From a virus (lineage: Duplodnaviria > Heunggongvirae > Uroviricota > Caudoviricetes), in the IMG/VR virus record IMGVR_UViG_2802429224_000017, positions 1 to 12,983 of that record: a stretch of DNA of 12,983 nt; one strand, written 5' to 3'. Within the stretch, counting starts at the first letter, position 1. Every line of letters starts with the position of its first letter. Made by a program: the position numbers and the translations under genes. Below, one piece after another: positions 1-12,983 of this stretch. The notes below the pieces were generated by a model. The model searched no databases. It was not told the origin of the DNA and worked only from the letters and a program-made list of their open reading frames with translations.

Positions 1-260
1 TTTTTTTAGATTTTCGTGCGCTTGATCGGATATATGATTTTTGCGGTTTTTGTTCGTTTTTCGGTTTTCGGTGGTCGCTGGTCGCTGGTCTGGCAGCATA
101 GGATCATCCTTTTTCGAAAATCAATGCTTTTTTTTGGAAAGTGCTTAAAAATTATCGTGCTGGCTGAATCAATAACCAGCAAAGGGTATTAAGTGTGGGT
201 GCGTTGAGGATGCCTGACACATCAGAGATGGCGGGAGATTACTCCCCCGCCTAGTCACTC

Positions 261-416
261 TTACTCTCTAGATTCGTAGTCTACGAAAACAGCGACCTCC
301 GTCTGGCCGGTTCGGATTCGTACCTCGCAGAGGTCTTTCCTCATTACCAGCGCCATCGCAATGACGGTTAAACAGATGACGATCAGGGCGATTAACATCG
401 CCTTTTGCTGCTTCAT
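261..416 (-). CDS. hok: Hok/Gef-family type I toxin, 51 aa small membrane protein
   Basis: Translation MKQQKAMLIALIVICLTVIAMALVMRKDLCEVRIRTGQTEVAVFVDYESRE is near-identical in length and sequence pattern to E. coli HokD/RelF and Gef as I recall them; single hydrophobic helix then conserved CEVRIRTGQTEVA motif; SD AAGGAG about 9 nt upstream of ATG at 416. Confidence 0.85.
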   Translation of the reverse strand: MKQQKAMLIALIVICLTVIAMALVMRKDLCEVRIRTGQTEVAVFVDYESRE

Positions 417-473
417 AGCCTGCTTCTCCTTGCCTTTCGGCACGTAAGAGGCTAACCTGATGTTGTCATGCAT
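261..473 (-). CDS. mok: Mok-like in-frame N-terminally extended reading frame overlapping hok (70 aa)
   Basis: In-frame ATG 19 codons upstream of hok ATG (MHDNIRLASYVPKGKEKQA + Hok) with GAGG 8 nt upstream; mirrors the mok/hok arrangement of known hok loci where Mok is an in-frame extension coupling hok translation (recalled, not verified). Confidence 0.45.
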   Translation of the reverse strand: MHDNIRLASYVPKGKEKQAMKQQKAMLIALIVICLTVIAMALVMRKDLCEVRIRTGQTEVAVFVDYESRE

Positions 474-590
474 AGGGAGCCTCAGATTAATGTTAAGCGT
501 CTTGCCGGACGCATAATGTTAACTGGGGCTTTTCTCTATCTGCCTTTTGGTGTTCATGCCTGAGACAGATAGCCTCAAGCACCCGCAACA

Positions 591-618
591 ATTCTACAAA
601 AAATCATCTCAATTTCAA
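591..618 (-). promoter_or_regulatory. Sigma70-type promoter (TTGAAA-16 bp-TAGAAT) immediately downstream of Q stop, reading toward hok; probable hok mRNA promoter
   Basis: On minus strand -35 TTGAAA (plus coords 613-618), 16-bp spacer, -10 TAGAAT (591-596); predicted start about 584 places the RNA 5-prime end at a sequence complementary to the region just beyond the hok 3-prime hairpin. Confidence 0.5.
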
Positions 619-620
619 TT

Positions 621-1031
621 TTACTGTATTTCTGCAACCGACCTTCCGGATGAGCCGCGCCCAACATATCTGTCCATTTCCAGTCTGATATCAAGCATCA
701 TCAACATCCCATCAACTACCCCTTCAGCCTTTTGCAATAAACGTCCAACCCAGCAATCGGAACGCCCATGCTTCTTTGCTAGTGCCATGAACGTCATTCC
801 GAACACATAGTAATCAACCAGTAAGTCATGTAAATCTTTGTTGTTCTTATTCAGCCTGGACATGCACCCGCAAATGACCATTGCGTCATCATCACTACAT
901 TGCGGACGTGATTTAACCTTTGACGGAATCAACCCCTTAAATCCGGCAGCAATGGACGACCAAGTAACATCCTCGTGGTTATTTGCCACCCATGCCCCCC
1001 ACCGTTCTAAAACCATCTGAATATCACGCAT
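621..1031 (-). CDS. Small Q-like late antiterminator (Phage_antitermQ-type, QuuD-like), 136 aa
   Basis: N-terminus [35 protein letters not shown] and Cys-rich [13 protein letters not shown] core match my recollection of small Q-family antiterminators of E. coli cryptic prophages; position downstream of the replication genes fits Q. Not verified by search. Confidence 0.6.
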
Positions 1032-1288
1032 CAGCGCAGTACCTCCTGCACCAGTTTTTCAAACTTACCAACTTTGGTTTCCAGCTCTGCCACACAATCC
1101 ACCAGCTCATCCACTGCTTTTTGTGCGCGATGTTTTGCCTGCATCAGTTCCCTGAGCGCTGGCACCATATCCCGACGAATGGCATCTTTTGTTACACCTG
1201 ATTTTTCCAGTTGTTCCGCCTGTCGCAACATTTCCTGTGCCTGTTTACGTAATTGCTCAGGGGTAAAAGTCATTGTCTGGTTGCTCAA
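1031..1288 (-). CDS. Hypothetical small coiled-coil protein (85 aa; alternative start at 1273)
   Basis: ORF on same strand as flanking genes, start overlaps DnaB-like stop (ATGA) and stop overlaps Q start; charged, helix-rich sequence; no recognisable family. Confidence 0.45.
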
Positions 1289-2676
1289 AAGAAACGCTCC
1301 ATCTTACTGCTGTCAGTTCGTTTGTTGCTGTATCTGCGCGGCTGGGGCTGCTGCATTGGGGTGGAAAGAATCTGTGCGCTTTCCTGATCCACAGGCAGAA
1401 AATGTCCGTTATAAAAACGCCGATAAATCGTCCCCAGAGAACCGTTACGTTGTTTCGTGATATTGATTTCTGCGATGCCCCTGGCCTGCGTATCCGGGTT
1501 GTACACTTCATCCCTGTAAAGCATCAGAATGATGTCTGCATCCGCCTCTATTTCTCCGGAATTTTTCAGGTCTGAGTTCATGGGGCGTTTATTGGGTCTG
1601 AACTCCACACCGCGGGAGAGCTGGCTCAGCGCAATCAACGGAAAACCACCGGATTTTGCCAGGCCTTTAAGCCCCTTTGAGATTTCACCAACGGCAAGGT
1701 CATGACGCCCCGTGGTTCGGGTTTTTATCAGTCCGAGATAATCAACCACCACCAGCGCCGTTTCCGGATGTTTAATCAGGTGGTGTTTCGTTGTTGCGCA
1801 TATCTCGTCAATGGTCAGGTTCGCCTGGTCCACCATCCAGATATTGCGCCCGGTCATCCGCCCCACTCCTTGTGAGAAACGTGCCCAGTCTTCGTCTTCA
1901 AAGTGAGCGACAGATTTCAGGCGTGATACCGGCATTCCTCCAGCCGCAGATACCATGCGTTCACCAATCTGGATGTTCGCCATTTCCATTGTGAACAGAA
2001 GAACACCATGCCCCTGCTCAGTCACCTTGTCGATGATATCCAGCGCCAGTTCGGTTTTGCCCATTGACGGACGAGCCGCAATAAATACCAGGTCGCCGGG
2101 CTCCATGCCGCCTGTTTTTGCGTCCAGTTCATCAATACCGGTCATCAACGTTCTGGATTTTTCCAGTCCCTGATTCCGGCATTCAACACGCTCAACCACT
2201 TCCGGAAGCACATCATCAATATGTACCGGCTGAATAACGCCCTTTTCCGTCGACAATGAGGCCATCATGTTCTGCGCATCCTTCAGGGCATCTTCAGCCG
2301 CTTCACAGGTATGCGCATCACGTAATTTCTGCAGCGCCTCATTCAGCGTTTTTTCTGCATCGCGCAATGCGGCATTGCGACGCAACGCCGCAACATAGTG
2401 CTCCAGTGAAGACTTCACCCAGGTTTTACGCCCGGTATCAGTAATCACCGGAGCAAGTTCCGGCATCTCATTACACAACAGCACAGGATCAATCACACCT
2501 GAAACACGGGCCTGTCTGCAGATGCCTGTGTAGATATCCCGATACGCTCGTACAGAAAAAACGTCCGCTGGCAGTGTGGCCAGAATATCCAACACTTCAG
2601 GATCTGCCCCACGCAGAAAGAACGCGCCAATGACAGCGCCTTCAAGGTCATCGTTACGCCAGACTGGTGTTGTCAT
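1285..2676 (-). CDS. DnaB-like replicative DNA helicase (463 aa from ATG at 2676)
   Basis: Walker A GDLVFIAARPSMGKTELALDI, later LVVVDYLGLI and RecA-fold motifs typical of the DnaB family; SD GAGGTG upstream of ATG 2676, which overlaps the stop of the upstream loader gene. The track start at 2715 is probably too far upstream. Confidence 0.85.
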   Translation of the reverse strand: MTTPVWRNDDLEGAVIGAFFLRGADPEVLDILATLPADVFSVRAYRDIYTGICRQARVSGVIDPVLLCNEMPELAPVITDTGRKTWVKSSLEHYVAALRRNAALRDAEKTLNEALQKLRDAHTCEAAEDALKDAQNMMASLSTEKGVIQPVHIDDVLPEVVERVECRNQGLEKSRTLMTGIDELDAKTGGMEPGDLVFIAARPSMGKTELALDIIDKVTEQGHGVLLFTMEMANIQIGERMVSAAGGMPVSRLKSVAHFEDEDWARFSQGVGRMTGRNIWMVDQANLTIDEICATTKHHLIKHPETALVVVDYLGLIKTRTTGRHDLAVGEISKGLKGLAKSGGFPLIALSQLSRGVEFRPNKRPMNSDLKNSGEIEADADIILMLYRDEVYNPDTQARGIAEINITKQRNGSLGTIYRRFYNGHFLPVDQESAQILSTPMQQPQPRRYSNKRTDSSKMERFF

Positions 2677-3563
2677 GCAGCCACACCTCTGATATGTACA
2701 CGGTAGCTTTCCCAACCAAACACCAGGCAGTTACGCCCACCATCAGTAACGCGATCCACAATCCGTTCACCAATGGACTCCTTAAGCTGGTCAAACGTCA
2801 GATTGCTGATCAAAATTGTCGGTAAAACGCTTTCGTAACGTGCATTGATGATTTCCTGCAGGATGGTTATCTCTGTTGGCGTACCGAACTGCACACCAAC
2901 CTCATCGATGATGAGCAGGTCCAGCGATACAAAATGGTCAATAACTTCATCTTCAGTGCGTTCAGAATTGTGACGCCAGGTATTTTTCACAGCGCGGGTC
3001 AGTCGCATGACATCCGTAATTTCGACAGTCGCCAGGTGGTGGCGAATAATATTTTTTGCCATTGATACAGCCAGGTGATTTTTCCCGGTACCGCAATTGC
3101 CAATCATGATCATGCTGGTACCCGCAGCAAGACACTTCTCCCATGAACTGGCATAGCGCCGACAAGCCTCAAGATTTCTCTGTGCGTCAGCATTCACAGC
3201 CTGGTAGTTCTCAAACTCGCAGTCCTGGAAGCGGCGGGCAATACCAGCTCTGTCAAGTAATTCATGAACTTTCAGGATGCGTAACGCCTCCTGTACCTGA
3301 TCCAGTTCATTCGCAATGCAGATCGGGCAACCAGACACCCGTTTGATGGTTTCCCCACGAACATCTGGCCCTTTCAACACCAGACGTGTGTATTTCCCGT
3401 GTTTCTCACACTCAGCAGTTTCCTCGCTTGTCAGCCAGTGTTCACAGCGCCACGGACGCTTCCCGGCACGGGCAAACTGCATCTCCTCCTCCAGTTCCGC
3501 CCTGCGGTTGAGCAATTGCGCTTTGTCGTGTTGTGCGTAGTGTTTTTTTAACTGTTCAAACAT
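2673..3563 (-). CDS. DnaC/IstB-like AAA+ helicase loader with Cys-rich N-terminal region (296 aa)
   Basis: Walker A GNCGTGKNHLAVSMA and Walker B LLIIDEVG; N-terminal CEHW...CEKH...CPIC arrangement suggests a zinc-binding module; SD GAGGTGA 7 nt upstream of ATG. Confidence 0.8.
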   Translation of the reverse strand: MFEQLKKHYAQHDKAQLLNRRAELEEEMQFARAGKRPWRCEHWLTSEETAECEKHGKYTRLVLKGPDVRGETIKRVSGCPICIANELDQVQEALRILKVHELLDRAGIARRFQDCEFENYQAVNADAQRNLEACRRYASSWEKCLAAGTSMIMIGNCGTGKNHLAVSMAKNIIRHHLATVEITDVMRLTRAVKNTWRHNSERTEDEVIDHFVSLDLLIIDEVGVQFGTPTEITILQEIINARYESVLPTILISNLTFDQLKESIGERIVDRVTDGGRNCLVFGWESYRVHIRGVAA

Positions 3564-3582
3564 TGTTCATCACCTCGAAAAA

Positions 3583-4392
3583 TCACCAGTTGAAGTTCGT
3601 TGAACCGTAGTCCTGCTCACTGAATCCCGAGATCGGGAGGCCGGTAGTTCGCCTACCTCCAGGAGCGGCTGGCTGTTGCCAGGATTCCTCGAAATGGCGA
3701 TCGGGTCCAAAGAACGTCGCGGCCTGCTTCACGAACTGTGTGCCGGTATTTCCTGTAGCACGTACCCAGGCGGCATACCGCTTCACGCCATCAAGCATGG
3801 TCTCCGGTTTTATTCCCTCCCTGATACGGGCTTTCCAGGCTTTGAAGGCTGCTGACTTGGAATTGCCACCAGCACGTTTGGGATATTCCTGCCAGGCCTG
3901 TTCAAATTCCGGTGAATATTCCTGTCGGGCAGAACGCGCTGGTGCAGACGCGTCAGCGGATGCGCCAATAGTTGATTCATTGACTGGTTCTTTGACTGGT
4001 TCAAAAGAGTGACTGGTTCTGGGTGAATCTCCTGCACTACCCCCTGGTGCAACTCCTGCACCACCTGGTGAATTTGCTGCACTAGGTAGTGAATTATTTG
4101 CACTACCACCTGGTGAATCTTTTGCACCATCAAGACGAAGAAGATAAATATTGCTCGAGTTCCCTTTTTCACCTTTCCGGGAAACTTTTTTTACCAGTCC
4201 AGATTCACAAAGAGCCGTAATATGATTCATCACAGAACGTTTGCTAATCTCGCACTGATCAGCAATATGCTGATAACTGGGCCAACACTCGCCCTGATCG
4301 CTGGCATTATCAGCCAGCTTAATCAGAACCAGTTTTCGCAACGGATTTCCCACACGAATTTTCATCGCTTTCACCATCAGGTCCATGCTCAT
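3583..4392 (-). CDS. Phage replication initiator-like protein: N-terminal winged-HTH domain, Pro/Gly/Ser-rich linker, C-terminal domain (269 aa)
   Basis: N-terminus LRKLVLIKLADNASDQGECWPSYQHIADQCEISKRSVMNHITALCESGLV is a typical replication-protein winged HTH; gene lies immediately upstream of the DnaC-like and DnaB-like genes; the linker is encoded by iteron-like DNA repeats. Confidence 0.6.
   Translation of the reverse strand: MSMDLMVKAMKIRVGNPLRKLVLIKLADNASDQGECWPSYQHIADQCEISKRSVMNHITALCESGLVKKVSRKGEKGNSSNIYLLRLDGAKDSPGGSANNSLPSAANSPGGAGVAPGGSAGDSPRTSHSFEPVKEPVNESTIGASADASAPARSARQEYSPEFEQAWQEYPKRAGGNSKSAAFKAWKARIREGIKPETMLDGVKRYAAWVRATGNTGTQFVKQAATFFGPDRHFEESWQQPAAPGGRRTTGLPISGFSEQDYGSTNFNW
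3981..4130. repeat. Iteron-like direct repeats inside the initiator gene (candidate origin of replication)
   Basis: Five roughly 22-bp direct repeats with consensus TGGTGAAT-n4-TGCACTACC at about 4020, 4044, 4065, 4087 and 4109, preceded by three copies of TGACTGGTTC (3981, 3993, 4010). This resembles the lambda arrangement of ori iterons within gene O. Confidence 0.5.
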
Positions 4393-4613
4393 AACACACC
4401 TCCCAGGCGTTTAAACATTTTTCCGGACTGAAACGCCATCAACGGATAGCTAATGGTGTAGTTACGCCCCAGTAATTCACACACAACTTTCTGGCTTTCG
4501 GTGCTGACCAGGCAAACACGCAGAACGTAGCCGTTGCTGGTGGCGAACCACTGCCCCACACGGGGGCAACGGTTGTATCGGTGACACAGGGAATTAACGA
4601 TGCGACGAATCAT
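4389..4613 (-). CDS. Hypothetical small Cys-containing protein (74 aa from ATG at 4613)
   Basis: ORF translationally coupled at both ends (ATGA overlaps with the 220-aa gene upstream and the initiator gene downstream); no family recognised. Confidence 0.4.
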   Translation of the reverse strand: MIRRIVNSLCHRYNRCPRVGQWFATSNGYVLRVCLVSTESQKVVCELLGRNYTISYPLMAFQSGKMFKRLGGVL

Positions 4614-5272
4614 GGGCGCACCTCCCATTGATTACGGCGGAAAGCGGTGTGACTGAGACTGGTTTCAGCCTCATGAAATGCTTCAATACAGCTCTCGTAG
4701 TACCGCATTGTGCGCAGACTTAACCCAAGCTGAAGCATCATCAGGCCATCAAGGGTGATGTAATAACCACGCAGGGAGTCACCATAGATGTGATAAGTGC
4801 CCGGTATGAAATTGCGGGTAAAAAAATCGCGCGAGCAGTTCAGATACTCGATTTTGTCGACGATGTTCTGGTGCATGCGCTTGAAGTGGCAGGCAACATG
4901 CAGGGAGAAAATAACAGCTTTGCCGTTGACGACTTCGATTTTCAGGTATGGGGAAGTTGGGACTGTAGCCATGATGGCAGCCTCCGATAACAGTGAATTA
5001 CCTTCACCACCGGAAACGCCAATTTCGCTGGTGGTGAACTGAACGGGGTTGGCGTAACCGGCGTTATCGGAAACCGGCGCACCTTTCGGTGCCCCCGTCC
5101 AGCCCACCATAATTTGGGTGTGCGCAGACGCAGACGACAAAAAAGACGCTGGCGCGTCATATATCGCCGATAACATTTCCAGGACGCCAATCCCGGCACC
5201 CGCTTTATAAGGTGCAGGGACAGTGTAACGTCCCGAAATTGCAGAATCAATATTTAGGCTTGAAACATTCAT
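4610..5272 (-). CDS. Hypothetical protein (220 aa), Gly/Ala/Ser-rich N-terminal half
   Basis: Longest ORF in the interval, same strand as the operon, stop overlaps the next start; no recognisable motifs. Confidence 0.5.
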   Translation of the reverse strand: MNVSSLNIDSAISGRYTVPAPYKAGAGIGVLEMLSAIYDAPASFLSSASAHTQIMVGWTGAPKGAPVSDNAGYANPVQFTTSEIGVSGGEGNSLLSEAAIMATVPTSPYLKIEVVNGKAVIFSLHVACHFKRMHQNIVDKIEYLNCSRDFFTRNFIPGTYHIYGDSLRGYYITLDGLMMLQLGLSLRTMRYYESCIEAFHEAETSLSHTAFRRNQWEVRP

Positions 5273-5350
5273 ATGCTTACTGGTATTTTTATTGATGTTC
5301 TTGGATTCTTGGGCCTGCTTTATGCAGTTGCCTGTATCAACGTTGAGCGA

Positions 5351-5375
5351 GCCGGGTCACTACCCGGCTTTTTTT
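5351..5375 (+). terminator. Intrinsic terminator-like hairpin (GCCGGGT-CACT-ACCCGGC followed by T7) in plus-strand orientation
   Basis: Perfect 7-bp GC-rich stem at 5351-5368 followed directly by TTTTTTT (5369-5375) on the plus strand, abutting the Rha stop codon; on the minus strand the hairpin is preceded by an A-run, so it may act bidirectionally or end an antisense RNA. Confidence 0.45.
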
Positions 5376-6082
5376 CACCGCTGCCAACCAATAACCTGAA
5401 ATAACCCCATTTTCGAGTGATACCAGCGAGTCCCTCGCGGTTCTGCTTCCTCCATAACCCGATAAAAAGCAGCCATAAACGGTTCCACGGCAACAATTGC
5501 ACGACGCGACAACAATCCGTCCGGCGTCATGAACTCGTGGGTATCGGTAGGAATTTGATAGGCATTCACCAGATTGCGGCATTTATCATCTGACAAACCG
5601 GTTTTCGCTTTCAGTTGGCGATATCCGGCATAGCCCTCACGAATGGTGCCCTTTTTGATTTGCTCAACTGTTTCGGCAACGTGGCTGACTTTTTCTTCCA
5701 CCTGAGTGATCCGTTTCTGCTGACGAACAGCTTCAAGAGCCATCGCAGCAACCATTTCGATTTCGCTCATTGGCTTACGGATCTGTTCTTCCAGTTCGCG
5801 CCAGCGATCTACCAGGCGAGCAGTGAATTCAGGACAGAGCTGTGCGACGACAATGATGCTGTCGCGCTTACCTTGTTCTCCTTCAAACAGGTAATGCTCA
5901 TATTGAACTTTAAAACCTAAGTTATTGATTCTTTCGGAAACCTCAATTTGAGGAGACCGGACAACGCCACCTTTGGCTAATGTTTCAATAGTGCGTTTCA
6001 CATTGTCATGACGTTTACCCACCAGCTCTGCAATTTCAACGCTGGTCATGGATACTTTGCCGTTAAAAATTGCGGTGTTCAT
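5375..6082 (-). CDS. Phage regulatory protein, Rha family (235 aa)
   Basis: N-terminus VSMTSVEIAELVGKRHDNVKRTIETL matches the conserved Rha (Phage_pRha) signature; sits directly downstream of the cro-like gene; SD AGGAGA upstream, start overlaps cro-like stop. Confidence 0.8.
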   Translation of the reverse strand: MNTAIFNGKVSMTSVEIAELVGKRHDNVKRTIETLAKGGVVRSPQIEVSERINNLGFKVQYEHYLFEGEQGKRDSIIVVAQLCPEFTARLVDRWRELEEQIRKPMSEIEMVAAMALEAVRQQKRITQVEEKVSHVAETVEQIKKGTIREGYAGYRQLKAKTGLSDDKCRNLVNAYQIPTDTHEFMTPDGLLSRRAIVAVEPFMAAFYRVMEEAEPRGTRWYHSKMGLFQVIGWQR

Positions 6083-6369
6083 TGTTTATCTCCTGCGTGT
6101 ATTCCATCCGCTCTGTGTGGTGAACTTGGATTTAGGCTTTTGCGTAACAAGTTAGGAATTCCATCTTCAGGGTGAGGATAAAGATCTGGCCTTAAGCCAT
6201 GAGGCGTAACCTTCCATGCAACTACTTCACATACTCGTAAAACGAAACGAGCAGGAATTGTGCTTTTTGAAAACCACTGATTCACCGCTTGCGGCGTCAC
6301 ACCAAGATTTCGCGCTATGGCATTTTGCGCAATTAATGCACGAAGTTTGTCGTAATCATTTCCTTTCAT
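6079..6369 (-). CDS. Cro-like HTH regulator of the YdaS type (96 aa)
   Basis: NLGVTPQAVNQWFSKSTIP...GLRPD resembles YdaS/Cro-type small HTH proteins; divergently transcribed from the cI-like repressor gene across a 133-bp AT-rich intergenic region. Confidence 0.65.
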   Translation of the reverse strand: MKGNDYDKLRALIAQNAIARNLGVTPQAVNQWFSKSTIPARFVLRVCEVVAWKVTPHGLRPDLYPHPEDGIPNLLRKSLNPSSPHRADGIHAGDKQ

Positions 6370-6502
6370 AACAAAGCACCAATATTAACTTTATAAATCA
6401 AGAATACATCAAGTTTAAATTAACATGCAAGTTGCAAAAGGATCGAATACACTAAAATCAAGTAAAGATTTATCCTTGTAAAGAAACCCACAGGATTTGG
6501 TC
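6370..6502. promoter_or_regulatory. Immunity-region intergenic control region (divergent cI-like and cro-like promoters, candidate operators)
   Basis: AT-rich 133-bp spacer between divergent repressor genes; repeated ATCAAG(T) motifs at 6397, 6408 and 6457 and the palindrome TGCAAGTTGCA at 6428-6438; exact -10/-35 elements not assigned with confidence. Confidence 0.5.
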
Positions 6503-7192
6503 ATGAAGAACGTCAAAAACACGGAAAATCGAATAGCCGCGATGCTGAAAGCAAAAGGATGGACTCAGGCTCAACTGGCCCGCAAGTTAGGTGTGAGTGC
6601 GCAATCAGTGCAGTACTGGACAACAGGAAAAACATTTCCACGGAGTGATAAGCTCGCGCATTTATCAGAGATTAGCGGTTATCCACAATCCTGGTTCTTA
6701 GGTGAAGACACCTCACCAACCTTTTCCTCGCAAGAGAAACACCAGACAAGAACAGATAGCGTCGTGTTTAATGTCCTTGATGTTGAGTTTAGTTGCGGTG
6801 ATGGAACTCATGTCCGTGGTGACTTGATAGATGTAGTGCGCTCAATAGAACTTGATCCTGAATATGCCCGACGTCTTGTTGGAAATCGGGCATTCAAAAA
6901 TATAGAAATAGGTAACGCCAGAGGAGACAGTATGGCTCCCACAATCTCACCTGGCGACCTTCTTTTTCTTGATAAGACAGTAACTTATTTTGATGGCGAT
7001 GGTATTTATGCATTTTGTTTTGATGGAGAATGCTACGTGAAAAGGCTTCAAAAAATTGGAAGCAAAATCATGGTGTTATCTGATAACCCCAATTATCAAC
7101 CATGGAGCATCGAAAAAGAGGGGTTAGCTCTGCTTTATATCCAGTCTAAAGTGATCTCATCAGTACCATTCAACATAAACAGATTTGGTTAG
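6503..7192 (+). CDS. cI-like prophage repressor (N-terminal XRE-type HTH, C-terminal LexA/S24 autopeptidase domain), 229 aa
   Basis: HTH WTQAQLARKLGVSAQSVQYW; C-terminal GDSMAP (catalytic Ser) and CYVKRL (Lys) dyad typical of LexA/cI/UmuD; AGGA 6 nt upstream of ATG at 6503 (the track used TTG at 6497). Confidence 0.9.
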   Translation: MKNVKNTENRIAAMLKAKGWTQAQLARKLGVSAQSVQYWTTGKTFPRSDKLAHLSEISGYPQSWFLGEDTSPTFSSQEKHQTRTDSVVFNVLDVEFSCGDGTHVRGDLIDVVRSIELDPEYARRLVGNRAFKNIEIGNARGDSMAPTISPGDLLFLDKTVTYFDGDGIYAFCFDGECYVKRLQKIGSKIMVLSDNPNYQPWSIEKEGLALLYIQSKVISSVPFNINRFG

Positions 7193-7203
7193 TCTTTGAT
7201 TTT

Positions 7204-7226
7204 AACGGGCTTTGCCCGTTTTTTTT
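7204..7226 (+). terminator. Rho-independent terminator downstream of the repressor gene
   Basis: AACGGGC-TTT-GCCCGTT hairpin (7204-7220) followed by a run of 8 T, 12 nt after the repressor stop codon. Confidence 0.7.
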
Positions 7227-7256
7227 CTGCCTGAAATATACGATATCAATTTTTTC

Positions 7257-7285
7257 TTGACAGCCTATTTCCCAAAGCATAATAT
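7257..7285 (+). promoter_or_regulatory. Near-consensus sigma70 promoter (TTGACA-17 bp-TAATAT), pL-like early-left promoter
   Basis: TTGACA at 7257-7262, 17-bp spacer, TAATAT at 7280-7285; dyad ATCAAT-n7-TTGAT (7292-7308) overlaps the predicted start and is a candidate operator. Confidence 0.6.
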
Positions 7286-7338
7286 CGCACCATCAATTAT
7301 AACTTGATTTGATTCAATTTAAAATTGTTGGTGGATAT

Positions 7339-7887
7339 ATGAAGACACTAAAAGCAACTCCAGAAACAACTAATTTTATCAACTGCGGCTGTGTTACGCT
7401 TAAGGGCTTAGAACTTGATTCCTTTGCATTAAATATTGCAAATTTGCTAAGTGCTGTACGCACATTCCATCTTCTGGATTGTGCTCGCTCAAAGGAACTG
7501 GGCATTGAGGTAATGGAATTTATCCATGAATATGCTCTATCTGCTGCTTCTCCTGCACAACAAAAACAATCCTTCCCTGAAAGCTGGCTGGTTAACCTTC
7601 GCACCCAACGCGAAGCCTGCGGCTTAACAACCGCCGAACTCGCCAGGCTGCTCGCTCTTGATGAAGAAATCATCATCCAGTGGGAGAGCGGAGAGTATGA
7701 ACCAACCATCAGTATGCTTATCCCACTGGCAAATATTCTTGGCTGCGATCCGATGTGGCTGTTAACTGGTGAGGTTACTCCTCCGGAGCAACCAAAAAGT
7801 GAGGAGCAGCAACACCATGACGCATCTCAACAAGTTTGCTCCTTATCTCGCGAAGCTCTTCTACGGAAGAACCAATACCAATGGTGA
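7339..7887 (+). CDS. Two-domain protein: unknown N-terminal domain plus C-terminal XRE-family HTH (182 aa)
   Basis: C-terminal LTTAELARLLALDEEIIIQWESGEYEPTISMLIPLANILGCDPMWLL is an XRE-type HTH; N-terminal roughly 90 aa share a domain with the next gene; first gene after the pL-like promoter; GGTGGA upstream of ATG 7339. The C-terminal 37 codons overlap a minus-strand ORF with a good SD. Confidence 0.55.
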   Translation: MKTLKATPETTNFINCGCVTLKGLELDSFALNIANLLSAVRTFHLLDCARSKELGIEVMEFIHEYALSAASPAQQKQSFPESWLVNLRTQREACGLTTAELARLLALDEEIIIQWESGEYEPTISMLIPLANILGCDPMWLLTGEVTPPEQPKSEEQQHHDASQQVCSLSREALLRKNQYQW

Positions 7888-8015
7888 CATAATCGCCGCT
7901 TCGCCCCTCAAGGTACATGCGAACATTTTTATCAATCATTGCGGAAACAGTCTCAATATGAAAACACTTCTGAGACTCGCTATATAGCAGAACATATAAG
8001 TCAGCTGAGGAAGCC

Positions 8016-8381
8016 ATGAAAAAGTTCGAAAACATAACTGTTCTCCATGTTGATGACTTTGATTATACAAACCCGGACCTTCTCCCGGAGGTTGTAAAGG
8101 CAATAGATGTTGCCGATATAGTGATTAGAGGAAAGAGAATTGTCAAAAACAGGCTCGCATGCACTTCAGGAGCAATGACAGAAACAACCTCACAACAAGA
8201 TGATTATGAAGGCATTTGTCCGGAGCCTGATTCATTTGCGGTAAATGTTTATCATTTATTGCATGCAACACAGGTATTACATATGTCCAGTAATCACGAA
8301 ACAAAAGCACTTGGCAGCGAAATTCTGAATTTTGCATGTGAATATGCAAAAGCTGCTGCCGAAAAAGAATTAGCGCAATAA
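8016..8381 (+). CDS. Hypothetical protein (121 aa) whose C-terminal about 50 aa are paralogous to the N-terminal domain of the preceding HTH protein
   Basis: By-eye alignment DSFAVNVYHLLHATQVLHMSSNHETKALGSEILNFACEYAKAAA versus DSFALNIANLLSAVRTFHLLDCARSKELGIEVMEFIHEYALSAA (about 22 of 47 identical); SD GAGGAAG upstream. Confidence 0.55.
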   Translation: MKKFENITVLHVDDFDYTNPDLLPEVVKAIDVADIVIRGKRIVKNRLACTSGAMTETTSQQDDYEGICPEPDSFAVNVYHLLHATQVLHMSSNHETKALGSEILNFACEYAKAAAEKELAQ

Positions 8382-8577
8382 CAATAAATATTCCCTGAAT
8401 GTTTATTACGGTTTTATCGCCGGGGATTGTTGCAACCTTTATTCGCAGGAGATTATGTTATGACTTTCCTGAAACATAAGGCATCGTATAAAACTGCCTG
8501 CCTCATTGCACAACATGGAGATTCTTATCTTCATATAGCCAACCTGTATTTGCGCAAAGCATATGGGAGATAAATAA

Positions 8578-8766
8578 ATGAAAGAAAAACAACAGAATAT
8601 AACACATAAAAAAGTAAGAGTGTTGCTAACCATTGAAAATGGTGAAGTAATTTACTCAAAACATCTGCTGGATAATGAATTCGTTGGCTGCATGGATACA
8701 TTTCTGTGGATGGCAAAAAGAGCTGGCTACACGATTATTCCACCAGCAAAGGAGCAAATATTATGA
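8578..8766 (+). CDS. Hypothetical small protein (62 aa)
   Basis: GGGAGA 7 nt upstream of ATG; stop overlaps the start of the next gene (ATGA), indicating translational coupling. Confidence 0.45.
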   Translation: MKEKQQNITHKKVRVLLTIENGEVIYSKHLLDNEFVGCMDTFLWMAKRAGYTIIPPAKEQIL

Positions 8767-9344
8767 ATCATTCAGAGTTCCGACCAGAAGTAACGCCACA
8801 TGGCATAAAAATTGGTAATACAACCATTGATTATATTCAGGCCGTACAGCGGCTTAATGATGGCGAATTCGATAATCCATACTGGCACGGTTTAAGAATC
8901 ATGCAATGTCTTGCCGAAGCTGATGATGCCGGATTGCTGGGAAGATTTTCAGTCGATCTGAAGGTTGCTCAGTGGCGCTGGCTGTATGTGATGAAGTTTA
9001 TCAGTGAAGAGGAAGACAAGAACGGCACTATTGATATCCCTAACGATAACGGGACGACAGATCGCGCAGTTATTTACAAGGGGAAACATGGTTGCATAAG
9101 TATATACCCAGGACCACTTCGCATTGCCCTGCAAAACCATGTCGAATGGGGATTTATTGAAAAATATGGCGAAACTGAAGGCATGGGGCGAGTTCTGTTT
9201 CTATATCAAAAAATGCTCATTGCAGATCTTGATAATGGTTTCATTCTCTCTGCTATGGGGCGCGAAGGGCTTGAACTCCTTCTGGATAAAATGATTAACG
9301 ACCTGAATACTCATGGTATGCCAGAAGCGCCAGTGACACATTAA
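8763..9344 (+). CDS. Hypothetical protein (193 aa from ATG at 8763)
   Basis: AAGGAG 7-8 nt upstream of ATG 8763 (the track start at 8706 lacks an SD); ORF uninterrupted for 193 codons; no family recognised. Confidence 0.6.
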   Translation: MNHSEFRPEVTPHGIKIGNTTIDYIQAVQRLNDGEFDNPYWHGLRIMQCLAEADDAGLLGRFSVDLKVAQWRWLYVMKFISEEEDKNGTIDIPNDNGTTDRAVIYKGKHGCISIYPGPLRIALQNHVEWGFIEKYGETEGMGRVLFLYQKMLIADLDNGFILSAMGREGLELLLDKMINDLNTHGMPEAPVTH

Positions 9345-9520
9345 ATATTAAGAAGAAAATAACTCTTCCGTTTTTTACTAACCGTTTATATGAAAAGCAA
9401 CCGTGAATTAAACAGAGTAAAACTGATTTTAATCCTTGCCACAGTACTGACACTAACTGAAATCATTATTCTCTTTATTGCGCTGTCAGTCGGTTAAAAA
9501 TATCGGGATACCACAGACCA

Positions 9521-9709
9521 ATGAGACTGTATTTCACAATAGTAATTTTACTGGCAATTATCGCATGCATTTACGGATTACTTGTTCCGTTCCTTATATC
9601 CATGAAGGATACGATAGCAGTTATTTCTGGCTTTGCACTGGCGTTTCTGACCCCGCCCTGCATTTATGCCATTTACAAGGGTCTTTCTTTCACTAAGGAT
9701 AAAAGATGA
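9521..9709 (+). CDS. Small two-helix integral membrane protein (62 aa), translationally coupled to the SPFH lipoprotein gene
   Basis: Two hydrophobic stretches (FTIVILLAIIACIYGLLVPFLI and AVISGFALAFLTPPCIYAIY); stop TGA overlaps the ATG of the downstream gene (ATGA at 9706-9709). Confidence 0.45.
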   Translation: MRLYFTIVILLAIIACIYGLLVPFLISMKDTIAVISGFALAFLTPPCIYAIYKGLSFTKDKR

Positions 9710-10533
9710 AAAAAATCATTTTTGCTTTAGCCATTGTTCTGCCGACTATTGGCCTTGTCGGTTGCGATCGCGTTGAACCAGGTAATGTTGGCATCAAGGT
9801 AAATAAACTGGGCGACGACAAAGGCGTCGGTGAGGTGGTCGGTGTTGGTCGCTACTGGACTGGCTGGAATACTGAAGTTTATATCTTCCCCACCTTCAAA
9901 CAAATGAAGACCTACGATGAACCGTTCAGTTTCCAGATGAGTGACGGTACAACCATCGGCTATCACATTGGCGTAGCCTACAAAGTTGATCCATCCAAAG
10001 TTACCACGGTGTTTCAGACCTACCGCAAAGGCGTGGATGACATTACAGACACCGACCTGCGCCAGAAGATCGCCGACGCACTCAACCGACTGGCCAGCAA
10101 AATGACCACTGACAAATTTATCGACGGCGGCAAGTCTGAGCTGCTGGATGAAGCTCTTAAAGACATTCAGGCAGAGATGACACCTATCGGTATTCAGGTA
10201 ATGAGCCTCTCATATGTGGGTAAGCCGGAGTACCCGCCTACTGTTATCGACAGCATTAATGCCAAAGTCACGGCGAACCAGAAAACACTGCAGCGCGAGC
10301 AGGAAGTTAAACAGCGCGAAGCGGAAGCCAACATGTTGCGCGCGGAAGCTGCCGGACAGGCTGATGCGATTCGCACAAAAGCCCAGGCTGAAGCCGACGC
10401 CATTCGTTTACGCGGTGAAGCTCTGCGCCAGAACCCCGGTGTTATGGAGCTGGAAGCCATCAATAAATGGAACGGCACACTGCCGCAATACATGACCAGC
10501 GGTGCTAATACACCATTTATCCAGGTTAAATAA
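9706..10533 (+). CDS. SPFH/band-7 (stomatin-prohibitin-flotillin-HflKC) domain lipoprotein, predicted inner-membrane anchored (275 aa)
   Basis: Signal peptide with lipobox LVGC (Cys20) followed by Asp at +2; central SPFH-like core and C-terminal Ala/Glu/Arg-rich coiled coil (REQEVKQREAEANMLRAEAAGQADAIRTKAQAEADAIRLRGEALRQ) characteristic of band-7 proteins. Confidence 0.8.
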   Translation: MKKIIFALAIVLPTIGLVGCDRVEPGNVGIKVNKLGDDKGVGEVVGVGRYWTGWNTEVYIFPTFKQMKTYDEPFSFQMSDGTTIGYHIGVAYKVDPSKVTTVFQTYRKGVDDITDTDLRQKIADALNRLASKMTTDKFIDGGKSELLDEALKDIQAEMTPIGIQVMSLSYVGKPEYPPTVIDSINAKVTANQKTLQREQEVKQREAEANMLRAEAAGQADAIRTKAQAEADAIRLRGEALRQNPGVMELEAINKWNGTLPQYMTSGANTPFIQVK

Positions 10534-10573
10534 CTTATATGCCCGGCAGGCCGCCGGGCTAAGGGAAATGCAG

Positions 10574-10945
10574 ATGAACACCCAGAATACTCAACCGCAA
10601 ATAATGAACTATGACCCAAATCTGACGTCATGCGGACGCATGGCAAAACAAACCGTTCGATTAACTTTCGGACTATGGGAATACCGCGAAACATTCGAAG
10701 TCACTGTCGGCGGCAATCTGACCGGACTGGATGTTATCAGTTGCGCTATTGAAAGCCTGTACGCAACGCTACCTTATGAAGAAGTCCAGAATGAGCGCAC
10801 AGGGAGAACGGATATCATGGCTACCATTAATATTGGCGAACTGACATGCCAGGATGAAGACCTGTCCGGAGAGCTCTGGCTTGCCGGGATGCTTATCTCA
10901 GCAGAAATTATCAGTATTGAACCCGCTATAAACATACGGCTCTGA
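10574..10945 (+). CDS. Hypothetical protein (123 aa from ATG at 10574)
   Basis: AAGGGA 7 nt upstream of ATG 10574; the track start at 10502 would overlap the SPFH gene and a GC-rich hairpin; no family recognised. Confidence 0.5.
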   Translation: MNTQNTQPQIMNYDPNLTSCGRMAKQTVRLTFGLWEYRETFEVTVGGNLTGLDVISCAIESLYATLPYEEVQNERTGRTDIMATINIGELTCQDEDLSGELWLAGMLISAEIISIEPAINIRL

Positions 10946-10976
10946 AGTTCTCACTATTCAGAGGGCAGGAGAAAAA

Positions 10977-11219
10977 ATGTTCGCTTTGATTAATCAGGGA
11001 CAACTGTATACCGACAGTGCCGGTTACCCGGTAAAAATTATTCGCTGCATAAATAACACAGTGTTGTACAAAAGAATGGATGGGCGAACACAGTCGGTAA
11101 AAATAAACGATTTTAATGAACTGTTTGAACGACTCGATCACCAGGAATACCGACAAATTCTGGCAGAAACAGAACAGGAAACTCATCTGAAAAAATTACG
11201 GGCTATGAAAAGGAAATAA
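10977..11219 (+). CDS. Hypothetical small protein (80 aa)
   Basis: GGAG-containing SD (GGCAGGAGAAAAAATG) upstream; compact basic/acidic small protein typical of xis-proximal phage genes. Confidence 0.5.
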   Translation: MFALINQGQLYTDSAGYPVKIIRCINNTVLYKRMDGRTQSVKINDFNELFERLDHQEYRQILAETEQETHLKKLRAMKRK

Positions 11220-11222
11220 AGA

Positions 11223-11369
11223 ATGAACAAAGCGTTTGAGCTATGGGTACGCCAGCGTTACGGCAATCGCTATGACCTGACGCGAGATGTTGACGGTTTC
11301 TACTGCCGTGAAATTGTGAAACGAATGTTTGAAGTGTGGTGCCACTGCCGTGGGCTGAGTGTTGTGTGA
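11223..11369 (+). CDS. Hypothetical very small protein (48 aa), below the ORF-track length cutoff
   Basis: Manual translation from ATG 11223: MNKAFELWVRQRYGNRYDLTRDVDGFYCREIVKRMFEVWCHCRGLSVV, stop TGA 11367-11369; AAAGGAAA upstream; fills the gap between the flanking genes on the same strand. Confidence 0.3.
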   Translation: MNKAFELWVRQRYGNRYDLTRDVDGFYCREIVKRMFEVWCHCRGLSVV

Positions 11370-11377
11370 GGTAATGC

Positions 11378-11614
11378 ATGGGCAATGTGATTCAACTGGC
11401 TCCCAATGAATGGGTTTGTGAAAGCGTTCTTATCGCAATTACCGGGCTCAAACCAGGCACAATTCTCCGGGCCCGGAAAGAATGCTGGATGGTAGGAAGA
11501 GAGTATATTCACGTATCGCCTGACGGTAATCCAAAACCTTCCAGCGAATGTATGTATAACAGAAAAGCAATCGATGCCTGGGTCGCTTCAATGAAAAACA
11601 AACAACCCAGGTGA
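11378..11614 (+). CDS. xis: Excisionase-like protein (78 aa)
   Basis: Small protein immediately upstream of the integrase on the same strand; sequence consistent with the enterobacterial prophage excisionase-like family; GAGGT 7 nt upstream of ATG. Confidence 0.65.
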   Translation: MGNVIQLAPNEWVCESVLIAITGLKPGTILRARKECWMVGREYIHVSPDGNPKPSSECMYNRKAIDAWVASMKNKQPR

Positions 11615-11669
11615 TTTAATACCATGAAATATGTAAGCTCGTATCGCTCTTGGGCGTCTGGAGGTATCG

Positions 11670-12983
11670 ATGGATAAAGTCAAATATCCAACAGGCGTCG
11701 AAAACCACGGTGGCACATTACGCATCTGGTTTAATTTTAAAGGTAAACGTGTCAGGGAAAACCTTGGTGTCCCTGACACTGCCAAGAACAGGAAGATCGC
11801 CGGAGAGCTGCGGACATCTGTATGTTTTGCCATTCGTACAGGAAACTTTGATTACGCTGCGCAGTTCCCTGACTCTCCTAACCTCAGGGCTTTTGGGGTA
11901 AATAAAAAAGAAATTACGGTGAAAGAGCTTGAAGAAAAGTGGCTGGATCTGAAACGCATGGAAATCTCTGCAAATGCATTCAATCGCTATGAATCCGTTG
12001 CAAGAACGATGGTTCCGAAAATTGGAGGTAGCAGACTGGTGTCAACGGTGACCAAAGAGGAATTGCTGTATATCAGGAAAGATTTGCTGACCGGATATCA
12101 GAATTCAACGAAAGACAAAGCACCAGCAAGAGGACGGAGCGTCGTTACTGTAAATTATTATATGACGACAATCGCTGGAATGTTTCAGTTTGCTGCAGAT
12201 CACGGTTACTTAGAAGCAAATCCCTTCGAGGGAATTAAGCCTCTTAAAAGAGCCAGGGCAGAGCCAGATCCGCTAACTCGTGACGAATTTATTCGCCTGA
12301 TAGATGCTTGCCGGCATCAGCAGACAAAAAACCTGTGGTCATTGGCTGTGTACACAGGAATGCGTCATGGTGAACTGGTCTCCCTGGCCTGGGAAGATAT
12401 CGATCTGAAAGCAGGAACAATTACTATCAGGCGCAATTATACGAAACTCGGTGAGTTCACTCTACCTAAAACTGAAGCAAGTACAAACAGGGTTGTGCAT
12501 CTTATCCAGCCCGCTATCAGTGTCCTGAAAAATCAGGCTGAAATGACAAGACTGGGTAAGCAGCACCACATCAAGGTTCAACTACGTGAATATGGACGTT
12601 CAGTGAATCATGAATGTACTTTCGTATTTAACCCCCAGGTGGTTAGAAAAAGCAAACAGGTAGGTTTTATCTACAAGGTAGATTCCATTGGCGACTCATG
12701 GGAAACAGCCATTAAACGTGCAGGCATCAGGCATCGAAAGGCATACCAGTCACGACACACTTATGCGTGCTGGTCATTATCTGCCGGAGCAAATCCAAGC
12801 TTCATTGCCAGCCAGATGGGCCATGCAAGTGCCCAGATGGTGTTCAATGTATACGGAGCATGGATGACTGACAGCAATGCAGAACAGATCGCAATGCTGA
12901 ATCAGAAGCTGGCAGATTATGTCCCAATGATGTCCCATAGTCACCAAAGTGACACAAGAGGCCTATTAAAATCAGTGGGTTAG
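11670..12983 (+). CDS. int: Tyrosine-family site-specific integrase (437 aa)
   Basis: C-terminal catalytic region with conserved Arg (GMRHGE), His-x-x-Arg (SRHTYA) and Tyr nucleophile (VYGAW); GGAGGT SD; stop TAG is the last three bases of the window. Confidence 0.9.
   Translation: MDKVKYPTGVENHGGTLRIWFNFKGKRVRENLGVPDTAKNRKIAGELRTSVCFAIRTGNFDYAAQFPDSPNLRAFGVNKKEITVKELEEKWLDLKRMEISANAFNRYESVARTMVPKIGGSRLVSTVTKEELLYIRKDLLTGYQNSTKDKAPARGRSVVTVNYYMTTIAGMFQFAADHGYLEANPFEGIKPLKRARAEPDPLTRDEFIRLIDACRHQQTKNLWSLAVYTGMRHGELVSLAWEDIDLKAGTITIRRNYTKLGEFTLPKTEASTNRVVHLIQPAISVLKNQAEMTRLGKQHHIKVQLREYGRSVNHECTFVFNPQVVRKSKQVGFIYKVDSIGDSWETAIKRAGIRHRKAYQSRHTYACWSLSAGANPSFIASQMGHASAQMVFNVYGAWMTDSNAEQIAMLNQKLADYVPMMSHSHQSDTRGLLKSVG

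What the first reader, a model, noticed from the sequence alone, without database searches (positions are those of the whole stretch)
193..620. Complete hok/mok-type type I toxin locus downstream of the Q gene, with mRNA fold-back complementarity
Besides the Hok ORF there is an in-frame 19-codon upstream extension with its own SD (mok-like), a strong promoter (TTGAAA-16-TAGAAT, plus coords 591-618) whose predicted start lies about 168 nt upstream of the hok ATG, and a post-stop GC hairpin (230-251). The predicted mRNA 5-prime end (minus strand of 573-584, GGGUGCUUGAGG) is complementary, with one bulged C, to a 3-prime segment (minus strand of 197-209), as expected for the fold-back inhibition element of hok mRNAs; the implied transcript is about 390 nt. 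An antisense Sok-like RNA would be expected on the plus strand across the mok start (roughly 440-540); a candidate -35 TTGCCT (430-435) / -10 TAACCT (453-458) and a hairpin GCGTC-TTGCCG-GACGC (497-512) are present, but its ends are not clear from sequence. A membrane-depolarising toxin here would sit in or near the Q-dependent late transcription unit.
Basis: partly seen in the sequence, partly recalled or inferred. Interest (0 to 1): 0.55.

Follow-up and report, generated by a model that had tools for sequence, protein, structure and literature searches.

The report
Ordinary hok/mok/sok toxin–antitoxin locus

Summary
On the minus strand of 193-620 lie:
- a promoter, TTGAAA-16-TAGAAT;
- a transcript start at 584;
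- a 70-codon mok ORF with a 51-codon hok ORF in the same frame (Pfam HOK_GEF, E 1.3e-21);
- a conserved 3' stem-loop at 230-251;
- a 3' element (197-209) that pairs with the 5' end (573-584).

On the plus strand lies a Sok-like RNA (about 465-533), behind a promoter identical to that of sokW.

The hok mRNA region is 92-95% identical to hokW/mokW/sokW of phage 933W/Sp5 and to "hokD" loci. Such loci occur in 4933 of 5426 complete E. coli genomes. The exact Hok and Mok proteins are already in NCBI, named Hok family toxin.

Two corrections:
- The 230-251 hairpin is the family-conserved 3' stem-loop and has no U-run. By analogy with R1 it is the 3' end of the processed mRNA, not the terminator.
- In relatives, the Q-dependent promoter-terminator cassette lies about 3.5-4.3 kb further downstream, after hok and a restriction-modification island. 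hok is therefore upstream of the late unit, at the end of the early operon.

Novelty: already known. A variable heptamer tract next to it is the more unusual thing here.

The parts
613..618 (-). hok promoter -35 hexamer TTGAAA, starting 3 nt after the Q stop codon
   Evidence: The TTG is shared with other hok loci, but the rest of the upstream DNA is shared only with PhiR12_3.
591..596 (-). hok promoter -10 hexamer TAGAAT
   Evidence: A -10-like hexamer is kept at this position in all aligned intact hok loci.
573..584 (-). Predicted hok mRNA 5' end and tac element, GGGUGCUUGAGG
   Evidence: The Rfam model begins at 584. It pairs with 197-209 in the minimum-energy fold and the pairing is conserved.
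525..532 (-). ucb / anti-Shine-Dalgarno box AAAGCCCC. It pairs with the mok SD in the full-length fold and is the alternative partner of tac.
   Evidence: Fold. The consensus structures from Rfam and RNAalifold pair tac with this box. The element is named by analogy with R1 (PMC9841398).
480..483 (-). mok Shine-Dalgarno sequence GAGG
   Evidence: GAGG upstream of an ATG at -57/-58 is conserved in the family.
261..473 (-). mok ORF, 70 codons, in frame with hok
   Evidence: It is equivalent to the annotated mokW. The exact protein is in NCBI.
426..431 (-). hok Shine-Dalgarno sequence AAGGAG
   Evidence: Sequence. It is nearly invariant in alignment A5.
261..416 (-). hok ORF, 51 aa membrane toxin
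   Evidence: Pfam HOK_GEF, E 1.3e-21. It is 90% identical to HokW. The exact protein is named Hok family toxin in NCBI.
230..251 (-). Conserved GC stem-loop of the 3' UTR; probably the 3' end of the processed, translatable mRNA
   Evidence: Fold. Seven of its 8 pairs keep pairing through changes on both sides in some sequences. The role is inferred from R1 (PMC9841398).
197..209 (-). fbi element CCUCAACGCACCC, complementary to the 5' end with one bulged C
   Evidence: It lies 45-55 nt after the stop codon in every intact locus.
148..181 (-). Terminator-like hairpin with a T-run downstream of fbi; a possible primary 3' end of the hok transcript
   Evidence: This is a consensus match only. Other hok loci have unrelated hairpin-plus-T-run sequences at the same place.
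430..458 (+). Sok promoter: -35 TTGCCT, 17-nt spacer, -10 TAACCT
   Evidence: Identical to the sokW region of 933W. The mutagenic primer YO-421 in PMC8621323 alters the complement of this -10 hexamer, and the promoter-less construct became toxic. The TTG and GGCTA motifs are conserved across the family.
465..533 (+). Predicted Sok antisense RNA (about 69 nt): a 10-nt single-stranded 5' tail over the mok start, a long hairpin, then UUUU
   Evidence: Mapped from the sokW annotation through alignment A1. Fold -30.7 kcal/mol, z -5.3. The ends have not been mapped experimentally.
621..1031 (-). Context: antiterminator Q gene (136 aa) directly upstream and on the same strand
   Evidence: Pfam PF06530, E 2.4e-51. 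It is 78% identical to Q of H-19B and distantly related to Q21.

Best explanation
Window 148-620 holds an intact hok/mok/sok type I toxin-antitoxin module of the hokW/hokD subfamily, carried by a phiP27-like prophage of Escherichia.

Shown from sequence: all the parts are present and conserved. These are the promoter, tac, ucb, mok start, hok, 3' stem-loop, fbi, Sok promoter and Sok hairpin.

Inferred from the R1 and hokW work:
1. The minus-strand promoter constitutively makes a stable RNA of about 390-435 nt. Pairing of its 5' end with the fbi element near its 3' end, together with ucb pairing to the mok SD, keeps it closed and untranslatable.
2. Slow 3' trimming back to the 230-251 stem-loop lets the RNA refold and exposes the mok start.
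3. The short-lived Sok RNA (plus strand, about 465-533) binds across the mok SD and start. This blocks mok translation, and with it the coupled hok translation, and marks the duplex for RNase III.
4. When the Sok supply stops, Hok is made and damages the inner membrane.

Context, inferred from relatives: the module and an adjoining restriction-modification island were inserted between Q and its PR'-tR' cassette. hok therefore sits at the distal end of the early operon, co-directional with it, and outside the Q-modified late unit.
For: - Family identity: Rfam RF01794 scores 117.5 bits over 584..411. Pfam HOK_GEF, E 1.3e-21.
- Similarity: 92.0% identical to 933W hokW over 388 columns and 95.1% to SE11 hokD. 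hokW, mokW and sokW are annotated in 933W.
- Function of the closest relative: hokW-sokW was shown to be a working toxin/antisense pair. SokW is lost on prophage induction and HokW helps lysis (PMC8621323).
- Fold-back: present in the minimum-energy fold, z -8.2. It is conserved with compensatory changes.
- Sok: the fold matches that of sokW and the promoter is identical to sokW's.
- Intactness: K-12-type hokD loci lack the 5' part and show no pairing (L030 and L031). This copy has every element.
- Context: the PR'-tR' cassette of H-19B abuts the Q stop codon. A closely similar copy (near-identical over the first ~90 aligned bases; 77% mean column identity over the whole alignment) lies after hok and the restriction-modification genes in PhiR12_3. 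A similar cassette lies in the same position in L057, which carries an exact 33-nt match to the window's Q-hok junction.
Against: - No transcript data exist for this copy. The 5' and 3' ends of both RNAs are inferred.
- The minimum-energy fold of the 3'-trimmed RNA does not show the tac-ucb 'open' form.
- Many chromosomal hok copies are inactive.
- The window's own contig ends 260 nt after hok. The position of PR' is therefore seen only in relatives (99.98%, 91% and 81% identical).
- Covariation in the tac-fbi helix is modest because tac is almost invariant within the subfamily.
Confidence: 0.9

Rival explanations
1. The locus is a decayed, non-functional hok relic, like several chromosomal hok copies of E. 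coli K-12. It is recognisable by homology but no longer expresses toxin or antisense RNA.
For: Degenerate copies are common in the loci fetched here. L047 and L050 have frameshifted Hok. L029 has a deleted tac. L030, L031 and L017 lack the whole 5' region. Hok here differs from HokW at 5 of 51 residues.
Against: Every regulatory element is intact and in register. The promoter's -35 is closer to consensus than that of 933W. The residues invariant across six diverse Hok proteins are kept. The five changes are conservative or lie at the C-terminal end.
Confidence: 0.07
2. The promoter just after Q (618..591) is itself the Q-loading late promoter. Q-modified polymerase would then read through the hok mRNA into the downstream genes, with hok mRNA playing the part of the short terminated PR' transcript.
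For: In H-19B the -35 of PR' starts 2 nt after the Q stop codon. Here the -35 starts 3 nt after it. The -35 region is not part of the DNA shared with other hok loci.
Against: - Relatives with the same Q-hok junction keep a separate H-19B-type PR'-tR' cassette downstream, followed by tRNA genes.
- The promoter spacer shows no similarity to the H-19B cassette.
- The first 30 transcribed bases contain no good -10-like pause element with both A2 and T6. The best candidates are TATCTG and GAGGCT, read directly from the sequence.
- The -10 hexamer and everything downstream belong to the conserved hok block.
Confidence: 0.03

Closest known systems
hokW/mokW/sokW of Stx2 phages 933W and Sp5 (VT2-Sakai)
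   Same: - 92% nucleotide identity over the whole mRNA; Hok is 46/51 identical.
- mok is in frame and 70 codons long.
- The Sok promoter is identical, and the Sok hairpin is the same, including the subfamily-specific 16-nt tip.
- tac and fbi are identical.
- It is prophage-borne.
   Different: - The Sok 5' tail and mok N-terminal region differ: GUCAUGCAUAGG here against GUUCAGCAUGGAUUG in sokW.
- The -35 of the hok promoter is TTGAAA here and TTGCGG in 933W.
- Genomic position differs. In 933W the locus is near the right end of the genome, far from Q. Here it is directly after Q.
'hokD' / Hok-Gef family loci of E. coli prophages (for example SE11, ECSE_RS08665)
   Same: 95% identity, including the mok/Sok-tail region. 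Matches are present in 4933 of 5426 complete E. coli genomes.
   Different: In SE11 and in phage mEp460 the locus sits in the nin region upstream of Q. The K-12-type hokD behind relBE lacks the promoter, tac, mok and sok (L030 and L031).
hok/sok (parB) of plasmid R1, the prototype
   Same: The architecture and all named elements are the same: tac, ucb, mok SD, hok, 3' stem-loop, fbi, and Sok antisense to the mok start (PMC9841398).
   Different: - Only about 53% nucleotide identity to R1-like loci. Hok identity was not computed for this window; HokW is 44% identical to R1 Hok (PMC8621323).
- mok is in the +1 frame in the R1 type.
- tac is GGCGCUU and fbi is AAGCGCC, a compensated change.
- The Sok hairpin is shorter.
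- R1 is a plasmid whose module works by post-segregational killing; this is a prophage.
Phage PhiR12_3 (PV340552) Q-hok region
   Same: This is the only record in the phage collection with the same Q-hok junction. It also has a heptamer tract and a restriction-modification gene after hok.
   Different: - 81-83% identity.
- mok is cut short by a TAG 5 nt before the hok ATG.
- 82 heptamer copies against 2 here.
- The methyltransferase is annotated as BcgI-like.

Membership tests
hok/sok (Hok/Gef) type I toxin-antitoxin | Small Hok/Gef membrane peptide (about 50 aa; Pfam PF01848) with the family's conserved residues | tested here: met
   HOK_GEF E 1.3e-21, profile positions 1-42 of 42. Invariant residues L8, C15, T17, R26, L29, C30, E31, Y47 and E48 are kept across six diverse Hoks.
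hok/sok (Hok/Gef) type I toxin-antitoxin | Upstream overlapping leader ORF (mok) with its own SD, about 57 nt before the hok ATG | tested here: met
   ATG at -57, preceded by GAGG, 70 codons. The same position holds in 933W, SE11 and R1-like loci, although the frame varies.
hok/sok (Hok/Gef) type I toxin-antitoxin | Long-range pairing of the mRNA 5' end (tac) with a 3' element (fbi) | tested here: met
   Present in the minimum-energy fold, z -8.2. 93.4% of cells are paired against 37-52% when slid, and three pairs are compensated. RNAalifold retains pairs 2-6/430-434.
hok/sok (Hok/Gef) type I toxin-antitoxin | Alternative pairings: ucb with the mok SD in the closed form, tac with ucb in the open form | tested here: inconclusive
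   The ucb-SD stem is in the full-length fold. The tac-ucb stem is in the Rfam and RNAalifold consensus structures. The minimum-energy fold of the trimmed RNA does not adopt it.
hok/sok (Hok/Gef) type I toxin-antitoxin | Stable stem-loop in the 3' UTR between the stop codon and fbi | tested here: met
   Present at 230-251. Seven of its 8 pairs show changes on both sides somewhere in the family.
hok/sok (Hok/Gef) type I toxin-antitoxin | Antisense Sok gene: a promoter inside the hok leader and an RNA of about 65-70 nt with a single-stranded 5' tail over the mok start and a terminator hairpin | tested here: met
   The promoter is identical to sokW's. The fold is a tail plus hairpin plus UUUU, z -5.3. 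This is a sequence-level test only.
hok/sok (Hok/Gef) type I toxin-antitoxin | Hok kills or arrests cells, and Sok RNA neutralises it post-transcriptionally | not testable with these tools
   Shown for the 92%-identical hokW-sokW (PMC8621323) and for R1 (PMC9841398), but not for this copy.
Q-dependent late transcription unit of a lambdoid phage | The gene lies downstream of the PR' promoter, pause site and tR' cassette on which Q loads | tested here: not met
   In relatives, an H-19B-type cassette lies downstream of hok and the restriction-modification genes (L053 4996-5080; L057 about 470-385). It could not be seen in the window itself, whose contig ends 260 nt after hok.

The most novel reading that the evidence does not exclude
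hok lies co-directionally at the very end of the early operon, with no terminator between Q and hok. On prophage induction, early transcription reading through Q would run head-on into the Sok promoter. It would shut off Sok by transcriptional interference and also supply extra hok-sense RNA.

That would couple Hok production to induction, making it a lysis-timing helper. It would also offer a mechanism for the unexplained RecA- and induction-dependent loss of SokW reported for hokW.

In the lambdoid contexts inspected, hok is co-oriented with the flanking early-region genes: the window, PhiR12_3, L057, SE11 and mEp460. In E7-1N7 it is co-oriented with Q, but two opposite-strand genes lie between them. 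In 933W it is co-oriented with the genes upstream of it. That these would be reached by the leftward early operon after circularisation is my inference.

The same module may also stabilise the adjoining, apparently phase-variable restriction-modification island wedged between Q and PR'.
Probability: 0.2. Interest if true: 0.45.

Novelty: already known. Interest (0 to 1): 0.15.

Why it matters
The locus itself adds nothing new. It is one more copy of a textbook module, and its proteins are already named in public databases.

Its modest value is contextual. It shows a hok/sok module, together with a restriction-modification island, lodged between the antiterminator gene and the late promoter that the antiterminator acts on. 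That is the region just upstream of the slot, downstream of PR', where Shiga toxin genes sit in related phages.

The arrangement also gives a simple, testable idea for how prophage induction could switch off the antitoxin RNA.

Tried and rejected
- The search for related loci with an alignment of six diverse Hok proteins failed because no stretch was conserved enough.
- A first duplex search between long 5' and 3' segments over-extended and was uninformative. It was replaced by a 13-nt tac query against a 100-nt 3' UTR window with shuffles.
- A cross-family matrix of tac against fbi energies was only partly discriminating, because the GGGUGC/GCACCC core is shared.
- The minimum-energy fold of the 3'-trimmed RNA did not reproduce the published open form.
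- The promoter-like TTGATT-18-TATGCT downstream of hok (window about 95-124, minus strand) was considered as a late promoter. It was rejected because it is the SD and ATG of the next ORF, followed by the heptamer tract.
- The idea that the hok promoter doubles as PR' was rejected once the real cassette was found downstream in relatives.
- The Q21 binding-site sequence could not be obtained from the text of the structural paper, so no direct search for a Q-binding element was possible.
- A search of window 1-150 against complete E. coli genomes matched only the 68-133 stretch. The last 67 bases of the window remain unplaced.

Full report
**What is there**

The minus strand of window 148-620 reads, in order:
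- a promoter, TTGAAA-16-TAGAAT (618..591), the only 10/12 consensus match in the first 1100 bases;
- a predicted start at 584;
- a 168-nt leader;
- a 70-codon ORF (473..261) whose last 51 codons (416..261) form a Hok/Gef peptide (Pfam PF01848, E 1.3e-21);
- a GC stem-loop (251..230);
- the sequence CCUCAACGCACCC (209..197);
- a terminator-like hairpin with a T-run (181..148).

Rfam's family RF01794 ("sok") matches 584..411 at 117.5 bits, against a gathering score of 59. That match is on the hok-sense strand and ends at the hok AUG. The model therefore describes the hok leader rather than the antisense RNA itself.

**The fold-back**

The 392-nt RNA from 584 to 193 folds at -160.3 kcal/mol, with z = -8.2 and none of 100 shuffles as stable.

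To test this beyond one sequence I collected hok loci from several sources:
- phages (933W, PhiR12_3);
- E. coli SE11;
- eight plasmids;
- 32 genome loci, including Pseudocitrobacter, Pantoea, Kluyvera and a Vibrio plasmid.

In every locus with an intact 5' end, the first 13 bases find a complement 45-55 nt after the hok stop codon. Loci that lack the 5' part do not: the relBE-hokD type (L017, L030, L031) and L029 with a deleted tac.

On a 29-sequence alignment the 12-pair helix is 93.4% paired, against 37-52% when one arm is slid by 1-3 columns. Three pairs change on both sides, for example U-A to C-G in R1-like loci. RNAalifold on its own keeps the 5'-3' pairs 2-6/430-434 and also finds the alternative tac-ucb helix. 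Covariation is modest because the 5' element is almost invariant in this subfamily, but the pairing is clearly conserved.

**mok**

The family data show three cases:
- in frame, ATG at -57: here, 933W (annotated mokW), SE11 and many others;
- +1 frame, ATG at -58, ending 4 nt before the hok stop: R1-like plasmid loci;
- ending at a TAG 5 nt before the hok ATG: PhiR12_3.

What is conserved is the GAGG-ATG start site. This fits the published finding that translation of mok up to the hok start, not the Mok product, is what matters (PMC9841398).

**Sok**

The annotated sokW of 933W (71 nt) maps through the alignment to window 465..about 533 on the plus strand.

Upstream, the sequence from -35 TTGCCT (430-435) through -10 TAACCT (453-458) is identical to that of 933W. 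The mutagenic primer in the hokW-sokW paper alters the complement of this -10 hexamer, and the resulting promoter-less construct became toxic (PMC8621323).

The predicted RNA has a 10-nt single-stranded 5' tail lying over the mok start codon. The 16-nt hairpin tip is an insertion specific to the E. coli hokW/hokD subfamily.

The 5' tail differs from that of sokW but matches SE11.

**The 230-251 hairpin**

It has no U-run after it, is conserved across the family, and covaries. In R1 the corresponding last stem-loop protects the 3' end of the processed, translatable mRNA (PMC9841398). I read it the same way, not as the terminator. Whether the primary transcript ends just after fbi (about 392 nt) or at the 181..148 hairpin (about 435 nt) cannot be decided from sequence.

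**How common it is**

- The region matches 4933 of 5426 complete E. coli genomes, with a median of 2 places per genome, and 110 phage records.
- The hok mRNA is 92.0% identical to 933W hokW and 95.1% to SE11 hokD, but only about 53% to R1-like loci.
- The exact 51-aa and 70-aa proteins are in NCBI, named [quoted passage not shown].
- Window 1-9031 is 100% identical to the end of an NCBI contig (L005).
- hokW-sokW has been shown experimentally to be a toxin/antisense pair. Its SokW RNA disappears on RecA-dependent prophage induction, and its toxin speeds lysis and doubles phage release (PMC8621323).

**Context**

The window is the early region of a phiP27-like prophage. The gene directly upstream of hok is an antiterminator Q (PF06530). 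It is 78% identical to Q of H-19B and distantly related to Q21.

Similarity to other hok loci runs only from about 597 to about 190. The -35 lies in junction DNA shared only with phage PhiR12_3.

The hok -35 starts 3 nt after the Q stop, just where PR' starts in H-19B. I therefore tested whether this promoter is the late promoter. It is not:
- In PhiR12_3, a closely similar copy of the H-19B PR'-tR' cassette (near-identical over the first ~90 aligned bases) lies 4.3 kb downstream of Q, after hok and a restriction-modification gene pair.
- IMG/VR contig L057 carries an exact 33-nt match to the window's Q-hok junction and is 91% identical to the window overall. There a similar cassette follows hok, a 710-aa methyltransferase and a specificity subunit, and is itself followed by tRNA-Thr and tRNA-Gly.
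- Contig L004, 99.98% identical to the window, has the same methyltransferase and specificity genes after hok.

So hok/sok and the restriction-modification island were inserted between Q and PR'. hok is upstream of the Q-modified unit and at the distal end of the early operon. No terminator-like site lies between Q and hok.

**Most likely mechanism**

The locus most likely works as in R1 and hokW:
1. A stable, closed hok mRNA is made constitutively.
2. Slow 3' trimming opens it.
3. Short-lived Sok blocks the mok start and triggers RNase III decay of the duplex.
4. Loss of Sok lets Hok be made.

The parts are shown here; the dynamics are inferred.

What triggers Sok loss in a prophage is not known. 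In the lambdoid contexts I inspected, hok is co-oriented with the flanking early-region genes. In E7-1N7 two opposite-strand genes separate it from Q. For 933W, the link to the leftward early operon is my inference. Early transcription would therefore meet the Sok promoter head-on. That is a speculative but testable link to induction.

**Verdict**

The element is already known and low in interest.

Noticed in passing
window 75-107 (minus strand); L004 8934-8990; L057 about 3816-3740; L053 about 1200-1790; L058 6017-6556: A heptamer tract (CCAGCGA)n follows an SD and ATG just downstream of hok. Copy number differs among relatives of the window:
- 2 in the window and in L005;
- 7 in L004;
- 9 in L011 and L057, where a 710-711 aa HsdM-like methyltransferase ORF is in frame with that ATG;
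- at least 11 in L056;
- 82 in phage PhiR12_3, where the tract is annotated as a spurious minus-strand ORF.

hok, the tract, the methyltransferase and the specificity subunit travel together in several prophages. This looks like a phase-variable restriction-modification system.
   Followed up: partly
window 1-67: The window and its identical contig L005 diverge from the 99.98%-identical L004 at position 68, just past the heptamer tract. The contig ends at window position 1. These 67 bases have no match in complete E. coli genomes or in the phage collection. What follows hok in this strain is unknown.
   Followed up: partly
window 5027-5114 (-) and 5139-5215 (-): Rfam matches to C4 antisense RNA (82.8 bits) and to the isrK Hfq-binding RNA (63.7 bits). 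They lie within the 5' part of the 4610-5272 ORF, which matches Phage_ASH/pRha in the identical contig. By my own knowledge of phage P1, this resembles its antirepressor control region.
   Followed up: no
window 411-584 (-): The Rfam family named 'sok' (RF01794) matches the hok-sense strand, is 157 positions long, and ends at the hok AUG. It therefore models the hok leader, with the tac-ucb structure, and not the roughly 70-nt Sok RNA on the other strand.
   Followed up: yes
window 621-665 (-), the Q C-terminus: Q here is 136 aa, whereas most members of its 90% cluster are 121 aa and end at ...LEMDR. The extra 15 residues lie in the junction DNA shared with PhiR12_3. Their first residues resemble the tail of H-19B Q. 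This suggests a recombination breakpoint inside the 3' end of Q.
   Followed up: partly
L002 about 4225-4278 (PhiR12_3): In PhiR12_3 the mok frame is closed by a TAG 5 nt before the hok ATG, leaving a 17-codon upstream ORF. This is a natural variant in which mok translation stops just before hok.
   Followed up: no

Follow-up and report, generated by a model that had tools for sequence, protein, structure and literature searches.

The window, by which we mean the whole stretch of 12,983 nucleotides that was analyzed, contained, on its minus strand, the early-right operon of a prophage of the lambdoid type. Its gene order was lambdoid: cI-like repressor, cro-like gene, Rha/Ant-type regulators, initiator, DnaC-like gene, DnaB-like gene, and Q antiterminator. 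By gene content, the neighborhood of the initiator corresponds to a lambdoid replication module, and circular extrachromosomal records of approximately 41–46 kb carried the same module. Genes up- and downstream of the initiator differed from relative to relative, and intergenic neighbors were not conserved. The loader gene matched Pfam IstB_IS21 (1.3e-15) and PHROG 50 (4e-83), with the NCBIfam DnaC-like model below its cut-off. The genes and the predicted domains of the initiator were as follows.

3583–4392, minus strand: replication initiator gene, 269 amino acids (open reading frame, translation, Pfam, PHROG, AF2 model)
2673–3563, minus strand: DnaC/IstB-like AAA+ helicase loader gene, directly downstream of the initiator gene (Pfam, PHROG, NCBIfam)
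1285–2715, minus strand: DnaB-family replicative helicase gene (Pfam DnaB_C, 4e-72; TIGR00665, 7e-92)
4132–4392, minus strand: predicted N-terminal winged-helix DNA-binding domain of the initiator, aa 1–87 (AF2, Foldseek)
4201–4242, minus strand: predicted recognition helix, aa 51–64 (AF2, and covariation of aa 49–64 with the iterons)
3583–3924, minus strand: C-terminal helical domain and tail of the initiator, aa 157–269 (AF2 helices 161–213, PHROG)

The initiator was matched by Pfam HTH_36 over aa 17–67 (E = 2.5e-11; 43.6 bits, cut-off 25) and by phrog_270, "replication initiation protein," over aa 3–261 (E = 2.1e-88). Its 5710 homologous clusters carried "helix-turn-helix domain-containing protein" as their sole name. 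The N-terminal domain was confidently modeled as a winged helix (AF2, pLDDT 80–92), with helices at 17–29, 40–47, and 51–64 and wing strands at 67–72 and 80–85. Foldseek with this domain returned generic winged helix-turn-helix folds only, among them the plasmid Rep-DNA structures 5kbj and 4pql; a search of solved structures with the initiator sequence gave no match. The linker encoded by the repeats (aa 88–137) was rich in Gly, Ser, Ala, and Pro and was predicted to be disordered (AF2), in agreement with a preliminary description of this DNA, which had placed the repeats in the linker-coding part and attributed to them a Pro/Gly/Ser-rich linker. The helical part of the C-terminal domain spanned aa 157–225. 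PHROG matches for aa 127–262 were labeled "DnaD-like helicase loader" and "primosomal protein"; the DnaD-like labels matched the C-terminal half, and DnaD_N scored 24.4 bits on the initiator, below its cut-off of 27. The C-terminal domain is presumed to be a partner-recruiting module. Pfam Phage_rep_O gave no match at E ≤ 0.01, none of the NCBIfam initiator models matched, and BLASTP against lambda O and P22 gp18 produced spurious short matches only (best E = 0.014). From these searches, the initiator appears to work like lambda O but to belong outside the O family (Phage_rep_O).

Inside the initiator gene, at 4021–4129, lay five 19-bp near-palindromes of the form T(G/A)GTGMA-N5-TKCACYA, spaced by 24, 21, 21, and 24 bp and occupying gene nt 264–372 (aa 88–124), after the winged helix and before the helical C-terminal domain. 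These units, the element that adjoins them, and one solitary site (none assigned to a strand) were located as follows.

4111–4129: iteron 1, the first in gene direction, TGGTGAATCTTTTGCACCA (pattern match, repeat analysis)
4087–4105: iteron 2, TAGTGAATTATTTGCACTA (pattern match, repeat analysis)
4066–4084: iteron 3, TGGTGAATTTGCTGCACTA (pattern match, repeat analysis)
4045–4063: iteron 4, TGGTGCAACTCCTGCACCA, with perfect 7-bp inverted arms (pattern match, repeat analysis)
4021–4039: iteron 5, the last, abutting the conserved element, GGGTGAATCTCCTGCACTA (pattern match, repeat analysis)
3981–4020: family-wide conserved element, in gene orientation AGAACCAGTCACTCTTTTGAACCAGTCAAAGAACCAGTCA, made of three GAACCAGTCA copies
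4992–5008: a sixth iteron-like palindrome, AGTGAATTACCTTCACC, standing alone within the upstream Ash/Rha-like gene

Five direct repeats of approximately 22 bp at two-turn spacing had been described; the five copies and the spacing of approximately two turns were confirmed, but the unit is a 19-bp dyad. The degenerate pattern RGTGMANNNNNTKCACY had six matches where 0.01 were expected, a number reached in none of 200 shuffles: the five of the array and the solitary site approximately 860 bp upstream of it. The solitary site was also found in five related loci (L054, L060, L112, L113, and L122), at about 800–1100 bp from the array. It is possibly a chance match, and its recurrence in the five loci may be simple co-inheritance. 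The 21–24-bp array escaped Tandem Repeats Finder, because conservation is restricted to the arms and does not extend to the 5-bp spacers; the program reported only a 12-bp period at 3976–4003. Inverted ACCAGT copies upstream in the initiator gene were set aside as chance, since codons there vary freely in relatives.

Absence of the repeats from orthologues had been named beforehand as a ground for abandoning an origin at this site; instead, the array was found at the same gene position in homologues from E. coli, Salmonella, Klebsiella, Serratia, Stenotrophomonas, Vibrio, Pseudomonas, Aeromonas, Shewanella, and other hosts. Two to eight dyad-symmetric units at gene nt ∼260–400 were present in all 13 phage homologues and in about 70 of 80 genome homologues, and the last iteron spacing was almost always 24 bp. 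In total, more than 80 diverged homologues had an array there. The iteron consensus was lineage-specific, with many different sequences among homologues. Distance between iterons was correlated with distance between helices (aa 49–64; r = 0.71; partial r = 0.65 given the rest of the domain; 0 of 2000 permutations), a correlation that may owe part of its strength to physical linkage and common ancestry. For example, lineages with R56 had GTGAC-N5-GTCAC iterons, and GTGMA-N5-TKCAC iterons were found in the window and in the other Asn56 lineages whose helix is near-identical. The iteron sequence appears to match the specificity of the initiator N-terminal domain, covarying with its predicted recognition helix.

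The N-terminal domain, the array, and the element moved together among relatives, and the C-terminal domain moved with the helicase genes. In Stx2_499 and Stx1_699, the C-module of the window was joined to a different N-terminal domain and was followed by two genes similar in size and position to the loader and helicase genes of the window (“DNA helicase” and “replication protein” by annotation alone). The element was absent from Stx2_499, in which the shared C-module began after the place of the element, at TIGAS; therefore, the element belongs to the N-domain/iteron module.

There were three GAACCAGTCA copies in the element of the window and two and a half in most relatives. The shorter TGACTGGTTC occurred exactly three times (3981, 3993, and 4010; 0.70 expected; 5 of 200 shuffles reached three). 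The preliminary description had listed three TGACTGGTTC copies with the repeats; all three are present, but they are part of a distinct, family-wide invariant element and are not members of the iteron set. Among 80 loci picked by N-domain similarity alone, 70 had the element with no more than 6 mismatches in 35 positions. Codon identity was 1.0 in the element and approximately 0.4 in the N-terminal domain, with third-position entropies of 0.13 vs. 1.31 bits. Nucleotide-level conservation covered approximately 35 bp in Gammaproteobacteria. Synonymous sites were frozen over approximately 30 nt in Vibrio, Pseudomonas, Shewanella, and Enterobacterales, with flanking codons drifting freely. In L185, L187, L205, L209, and L013, the element was read in another frame, and radical amino-acid changes (T to I, P to S) were tolerated with the DNA nearly fixed. 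Thus, the element is under nucleotide-level purifying selection, independent of the reading frame. In prophages of many bacterial genera, its sequence is almost unchanged, letter for letter. GC content near the array also showed its deepest consistent dip here (relative dip 0.10–0.15 across 70 loci). Two further candidates were judged by eye and dropped. An N-domain-only product made by a −1 frameshift at TCT TTT G was rejected, the middle triplet being variable (TTT, TTA, CTT, TCT, GTT) and the stop not conserved either; a resemblance of CACTCTTTT to BoxA/nut was rejected on account of the same variability.

Our guess is that the element supplies the half of the origin that is common to the family, for unwinding or loading, and we propose that it is a recombination joint between the N- and C-modules as well. 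Tentatively, the GAAYCAGTCA-repeat element (3981–4020) may serve the whole family as a sequence-specific origin "common core" that replaces the AT-rich unwinding tract of the lambda type and is recognized by the initiator or by a host factor. The recognizing surface would be the invariant face of the N-terminal domain (aa 1–48) or a host factor conserved in Gammaproteobacteria, on single-stranded or double-stranded DNA. If so, thousands of prophages would share a two-part origin code, in which a variable helix reads variable iterons and a single 10-mer repeat stays fixed.

Alternatively, the element could have its role in the RNA, or it could be kept as a recombination joint. We consider it unlikely that it lies outside the origin and is conserved as the homologous-recombination joint of the two modules or as an mRNA signal (structure, sRNA target, or translational signal). 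N-module alignments did stop at aa 136–143, many different C-terminal domains followed the element in relatives, and the lambda annotation too has recombination junctions just right of the iterons; an RNA signal is equally compatible with frame-independent conservation. However, exchangeability is second-order selection, which is unlikely to freeze approximately 30 nt at synonymous sites across genera, and Stx2_499 has the same C-module on a different N-terminal domain without the element. No Rfam family was found on the array or the element. Scans of 3400–4700 gave no promoter-like site and a single terminator-like hairpin (3717–3734), which was at shuffle level and away from both, so that neither type of site fell on the element. 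Furthermore, the direct 10-mers abut the last iteron, an arrangement resembling that of the 13-mers in oriC and RK2 (PMC5043065).

A search at the array for a DnaA box, an IHF consensus site, or a GATC cluster found none. The stretch at 4130–4200, previously put forward as moderately AT-rich, proved unremarkable: it had 39% GC in a window of 46.5% GC, only the 19th percentile of equal-sized windows. This stretch encodes the Lys/Asn/Gly/Ser-rich wing of the winged helix and showed ordinary synonymous drift, except for one Tyr codon (TAT in nine of nine). The GC content of the element was 40% and that of the array flanks was 39–40% (19th–27th percentile); a strongly AT-rich tract, like the one adjoining the iterons of lambda, was found on neither flank. 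More AT-rich DNA lay outside the initiator gene, at 3540–3600 (34% GC) and 5250–5310 (28% GC).

We consider it likely that 3981–4129 is a lambdoid prophage replication origin inside the linker-coding part of its own initiator gene, as in lambda. The repeats are very probably iterons, candidate binding sites of a lambda-style origin, and an origin inside the initiator gene is the expected layout for such phages. The earlier proposal of an iteron-like array acting as a lambda-like origin within the initiator gene is thus supported by computation. It is quite unlikely that the array binds the initiator for control only (titration, handcuffing, or autoregulation of the operon), with the true unwinding site or origin at another place, such as the AT-rich intergenic DNA of 3540–3600 or 5250–5310. 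Such a role would fit the array flanks, which are not strongly AT-rich, and the solitary site at 4992–5008, which could permit looping; plasmid iterons do have control roles (PMC5043065). However, the array, the element, and the N-terminal domain form one module of fixed geometry in all lineages, with a last spacing of 24 bp and the element abutting, whereas the intergenic neighbors are not conserved between relatives. In addition, the equivalent arrays in lambda and P22 are the origin.

Sequence constraint on the array exceeded what the protein requires. Pairwise identity between units was 14.4 of 19 positions vs. 8.8 ± 0.6 in 5000 synonymous recodings, and the units had 5.6 of 7 dyad pairs vs. 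2.7 ± 0.4 in the recodings; in both cases, none of the 5000 reached the observed value. Conservation was limited to the two arms of the iteron, excluding the spacers. In Pseudomonas, Providencia, and Erwinia relatives, spacings were 23 + 22 bp, so that the same iteron unit is read in two frames, one unit encoding SAGDAPG and the next VVQEIHQ. Linker peptides were wholly different between lineages, whereas the phasing and dyad symmetry of the DNA persisted. Every computational test proposed in the preliminary description came out in favor of its reading, including the one for conservation of the DNA beyond the needs of the protein (synonymous recoding, two-frame reading). That the array is a mere by-product of a low-complexity Gly/Ser/Pro linker, originated by slippage and selected at most as protein, is very improbable and strongly disfavored by this recoding result, by the restriction of conservation to the arms, by the use of two frames, and by the complete change of the peptide between lineages under constant phasing and dyad, even though all five units of the window share one frame (spacings that are multiples of 3), encode similar heptapeptides (xSAxxSP) in a linker predicted to be disordered, and differ in copy number among relatives as slippage would give. 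The repeats are DNA signals and not a by-product of a repetitive peptide.

For an origin at 3981–4129, we infer that the initiator binds, the element unwinds, the helicase is recruited, and the segment acts as an origin, in the following order. Dimers of the N-terminal winged helix would bind the five phased, dyad-symmetric 19-bp iterons (4021–4129), and the initiator-bound iterons would form an O-some-like wrapped complex. Strain from this complex would open DNA beside the last iteron, most likely the GAACCAGTCA-repeat element (3981–4020), the half of the origin common to the initiator family. The C-terminal domain of the initiator would then bring in the DnaC-like loader and the DnaB-like helicase encoded just downstream, and rightward early transcription would pass through the origin site.

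A probable origin has thus been located for a very common, uncharacterized prophage replication module. Of 5426 complete E. coli genomes, 1230 had genes related to the initiator; such genes also occur in Stx2c/Stx2a-converting, SfV, and cdtI phages and in prophages across Gammaproteobacteria. In E. coli WAT (NZ_CP012380), the gene was 98% identical to that of the window. Annotation pipelines now name the gene only as "helix-turn-helix domain-containing protein," with no origin annotated. The analysis provides a table of specificity (recognition helix vs. iteron) that is testable by swaps, and synonymous mutation can tell apart what these nucleotides do as DNA and what they do as code for protein. 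In the frozen GAACCAGTCA element, coding and noncoding constraint overlap in a clean way, and the element offers a handle on the opening of origins without an AT-rich tract. A literature search found no experimental work on this initiator family and no description of iterons in SfV-type or Eru-type replication proteins; a full-text search with the motif strings returned unrelated primers only.

The principle of intragenic iterons is already known, and the window adds another case: lambda O, P22 gp18, and phage L gp18 have their own iterons inside the coding region (PMC8022706; PMC7466680; lambda and P22 annotations). In ori-lambda, inside gene O (also in the 933W/P27 Stx phages), the origin lies mid-gene between a DNA-binding N-terminal domain and a partner-binding C-terminal domain, as does the probable origin here. 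Stx phage origins have been cloned on a pir-dependent R6K vector (PMC7466680). Origins of the lambda type have four to six dyad-symmetric iterons of approximately 19 bp, 20–24 bp apart (20, 24, and 23 in lambda; 24, 21, 21, and 24 here), located at aa 117–145 of O and at aa 88–124 of the window initiator. In lambda, and in the proposed origin here, a second segment follows directly 3′ of the last iteron in gene direction, recombination junctions fall within that segment, and extra iterons lengthen the initiator protein. In contrast to lambda, the window initiator has no detectable relation to O, and its iteron-adjacent segment is neither AT-rich nor purine-asymmetric, consisting of GAACCAGTCA direct repeats with 40% GC. 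In place of P, the window phage has genes for a DnaC-like loader and a DnaB-like helicase of its own.

The origin in P22 gene 18 and the repeats in gene 18 of phage L are likewise type-specific iterons inside the initiator ORF, and P22 also encodes a DnaB-type helicase (gene 12) downstream. However, gp18 has a lambda-O-type N-terminal domain, other iterons (TCGGTAAAA-N-TTTACCGA), and a clearly AT-rich tract. The P22 sequence GAATCAGTCA after the last iteron looked at first like a copy of the element; because it coincides in part with a degenerate P22 iteron half, the likeness is ambiguous.

Iterons of plasmids are not known to have dyad symmetry, and the RepA_N plasmids of Firmicutes also have their origin inside repA. 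The window units are palindromic and intragenic, with no DnaA box near the array, whereas plasmid iterons bind initiator monomers and most such origins lie outside the rep gene and have DnaA boxes (PMC5043065). The Rep proteins have a WH1-WH2 arrangement, whereas one winged helix only is predicted in the window initiator; plasmid Rep N-terminal domains (5kbj, 4pql) were nevertheless among its fold matches. Phased initiator sites beside short direct repeats are shared with iteron plasmids (RK2 oriV/TrfA, F, P1, R6K) and with the 13-mers of oriC, in which such repeats are the unwinding element and their exact sequence matters (PMC5043065).

The systems of SfV (orf39), mEp460, cdtI, and the Stx2c/Stx2a-converting phages have initiators of the same family (73–81% amino-acid identity) and the same iteron type. 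Records of the SfV, mEp460, cdtI, and Stx phages give only "replication protein" or "helix-turn-helix protein," with no origin or iterons annotated or discussed. SfV, mEp460, and cdtI differ from the window in being without loader and helicase genes and in having another C-terminal tail. Eru2A, a 273-aa replication protein of Stx2c phages (PMC8044961, Llarena et al. 2021), is possibly of the same family. The initiator of PhiR49_2 was 97.6% identical to that of the window over aa 1–248.

On its minus strand, the window reads as the immunity and early-right region of a lambdoid prophage, with the following genes.

Genes of the immunity and early-right region
6497-7192 (+), cI-like S24 repressor
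6079-6369, cro-like gene
5375-6082 and 4610-5272, two Rha/Ant/Ash-type regulators
4389-4628, small ORF
3583-4392 (-), initiator, 269 aa; Pfam HTH_36 at aa 17-67; PHROG 270 'replication initiation protein', E 2e-88
2673-3563, DnaC/IstB-like AAA+ loader
1285-2715, DnaB-family helicase
621-1031, Q antiterminator

In profile searches, neither Phage_rep_O nor any NCBIfam initiator model matched the initiator. Three RNA matches were also found. The 5′ part of the Ash/Rha-like ORF at 4610-5272 contains a C4 antisense RNA (5027-5114, minus strand, 82.8 bits) and an isrK Hfq-binding sRNA (5139-5215, minus strand, 63.7 bits), both at Rfam gathering level, which together look like a P1/P7-type c4-ant immunity RNA module within a lambdoid early operon. 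A full-length sok antitoxin RNA match (411-584, minus strand, 117.5 bits) adjoins the Q gene and points to a prophage-borne toxin-antitoxin locus of hok/sok type.

The preliminary description had proposed a candidate origin from iteron-like repeats, and the five copies were recovered in the initiator gene. The repeat unit is a 19-bp near-palindrome, T(G/A)GTG(A/C)A-N5-T(G/T)CAC(C/T)A, with successive spacings of 24, 21, 21 and 24 bp.

Iteron copies
4021-4039
4045-4063
4066-4084
4087-4105
4111-4129

The degenerate unit pattern had 6 matches in 12,983 bp (0.01 expected), and the looser consensus first proposed had 12 (2.6 expected; 0/200 shuffles reached 12). The three TGACTGGTTC copies counted with the repeats are present, exactly three in number (3981, 3993 and 4010) and alone marginally above chance, but they are not iterons and belong to a separate conserved element. 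The stretch at 4130-4200 that had been called moderately AT-rich has 39% GC vs. 46.5% for the window, which is only the 19th percentile. The array and TGACTGGTTC copies code for aa 88-137, rich in Gly, Ser, Ala and Pro. AlphaFold2 predicted aa 93-156 to be disordered (pLDDT <50), flanked by a confidently predicted winged helix (aa 1-86, pLDDT 80-92) and a helical C-terminal domain. A solitary sixth iteron-like palindrome, AGTGAATTACCTTCACC, lies upstream at 4992-5008, separated from the array by approximately 860 bp and from the C4 match by 19 bp (0.01 pattern matches expected per window). This site was found again in five IMG/VR contigs, 800-1100 bp from the array, a recurrence that may be simple co-inheritance with the Ash-like gene.

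The repeats are conserved in the DNA beyond the need of the protein on four independent grounds. When aa 86-126 were recoded synonymously with the operon's own codon usage (5000 replicates), mean pairwise unit identity was 8.8 ± 0.6, vs. 14.4 of 19 observed, and dyad-symmetric pairs numbered 2.7 ± 0.4, vs. 5.6 of 7 observed; neither observed value was reached (0/5000 each). The two arms of the unit are conserved and the 5-bp spacer is not, a pattern that marks binding sites and not recently duplicated DNA. Relatives with the same or a similar unit have two successive spacings of 23 and 22 bp, so that one copy is read in another frame: in the Pseudomonas locus L135, GTAGTGCAGGAGATKCACC codes for SAGDAPG in one copy and VVQEIHQ in the next, and frame-shifted copies also occur in loci L160, L170 and L168. 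Finally, linker peptides are wholly different among lineages (SPGGSAN, PPSDRMS, GGAGAA, PPMPSDGT, PVPPEST, GSENFAL, VGPEST and others), despite which the phasing and dyad symmetry of the DNA are kept.

Relatives of the initiator gene were present in 1230 of 5426 complete E. coli genomes and in SfV, mEp460, cdtI and Stx2c/Stx2a-converting phages; the protein family comprises more than 5700 clusters, named solely 'helix-turn-helix domain-containing protein'. We compared thirteen phage homologues (tblastn) and 80 genome loci, the latter found by two N-terminal peptide patterns only, from Pseudomonas, Enterobacter, Proteus, Rahnella, Xenorhabdus, Providencia, Erwinia, Aeromonas, Shewanella, Marinomonas, Marinobacter, Microbulbifer, Cardiobacteriaceae and others. 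Nearly all carried two to eight dyad-symmetric units of approximately 19 bp at the same gene position, and the final spacing was almost always 24 bp. Copy number was polymorphic (cdtI, 8; window and mEp460, 5; Min27-type, 1-5; locus L139, 7), a spread similar to that of lambda (4) vs. 933W/P27 (6) (PMC7466680). Among close relatives, such polymorphism was noted at L002 (cdtI), L091, L126 and L139; changes keep the frame and always involve whole blocks, such as the 66-bp duplication of three units seen in cdtI (gene nt 264-438). In L153 (Pseudomonas bharatica) and L177 (Erwinia tracheiphila), an indel in the array shifts the frame, so that the ORF ends inside the element (...HPEPVTLLNQ*, gene nt ~270-400) and gives an N-domain-only product; these ORFs could be pseudogenes, assembly errors or functional truncations.

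The unit sequence is lineage-specific and follows the predicted recognition helix, aa 51-64, which varies within an N-terminal domain that is elsewhere highly conserved. Helices ...SVMNHI... and ...SVINHI... pair with GTGMA-N5-TKCAC; ...(S/T)(V/A)MR(H/A)... (R56) pairs with GTGAC-N5-GTCAC in Erwinia, Izhakiella, Vibrio phage D160 and mEp010; ...DRSTVRKHIK..., ...CSKSAVRxHI... and ...VSRSTVKSHIR... pair with GTAGGCCCAGAAAGCAC, TATGCCGCCAAAAAGCA and GGGGCAGGAGCTGCCC, respectively. Iteron and helix distances were correlated (Mantel test, r = 0.71; partial r = 0.65 with the rest of the domain removed, 0/2000 permutations reaching it), values that linkage and shared descent could inflate.

The conserved element, in gene orientation AGAACCAGTCACTCT-nnn-GAACCAGTCA-nn-GAACC, abuts the last iteron and is nearly identical in nucleotides throughout the compared lineages. 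Among ten homologues with N-domain identity of only approximately 55-70% (mEp460, 95%), conserved N-domain residues were free in their synonymous codons (pairwise codon identity about 0.4), whereas the element residues Arg-Thr-Ser-His-Ser...Glu-Pro-Val...Glu were AGA, ACC, AGT, CAC, TCT, GAA, CCA, GTC and GAA in 9/9 lineages (Ser-AGT, 8/8). Entropy by codon position (79 sequences) was 0.39/0.27/1.31 bits in the N-domain vs. 0.21/0.13/0.13 in the element core. Variants are transitions with radical protein change (T to I and P to S, giving RISHSFESV). The first element copy lies in another reading frame in Shewanella and Parashewanella (L185, L187, L205 and L209), as do both copies in mEp010. 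A pattern scan found the element in at least 120 IMG/VR contigs, always inside this initiator family and right after the array.

In sequence comparison, the element is part of the N-domain/iteron module. N-module alignments stop at or just past it (aa 136-143), analogous to the annotated recombination junctions just right of the lambda iterons. Stx2_499 and Stx1_699 (L215/L216) join the window's C-terminal domain to a different N-domain; they do not have the element, and the sequence common with the window starts after it. Their own repeats (gene nt 330-500) are GGGAAAC-type, then ACAGAGAATAC three times, so that a linker containing both iterons and short direct repeats is a design that recurs in another family. 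Their N-domain (MRPSDLLLDFGHPV...) is a third, unrelated one. SfV, mEp460 and cdtI share the N-module and iterons with the window but differ in the C-terminal tail and lack helicase genes, in keeping with a modular arrangement. The last ~25 residues (window 3583-3660, compared with L001, L002 and L012) vary with the downstream genes: the tail is ...GLPISGFSEQDYGSTNFNW in the window and Stx2_499, where DnaC-like and DnaB-like genes come next, and ...YDNVDYSQIPAGFRG in mEp460, cdtI and sal3, which have no helicase genes. This hints that the tail may set the replication partner.

Strong comparative evidence argues for the lambda-like origin first suggested. By analogy with lambda (PMC7466680, PMC5043065), we infer that winged-helix dimers would take up the phased dyads, wrapping the DNA; the segment next to the array would then open, and the C-terminal domain would bring in the loader and helicase encoded downstream, possibly helped by rightward early transcription across the gene. 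The GAACCAGTCA element is the putative opening/loading site on four counts: it directly adjoins the last iteron in a fixed geometry; it sits where lambda has its AT-rich tract; no other consistent GC dip around the array is as deep; and it is built of short direct repeats comparable to the oriC and RK2 13-mers, for which the exact sequence is important (PMC5043065). By GC percentiles within the window, a truly AT-rich tract is absent at the array, which counts against this opening model; DnaA, IHF and GATC motifs were looked for there and none was found, which is neutral.

Circular 28-48-kb 'plasmid' records also carry this initiator (NZ_CP118695.1 (L299), NZ_CP148393.1, NZ_CP098024.1 and CP080634.1), as do ten Arsenophonus nasoniae plasmids (e.g., L300); most are typed non-mobilizable, and all of these may be phage-plasmids or replicating phage genomes that were captured. 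In the K. pneumoniae record pKPTCM2-4 (41.5 kb, no replicon type), the same initiator, DnaC-like and DnaB-like genes precede RusA and Q. This and other circular 41-46-kb records with the module would fit autonomous replication but are not proof of it.

The initiator gene may be 'Eru2A' of Stx2c phages, in the report of which origin or iterons go unmentioned (PMC8044961). Our literature search, with incomplete coverage and older genome papers outside it, found no description of the iterons or GAACCAGTCA element of this family. In the annotated P22 origin (L218, 1841-1985, compared together with L219-L298), GAATCAGTCA directly follows the last iteron, before the AT-rich tract, and agrees with the conserved element in its T-variant. 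Because GAATCAGTCA overlaps a degenerate half-iteron of P22 (CCGAATCGGTAAA), this similarity may be coincidence. Lambda O, P22 gp18 and phage L gp18 are each reported with their own iterons inside the coding region (PMC8022706), and an iteron origin inside an O-like gene is not surprising to the specialist. Only the element, frozen in nucleotides and independent of reading frame, is less expected, and it can be tested directly. The overall design is that of lambda, with iterons inside the initiator gene; the initiator itself lies outside the O family, yet would work like O.

Follow-up and report, generated by a model that had tools for sequence, protein, structure and literature searches.

A candidate OOP-like antisense RNA unit between the rha gene and the isrK module of an E. 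coli prophage family

The stretch of DNA analysed here, a window of 12,983 nucleotides, contains a discrete spacer module of 123 bp (positions 5252-5374), which is located between the stop codon of a Rha-family regulator gene and the -35 hexamer of a probable promoter of the isrK RNA gene. A promoter-like and a terminator-like element, both on the strand without a protein gene and placed at the right spacing from each other, fill this module exactly. We regard the chances as about even that the spacer is a self-contained gene for a small cis-antisense RNA which resembles the OOP unit of phage lambda in its layout, and the unit is a credible candidate for a new phage cis-antisense small RNA limited to one E. 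coli prophage family. The initial annotation had proposed a plus-strand unit for an RNA of about 80 nt, and the promoter-plus-terminator layout, opposed to the early-right operon, supports this proposal at the sequence level. Should the RNA be real, it would be an undescribed regulator located where early transcription to the right passes from the immunity genes into the antirepressor, replication and Q genes. In the Stx2a- and Stx2d-converting carriers of the spacer, a tuning of early-right read-through would bear on induction and hence on toxin release. The unit would also represent a second, sequence-unrelated OOP layout, which would suggest that the arrangement and not the sequence is under selection. 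In the literature (searched by sequence, isrK, C4, OOP, and small RNAs of Stx phages), no report of an RNA at this locus was found.

Gene neighbourhood of the spacer

The window corresponds to the immunity and early region of an E. coli prophage that is small, lambdoid, and phiP27-like. Its plus strand encodes an integrase (11670-12983), an SPFH protein (9706-10533), and a cI-like S24 repressor (6497-7192), whereas the early-right operon is located on the minus strand and begins with a cro-like gene (6369-6079). The end of the latter is overlapped by the gene for the Rha-family regulator (5375-6082, minus strand, 235 aa, stop codon at 5375-5377), which is annotated as Rha or Roi in relatives and is convergent with the predicted RNA. 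It is followed on the minus strand by an annotated 220-aa ORF (5272-4610), which carries an "ash family" gene call, a 79-aa ORF, an O-like replication gene (4392-3583), a DnaC-like gene and then DnaB, and the gene for the Q antiterminator (1031-621); hok/sok is found at 261-584. No homologue of N or cII was recognised in the window. Repeats of the type ATCAA-N7-TTGAT, which resemble a repressor operator, are present in the cI-cro and pL regions, and none was found in 5252-5374.

The N-terminal half of the 220-aa ORF overlies two RNA genes of the minus strand: isrK, which has its own terminator (5139-5215; Rfam RF01394, 63.7 bits compared with a gathering threshold of 50), and the gene for a C4 antisense RNA (5027-5114; RF01695, 82.8 bits compared with 45). 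The match of the ORF to Pfam Phage_ASH (residues 16-108) is formed by the same nucleotides, and a gene call which covers two known RNA genes matters for the annotation of these prophages. The loop sequences of C4, ACGCCAA and CCGATAAC, are complementary to sites in isrK (5190-5184 and 5174-5167) and to a second pair of sites (5022-5016 and 4991-4983), the last of which overlaps a GGAGG (4986-4982) located 9 nt before the ATG at 4972. This ATG is the likely protein start, and a gene for a 120-aa Rha-domain antirepressor-like protein (4610-4972, minus strand; Pfam Phage_pRha, E = 8.6e-7) is likely the true protein gene; no convincing Shine-Dalgarno sequence precedes the ATG at 5272, which is situated before the start of isrK. 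A C4 RNA, paired target sites, and one pair of these sites over a Shine-Dalgarno sequence are the elements of the P1 immI and IsrK-C4 systems, and the switch logic predicted for the isrK-C4-antirepressor module is that of P1 immI and Gifsy-1. The same logic has been described for the IsrK-orf45/STnc1160-AnrP locus of Gifsy-1 (PMC4825925). The module shares the isrK and C4 RNA genes as well as the two pairs of target sites with P1/P7 c4 and Gifsy-1. The candidate RNA unit is distinct from this module, being encoded by the other strand and located upstream of the module's promoter, and no counterpart of it is described for P1 or Gifsy-1, where isrK is preceded by antQ.

The probable isrK promoter (TTGATT-17-TACACT, 5222-5250, minus strand) would direct initiation at G5215, the first position of the Rfam match; we infer it from these features, since its score of 8/12 lies below the cut-off of the promoter scanner. 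The candidate plus-strand promoter stands back-to-back with it, 9 bp separating the two -35 hexamers, and because the N-terminal half of the 220-aa ORF overlies RNA genes, the probable isrK promoter is the candidate's real neighbour. No RNA that is transcribed divergently from isrK and upstream of it is described in PMC4825925 or in a 2025 review of phage small RNAs, and the pairing of such a unit with the isrK promoter is previously undescribed.

Promoter, terminator and conservation of the candidate unit

The intrinsic terminator (5349-5375, plus strand) is composed of a stem of nine pairs (5349-5370; GAGCCGGGT/ACCCGGCTT, with six G-C pairs), the 4-nt loop CACT, and a run of seven T residues (5369-5375), the final one of which is the complement of the A in the Rha stop codon. 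The initial annotation had placed a plus-strand terminator at 5351-5375, where it is indeed present. Among the 22 terminator-like sites found by scanning the window it ranks first, and its hairpin has a folding energy of -15.8 kcal/mol (z = -4.4), which was equalled by none of 200 shuffles; the real oop terminator of lambda, folded alongside, reached -14.8 kcal/mol. The G+C-rich stem, the short loop, and the immediate U-tract by which intrinsic terminators are recognised are thus all found, and on one strand. When the hairpin is read on the minus strand, A7 precedes it and CTCGCTCAACG follows it, without a U-tract, so that termination is expected in the plus direction only.

About 60 nt upstream of the terminator, the plus strand contains a predicted -35 hexamer, TTGAAA (5260-5265), and at a distance of 18 bp a predicted extended -10 element, TGgTATTTT (5281-5289), consisting of the TG at 5281-5282 and the hexamer TATTTT at 5284-5289. 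Both the promoter proposed before (TTGAAA-18-TATTTT, 5260-5289) and its overlap with the start of the 220-aa ORF were recovered, the ATG at 5270-5272 being situated inside the promoter spacer. By itself this match, with a score of 9/12, is weak because promoter-like sites are not enriched in the window (13, compared with 19.7 +/- 4.3 in shuffles). It is the only one of the 13 sites that has the TG of an extended -10, and simple arithmetic on the counts of the window scan gives a chance of about 0.04 for a match of at least 9/12 in the band of about 50 nt upstream of a given terminator, and of about 0.002 when the TG is included. The scanner also recovered the true pO of lambda (TTGAGT-17-CATAAT with TG, 9/12) and the terminator t_o at like scores, and in this sense the candidate scores like a real unit. 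It is mainly conservation, described below, that argues for the candidate promoter. A start 5-8 nt after the -10 hexamer and an end in the T-run would yield a predicted RNA of about 80 nt (5294-5375, plus strand); the fold of 5295-5376 has an energy of -29.9 kcal/mol (z = -3.6).

Of 5426 complete E. coli genomes, 237 (about 4%) contain the 123-bp spacer, invariably at full length and placed between Rha and the isrK ("ash") module. Carriers include E. coli MS8345 (NZ_CP025401, 2000763-2000885), SE11 (NC_011415, 2159340-2159473), and CE10 (NC_017646, 2510048-2510176), and the phage Stx2_112808. The spacer was also found in a total of nine phages with known sequence, of which seven convert their hosts to production of Stx2a or Stx2d. 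Its borders are evident from genomes in which the neighbours occur in other contexts: homology of the isrK module to the window then ends at about 5251 and that of Rha at about 5380, and it is a DUF4222 gene or the gene for a BRO-N antirepressor that is then found in front of the isrK module. In IMG/VR, pattern scans based on the promoter and on the terminator retrieved essentially the same set of about 100 loci, one of which has the -35 variant TTGGAA. Metagenomes contributed, besides chance matches, 35 contigs, in which the spacer is complete as it is in the IMG/VR loci, all of the three types described below and without a new variant, and a search of 185,579 species (one genome each) with a seed-plus-terminator pattern gave chance hits in unrelated taxa only. 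Since none of these scans adds a copy elsewhere, the unit appears to be confined to E. coli-type prophages. Independent mobility of the unit in the manner of a moron was considered and is not supported, as it is always found between Rha and isrK. In a Stx1a phage, Rha is joined to Ant with 2 bp between them and without the spacer, which indicates that the unit is dispensable in the Rha-Ant arrangement.

Three types of the spacer can be distinguished. Type A, to which the window itself belongs, was found in 5 genomes; type B, present in 28, shares about 82% identity with type A, and type C, the commonest with 204 genomes, shares about 72% with it. BLAST gave the first examples of types B and C, and the larger sets come from pattern scans which fix some of the conserved bases. 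The flanking genes are about 86-95% identical, and the spacer, at 72-82%, has thus diverged further than its flanks. Because all copies are close relatives (three types, all from E. coli-type prophages), conservation and linkage are partly a matter of descent. The islands that are invariant among types A, B, and C comprise TTGAAA, the 18-bp spacing, TGnTATnTT, GTTCTTGGAT, and GTTGAGnGAGCCGGG-loop-CCCGGC followed by T6-9. In the promoter hexamers and the TG, 13 of 14 positions are invariant, the single change in the -10 hexamer affecting the tolerant position 4, and indels are located directly after the -10 and within the body of the unit, the promoter spacer being free of them. Of the positions for which a function had been predicted using nothing but the window sequence, 30 of 37 are invariant, compared with 33 of 87 elsewhere (Fisher p = 1e-5); the count errs on the conservative side, as conserved stem bases of the type C terminator are scored as changed owing to a misalignment by one column. 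For the invariant TCATAT in the promoter spacer, the ATG of the annotated ORF could be an alternative reason.

The 10-nt block GTTCTTGGAT (5297-5306, plus strand) is located at the predicted 5' end of the RNA and is single-stranded in the folds; its flanks vary and carry indels, and it occurs once in the window. The conservation of the terminator hairpin in related prophages, by which the initial annotation had suggested that the unit be checked, is borne out: the stem is kept across the three types, with a variable loop and a top pair that covaries from T:A to C:G in one variant, and a T-run of 6-9 residues is found in all copies. Between these two elements, a central imperfect hairpin (5310-5334, plus strand) consists of a lower stem, a small bulge, an upper stem, and a U-rich loop. 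It has the same place and architecture in the three types and is built from different sequence in each (GGGC-CUGC / GCAG-GCC in type A, GGC-ACUUC / GAAGU-GCC in type B, and GGAGC-GUUUU / GAAAC-GCUCC in type C). The hairpins were compared by hand from single-sequence folds, which is weaker evidence than covariation in an alignment; covariation analysis with RNAalifold is uninformative here because type C is misaligned in the sequence-based alignment. The minus-strand fold of the central hairpin is as good as the plus-strand fold or better (type C: minus -15.1 compared with plus -11.8 kcal/mol, z = -4.6), and of the single-base variants which, owing to wobble pairs, keep pairing on one strand only, three favour the plus strand and two, both of type C, the minus strand. 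As the hairpin folds and these variants are split, the assignment of the unit to the plus strand depends on the T-run and on the promoter geometry.

Proposed action and alternative readings

Sigma-70 RNA polymerase would start at the extended -10 promoter near 5294-5297, and transcription would end some 80 nt further on at the strong intrinsic terminator, the U-run of which directly adjoins the stop codon of rha. By terminating at this position, antisense transcription would not enter rha and cro, nor would sense transcription enter cI. The product would consist of the invariant single-stranded 5' block GUUCUUGGAU, the central hairpin, and the terminator hairpin with U7. By its geometry, it is perfectly complementary to the rha-isrK intercistronic stretch of the cro-rha read-through transcript, located just ahead of the isrK-C4-antirepressor switch, the replication genes, and Q; this stretch is its only perfect complement. 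The RNA had originally been proposed to be antisense to the junction of Rha and the 220-aa gene, which holds for the rha-isrK intercistronic stretch and fails for a coding end or a ribosome-binding site; the predicted RNA misses the start and the ribosome-binding site of the 220-aa ORF because its predicted start lies beyond that ATG. Acting in cis like OOP of lambda, the RNA would form a long duplex that could be cleaved by RNase III. Such cleavage would destabilise the 3' end of the cro-rha message and uncouple the downstream antirepressor, replication, and Q genes, and convergent transcription might add interference, the net effect being a damping of leaky or early rightward expression. An OOP-style effect on a protein would be less direct, since the RNA would overlap no coding sequence or ribosome-binding site.

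The spacer may instead serve as an insulator only, in which a one-way terminator stops stray antisense transcription before it reaches rha, cro, and cI, the promoter-like match being incidental and no discrete functional RNA being made; we consider this unlikely. Such transcription could originate inside the antirepressor and replication genes or divergently from the isrK promoter. It fits this explanation that no feature of the spacer is stronger or more strand-specific than the terminator, that promoter-like matches of the quality seen here are common by chance, and that phiP27-type phages have a different plus-strand terminator at this boundary. In these phages, represented by phiP27 and 26 E. 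coli genomes, a spacer of 52 bp separates Rha from a BRO-N antirepressor gene downstream, and this spacer contains the hairpin GGCCGG-ttttctct-GCCGGCC (-15.7 kcal/mol) followed by TTTCTTATTT, which is unrelated in sequence and, as in the window, has its T-rich tail on the plus strand only. In view of this unrelated terminator, which also counts in favour of the proposed RNA gene, selection for stopping plus-strand transcription at the end of Rha seems real; a terminator at this position is not universal, as the junction of Rha and Ant in the Stx1a phage illustrates. However, about 35 bp would suffice for insulation, yet a further 90 bp are always kept intact, and the hexamers, the TG, the 18-bp spacing, and the 10-nt block are exactly the invariant parts of this additional sequence. 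Moreover, no other promoter-like site is found on the plus strand within 2 kb upstream.

A function on the minus strand, which we judge to be quite improbable, could be exerted either by RNA structures in the cro-rha read-through transcript, such as a hairpin which stabilises the 3' end behind the rha stop, a processing region, or a region of Rho loading, or by DNA sites upstream of the isrK promoter, such as those for a regulator or for the alpha subunits of the polymerase. Both hairpins can form in minus-strand RNA, the central one of type C being more stable there, and relative to the probable isrK promoter the region spans -36 to -160. The two type C variants that keep pairing on the minus strand only are opposed by the three others that do so on the plus strand only, and the isrK module works elsewhere without this upstream DNA, because homology ends at its -35. 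A minus-strand function would also leave unexplained both the conserved geometry of -35, TG, and -10 and the run of T6-9, which is always present and on the plus strand only.

An RNA transcribed from the spacer could also act in trans on host or other phage targets, with the 5' block GUUCUUGGAU as the seed and the U7 terminator as a handle for Hfq or ProQ. The predicted RNA has the typical architecture of trans-acting small RNAs of enterobacteria, in which a single-stranded 5' end that does not vary is followed by a variable body and by a strong terminator ending in a long U-tail, and a lysogen in which pR is shut off offers little target in cis. Such an action is nevertheless very unlikely in our view: the best non-cis site in the 13-kb window has an energy of -25.3 kcal/mol, compared with a mean best value of -26.6 in shuffles, and pairing with isrK, C4, the antirepressor leader, and the starts of cro, cI, rha, and O is not significant (all z > -1.3). 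As the candidate would be made back-to-back with isrK, one control region could launch two RNAs, and there is a slim chance that both RNAs, transcribed in opposite directions from these 90 bp, gate the antirepressor, replication, and Q genes. If the trans reading were true, this gate would be set jointly in a prophage family of E. coli that includes Stx2-converting members. Finally, a plus-strand ORF at 5273-5404 for a 43-aa hydrophobic peptide (MLTGIFIDVLGFLGLLYAVACI...), whose first 22 residues resemble a membrane helix, was rejected as not conserved and is hardly conceivable as the function of the region: its ATG is located inside the promoter spacer and upstream of any predicted start site, the terminator is contained within it, the commonest type, C, has ATA for ATG and an early stop, and no Pfam match was obtained.

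Comparison with OOP and sar RNAs

The OOP RNA of lambda has a length of 77 nt and covers about 55 nt of the coding end of cII. A self-contained cis-antisense gene in the spacer would resemble it in several respects. The predicted RNA is of similar size (about 80 compared with 77 nt), and the unit combines a sigma-70 promoter with an extended -10, identical in score (9/12 plus TG), with a strong intrinsic terminator of similar energy. It is directed against the early-right operon just after the regulatory gene that follows cro, its promoter and the start codon annotated for the next ORF to the right overlap, and its RNA is predicted to share the succession of a single-stranded 5' end, a central hairpin, and a terminator hairpin. 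As far as sequence signals tell, a promoter and a terminator opposite the early-right operon are thus present as in lambda. The two units differ in that the upstream gene is cII in lambda and a Rha/Roi-type regulator here, the coding end of which is overlapped by at most 1-3 nt, within the rha stop codon. Furthermore, the promoter is not located at an O junction: the O gene adjoins the unit in lambda, whereas here the isrK-C4-antirepressor module comes next and the O-like gene, which starts at 4392, is found about 900 bp further on. No homology to lambda oop was detected by blastn-short or by nhmmer with the family alignment against lambda 37900-39200, the best match in this region having E = 0.1 and being located off oop. 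The likeness to OOP, which the initial annotation had pointed out, extends to the layout, size, and orientation; the coding-end overlap of the cII type, the adjacency to O, and similarity in sequence are absent. A permissive Rfam scan of 4800-5900 assigned no family to the plus-strand unit (best E = 0.4, no sar); the best plus-strand matches, AS-pc01 (21.6 bits compared with a gathering threshold of 79) and SorY/SorX, are all at chance level, and with respect to OOP this silence is uninformative, because Rfam has no OOP model and lambda's own oop obtains no hit.

OOP-like units have a precedent in other phages, since OOP-BTP1 of the Salmonella prophage BTP1, a positional analogue of OOP which overlaps the 3' end of cII, is expressed and was detected by RNA-seq (PMC7067206). 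OOP-BTP1 and the unit described here have in common that they are OOP-like by position alone and belong to non-lambda lambdoid prophages; they differ in that OOP-BTP1 was seen as an RNA, whereas the unit in the window is a prediction and overlaps no coding sequence.

The sar RNA of the immI region of P22 pairs with the ribosome-binding site of ant. It is likewise a small antisense RNA whose promoter is located within or close to the beginning of an antirepressor unit, which is convergent with the antirepressor operon and whose terminator is situated in the upstream intergenic space. The candidate unit is not sar-like, because the predicted RNA (5294-5375) covers no ribosome-binding site; the likely Shine-Dalgarno sequence and ATG of the antirepressor gene (4986-4970) are about 300 nt away from it. 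In its geometry, sar is closer to the Rha junction of the phiP27-type phages than to the unit in the window. At that junction, a weak promoter-like sequence, TTGATT-18-TGaTATTGT, is located inside the start of the BRO-N gene, where no sequence variation is found, and it would give rise to an RNA of about 55 nt over the Shine-Dalgarno sequence and the start codon of BRO-N.

RNA genes beneath the 220-aa open reading frame

The N-terminal half of the 220-aa ORF is underlain by two RNA genes recognised by Rfam (window 5027-5272, minus strand), namely isrK (5215-5139, minus strand) and C4 (5114-5027, minus strand). The Pfam Phage_ASH match, which extends over residues 16-108 of this ORF, occupies the same bases, and this coincidence suggests that the assignment to the ash family may largely reflect the translation of conserved RNA genes. 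Initiation at an in-frame ATG at 5110 would yield the antirepressor in fusion with an orf45-like leader.

The loops of C4 have two pairs of complementary sites on the minus strand, each pair composed of TTGGCGT and GTTATCGG. The first pair (5167-5190) is located inside isrK, and the second (4983-5022) lies immediately upstream of ATG 4972, the likely start of the Rha-domain protein, and overlaps its GGAGG. The arrangement is the a/b target logic of P1 c4, here predicted to bear directly on the 120-aa Rha-domain protein, a separate icd-like gene being absent.

The genes from cro to Q (window 621-6369, minus strand) appear to form a single rightward operon, whose transcription would have to read through the terminator of isrK and then pass the gate at C4. 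No homologue of N or cII was recognised. This organisation suggests that the isrK/C4 module may gate replication and late-gene expression, beyond the antirepressor alone, a possibility for which the CI RNA of P4 serves as model.

Repeats in the candidate antisense unit and an alternative junction

Among the three sequence types of the spacer carrying the candidate plus-strand RNA, type A, that of the window itself, has the invariant block at the predicted RNA 5' end as part of a tandem repeat, TTCTTGG-a-TTCTTGG (5298-5312, plus strand). The second copy supplies the 5' arm of the central hairpin; types B and C have it in degenerate form. Between this hairpin and the terminator, types A and B carry a perfect palindrome of 10 bp, TCAACGTTGA (5337-5346), which type C lacks and which is therefore probably dispensable.

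At the Rha-to-BRO-N junction, which occurs in 26 E. coli genomes with at least 99% identity, a plus-strand terminator unrelated to that of the window is found, GGCCGGttttctctGCCGGCC followed by TTTCTTATTT (700-800 in comparison locus L007; 3955-4050 in L009, phiP27). A weak promoter-like sequence, TTGATT-18-TGaTATTGT, within the start of the BRO-N gene would give an RNA of about 55 nt across the BRO-N Shine-Dalgarno sequence and start codon, a geometry resembling that of sar.

Further elements of the window

A hok/sok-type toxin-antisense pair (261-584, minus strand) adjoins the gene of the Q antiterminator and comprises a Hok/Gef protein (473-261, minus strand) and a sok RNA (584-411, minus strand; 117.5 bits). 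Directly after the cI-like gene, a strong plus-strand terminator with T8 (7204-7220) is followed downstream by a near-consensus plus-strand promoter, TTGACA-17-TAATAT (7257-7285). Two 17-bp ATCAA-N7-TTGAT inverted repeats (7245-7261 and 7292-7308) flank this promoter and look like repressor operators of a pL-type promoter.

Follow-up and report, generated by a model that had tools for sequence, protein, structure and literature searches.

Three genes between the repressor and integrase genes of a phiP27-like prophage, and the conserved 37-residue protein encoded at their head

Do short genes that overlap in the accessory arm of a prophage form one system, or are they separate genes that happen to be neighbours? 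This question is raised by three consecutive genes, p37, p62 and p193, in a stretch of viral DNA of 12,983 nucleotides (hereafter the window, meaning the whole of that stretch). A previous reading, made from the sequence alone, had described p62 and p193 as a translationally coupled pair with stoichiometric co-expression, preceded by a 37-residue open reading frame (ORF), and had remarked that small-plus-large pairs of this kind are often toxin-antitoxin, anti-defence or exclusion modules. Its gene models hold: p37 begins at ATG 8460 after a Shine-Dalgarno (SD) sequence and encodes the very peptide that had been quoted, while p62 and p193, their ATGA overlap and their good SD sequences can be read directly from the DNA. 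The end of p37 at 8573 also stands, but the next SD does not follow the gene as had been stated, since it lies inside the last two codons of p37. The features of the locus are the following.

8447-8452, plus strand: SD of p37, AGGAGA, 7 nt before ATG 8460
8460-8573, plus strand: p37, 37 residues, basic (pI 9.8), stop codon TAA at 8571-8573
8565-8570, plus strand: GGGAGA, encoding the terminal Gly-Arg of p37 and at the same time the SD of p62, 7 nt before ATG 8578
8578-8766, plus strand: p62, 62 residues, stop codon TGA at 8764-8766, phrog_340, phiP27 L07
8749-8754, plus strand: SD of p193, AAGGAG, 8 nt before ATG 8763
8763-9344, plus strand: p193, 193 residues, stop codon TAA at 9342-9344, phrog_1515, phiP27 L06

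Coding status and genomic setting of the three genes

About 220 related loci were gathered, from annotated genomes and from the genomes of IMG/VR and GTDB; one E. coli lineage predominates among these loci, and they are not independent of one another. All three reading frames are kept in about 200 of them, and p37 is full-length in essentially all of the approximately 220. For p37, dN/dS is 0.08-0.13 when read in the frame of the gene and 0.46-4.5 in the two alternative frames; p62 gives 0.25 and p193 0.15. Compared with a sister E. coli clade, p37 of the window shows 14-17 synonymous changes over about 24 sites and 12-14 non-synonymous changes over 87; with respect to Citrobacter and Phytobacter, its synonymous sites are saturated. 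These ratios and the conservation across loci thus indicate that p37, p62 and p193 are genuine protein genes under purifying selection.

The absence of recognisable motifs in the three proteins, noted earlier, was borne out by database searches: Pfam, NCBIfam and PADLOC gave no match with E < 0.1 to any of them, and a sequence search of the PDB gave none worth considering. p62 and p193 belong to known PHROG families, phrog_340 (E=4.6e-24, residues 2-60) and phrog_1515 (E=2.2e-90, residues 1-193), both labelled 'unknown function', and no PHROG family was found for p37. The two larger genes are the same as L07 (P27p07) and L06 (P27p06) of phage phiP27, with 96-97% amino-acid identity. They occupy the same position in that phage, between the immunity region and xis/int, and have been catalogued since the phiP27 genome record as 'hypothetical protein, unknown'. 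In this record L07 starts 5 codons upstream of the p62 start, thereby overlapping the last 8 nt of p37, and L06 starts at an upstream GVG codon, which gives 212 residues versus the 193 of p193; p37 is not annotated there.

The window is 98.9% identical to a chromosomal prophage of E. coli LH50-c that is integrated beside yecE, and phiP27, an Stx2e phage, shares 97.8% identity with it. It is a phiP27-like lambdoid prophage at yecE, and its map confirms the placement of the three genes in a prophage accessory arm. Among 5,426 complete E. coli genomes, 341-359 (approximately 6%) carry the region, including Stx1- and Stx2-converting prophages. Around the three genes, the map comprises the following elements.

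about 6503-7192, plus strand: cI-like S24 repressor gene
7204-7220, plus strand: terminator-like hairpin 3' of the cI-like gene, from a consensus scan
7257-7285, plus strand: promoter-like site TTGACA-17-TAATAT, from the same type of scan, the best of the region
7309/7339-7887, plus strand: gene of a second HTH protein
ending at 8381, plus strand: 121/68-residue ORF, upstream of p37
9521-10533, plus strand: genes of a 62-residue membrane protein and an SPFH protein, after p193
3' of the SPFH gene, plus strand: DUF5406, DUF4222, then xis and int (from 11670)

p37, p62 and p193 lie between the cI-like repressor gene and xis/int, all on the strand of the repressor, and the cro-like and replication genes are divergent, on the other strand. 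Small genes between the immunity region and xis/int are the layout of the leftward early (pL) operon of lambda-type phages, and the location of the three genes is the position of such a pL-type early-left operon. In lambda, the accessory genes under pL (cIII, kil, ral, ea) have the same position and the same direction of transcription, and they are, like those of the window, small, tightly packed and variable between related phages. p37 falls in the size class of lambda cIII and Kil. In contrast, no sequence similarity was detected between lambda and the three genes, and the arm of the window contains no recombination genes, unlike the pL arm of lambda.

ATCAA/TTGAT-type repeats found around the promoter-like site at 7257-7285 recur in the cI-cro intergenic region, and a search for operators in 7245-7310 returned these loosely repeated motifs and nothing firmer. 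The motifs are consistent with a repressor-controlled pL, without proving it. Judging from these sequence elements, transcription of the leftward early operon with p37, p62 and p193 probably begins at this site. On the plus strand between 8205 and 9332, a consensus scan, which a weak promoter could escape, found no sigma-70-like promoter.

The explanation that we favour, with moderate confidence, is that p37, p62 and p193 are three independent accessory genes of a pL-type early operon, p37 being the coupled head of a mosaic array. Transcription would start at the promoter that follows the cI-like gene and proceed in the direction of xis and int, and the three proteins would be made after prophage induction or infection, although read-through from the repressor transcript may also occur in lysogens. 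As the last codons of p37 are the ribosome-binding site of the next gene, ribosomes that finish p37 would be handed on directly to that gene, and translation of p193 would be served by its own strong SD. Each protein would act singly by binding a host or phage component, with host take-over, anti-defence or tuning of the lytic/lysogenic decision as candidate ends; p62 and p193 would form neither a toxin-antitoxin pair nor a fixed two-subunit complex. In lambda, the pL genes cIII, kil, ral and ea act singly on host or phage components. We infer the timing of expression and the biochemical roles; the binding of a host factor, in particular, is proposed by analogy with lambda, because no fold or sequence relative hints at a function. 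The three genes are ordinary uncharacterised (ORFan) early accessory genes, as expected of a lambdoid accessory arm.

The 37-residue gene and the hairpin upstream of it

Comparison of the loci shows that p37 is the most conserved and the most widespread of the three genes, and the most notable element of the locus. It is found in prophages of Escherichia, Citrobacter, Salmonella (Fels-1), Klebsiella, Enterobacter and Cronobacter, and a few phage-like plasmids also carry it. Between Citrobacter and the window, p37 is 73-76% identical and p193 46-51%. A tblastn search of p37 against 50,697 phage records returned 37 records, with homologues in Stx1- and Stx2-converting phages, Fels-1, Fraca, Cronobacter ENT39118 and Klebsiella phages; lambda is absent from these 37. 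The 48 distinct peptides, 32-40 residues long (mostly 32-38), share the motif ..AY(K/R)TA.L...G....IA.L(F/Y)L(R/K)KAYGR, and conservation peaks at the C-terminal end, L(F/Y)LRKAYGR followed by the stop codon. The predicted structure is probably helix-Gly-helix.

p37 is already known merely as an occasional automated gene call. It is annotated in Escherichia phage Fraca (38 residues) and unannotated in Fels-1, and the exact peptide occurs in public protein sets as 'uncharacterised protein' (e.g. UniProt A0A0K4CEM3) and on thousands of contigs. A literature search for the C-terminal motif found no paper containing it, a general search of the phiP27 literature gave nothing relevant, and p37 is not listed in the supplements of the Ribo-seq paper on small genes of EHEC Sakai (PMC5597208). 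RefSeq annotation (PGAP) has no CDS call at p37 in the 98.9%-identical prophage, although the gene is better conserved than those next to it and is found across several genera. Were p37 to have a defined target in the host or a function in regulation, a widespread small protein would join the few characterised early functions of lambdoid phages.

The genes downstream of p37 were classified in all loci with enough sequence, which gave 16 array architectures, and p37 is the first cistron in all 16. The cistron that follows is p62 in 160 loci, a helical protein of approximately 67 residues in about 31, and phrog_1737 in 6. It starts 2-4 nt after the p37 stop codon in most loci and overlaps that codon in a few. 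Whatever this downstream gene is, the final Gly codon of p37 is always GGG and is followed by purine-rich bases, with the rare Arg codon AGA next to the invariant GGG in most lineages. Since the next start is a few nt from the stop of p37 and its SD is contained in p37 codons, p37 is predicted to be translationally coupled to whatever gene comes next. The conservation of its C-terminus would then be due in part to selection for the SD at the nucleotide level, and that of the rest of the peptide appears to act at the amino-acid level. On the 5' side, a purine-rich, SD-like stretch is present at the right spacing before p37 in every lineage, despite differing flanks.

The 78 nt before p37 are strikingly conserved, and contain two elements.

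8409-8422, plus strand: RNA hairpin CGGU-UUUAUC-GCCG, 51 nt upstream of the p37 start
8422-8438, plus strand: conserved stretch GGGGAUUGUUGCAACCU, directly after the hairpin

The hairpin consists of a 4-bp stem and a 6-nt loop; in 38 distinct upstream sequences, its 5' base precedes the p37 start by 46-53 nt. Fourteen divergent representatives have the stems CGGU/GCCG, CGGC/GCCG, CAGC/GCUG, CAGC/GUUG, CACC/GGUG and UGCC/GGCA; in this set, where most sequences had been picked by a filter requiring pairing, 100% of the cells pair and double compensatory changes are seen in three of the four pairs. The covariation score was reached by none of 500 shuffles, and slid controls collapse. Moreover, the U.G and G.U wobbles are compatible with the plus strand (sense RNA) only. 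Some close variants carry single stem mutations. Rfam contains no RNA element matching 8000-9600. The hairpin does not look like an intrinsic terminator, and may have a role in mRNA processing, in mRNA stability or in translation of p37. The explanation by three independent early genes does not account for it.

A nut site of the lambda type was considered for this hairpin and rejected. The nut sites of lambda comprise a boxA (CGCUCUUA-like) 5' of a hairpin that has a 5-bp stem and a conserved GNRA-like pentaloop, and they are near the early promoter. The hairpin upstream of p37 has a 4-bp stem and a variable 6-nt loop (UUUAUC, UUAAUC, UUCACU, UUAAAC or AUGGCU) with no boxA-like sequence on its 5' side, and is about 1.1 kb from the promoter-like site.

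These observations bear on another explanation, in which p37 would be mainly a cis-acting leader ORF. Its translation, possibly together with the hairpin, would set the translation or the stability of the downstream array, and an action of the peptide within the ribosome or on the mRNA would explain its conservation. The invariable first place of p37 in front of any follower points in this direction, as do its terminal codons that double as the next SD, the peak of conservation at its C-terminus and the conserved sense-strand hairpin at a fixed distance upstream. p37 shares with leader peptides of the TnaC and SecM class the features of a short conserved ORF that is coupled to the next cistron and is most conserved at its C-terminus. 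It differs from them in that the next SD is in its last codons and not in a masked structure, in its conservation over the whole peptide, and in having no known arrest motif. The entire peptide is conserved at the amino-acid level while its synonymous changes are saturated, a pattern more often seen in proteins that fold or bind a target, and a ribosome paused at the p37 stop codon would hide the downstream SD rather than expose it. Furthermore, the folding of 8382-8600 is ordinary (z = -0.8), and the hairpin is absent from the lineages in which p37 abuts an upstream ORF. Taken together, these features make a mainly cis-acting leader function for p37 unlikely.

Expression in the lysogen and the predicted proteins

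A different timing would apply if the lysogen itself expressed the three genes, whose role would then be lysogenic conversion or superinfection exclusion/defence, protecting the host from other phages. The model for such lysogen-expressed exclusion genes is provided by rexAB and sieB of lambda, and defence genes are frequent in the prophage arms that adjoin the immunity region. p37, p62 and p193 are downstream of the repressor gene on the same strand, and the SPFH-domain gene with small membrane partners comes next. However, the terminator-like hairpin at 7204-7220 stands between cI and the three genes, and the promoter-like site that comes after it is flanked by the cI-cro motifs, as for a repressed pL. 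The defence models of PADLOC-DB v2 gave no match with E < 0.1 to p37, p62, p193 or the SPFH protein, nor to the 121-residue ORF or the 62-residue membrane protein, and the products of the three genes are predicted to be soluble, with no membrane or nuclease features. A defence or exclusion role in the lysogen thus appears quite improbable; for the proteins taken singly, anti-defence or exclusion functions are candidates.

The AlphaFold model of p193 is confident (pLDDT 90.4, pTM 0.84) and is built of three beta-meander-plus-helix units. A Foldseek search of BFVD with this model returned nothing, no known structure was found to be related to the predicted fold, and the fold is apparently new. 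The protein is mildly acidic (pI 5.1, net charge -10), and hence not an Ocr-like DNA mimic. When the profile of the family was run against 1.84 billion representative proteins, 130 relatives were retrieved, nearly all of 190-220 residues and many with a conserved tail ..MP..PV(T/I/M)H. Ten of them, the longest included, were scanned, and neither a Pfam domain nor an annotated fused domain was found.

Two assignments for p193 were tried and discarded. Some Klebsiella phage records name its homologue a 'polyprenylphenol hydroxylase-related flavodoxin oxidoreductase', an enzyme that would carry FAD- and NAD-binding domains; no Pfam domain was detected in p193 and 12 members of the family, the predicted fold is unrelated, and we treat this name, like '2-polyprenylphenol hydroxylase', as an annotation artefact. 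The second candidate was a fusion of the helical protein of about 67 residues with the phrog_1737 protein of about 118 residues, which follow p37 in Fels-1 and Fraca. The C-terminal similarity found by hhalign is weak (E=0.002, probability 13%), and some loci contain p193 together with members of both families; the idea was rejected on these grounds.

p62 is modelled as a beta-hairpin and one helix. Weak PHROG matches to positions 191-239 of phrog_4792, an anti-repressor family, were obtained with p62 (E=0.004) and with a 71-residue homologue (4.5e-5). p62 was considered on this ground as a free-standing C-terminal domain of the anti-repressor (Ant/Rha) type, which two further comparisons did not confirm. 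The Ant-type protein encoded at the Enterobacterales CwR94 locus (L011) gave no match to p62 in hhalign, and a p62 HMM found no long ORF carrying the domain among 223 loci.

The interest of the locus is modest, and would reside in the conserved micro-protein with its hairpin and in the apparently new fold of p193. It is conceivable, though doubtful, that p37, perhaps together with the hairpin, is an unrecognised head element of the early accessory arrays of many temperate enterobacterial phages, either a new class of micro-protein with a conserved host target (CIII/Kil-like) or a peptide/RNA gate on the translation or stability of the array behind it, and that p193, independently, represents a new fold.

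Assortment of p62 and p193 among array architectures

The fullest array is found in other genera and reads p37 - h67 - phrog_1737 - p62 - ParE-like (PF24732) - phrog_1886 - p193 - (tm35 - m62 - SPFH), where h67 is the helical protein of about 67 residues and tm35 and m62 are small membrane proteins. The order p37-p62-p193 of the window is restricted to the Escherichia phiP27/Stx lineage. The adjacency of p62 and p193 is kept in every one of the approximately 150 Escherichia phiP27/Stx-type loci examined, but outside this lineage the genes part. p193 is present without p62 in Yersinia (L007), Phytobacter (L009), Enterobacterales CwR94 (L011) and Providencia (L013), and p62 without p193 in three loci (L097-L099). 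Citrobacter (L008) and Klebsiella (L100) carry both, with two other genes in between, and one locus (L208) has the reverse order. p62 and p193 assort independently, and each behaves as an independent cassette.

Elsewhere p62 has another overlapping neighbour, the ParE-like toxin-domain gene (L097-L102), and could on that ground be a partner-binding protein. The ParE-like gene also occurs without p62, in Fraca, L009 and L169, so that p62 is not its obligate partner. As for the ATGA overlap of p62 and p193, it tells little, since PGAP annotates eight same-strand junctions with a 4-nt overlap in the 98.9%-identical prophage, where such overlaps are thus the default. No overlap exists in the sister E. 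coli clade, where a gap of 5 nt lies between p62 and p193.

The pair does resemble a type II toxin-antitoxin system in having a small first gene that overlaps a larger second gene. Unlike such systems, p62 and p193 have no toxin or antitoxin domain or fold, are not conserved as a unit, and are embedded in a long operon in which the consensus scan found no promoter-like site of their own. A dedicated two-component module, whether a type II toxin-antitoxin or an obligate heteromer held at a fixed ratio through ATGA, is thus very unlikely in spite of the small-then-large gene order, the overlap and the constant adjacency in Escherichia, given that the genes occur alone, apart or reversed, that a spacer replaces the overlap in the sister clade and that p193 has its own SD. 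The toxin-antitoxin suggestion of the sequence-only reading is not supported: in a phage operon, a gene overlap and a small-plus-large order are no evidence for a two-component module. The three independent early genes that we favour leave p62 and p193 as what would be a lineage-specific neighbourhood and not a two-part system, and their adjacency in the window appears, from the comparison of architectures, to be the product of a reduced array. The Escherichia-wide adjacency would also fit a lineage-specific partnership.

Hairpin and gene start upstream of p37

The region preceding p37, the 37-aa gene that heads a mosaic array of small early genes, contains a conserved RNA element and a further ORF:

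8409-8443 (+): conserved sense-strand RNA hairpin with adjoining conserved stretch
8016-8381 (+): 121-aa ORF, full-length match to phrog_5451 (E=2.7e-81)

The hairpin is composed of a 4-bp stem and a 6-nt loop, lies 51 nt before the p37 start, and is followed by the conserved stretch GGGGAUU..ACAACCU. Compensatory changes were found in three of its four pairs across Escherichia, Salmonella, Klebsiella and Enterobacter-type phage lineages. In the case of the 121-aa ORF, the full 121 residues are annotated in the phiP27 record, whereas the RefSeq annotation (PGAP) of a 98.9%-identical prophage calls just the C-terminal 68 aa (8175-8381); the start of this gene is thus ambiguous.

p193 homologues and accessory genes of the array

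In the Klebsiella phage records H151-H156, homologues of p193, the 193-aa gene at 8763-9344, carry the name '2-polyprenylphenol hydroxylase related flavodoxin oxidoreductase'. No domain or fold supports this label, so the name is probably a propagated misannotation. Two further features follow p193:

9390-9497 (+): unannotated 35-aa hydrophobic ORF, MKSNRELNRVKLILILATVLTLTEIIILFIALSVG
9521-10533 (+): 62-aa membrane protein (phrog_1130) and SPFH/Band-7 protein

The two genes of the second feature are joined by an ATGA overlap, and the SPFH protein bears weak similarity to HflK/HflC; the pair would constitute a phage-borne HflKC-like module, in one operon with a 'CII-like' HTH protein. This module, for which PADLOC gave no match, is carried by only some of the related arrays. 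The 35-aa ORF, located between p193 and the module, has no obvious SD, and is intact, with 88-100% identity, in most of the related loci bearing the module.

In other lineages, the p37-headed early array frequently includes a ParE-like toxin-domain protein of 72-73 aa (PF24732, E down to 3e-21), as in three related loci:

L097:4188-4406
L100:4185-4403
L096:3160-3381

The p62 homologue overlaps the ParE-like gene in some cases and not in others, and no antitoxin was recognisable beside this gene in the related arrays.

Predicted RNA loci elsewhere in the prophage

Rfam matches were also found at two other positions:

411-584 (-): sok antitoxin RNA (117.5 bits, E=8.5e-27)
5027-5228 (-): C4 antisense RNA and isrK (82.8 and 63.7 bits)

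The sok match is strong and implies a putative hok/sok-type type I toxin-antitoxin locus at that end of the prophage. The C4 and isrK matches adjoin Ash/KilA-N genes and, together with an accompanying sub-threshold a1/b1 target match, point to a candidate P1/P7-type c4-antirepressor immunity circuit beside these genes.

Follow-up and report, generated by a model that had tools for sequence, protein, structure and literature searches.

A conserved two-gene phage module encoding an SPFH lipoprotein and a small membrane protein, carried by temperate and strictly lytic phages

The window, as we call the whole 12,983-nucleotide stretch of viral DNA analysed here, comes from a phiP27-type prophage, a relative of the Stx phages. 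It carries two overlapping genes for a 62 amino acid membrane protein and a 275 amino acid SPFH lipoprotein, and this pair is a conserved unit (PHROG 1130 plus PHROG 200): a compact and real two-gene module that is widespread in temperate and in strictly lytic phages. Its domain identity, lipobox, gene coupling, pair conservation, natural fusions and fold are matters of observation. Our preferred reading, to which we give a probability of about 0.6, is that the pair constitutes a two-protein phage SPFH membrane scaffold, an HflK/C-like ring with a hairpin, which would serve a membrane function in the infection phase.

The larger gene (9706-10533, + strand) encodes a 275 amino acid protein with the N-terminus MKKIIFALAIVLPTIGLVGC-DR. 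The protein is a member of the SPFH/Band_7 superfamily: Pfam PF01145 (Band_7) matches residues 22-208 with E = 3e-31 and 109.2 bits against a cut-off of 23.6. An earlier note, made without database searches, had described the product as an SPFH lipoprotein with the lipobox LVGC and Asp at position +2, and had proposed a profile search; the search and the sequence bear out the description. The protein is 100% identical to L05 of phiP27 (tblastn) and matches phrog_200 (E = 2.7e-114), the other PHROG matches being two fragment families and a weak 'protease' family. The gene is mislabelled 'serine protease' or 'transposase' in many database records. Both labels are wrong; for the former, frequent in GenBank, Pfam detects only Band_7 and no protease domain, and the label is a historical mis-annotation. 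Among 80 close relatives, 18, 13 and 131 variable sites fall at codon positions 1, 2 and 3 of the SPFH frame, a pattern that indicates purifying selection; the antisense ORF 10194-10694 (- strand) and other overlapping ORFs were rejected as coding alternatives because this pattern fits the + frame.

The signal peptide and lipobox are encoded at 9706-9768 (+) and read MKK-IIFALAIVLPTIG-LVGC, the lipobox being L17-V18-G19-C20 (pattern applied: [LVI][ASTVI][GAS]C after the n/h-region), with the Cys20 codon at 9763-9765 and Asp21, the +2 residue, at 9766-9768. Cys20 shows no variation in the three alignments of SPFH homologues A1, A3 and A4. The +2 position is less uniform: among 113 close enterobacterial homologues it is Asp in 98, Tyr in 10, Glu in 4 and Trp in 1. 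Retention of the 275 amino acid lipoprotein in the inner membrane by Asp21 (Lol avoidance) is what we infer from this signal, and Arg at +3 may modulate the strength of such retention. Some members of the family have Glu, Ser, Thr or Asn at +2, and these might be destined for the outer membrane. From its signal peptide, lipobox and +2 Asp, the window protein is predicted to have its SPFH domain on the periplasmic side of the inner membrane.

An AlphaFold2 (AF2) model of the protein (pLDDT 77.7) comprises strands at residues 17-94, helices at 96-161, a strand at 163-175 and a long C-terminal helix at 178-242 (10237-10431, +), the counterpart of the coiled-coil helix that forms the wall in SPFH cages. 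The folded SPFH domain is predicted to begin about 2-3 residues past the lipidated Cys20, so that there would be no tether between lipid anchor and domain. Foldseek returned HflC/HflK (7vhq) as the best matches of the model (2e-13 and 4e-13); the model aligns over its full length with the cage subunits HflC/HflK, prohibitin, erlin, stomatin and flotillin, and QmcA is also a fold match. HflK is likewise the closest solved structure by sequence (E = 4e-4). Scores against the HflK/HflC equivalog models of NCBIfam (TIGR01932 and TIGR01933) are 25.9 and 23.1 bits, far below the cut-offs of 134.4 and 159.4. A motif specific to the phage SPFH family, K254-W255-N-G257-x-x-P260 (10465-10485, +), follows the long helix (alignments A1 and A4); K254, W255, G257 and P260 do not vary in alignment A1, which includes the homologue MbpS of Staphylococcus phage K. 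Used as a search pattern, K-W-N-G-x-x-P retrieved more than 480 viral and 368 genomic relatives.

The smaller gene (9521-9709, +), which has no annotation in phiP27, encodes the 62 amino acid protein. It contains two hydrophobic segments arranged as a helical hairpin, which AF2 places at residues 2-26 and 31-59 with low confidence (pLDDT 65), and phrog_1130 (E = 2.5e-23) is the sole PHROG returned for it. The segments flank a conserved turn, P23-x-L-I-S-M-K-D-T31, and the protein ends in a basic tail, KGLSFTKDKR; by the positive-inside rule the hairpin is predicted to be N-in/C-in with its turn toward the periplasm. The two genes are joined by a coupling site at 9695-9709 (+), in which a Shine-Dalgarno sequence AAGGA (9695-9699) lies within the end of the 62 amino acid gene and is followed by ATGA (9706-9709), the TGA of that gene (9707-9709) overlapping the ATG of the SPFH gene (9706-9708). 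The 62 amino acid ORF is intact and the ATGA overlap present in 80 out of 80 close relatives, in agreement with the translational coupling to a two-helix protein seen in the earlier note, and an overlap of 4 nt or a few nt is likewise found in P88, MY01, ST340, D14B and E174.

The NfeD profile check proposed in that note came out negative: the 62 amino acid protein has no Pfam domain at E ≤ 0.1, NfeD (PF01957) included, and none, NfeD included, was found N-terminal to the SPFH part in eight representatives of the fusion proteins (see below) or in the fusion P0075. An NfeD partner was therefore rejected. No holin-family PHROG matches the 62 amino acid protein or the partners from other phages. 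The partner is a low-complexity transmembrane (TM) sequence with a short conserved motif. Two partner alleles that are 20% identical accompany SPFH proteins that are 93% identical, so any specific interface between partner and SPFH protein must be small. The partner alignment is too poorly conserved for pattern-based genome scanning, and a word-indexed search with the 62 amino acid protein found close relatives only.

A 35 amino acid hydrophobic ORF lies just upstream (9390-9497, +). That it exists and is hydrophobic stands as the earlier note had it; that it belongs to the module does not. It has no Shine-Dalgarno sequence and no Pfam or PHROG match, and its variation in close relatives (10, 4 and 9 sites at codon positions 1, 2 and 3) lacks third-position bias. 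Among the 80 close relatives it is intact in 50, replaced by unrelated upstream sequence in 29 (these have a strong AGGAGG before the 62 amino acid gene) and changed from ATG to ATA at its start in 1, and it is absent from all distant copies of the module. This conservation pattern rules it out as a third component, and we regard it as a doubtful ORF outside the conserved module.

Carriers of the module include lambdoid, P2-like, P1-like, N4-like and rV5-like phages as well as phages of Pseudomonas, Burkholderia, Rhizobium and Alcaligenes, and tblastn finds it in no fewer than 737 records of sequenced phages. Genomes of Proteobacteria and Leptospira have it too; in E. coli it occurs in 571 of 5426 complete genomes, about 1 in 10, and it is non-essential and patchy in distribution. 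The earlier note had left it to be seen whether the pair is conserved as a unit, and it is. The two genes overlap or adjoin in phiP27-type, P88, P1-like, MY01, S6, ST340, D14B, E174, LG08 and QDWS595 phages, and among 80 diverse IMG/VR viral loci the partner is adjacent in 71 (67 with the motif and 4 with a variant of it), one gene removed in 2 and absent in 7. Partners from P88, Mydo, MY01, S6, LG08 and D14B match phrog_1130, with E-values of 1e-9 to 1e-26 for the partners from other phages. Only some variants of the P1-like phages carry the module. Plp/Upl of P1 were considered as a possible instance of the pair and rejected, since Plp of reference P1 is 125 amino acids long and encoded on the other strand, and no SPFH gene lies between dmt and ban.

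The module is further found in non-structural gene regions of Schitoviridae, Vequintavirinae, Ounavirinae, Herelleviridae and phiCbK-like phages, groups that are regarded as strictly lytic. More distant SPFH homologues are present in haloarchaeal viruses. For the homologues in Bacteroidota, crAss-like, Felix-O1-like, Bruynoghevirus and Gram-positive phages, the partner is missing or a different small neighbour takes its place. In addition, the best 150 cluster representatives include 128 full-length proteins, and in about 16 of these the hairpin and the SPFH protein are fused in frame. These fusions keep the loop motif and also the Cys (assessed by regular expression or by eye), and one of them, P0075, is present in two independent samples. 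The natural fusions support physical coupling of the pair and the stoichiometry proposed below.

In the window, a cro-like gene (6079-6369, -) and a cI-like repressor gene (S24/HTH; 6497-7192, +) are followed by a terminator-like hairpin (7204-7220, +) and by the best sigma-70-like site of the consensus scan that gave both signals, TTGACA-17-TAATAT (7257-7285, +). The order is then SPFH module, xis (11378-11614) and int (from 11670), which supports the early-left placement originally suggested. The site at 7257-7285 is likely a pL-type promoter of the operon that holds the module. Inside the region the promoter-like match at 9333-9360 is weak (9/12), promoter-like sites are fewer than in shuffled sequences (9 versus 13.6), and no terminator was found 3' of the SPFH gene, where a GC hairpin (10541-10559, z = −1.7) lacks a U-tract; on these grounds an independent moron with its own promoter and terminator was rejected, although an internal promoter could still be present. 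No Rfam RNA family was found within 9390-10533. The pair also lies among the early genes of P88 and, in the P1-like phages that have it, between dmt and ban, where reference P1 has C1 operators. It is thus among the early genes in all three temperate backbones examined, neither next to the repressor gene nor placed like a moron in a late operon. As in lambda, P2 and P1, these early regions would be under repressor control, and for this reason a defence role in stable lysogens is not favoured. A known defence system was also rejected, as PADLOC-DB v2 (E ≤ 0.1) gave no match for the SPFH protein, the 62 amino acid protein, the 35 amino acid ORF or two neighbouring proteins. Of the earlier suggestion of an exclusion or abortive-infection module, exclusion during the lytic programme is weighed below.

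We propose that the 62 amino acid protein would insert into the inner membrane as an N-in/C-in hairpin and expose its turn, P-x-L/M-I/V-S-x-x-D/S-T/S, to the periplasm. The 275 amino acid protein would be exported, lipidated at Cys20 and, by virtue of Asp at +2, presumably retained in the inner membrane, where, with the SPFH domain beginning right after the lipid anchor, it would lie flat against the periplasmic face. By homology, oligomerisation through the long C-terminal helix would close the protein into a ring or cage, to which the hairpin protein might contribute the membrane-spanning part in a ratio of about 1:1; the complex would then amount to an exoplasmic, TM-anchored SPFH protein split in two. 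The ring would fence off a patch of the inner membrane. Most likely the module acts during lytic development or just after infection and not in the quiescent lysogen; only two things speak to this timing, namely the location past the promoter-like site that follows the repressor gene and the presence of the module in lytic groups. Its purpose would then be a general one in the infection phase, the sequestering or insulating of a host inner-membrane machine or of the membrane itself, with FtsH as the leading specific candidate for the enclosed machine. A bolder form of the scaffold reading, which we consider less likely than not, is that many temperate and lytic tailed phages install, early in infection, a minimal self-contained cage on the outward-facing side of the host's cytoplasmic membrane, which captures a universal membrane machine (FtsH or another) or walls off a patch.

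The explanation first suggested for the locus was an FtsH modulator analogous to CIII. In its general form the phage cage would capture FtsH or compete for it as HflK/C does, with effects on the turnover of CII-like regulators in temperate phages and, more broadly, on the turnover of membrane proteins, LpxC and sigma-32. Earlier papers had already put it forward by analogy (PMC4936722, PMC8540360). It draws on the solved relatives closest by sequence and by fold, HflK/HflC, which enclose FtsH; on the predicted exoplasmic topology, which is like that of HflK/C and unlike that of the cytoplasmic flotillins or QmcA; and on the location of the module in the operon where lambda carries cIII. Nevertheless, the equivalog scores are far below threshold, there is one SPFH gene instead of a K/C pair and a lipid anchor in place of a TM helix, and the carriers include groups known as strictly lytic, with distant homologues in viruses of haloarchaea, hosts that are not known to have FtsH. 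Since phage groups known to be lytic have the module, a CIII-like role specific to lysogeny is unlikely, and with homologues in the haloarchaeal viruses as well, a role in the lysogeny decision cannot be its general function. Because loss of HflKC raises lysogeny in vivo, one cannot predict whether the module would raise or lower CII. On balance, we consider FtsH modulation rather unlikely as the function of the module. Superinfection exclusion within the lytic programme appears similarly improbable to us. Here the pair would block genome entry of later phages at the inner membrane, on the model of T4 Imm (a small membrane protein) with Sp (periplasmic), or of P22 SieA. The architecture (a small inner-membrane protein with two TM segments plus a periplasm-facing protein), the non-essential and patchy occurrence (571/5426 E. 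coli genomes), the early-gene placement in temperate and lytic phages alike and the PHROG 1130 category 'moron / host takeover' are all consistent with it. Against this, neither protein is homologous to a known exclusion protein (no exclusion-annotated PHROG of the T4 Imm/Sp, P22 SieA or HK97 gp15 types) or to a PADLOC model, no SPFH protein is known to act in exclusion, the position is ill-suited to lysogen protection, and the very broad host range would need a universal target.

Two further possibilities carry less weight. The cage could stabilise the inner membrane in its energised state, against holins that trigger too early or against depolarising Abi effectors, or scaffold the export of phage envelope proteins. 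The 62 amino acid protein resembles a class II holin or antiholin in size and topology, published work ties bacterial SPFH proteins to membrane-stress responses, and the mbpV-mbpS genes of Kayvirus lie in the lysis region, a Sec/Tgl scaffold having been suggested for their products (PMC7150955). However, the pair is far from the lysis genes in the window, P88, N4-like and rV5-like phages, no holin-family PHROG matches, and the argument is purely analogical; a role in membrane protection or lysis timing is therefore quite unlikely in our estimation. Finally, the lipoprotein could be a lysogenic-conversion factor, made in the lysogen and altering the envelope, outer-membrane vesicles (OMVs) or host interaction. 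The comparison is with PM0222 of Pasteurella multocida, which was detected in the lysogen and in OMVs and whose deletion attenuates virulence in mice (PMC9872710), and the window phage is itself a relative of Stx phages. This we regard as very doubtful: many phages known to be lytic, for which host conversion is impossible, carry the module, it occupies an early-operon position without a convincing promoter or terminator of its own, Asp at +2 predicts the inner membrane and not the outer membrane or OMVs, and PM0222 was likened to the lipoprotein from its published description.

SPFH proteins organise membranes universally, and what they do in bacteria is still debated. The phage module offers a simple system in which to find out what is enclosed by an SPFH cage and of what use such a cage is to a virus, and the system is tractable because the partner is tiny, the natural fusions indicate how the parts fit and the module occurs in tractable lambdoid, P2-like, P1-like and N4-like phages. 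If the target is FtsH, phages would have a second strategy for controlling this protease beside lambda CIII and structurally unrelated to it; if exclusion or membrane protection is true, a new class of mechanism would be at hand. If the minimal-cage reading is true, the module would be an unrecognised and widespread class of host-takeover module and the first viral SPFH microdomain scaffold.

No functional study of the phage SPFH/hairpin family was found in the literature searched, in line with the earlier note, whose author knew of no characterised function. Literature on SPFH proteins with defence, exclusion or prophages consisted of genome-description remarks and the PM0222 paper only, nothing relevant was found on phiP27 L05, and what SPFH proteins do in phages is described as unclear in publications as late as 2026 (PMC13239085, PMC8540360). 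The window proteins match both PHROG 200, 'lipoprotein' (phiP27 L05), and PHROG 1130, 'membrane protein'; these are annotation bins without a function, and the pairs from P88, Mydo, MY01, S6 and LG08 fall in the same two bins. A more distant relative is MbpS of Staphylococcus Kayvirus (about 23-25% identity), in which the invariant Cys and the C-terminal KW-G-P motif are conserved; mass spectrometry of lytic-phage preparations has detected this protein (PMC5618024). As in the window pair, a small membrane protein, MbpV, is encoded upstream and translationally coupled. It differs in having one TM segment, in belonging to PHROG 3667 and in its Gram-positive host, and mbpV-mbpS lie within the lysis region between lysK and tgl, unlike the window pair; the function of MbpV-MbpS is unknown according to PMC7150955. 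PM0222, likened to the window protein from its published description, is an HflK/C-like SPFH protein of similar size (25-35 kDa), encoded by a lambda-like prophage and studied as a TLR1/2 agonist (PMC9872710); in the literature searched, this was the sole experimental work on a protein of this kind.

With lambda CIII the module shares an early-left operon and, by hypothesis, the target FtsH; it is unlike CIII in size, fold, compartment and distribution. CIII, an amphipathic peptide of 54 amino acids in the cytoplasm, inhibits FtsH by competing as a substrate. The likeness to HflK/HflC (PDB 7vhp/7vhq/7wi3/9cz2) extends to the SPFH domain, the long wall helix and the C-terminal cap segment, and to N-terminal anchoring with a periplasmic SPFH domain, which for the phage protein is a prediction. 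In contrast to HflK/HflC, the phage protein is phage-encoded and, at 256 mature residues, much shorter, one SPFH gene stands in place of a K/C pair, the adjacent gene encodes a non-SPFH protein with two TM segments, and a lipid anchor with this separate partner replaces the intrinsic TM helix. QmcA, YqiK and the flotillins face the cytoplasm. The SPFH-NfeD operons (QmcA-YbbJ, PDB 8z5g; YqiK-YqiJ; FloA-NfeD) resemble the phage module in pairing an SPFH gene with a tightly linked, co-oriented gene for a small multi-TM partner, with co-transcription probable in the phage, and in the fusion of both genes in some lineages. They differ from it in that the phage partner lacks the NfeD OB-fold, being just a hairpin of two TM segments in 60-85 amino acids, and in that the phage SPFH domain is predicted to be exoplasmic and lipid-anchored. 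The module is thus an SPFH-partner operon of a known type, with a hairpin partner instead of NfeD.

The SPFH gene (9706-10533, plus strand) codes for a 275 amino acid protein with the N-terminus MKKIIFALAIVLPTIGLVGC-DR, which has a lipobox, matches Pfam Band_7 (E = 3e-31) and is 100% identical to L05 of the Stx2e phage phiP27. It is preceded by a gene for a 62 amino acid protein with two hydrophobic segments (the hairpin, 9521-9709, plus strand), also carried by phiP27 but unannotated in its record. The two reading frames share an ATGA (9706-9709) that contains both the hairpin stop codon and the SPFH start codon; nine bases 5' of that start is the ribosome-binding site AAGGA. PHROG profiles assigned the SPFH protein to phrog_200 'lipoprotein' (2.7e-114) and the hairpin to phrog_1130 'membrane protein' (2.5e-23). 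Conservation was then analysed in 80 close relatives taken from IMG/VR. Variable sites of the SPFH frame were distributed 18/13/131 over codon positions 1/2/3, a clear signature of purifying selection, and every one of the 80 has an intact hairpin ORF that retains the ATGA overlap. The SPFH lipoprotein and the translationally coupled membrane protein announced in the earlier note are therefore borne out. The same note had counted a 35 amino acid ORF (9390-9497) as a further component; this ORF is intact in 50 of the relatives, has lost its start codon in one, and is replaced in 29 by unrelated sequence with a strong AGGAGG directly before the hairpin gene. Its variable sites are spread 10/4/9, and it displays neither a Shine-Dalgarno sequence nor a Pfam or PHROG match. 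On the basis of these data the SPFH and hairpin genes are a real pair; the 35 amino acid ORF does not belong to it, and it is doubtful whether this ORF is a gene at all. The SPFH gene is labelled 'serine protease', 'putative transposase' or 'transferase' in AJ298298, LC5678xx, HQ728266, MK422455, OR352954, OK483342 and MG845684; since only a Band_7 domain is detectable, these are propagated mis-annotations.

Conservation of the pair as a unit was examined at larger distances. A small hairpin gene was found directly 5' of the SPFH lipoprotein gene, mostly with a 4-base overlap, in the P2-like phage P88 (gp11/gp12), in P1-like variants (between dmt and ban), in the N4-like phages MY01, S6 and QDWS595, in a Klebsiella prophage, in Pseudomonas phage D14B, in Burkholderia phage E174 and in Rhizobium phage LG08. 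In the rV5-like Proteus phage Mydo, and in two other loci (L242 and L247), an extra gene (gp155, 1332-1496 of the Mydo locus L004) sits between the two and overlaps both; its product, soluble, charged and 54 amino acids long, could be a lineage-specific third component. The partners are homologous: those of P88, Mydo, MY01, S6 and LG08 match phrog_1130 at 1e-9 to 1e-26 and that of D14B at 5.5e-5, and the turn between the helices has a common motif (P-x-[L/M]-[I/V]-S-x-x-[D/S]-[T/S]). Among 80 more diverse viral contigs, with 42-56% identity to an Alcaligenes phage protein, 67 have an adjacent upstream small transmembrane ORF with the turn motif, 4 have a variant motif, 2 have the partner one gene removed and 7 have no partner. 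In GTDB the family extends to Gamma-, Alpha- and Betaproteobacteria, Leptospira, Bacteroidota, Myxococcota and Deinococcus; copies from Proteobacteria and Leptospira, and those on single Flavobacterium and Entomospira contigs, have the partner upstream, and no upstream partner was found for the Bacteroidales copies. These counts support the view that the pair is a conserved, mobile module.

The strongest link between the two proteins is provided by natural fusions. Exhaustive searching with phmmer retrieved 3019 representatives at E ≤ 1e-3 (228 at ≤ 1e-30), and about 16 of the 128 full-length proteins within the best 150 representatives are in-frame fusions of hairpin and SPFH, which retain the loop motif and, by regular expression or by eye, the lipobox Cys. 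One fusion from a P1-like element (P0075) was recovered from two independent samples. Given these fusions and the translational coupling, we infer a physical complex in which hairpin and SPFH protein are present in roughly equal numbers.

Several variants were encountered in the course of this survey. About 0.7 kb downstream of the P0075 gene, in the P1-like contig JAPPYW010000018, there is a Pfam Tad2-like (anti-Thoeris) match (4229-4804 of locus L332), which places the module of that element in an accessory/counter-defence region. In Shigella flexneri CP182556 (L252, 1250-1500) the partner gene is absent, and other DNA, presumably the end of an IS1 element, takes the place of the sequence about 60 nt 5' of the SPFH start, which fits a decaying prophage. 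In the crAss-like phage cr128_1 (L099, 1997-2362), the haloarchaeal virus HRTV-8 (L094, 2057-2191) and Enterococcus phage GVEsP-1 (L098, 2043-2246), a small membrane-protein gene lies 3' of the SPFH gene, not 5'; association of SPFH with a small transmembrane protein may thus be a more general rule with varying gene order. The mature SPFH core is 86-91% identical in DNA and 93% in protein among phiP27-type, P88 and P1-like copies (L002, L003), whereas a different allele supplies the signal peptide, the last 10 residues and the complete partner gene (partner 20% identical). This pattern indicates recombination breakpoints inside the SPFH gene (around 9755 and 10500 in the window), and two partner types serving nearly the same SPFH protein.

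The AlphaFold2 model of the SPFH protein (pLDDT 77.7) has a membrane-proximal part rich in beta strands (residues 17-94), then an alpha/beta part (96-175) and a single 65-residue helix (178-242), and closes with a short helix and a low-confidence tail. In a Foldseek search of the PDB the model aligned over its entire length with subunits of SPFH cages, namely HflC and HflK (7vhq, 2e-13 and 4e-13), as well as prohibitin, erlin, stomatin, flotillin and QmcA (in the QmcA-YbbJ complex); by sequence, HflK was the sole relative among solved structures below E = 1e-3 (E = 4e-4). A C-terminal motif (K-W-N/D-G-x-x-P) is invariant in the family and kept in MbpS, the homologue of Staphylococcus phage K. 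The modelled SPFH domain starts two or three residues past Cys20, and therefore the lipid anchor would pin it directly onto the membrane. The +2 residue is Asp here and in 98 of 113 close homologues, and the exceptions are mostly Tyr or Trp, residues reported to give inner-membrane retention as well; the protein would thus probably stay in the inner membrane. In other lineages this position is Glu, Ser, Thr or Asn, and proteins from outside Enterobacteriaceae may therefore be localised differently. In four otherwise intact Klebsiella proteins (P0076, P0077, P0083 and P0084) Cys20 is changed to Phe, Tyr or Trp, each time by a single-base change of TGC; such repeated loss of the lipidation site could mean that the lipoprotein is costly to some hosts, or be sequencing noise. 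The hairpin (helices 2-26 and 31-59 in a low-confidence AlphaFold2 model) has an N-terminal Arg, its turn (S-M-K-D) carries no net charge and its C-terminal tail a charge of +3, so that by the positive-inside rule both ends are predicted to be cytoplasmic and the conserved turn periplasmic, beside the membrane-proximal face of SPFH. The order of the fusions (hairpin, cytoplasmic linker, former signal peptide, SPFH) is consistent with this topology.

The window corresponds to the arm of a lambdoid prophage that carries its immunity and early-left genes. The interpretation in the earlier note is partly supported: its architecture and placement were right. A cro-like gene (6079-6369) and, further along, replication genes (DnaB-like, IstB/DnaC-like) and Rha/Ash antirepressor-like genes are on the minus strand. 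An S24/HTH cI-like repressor gene (6497-7192, plus) is followed by a terminator-like hairpin (7204-7220) and by the top sigma-70-like site of the scan (TTGACA-17-TAATAT, 7257-7285); downstream is a series of small genes closing with a DUF1233 excisionase (11378-11614, plus) and an integrase (from 11670, plus). Over 9300-10600 the DNA shares 97.7% identity with phiP27 and about 93% with a set of Stx2a/Stx2d phages. Elsewhere in the window, a sok antitoxin RNA match (411-584, minus; Rfam RF01794, 117.5 bits, the gathering score being 59) suggests that a toxin-antitoxin locus of hok/sok type lies beside the replication genes. Rfam matches to C4 antisense RNA (5027-5114, minus; 82.8 bits) and isrK (5139-5215, minus; 63.7 bits) lie inside or just upstream of an Ash/Rha antirepressor-like gene (4610-5272, minus), and would make up an antirepressor unit under RNA control, in the style of P1/P7, within a lambdoid prophage. 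The ORF at 10502-10945 (plus) overlaps the SPFH gene end if its listed GTG start (10502) is used; its DUF5406 match (3.4e-22) came with an ATG at 10574, the more likely start, preceded by AAGGGAAA and a GC hairpin (10541-10559).

Relatives of the SPFH protein were found by tblastn in 737 phage records (hosts: Staphylococcus 206, Pseudomonas 76, Enterococcus 53, Erwinia 48, Klebsiella 45, Escherichia 40, Burkholderia 30, Caulobacter 26, Halorubrum 25, Salmonella 24). The records inspected belong to Schitoviridae, Vequintavirinae, Ounavirinae, Bruynoghevirus, Herelleviridae, Dolichocephalovirinae, Hafunaviridae and Crassvirales, most of which are strictly lytic. In lytic carriers the pair is found among non-structural genes, adjoining dUTPase, nuclease or tRNA nucleotidyltransferase/poly(A) polymerase genes, and in Kayvirus it adjoins lysis genes. 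In three temperate backbones it occupies an early region: downstream of the promoter-like site following cI in the window, between cox and a replication gene in P88, and in the dmt-ban interval of P1-like elements, which in reference P1 contains C1 operators. If lambda, P2 and P1 are a guide, a repressor would control these regions. Carriage by lytic phages and early position in temperate ones imply that the general function must belong to lytic development or to the opening minutes of an infection, and is neither the lysis-lysogeny decision as such nor protection of the resting lysogen; the lysogeny-centred reading proposed earlier is weakened accordingly. Of 5426 complete E. coli genomes, 571 carry the module; 240 of the places are on plasmids, presumably P1-like phage-plasmids.

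No functional study of the PHROG 200/PHROG 1130 pair family was found in the literature, and the earlier description of the module as uncharacterised holds. Genome papers have noted phage SPFH genes and called their role unclear (PMC13239085, 2026; PMC8540360, 2021), and a Sec scaffold was suggested for Kayvirus MbpS (PMC7150955). Mass spectrometry of purified phage preparations revealed MbpS (PMC5618024), probably as membrane carry-over; it is therefore made during lytic growth. The single experimental study found on a prophage HflK/C-like protein concerns Pasteurella PM0222: the lysogen expresses this protein, OMVs contain it, and its deletion attenuates virulence (PMC9872710). Capture of FtsH by a phage cage is not a new idea, since the HflK/C-FtsH-CII analogy has been invoked for phage SPFH genes (PMC4936722, 2016). 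The phage protein shares its predicted topology and closest fold with HflK/C, but there is a single subunit type, the sequence match to HflK/C is sub-threshold and homologues occur in lytic and archaeal viruses, which makes FtsH an unlikely target. Superinfection exclusion during lytic growth has a similarly low probability, and no PADLOC defence model was matched. A role in membrane protection or lysis timing is more doubtful still, and lysogenic conversion is the least probable of these options.

We favour a model in which both proteins, made once the early operon fires, would assemble on the periplasmic side of the inner membrane into a ring or cage resembling that of HflK/C, with the lipoprotein as its wall and cap and the hairpin as its membrane-spanning fence; the cage would isolate a membrane patch or a host membrane machine. 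The SPFH gene as such entered the databases with the sequencing of phiP27. What appears to be new is the phage-carried operon combining a lipid-anchored exoplasmic SPFH protein with a minimal partner, in which no NfeD domain was found. The module is widespread, compact and experimentally tractable, if not startling to the specialist. Compared with HflK/C, whose transmembrane helix is replaced by the lipid anchor in the phage SPFH protein, the pair would represent a split, minimal form of a transmembrane-anchored exoplasmic SPFH protein.
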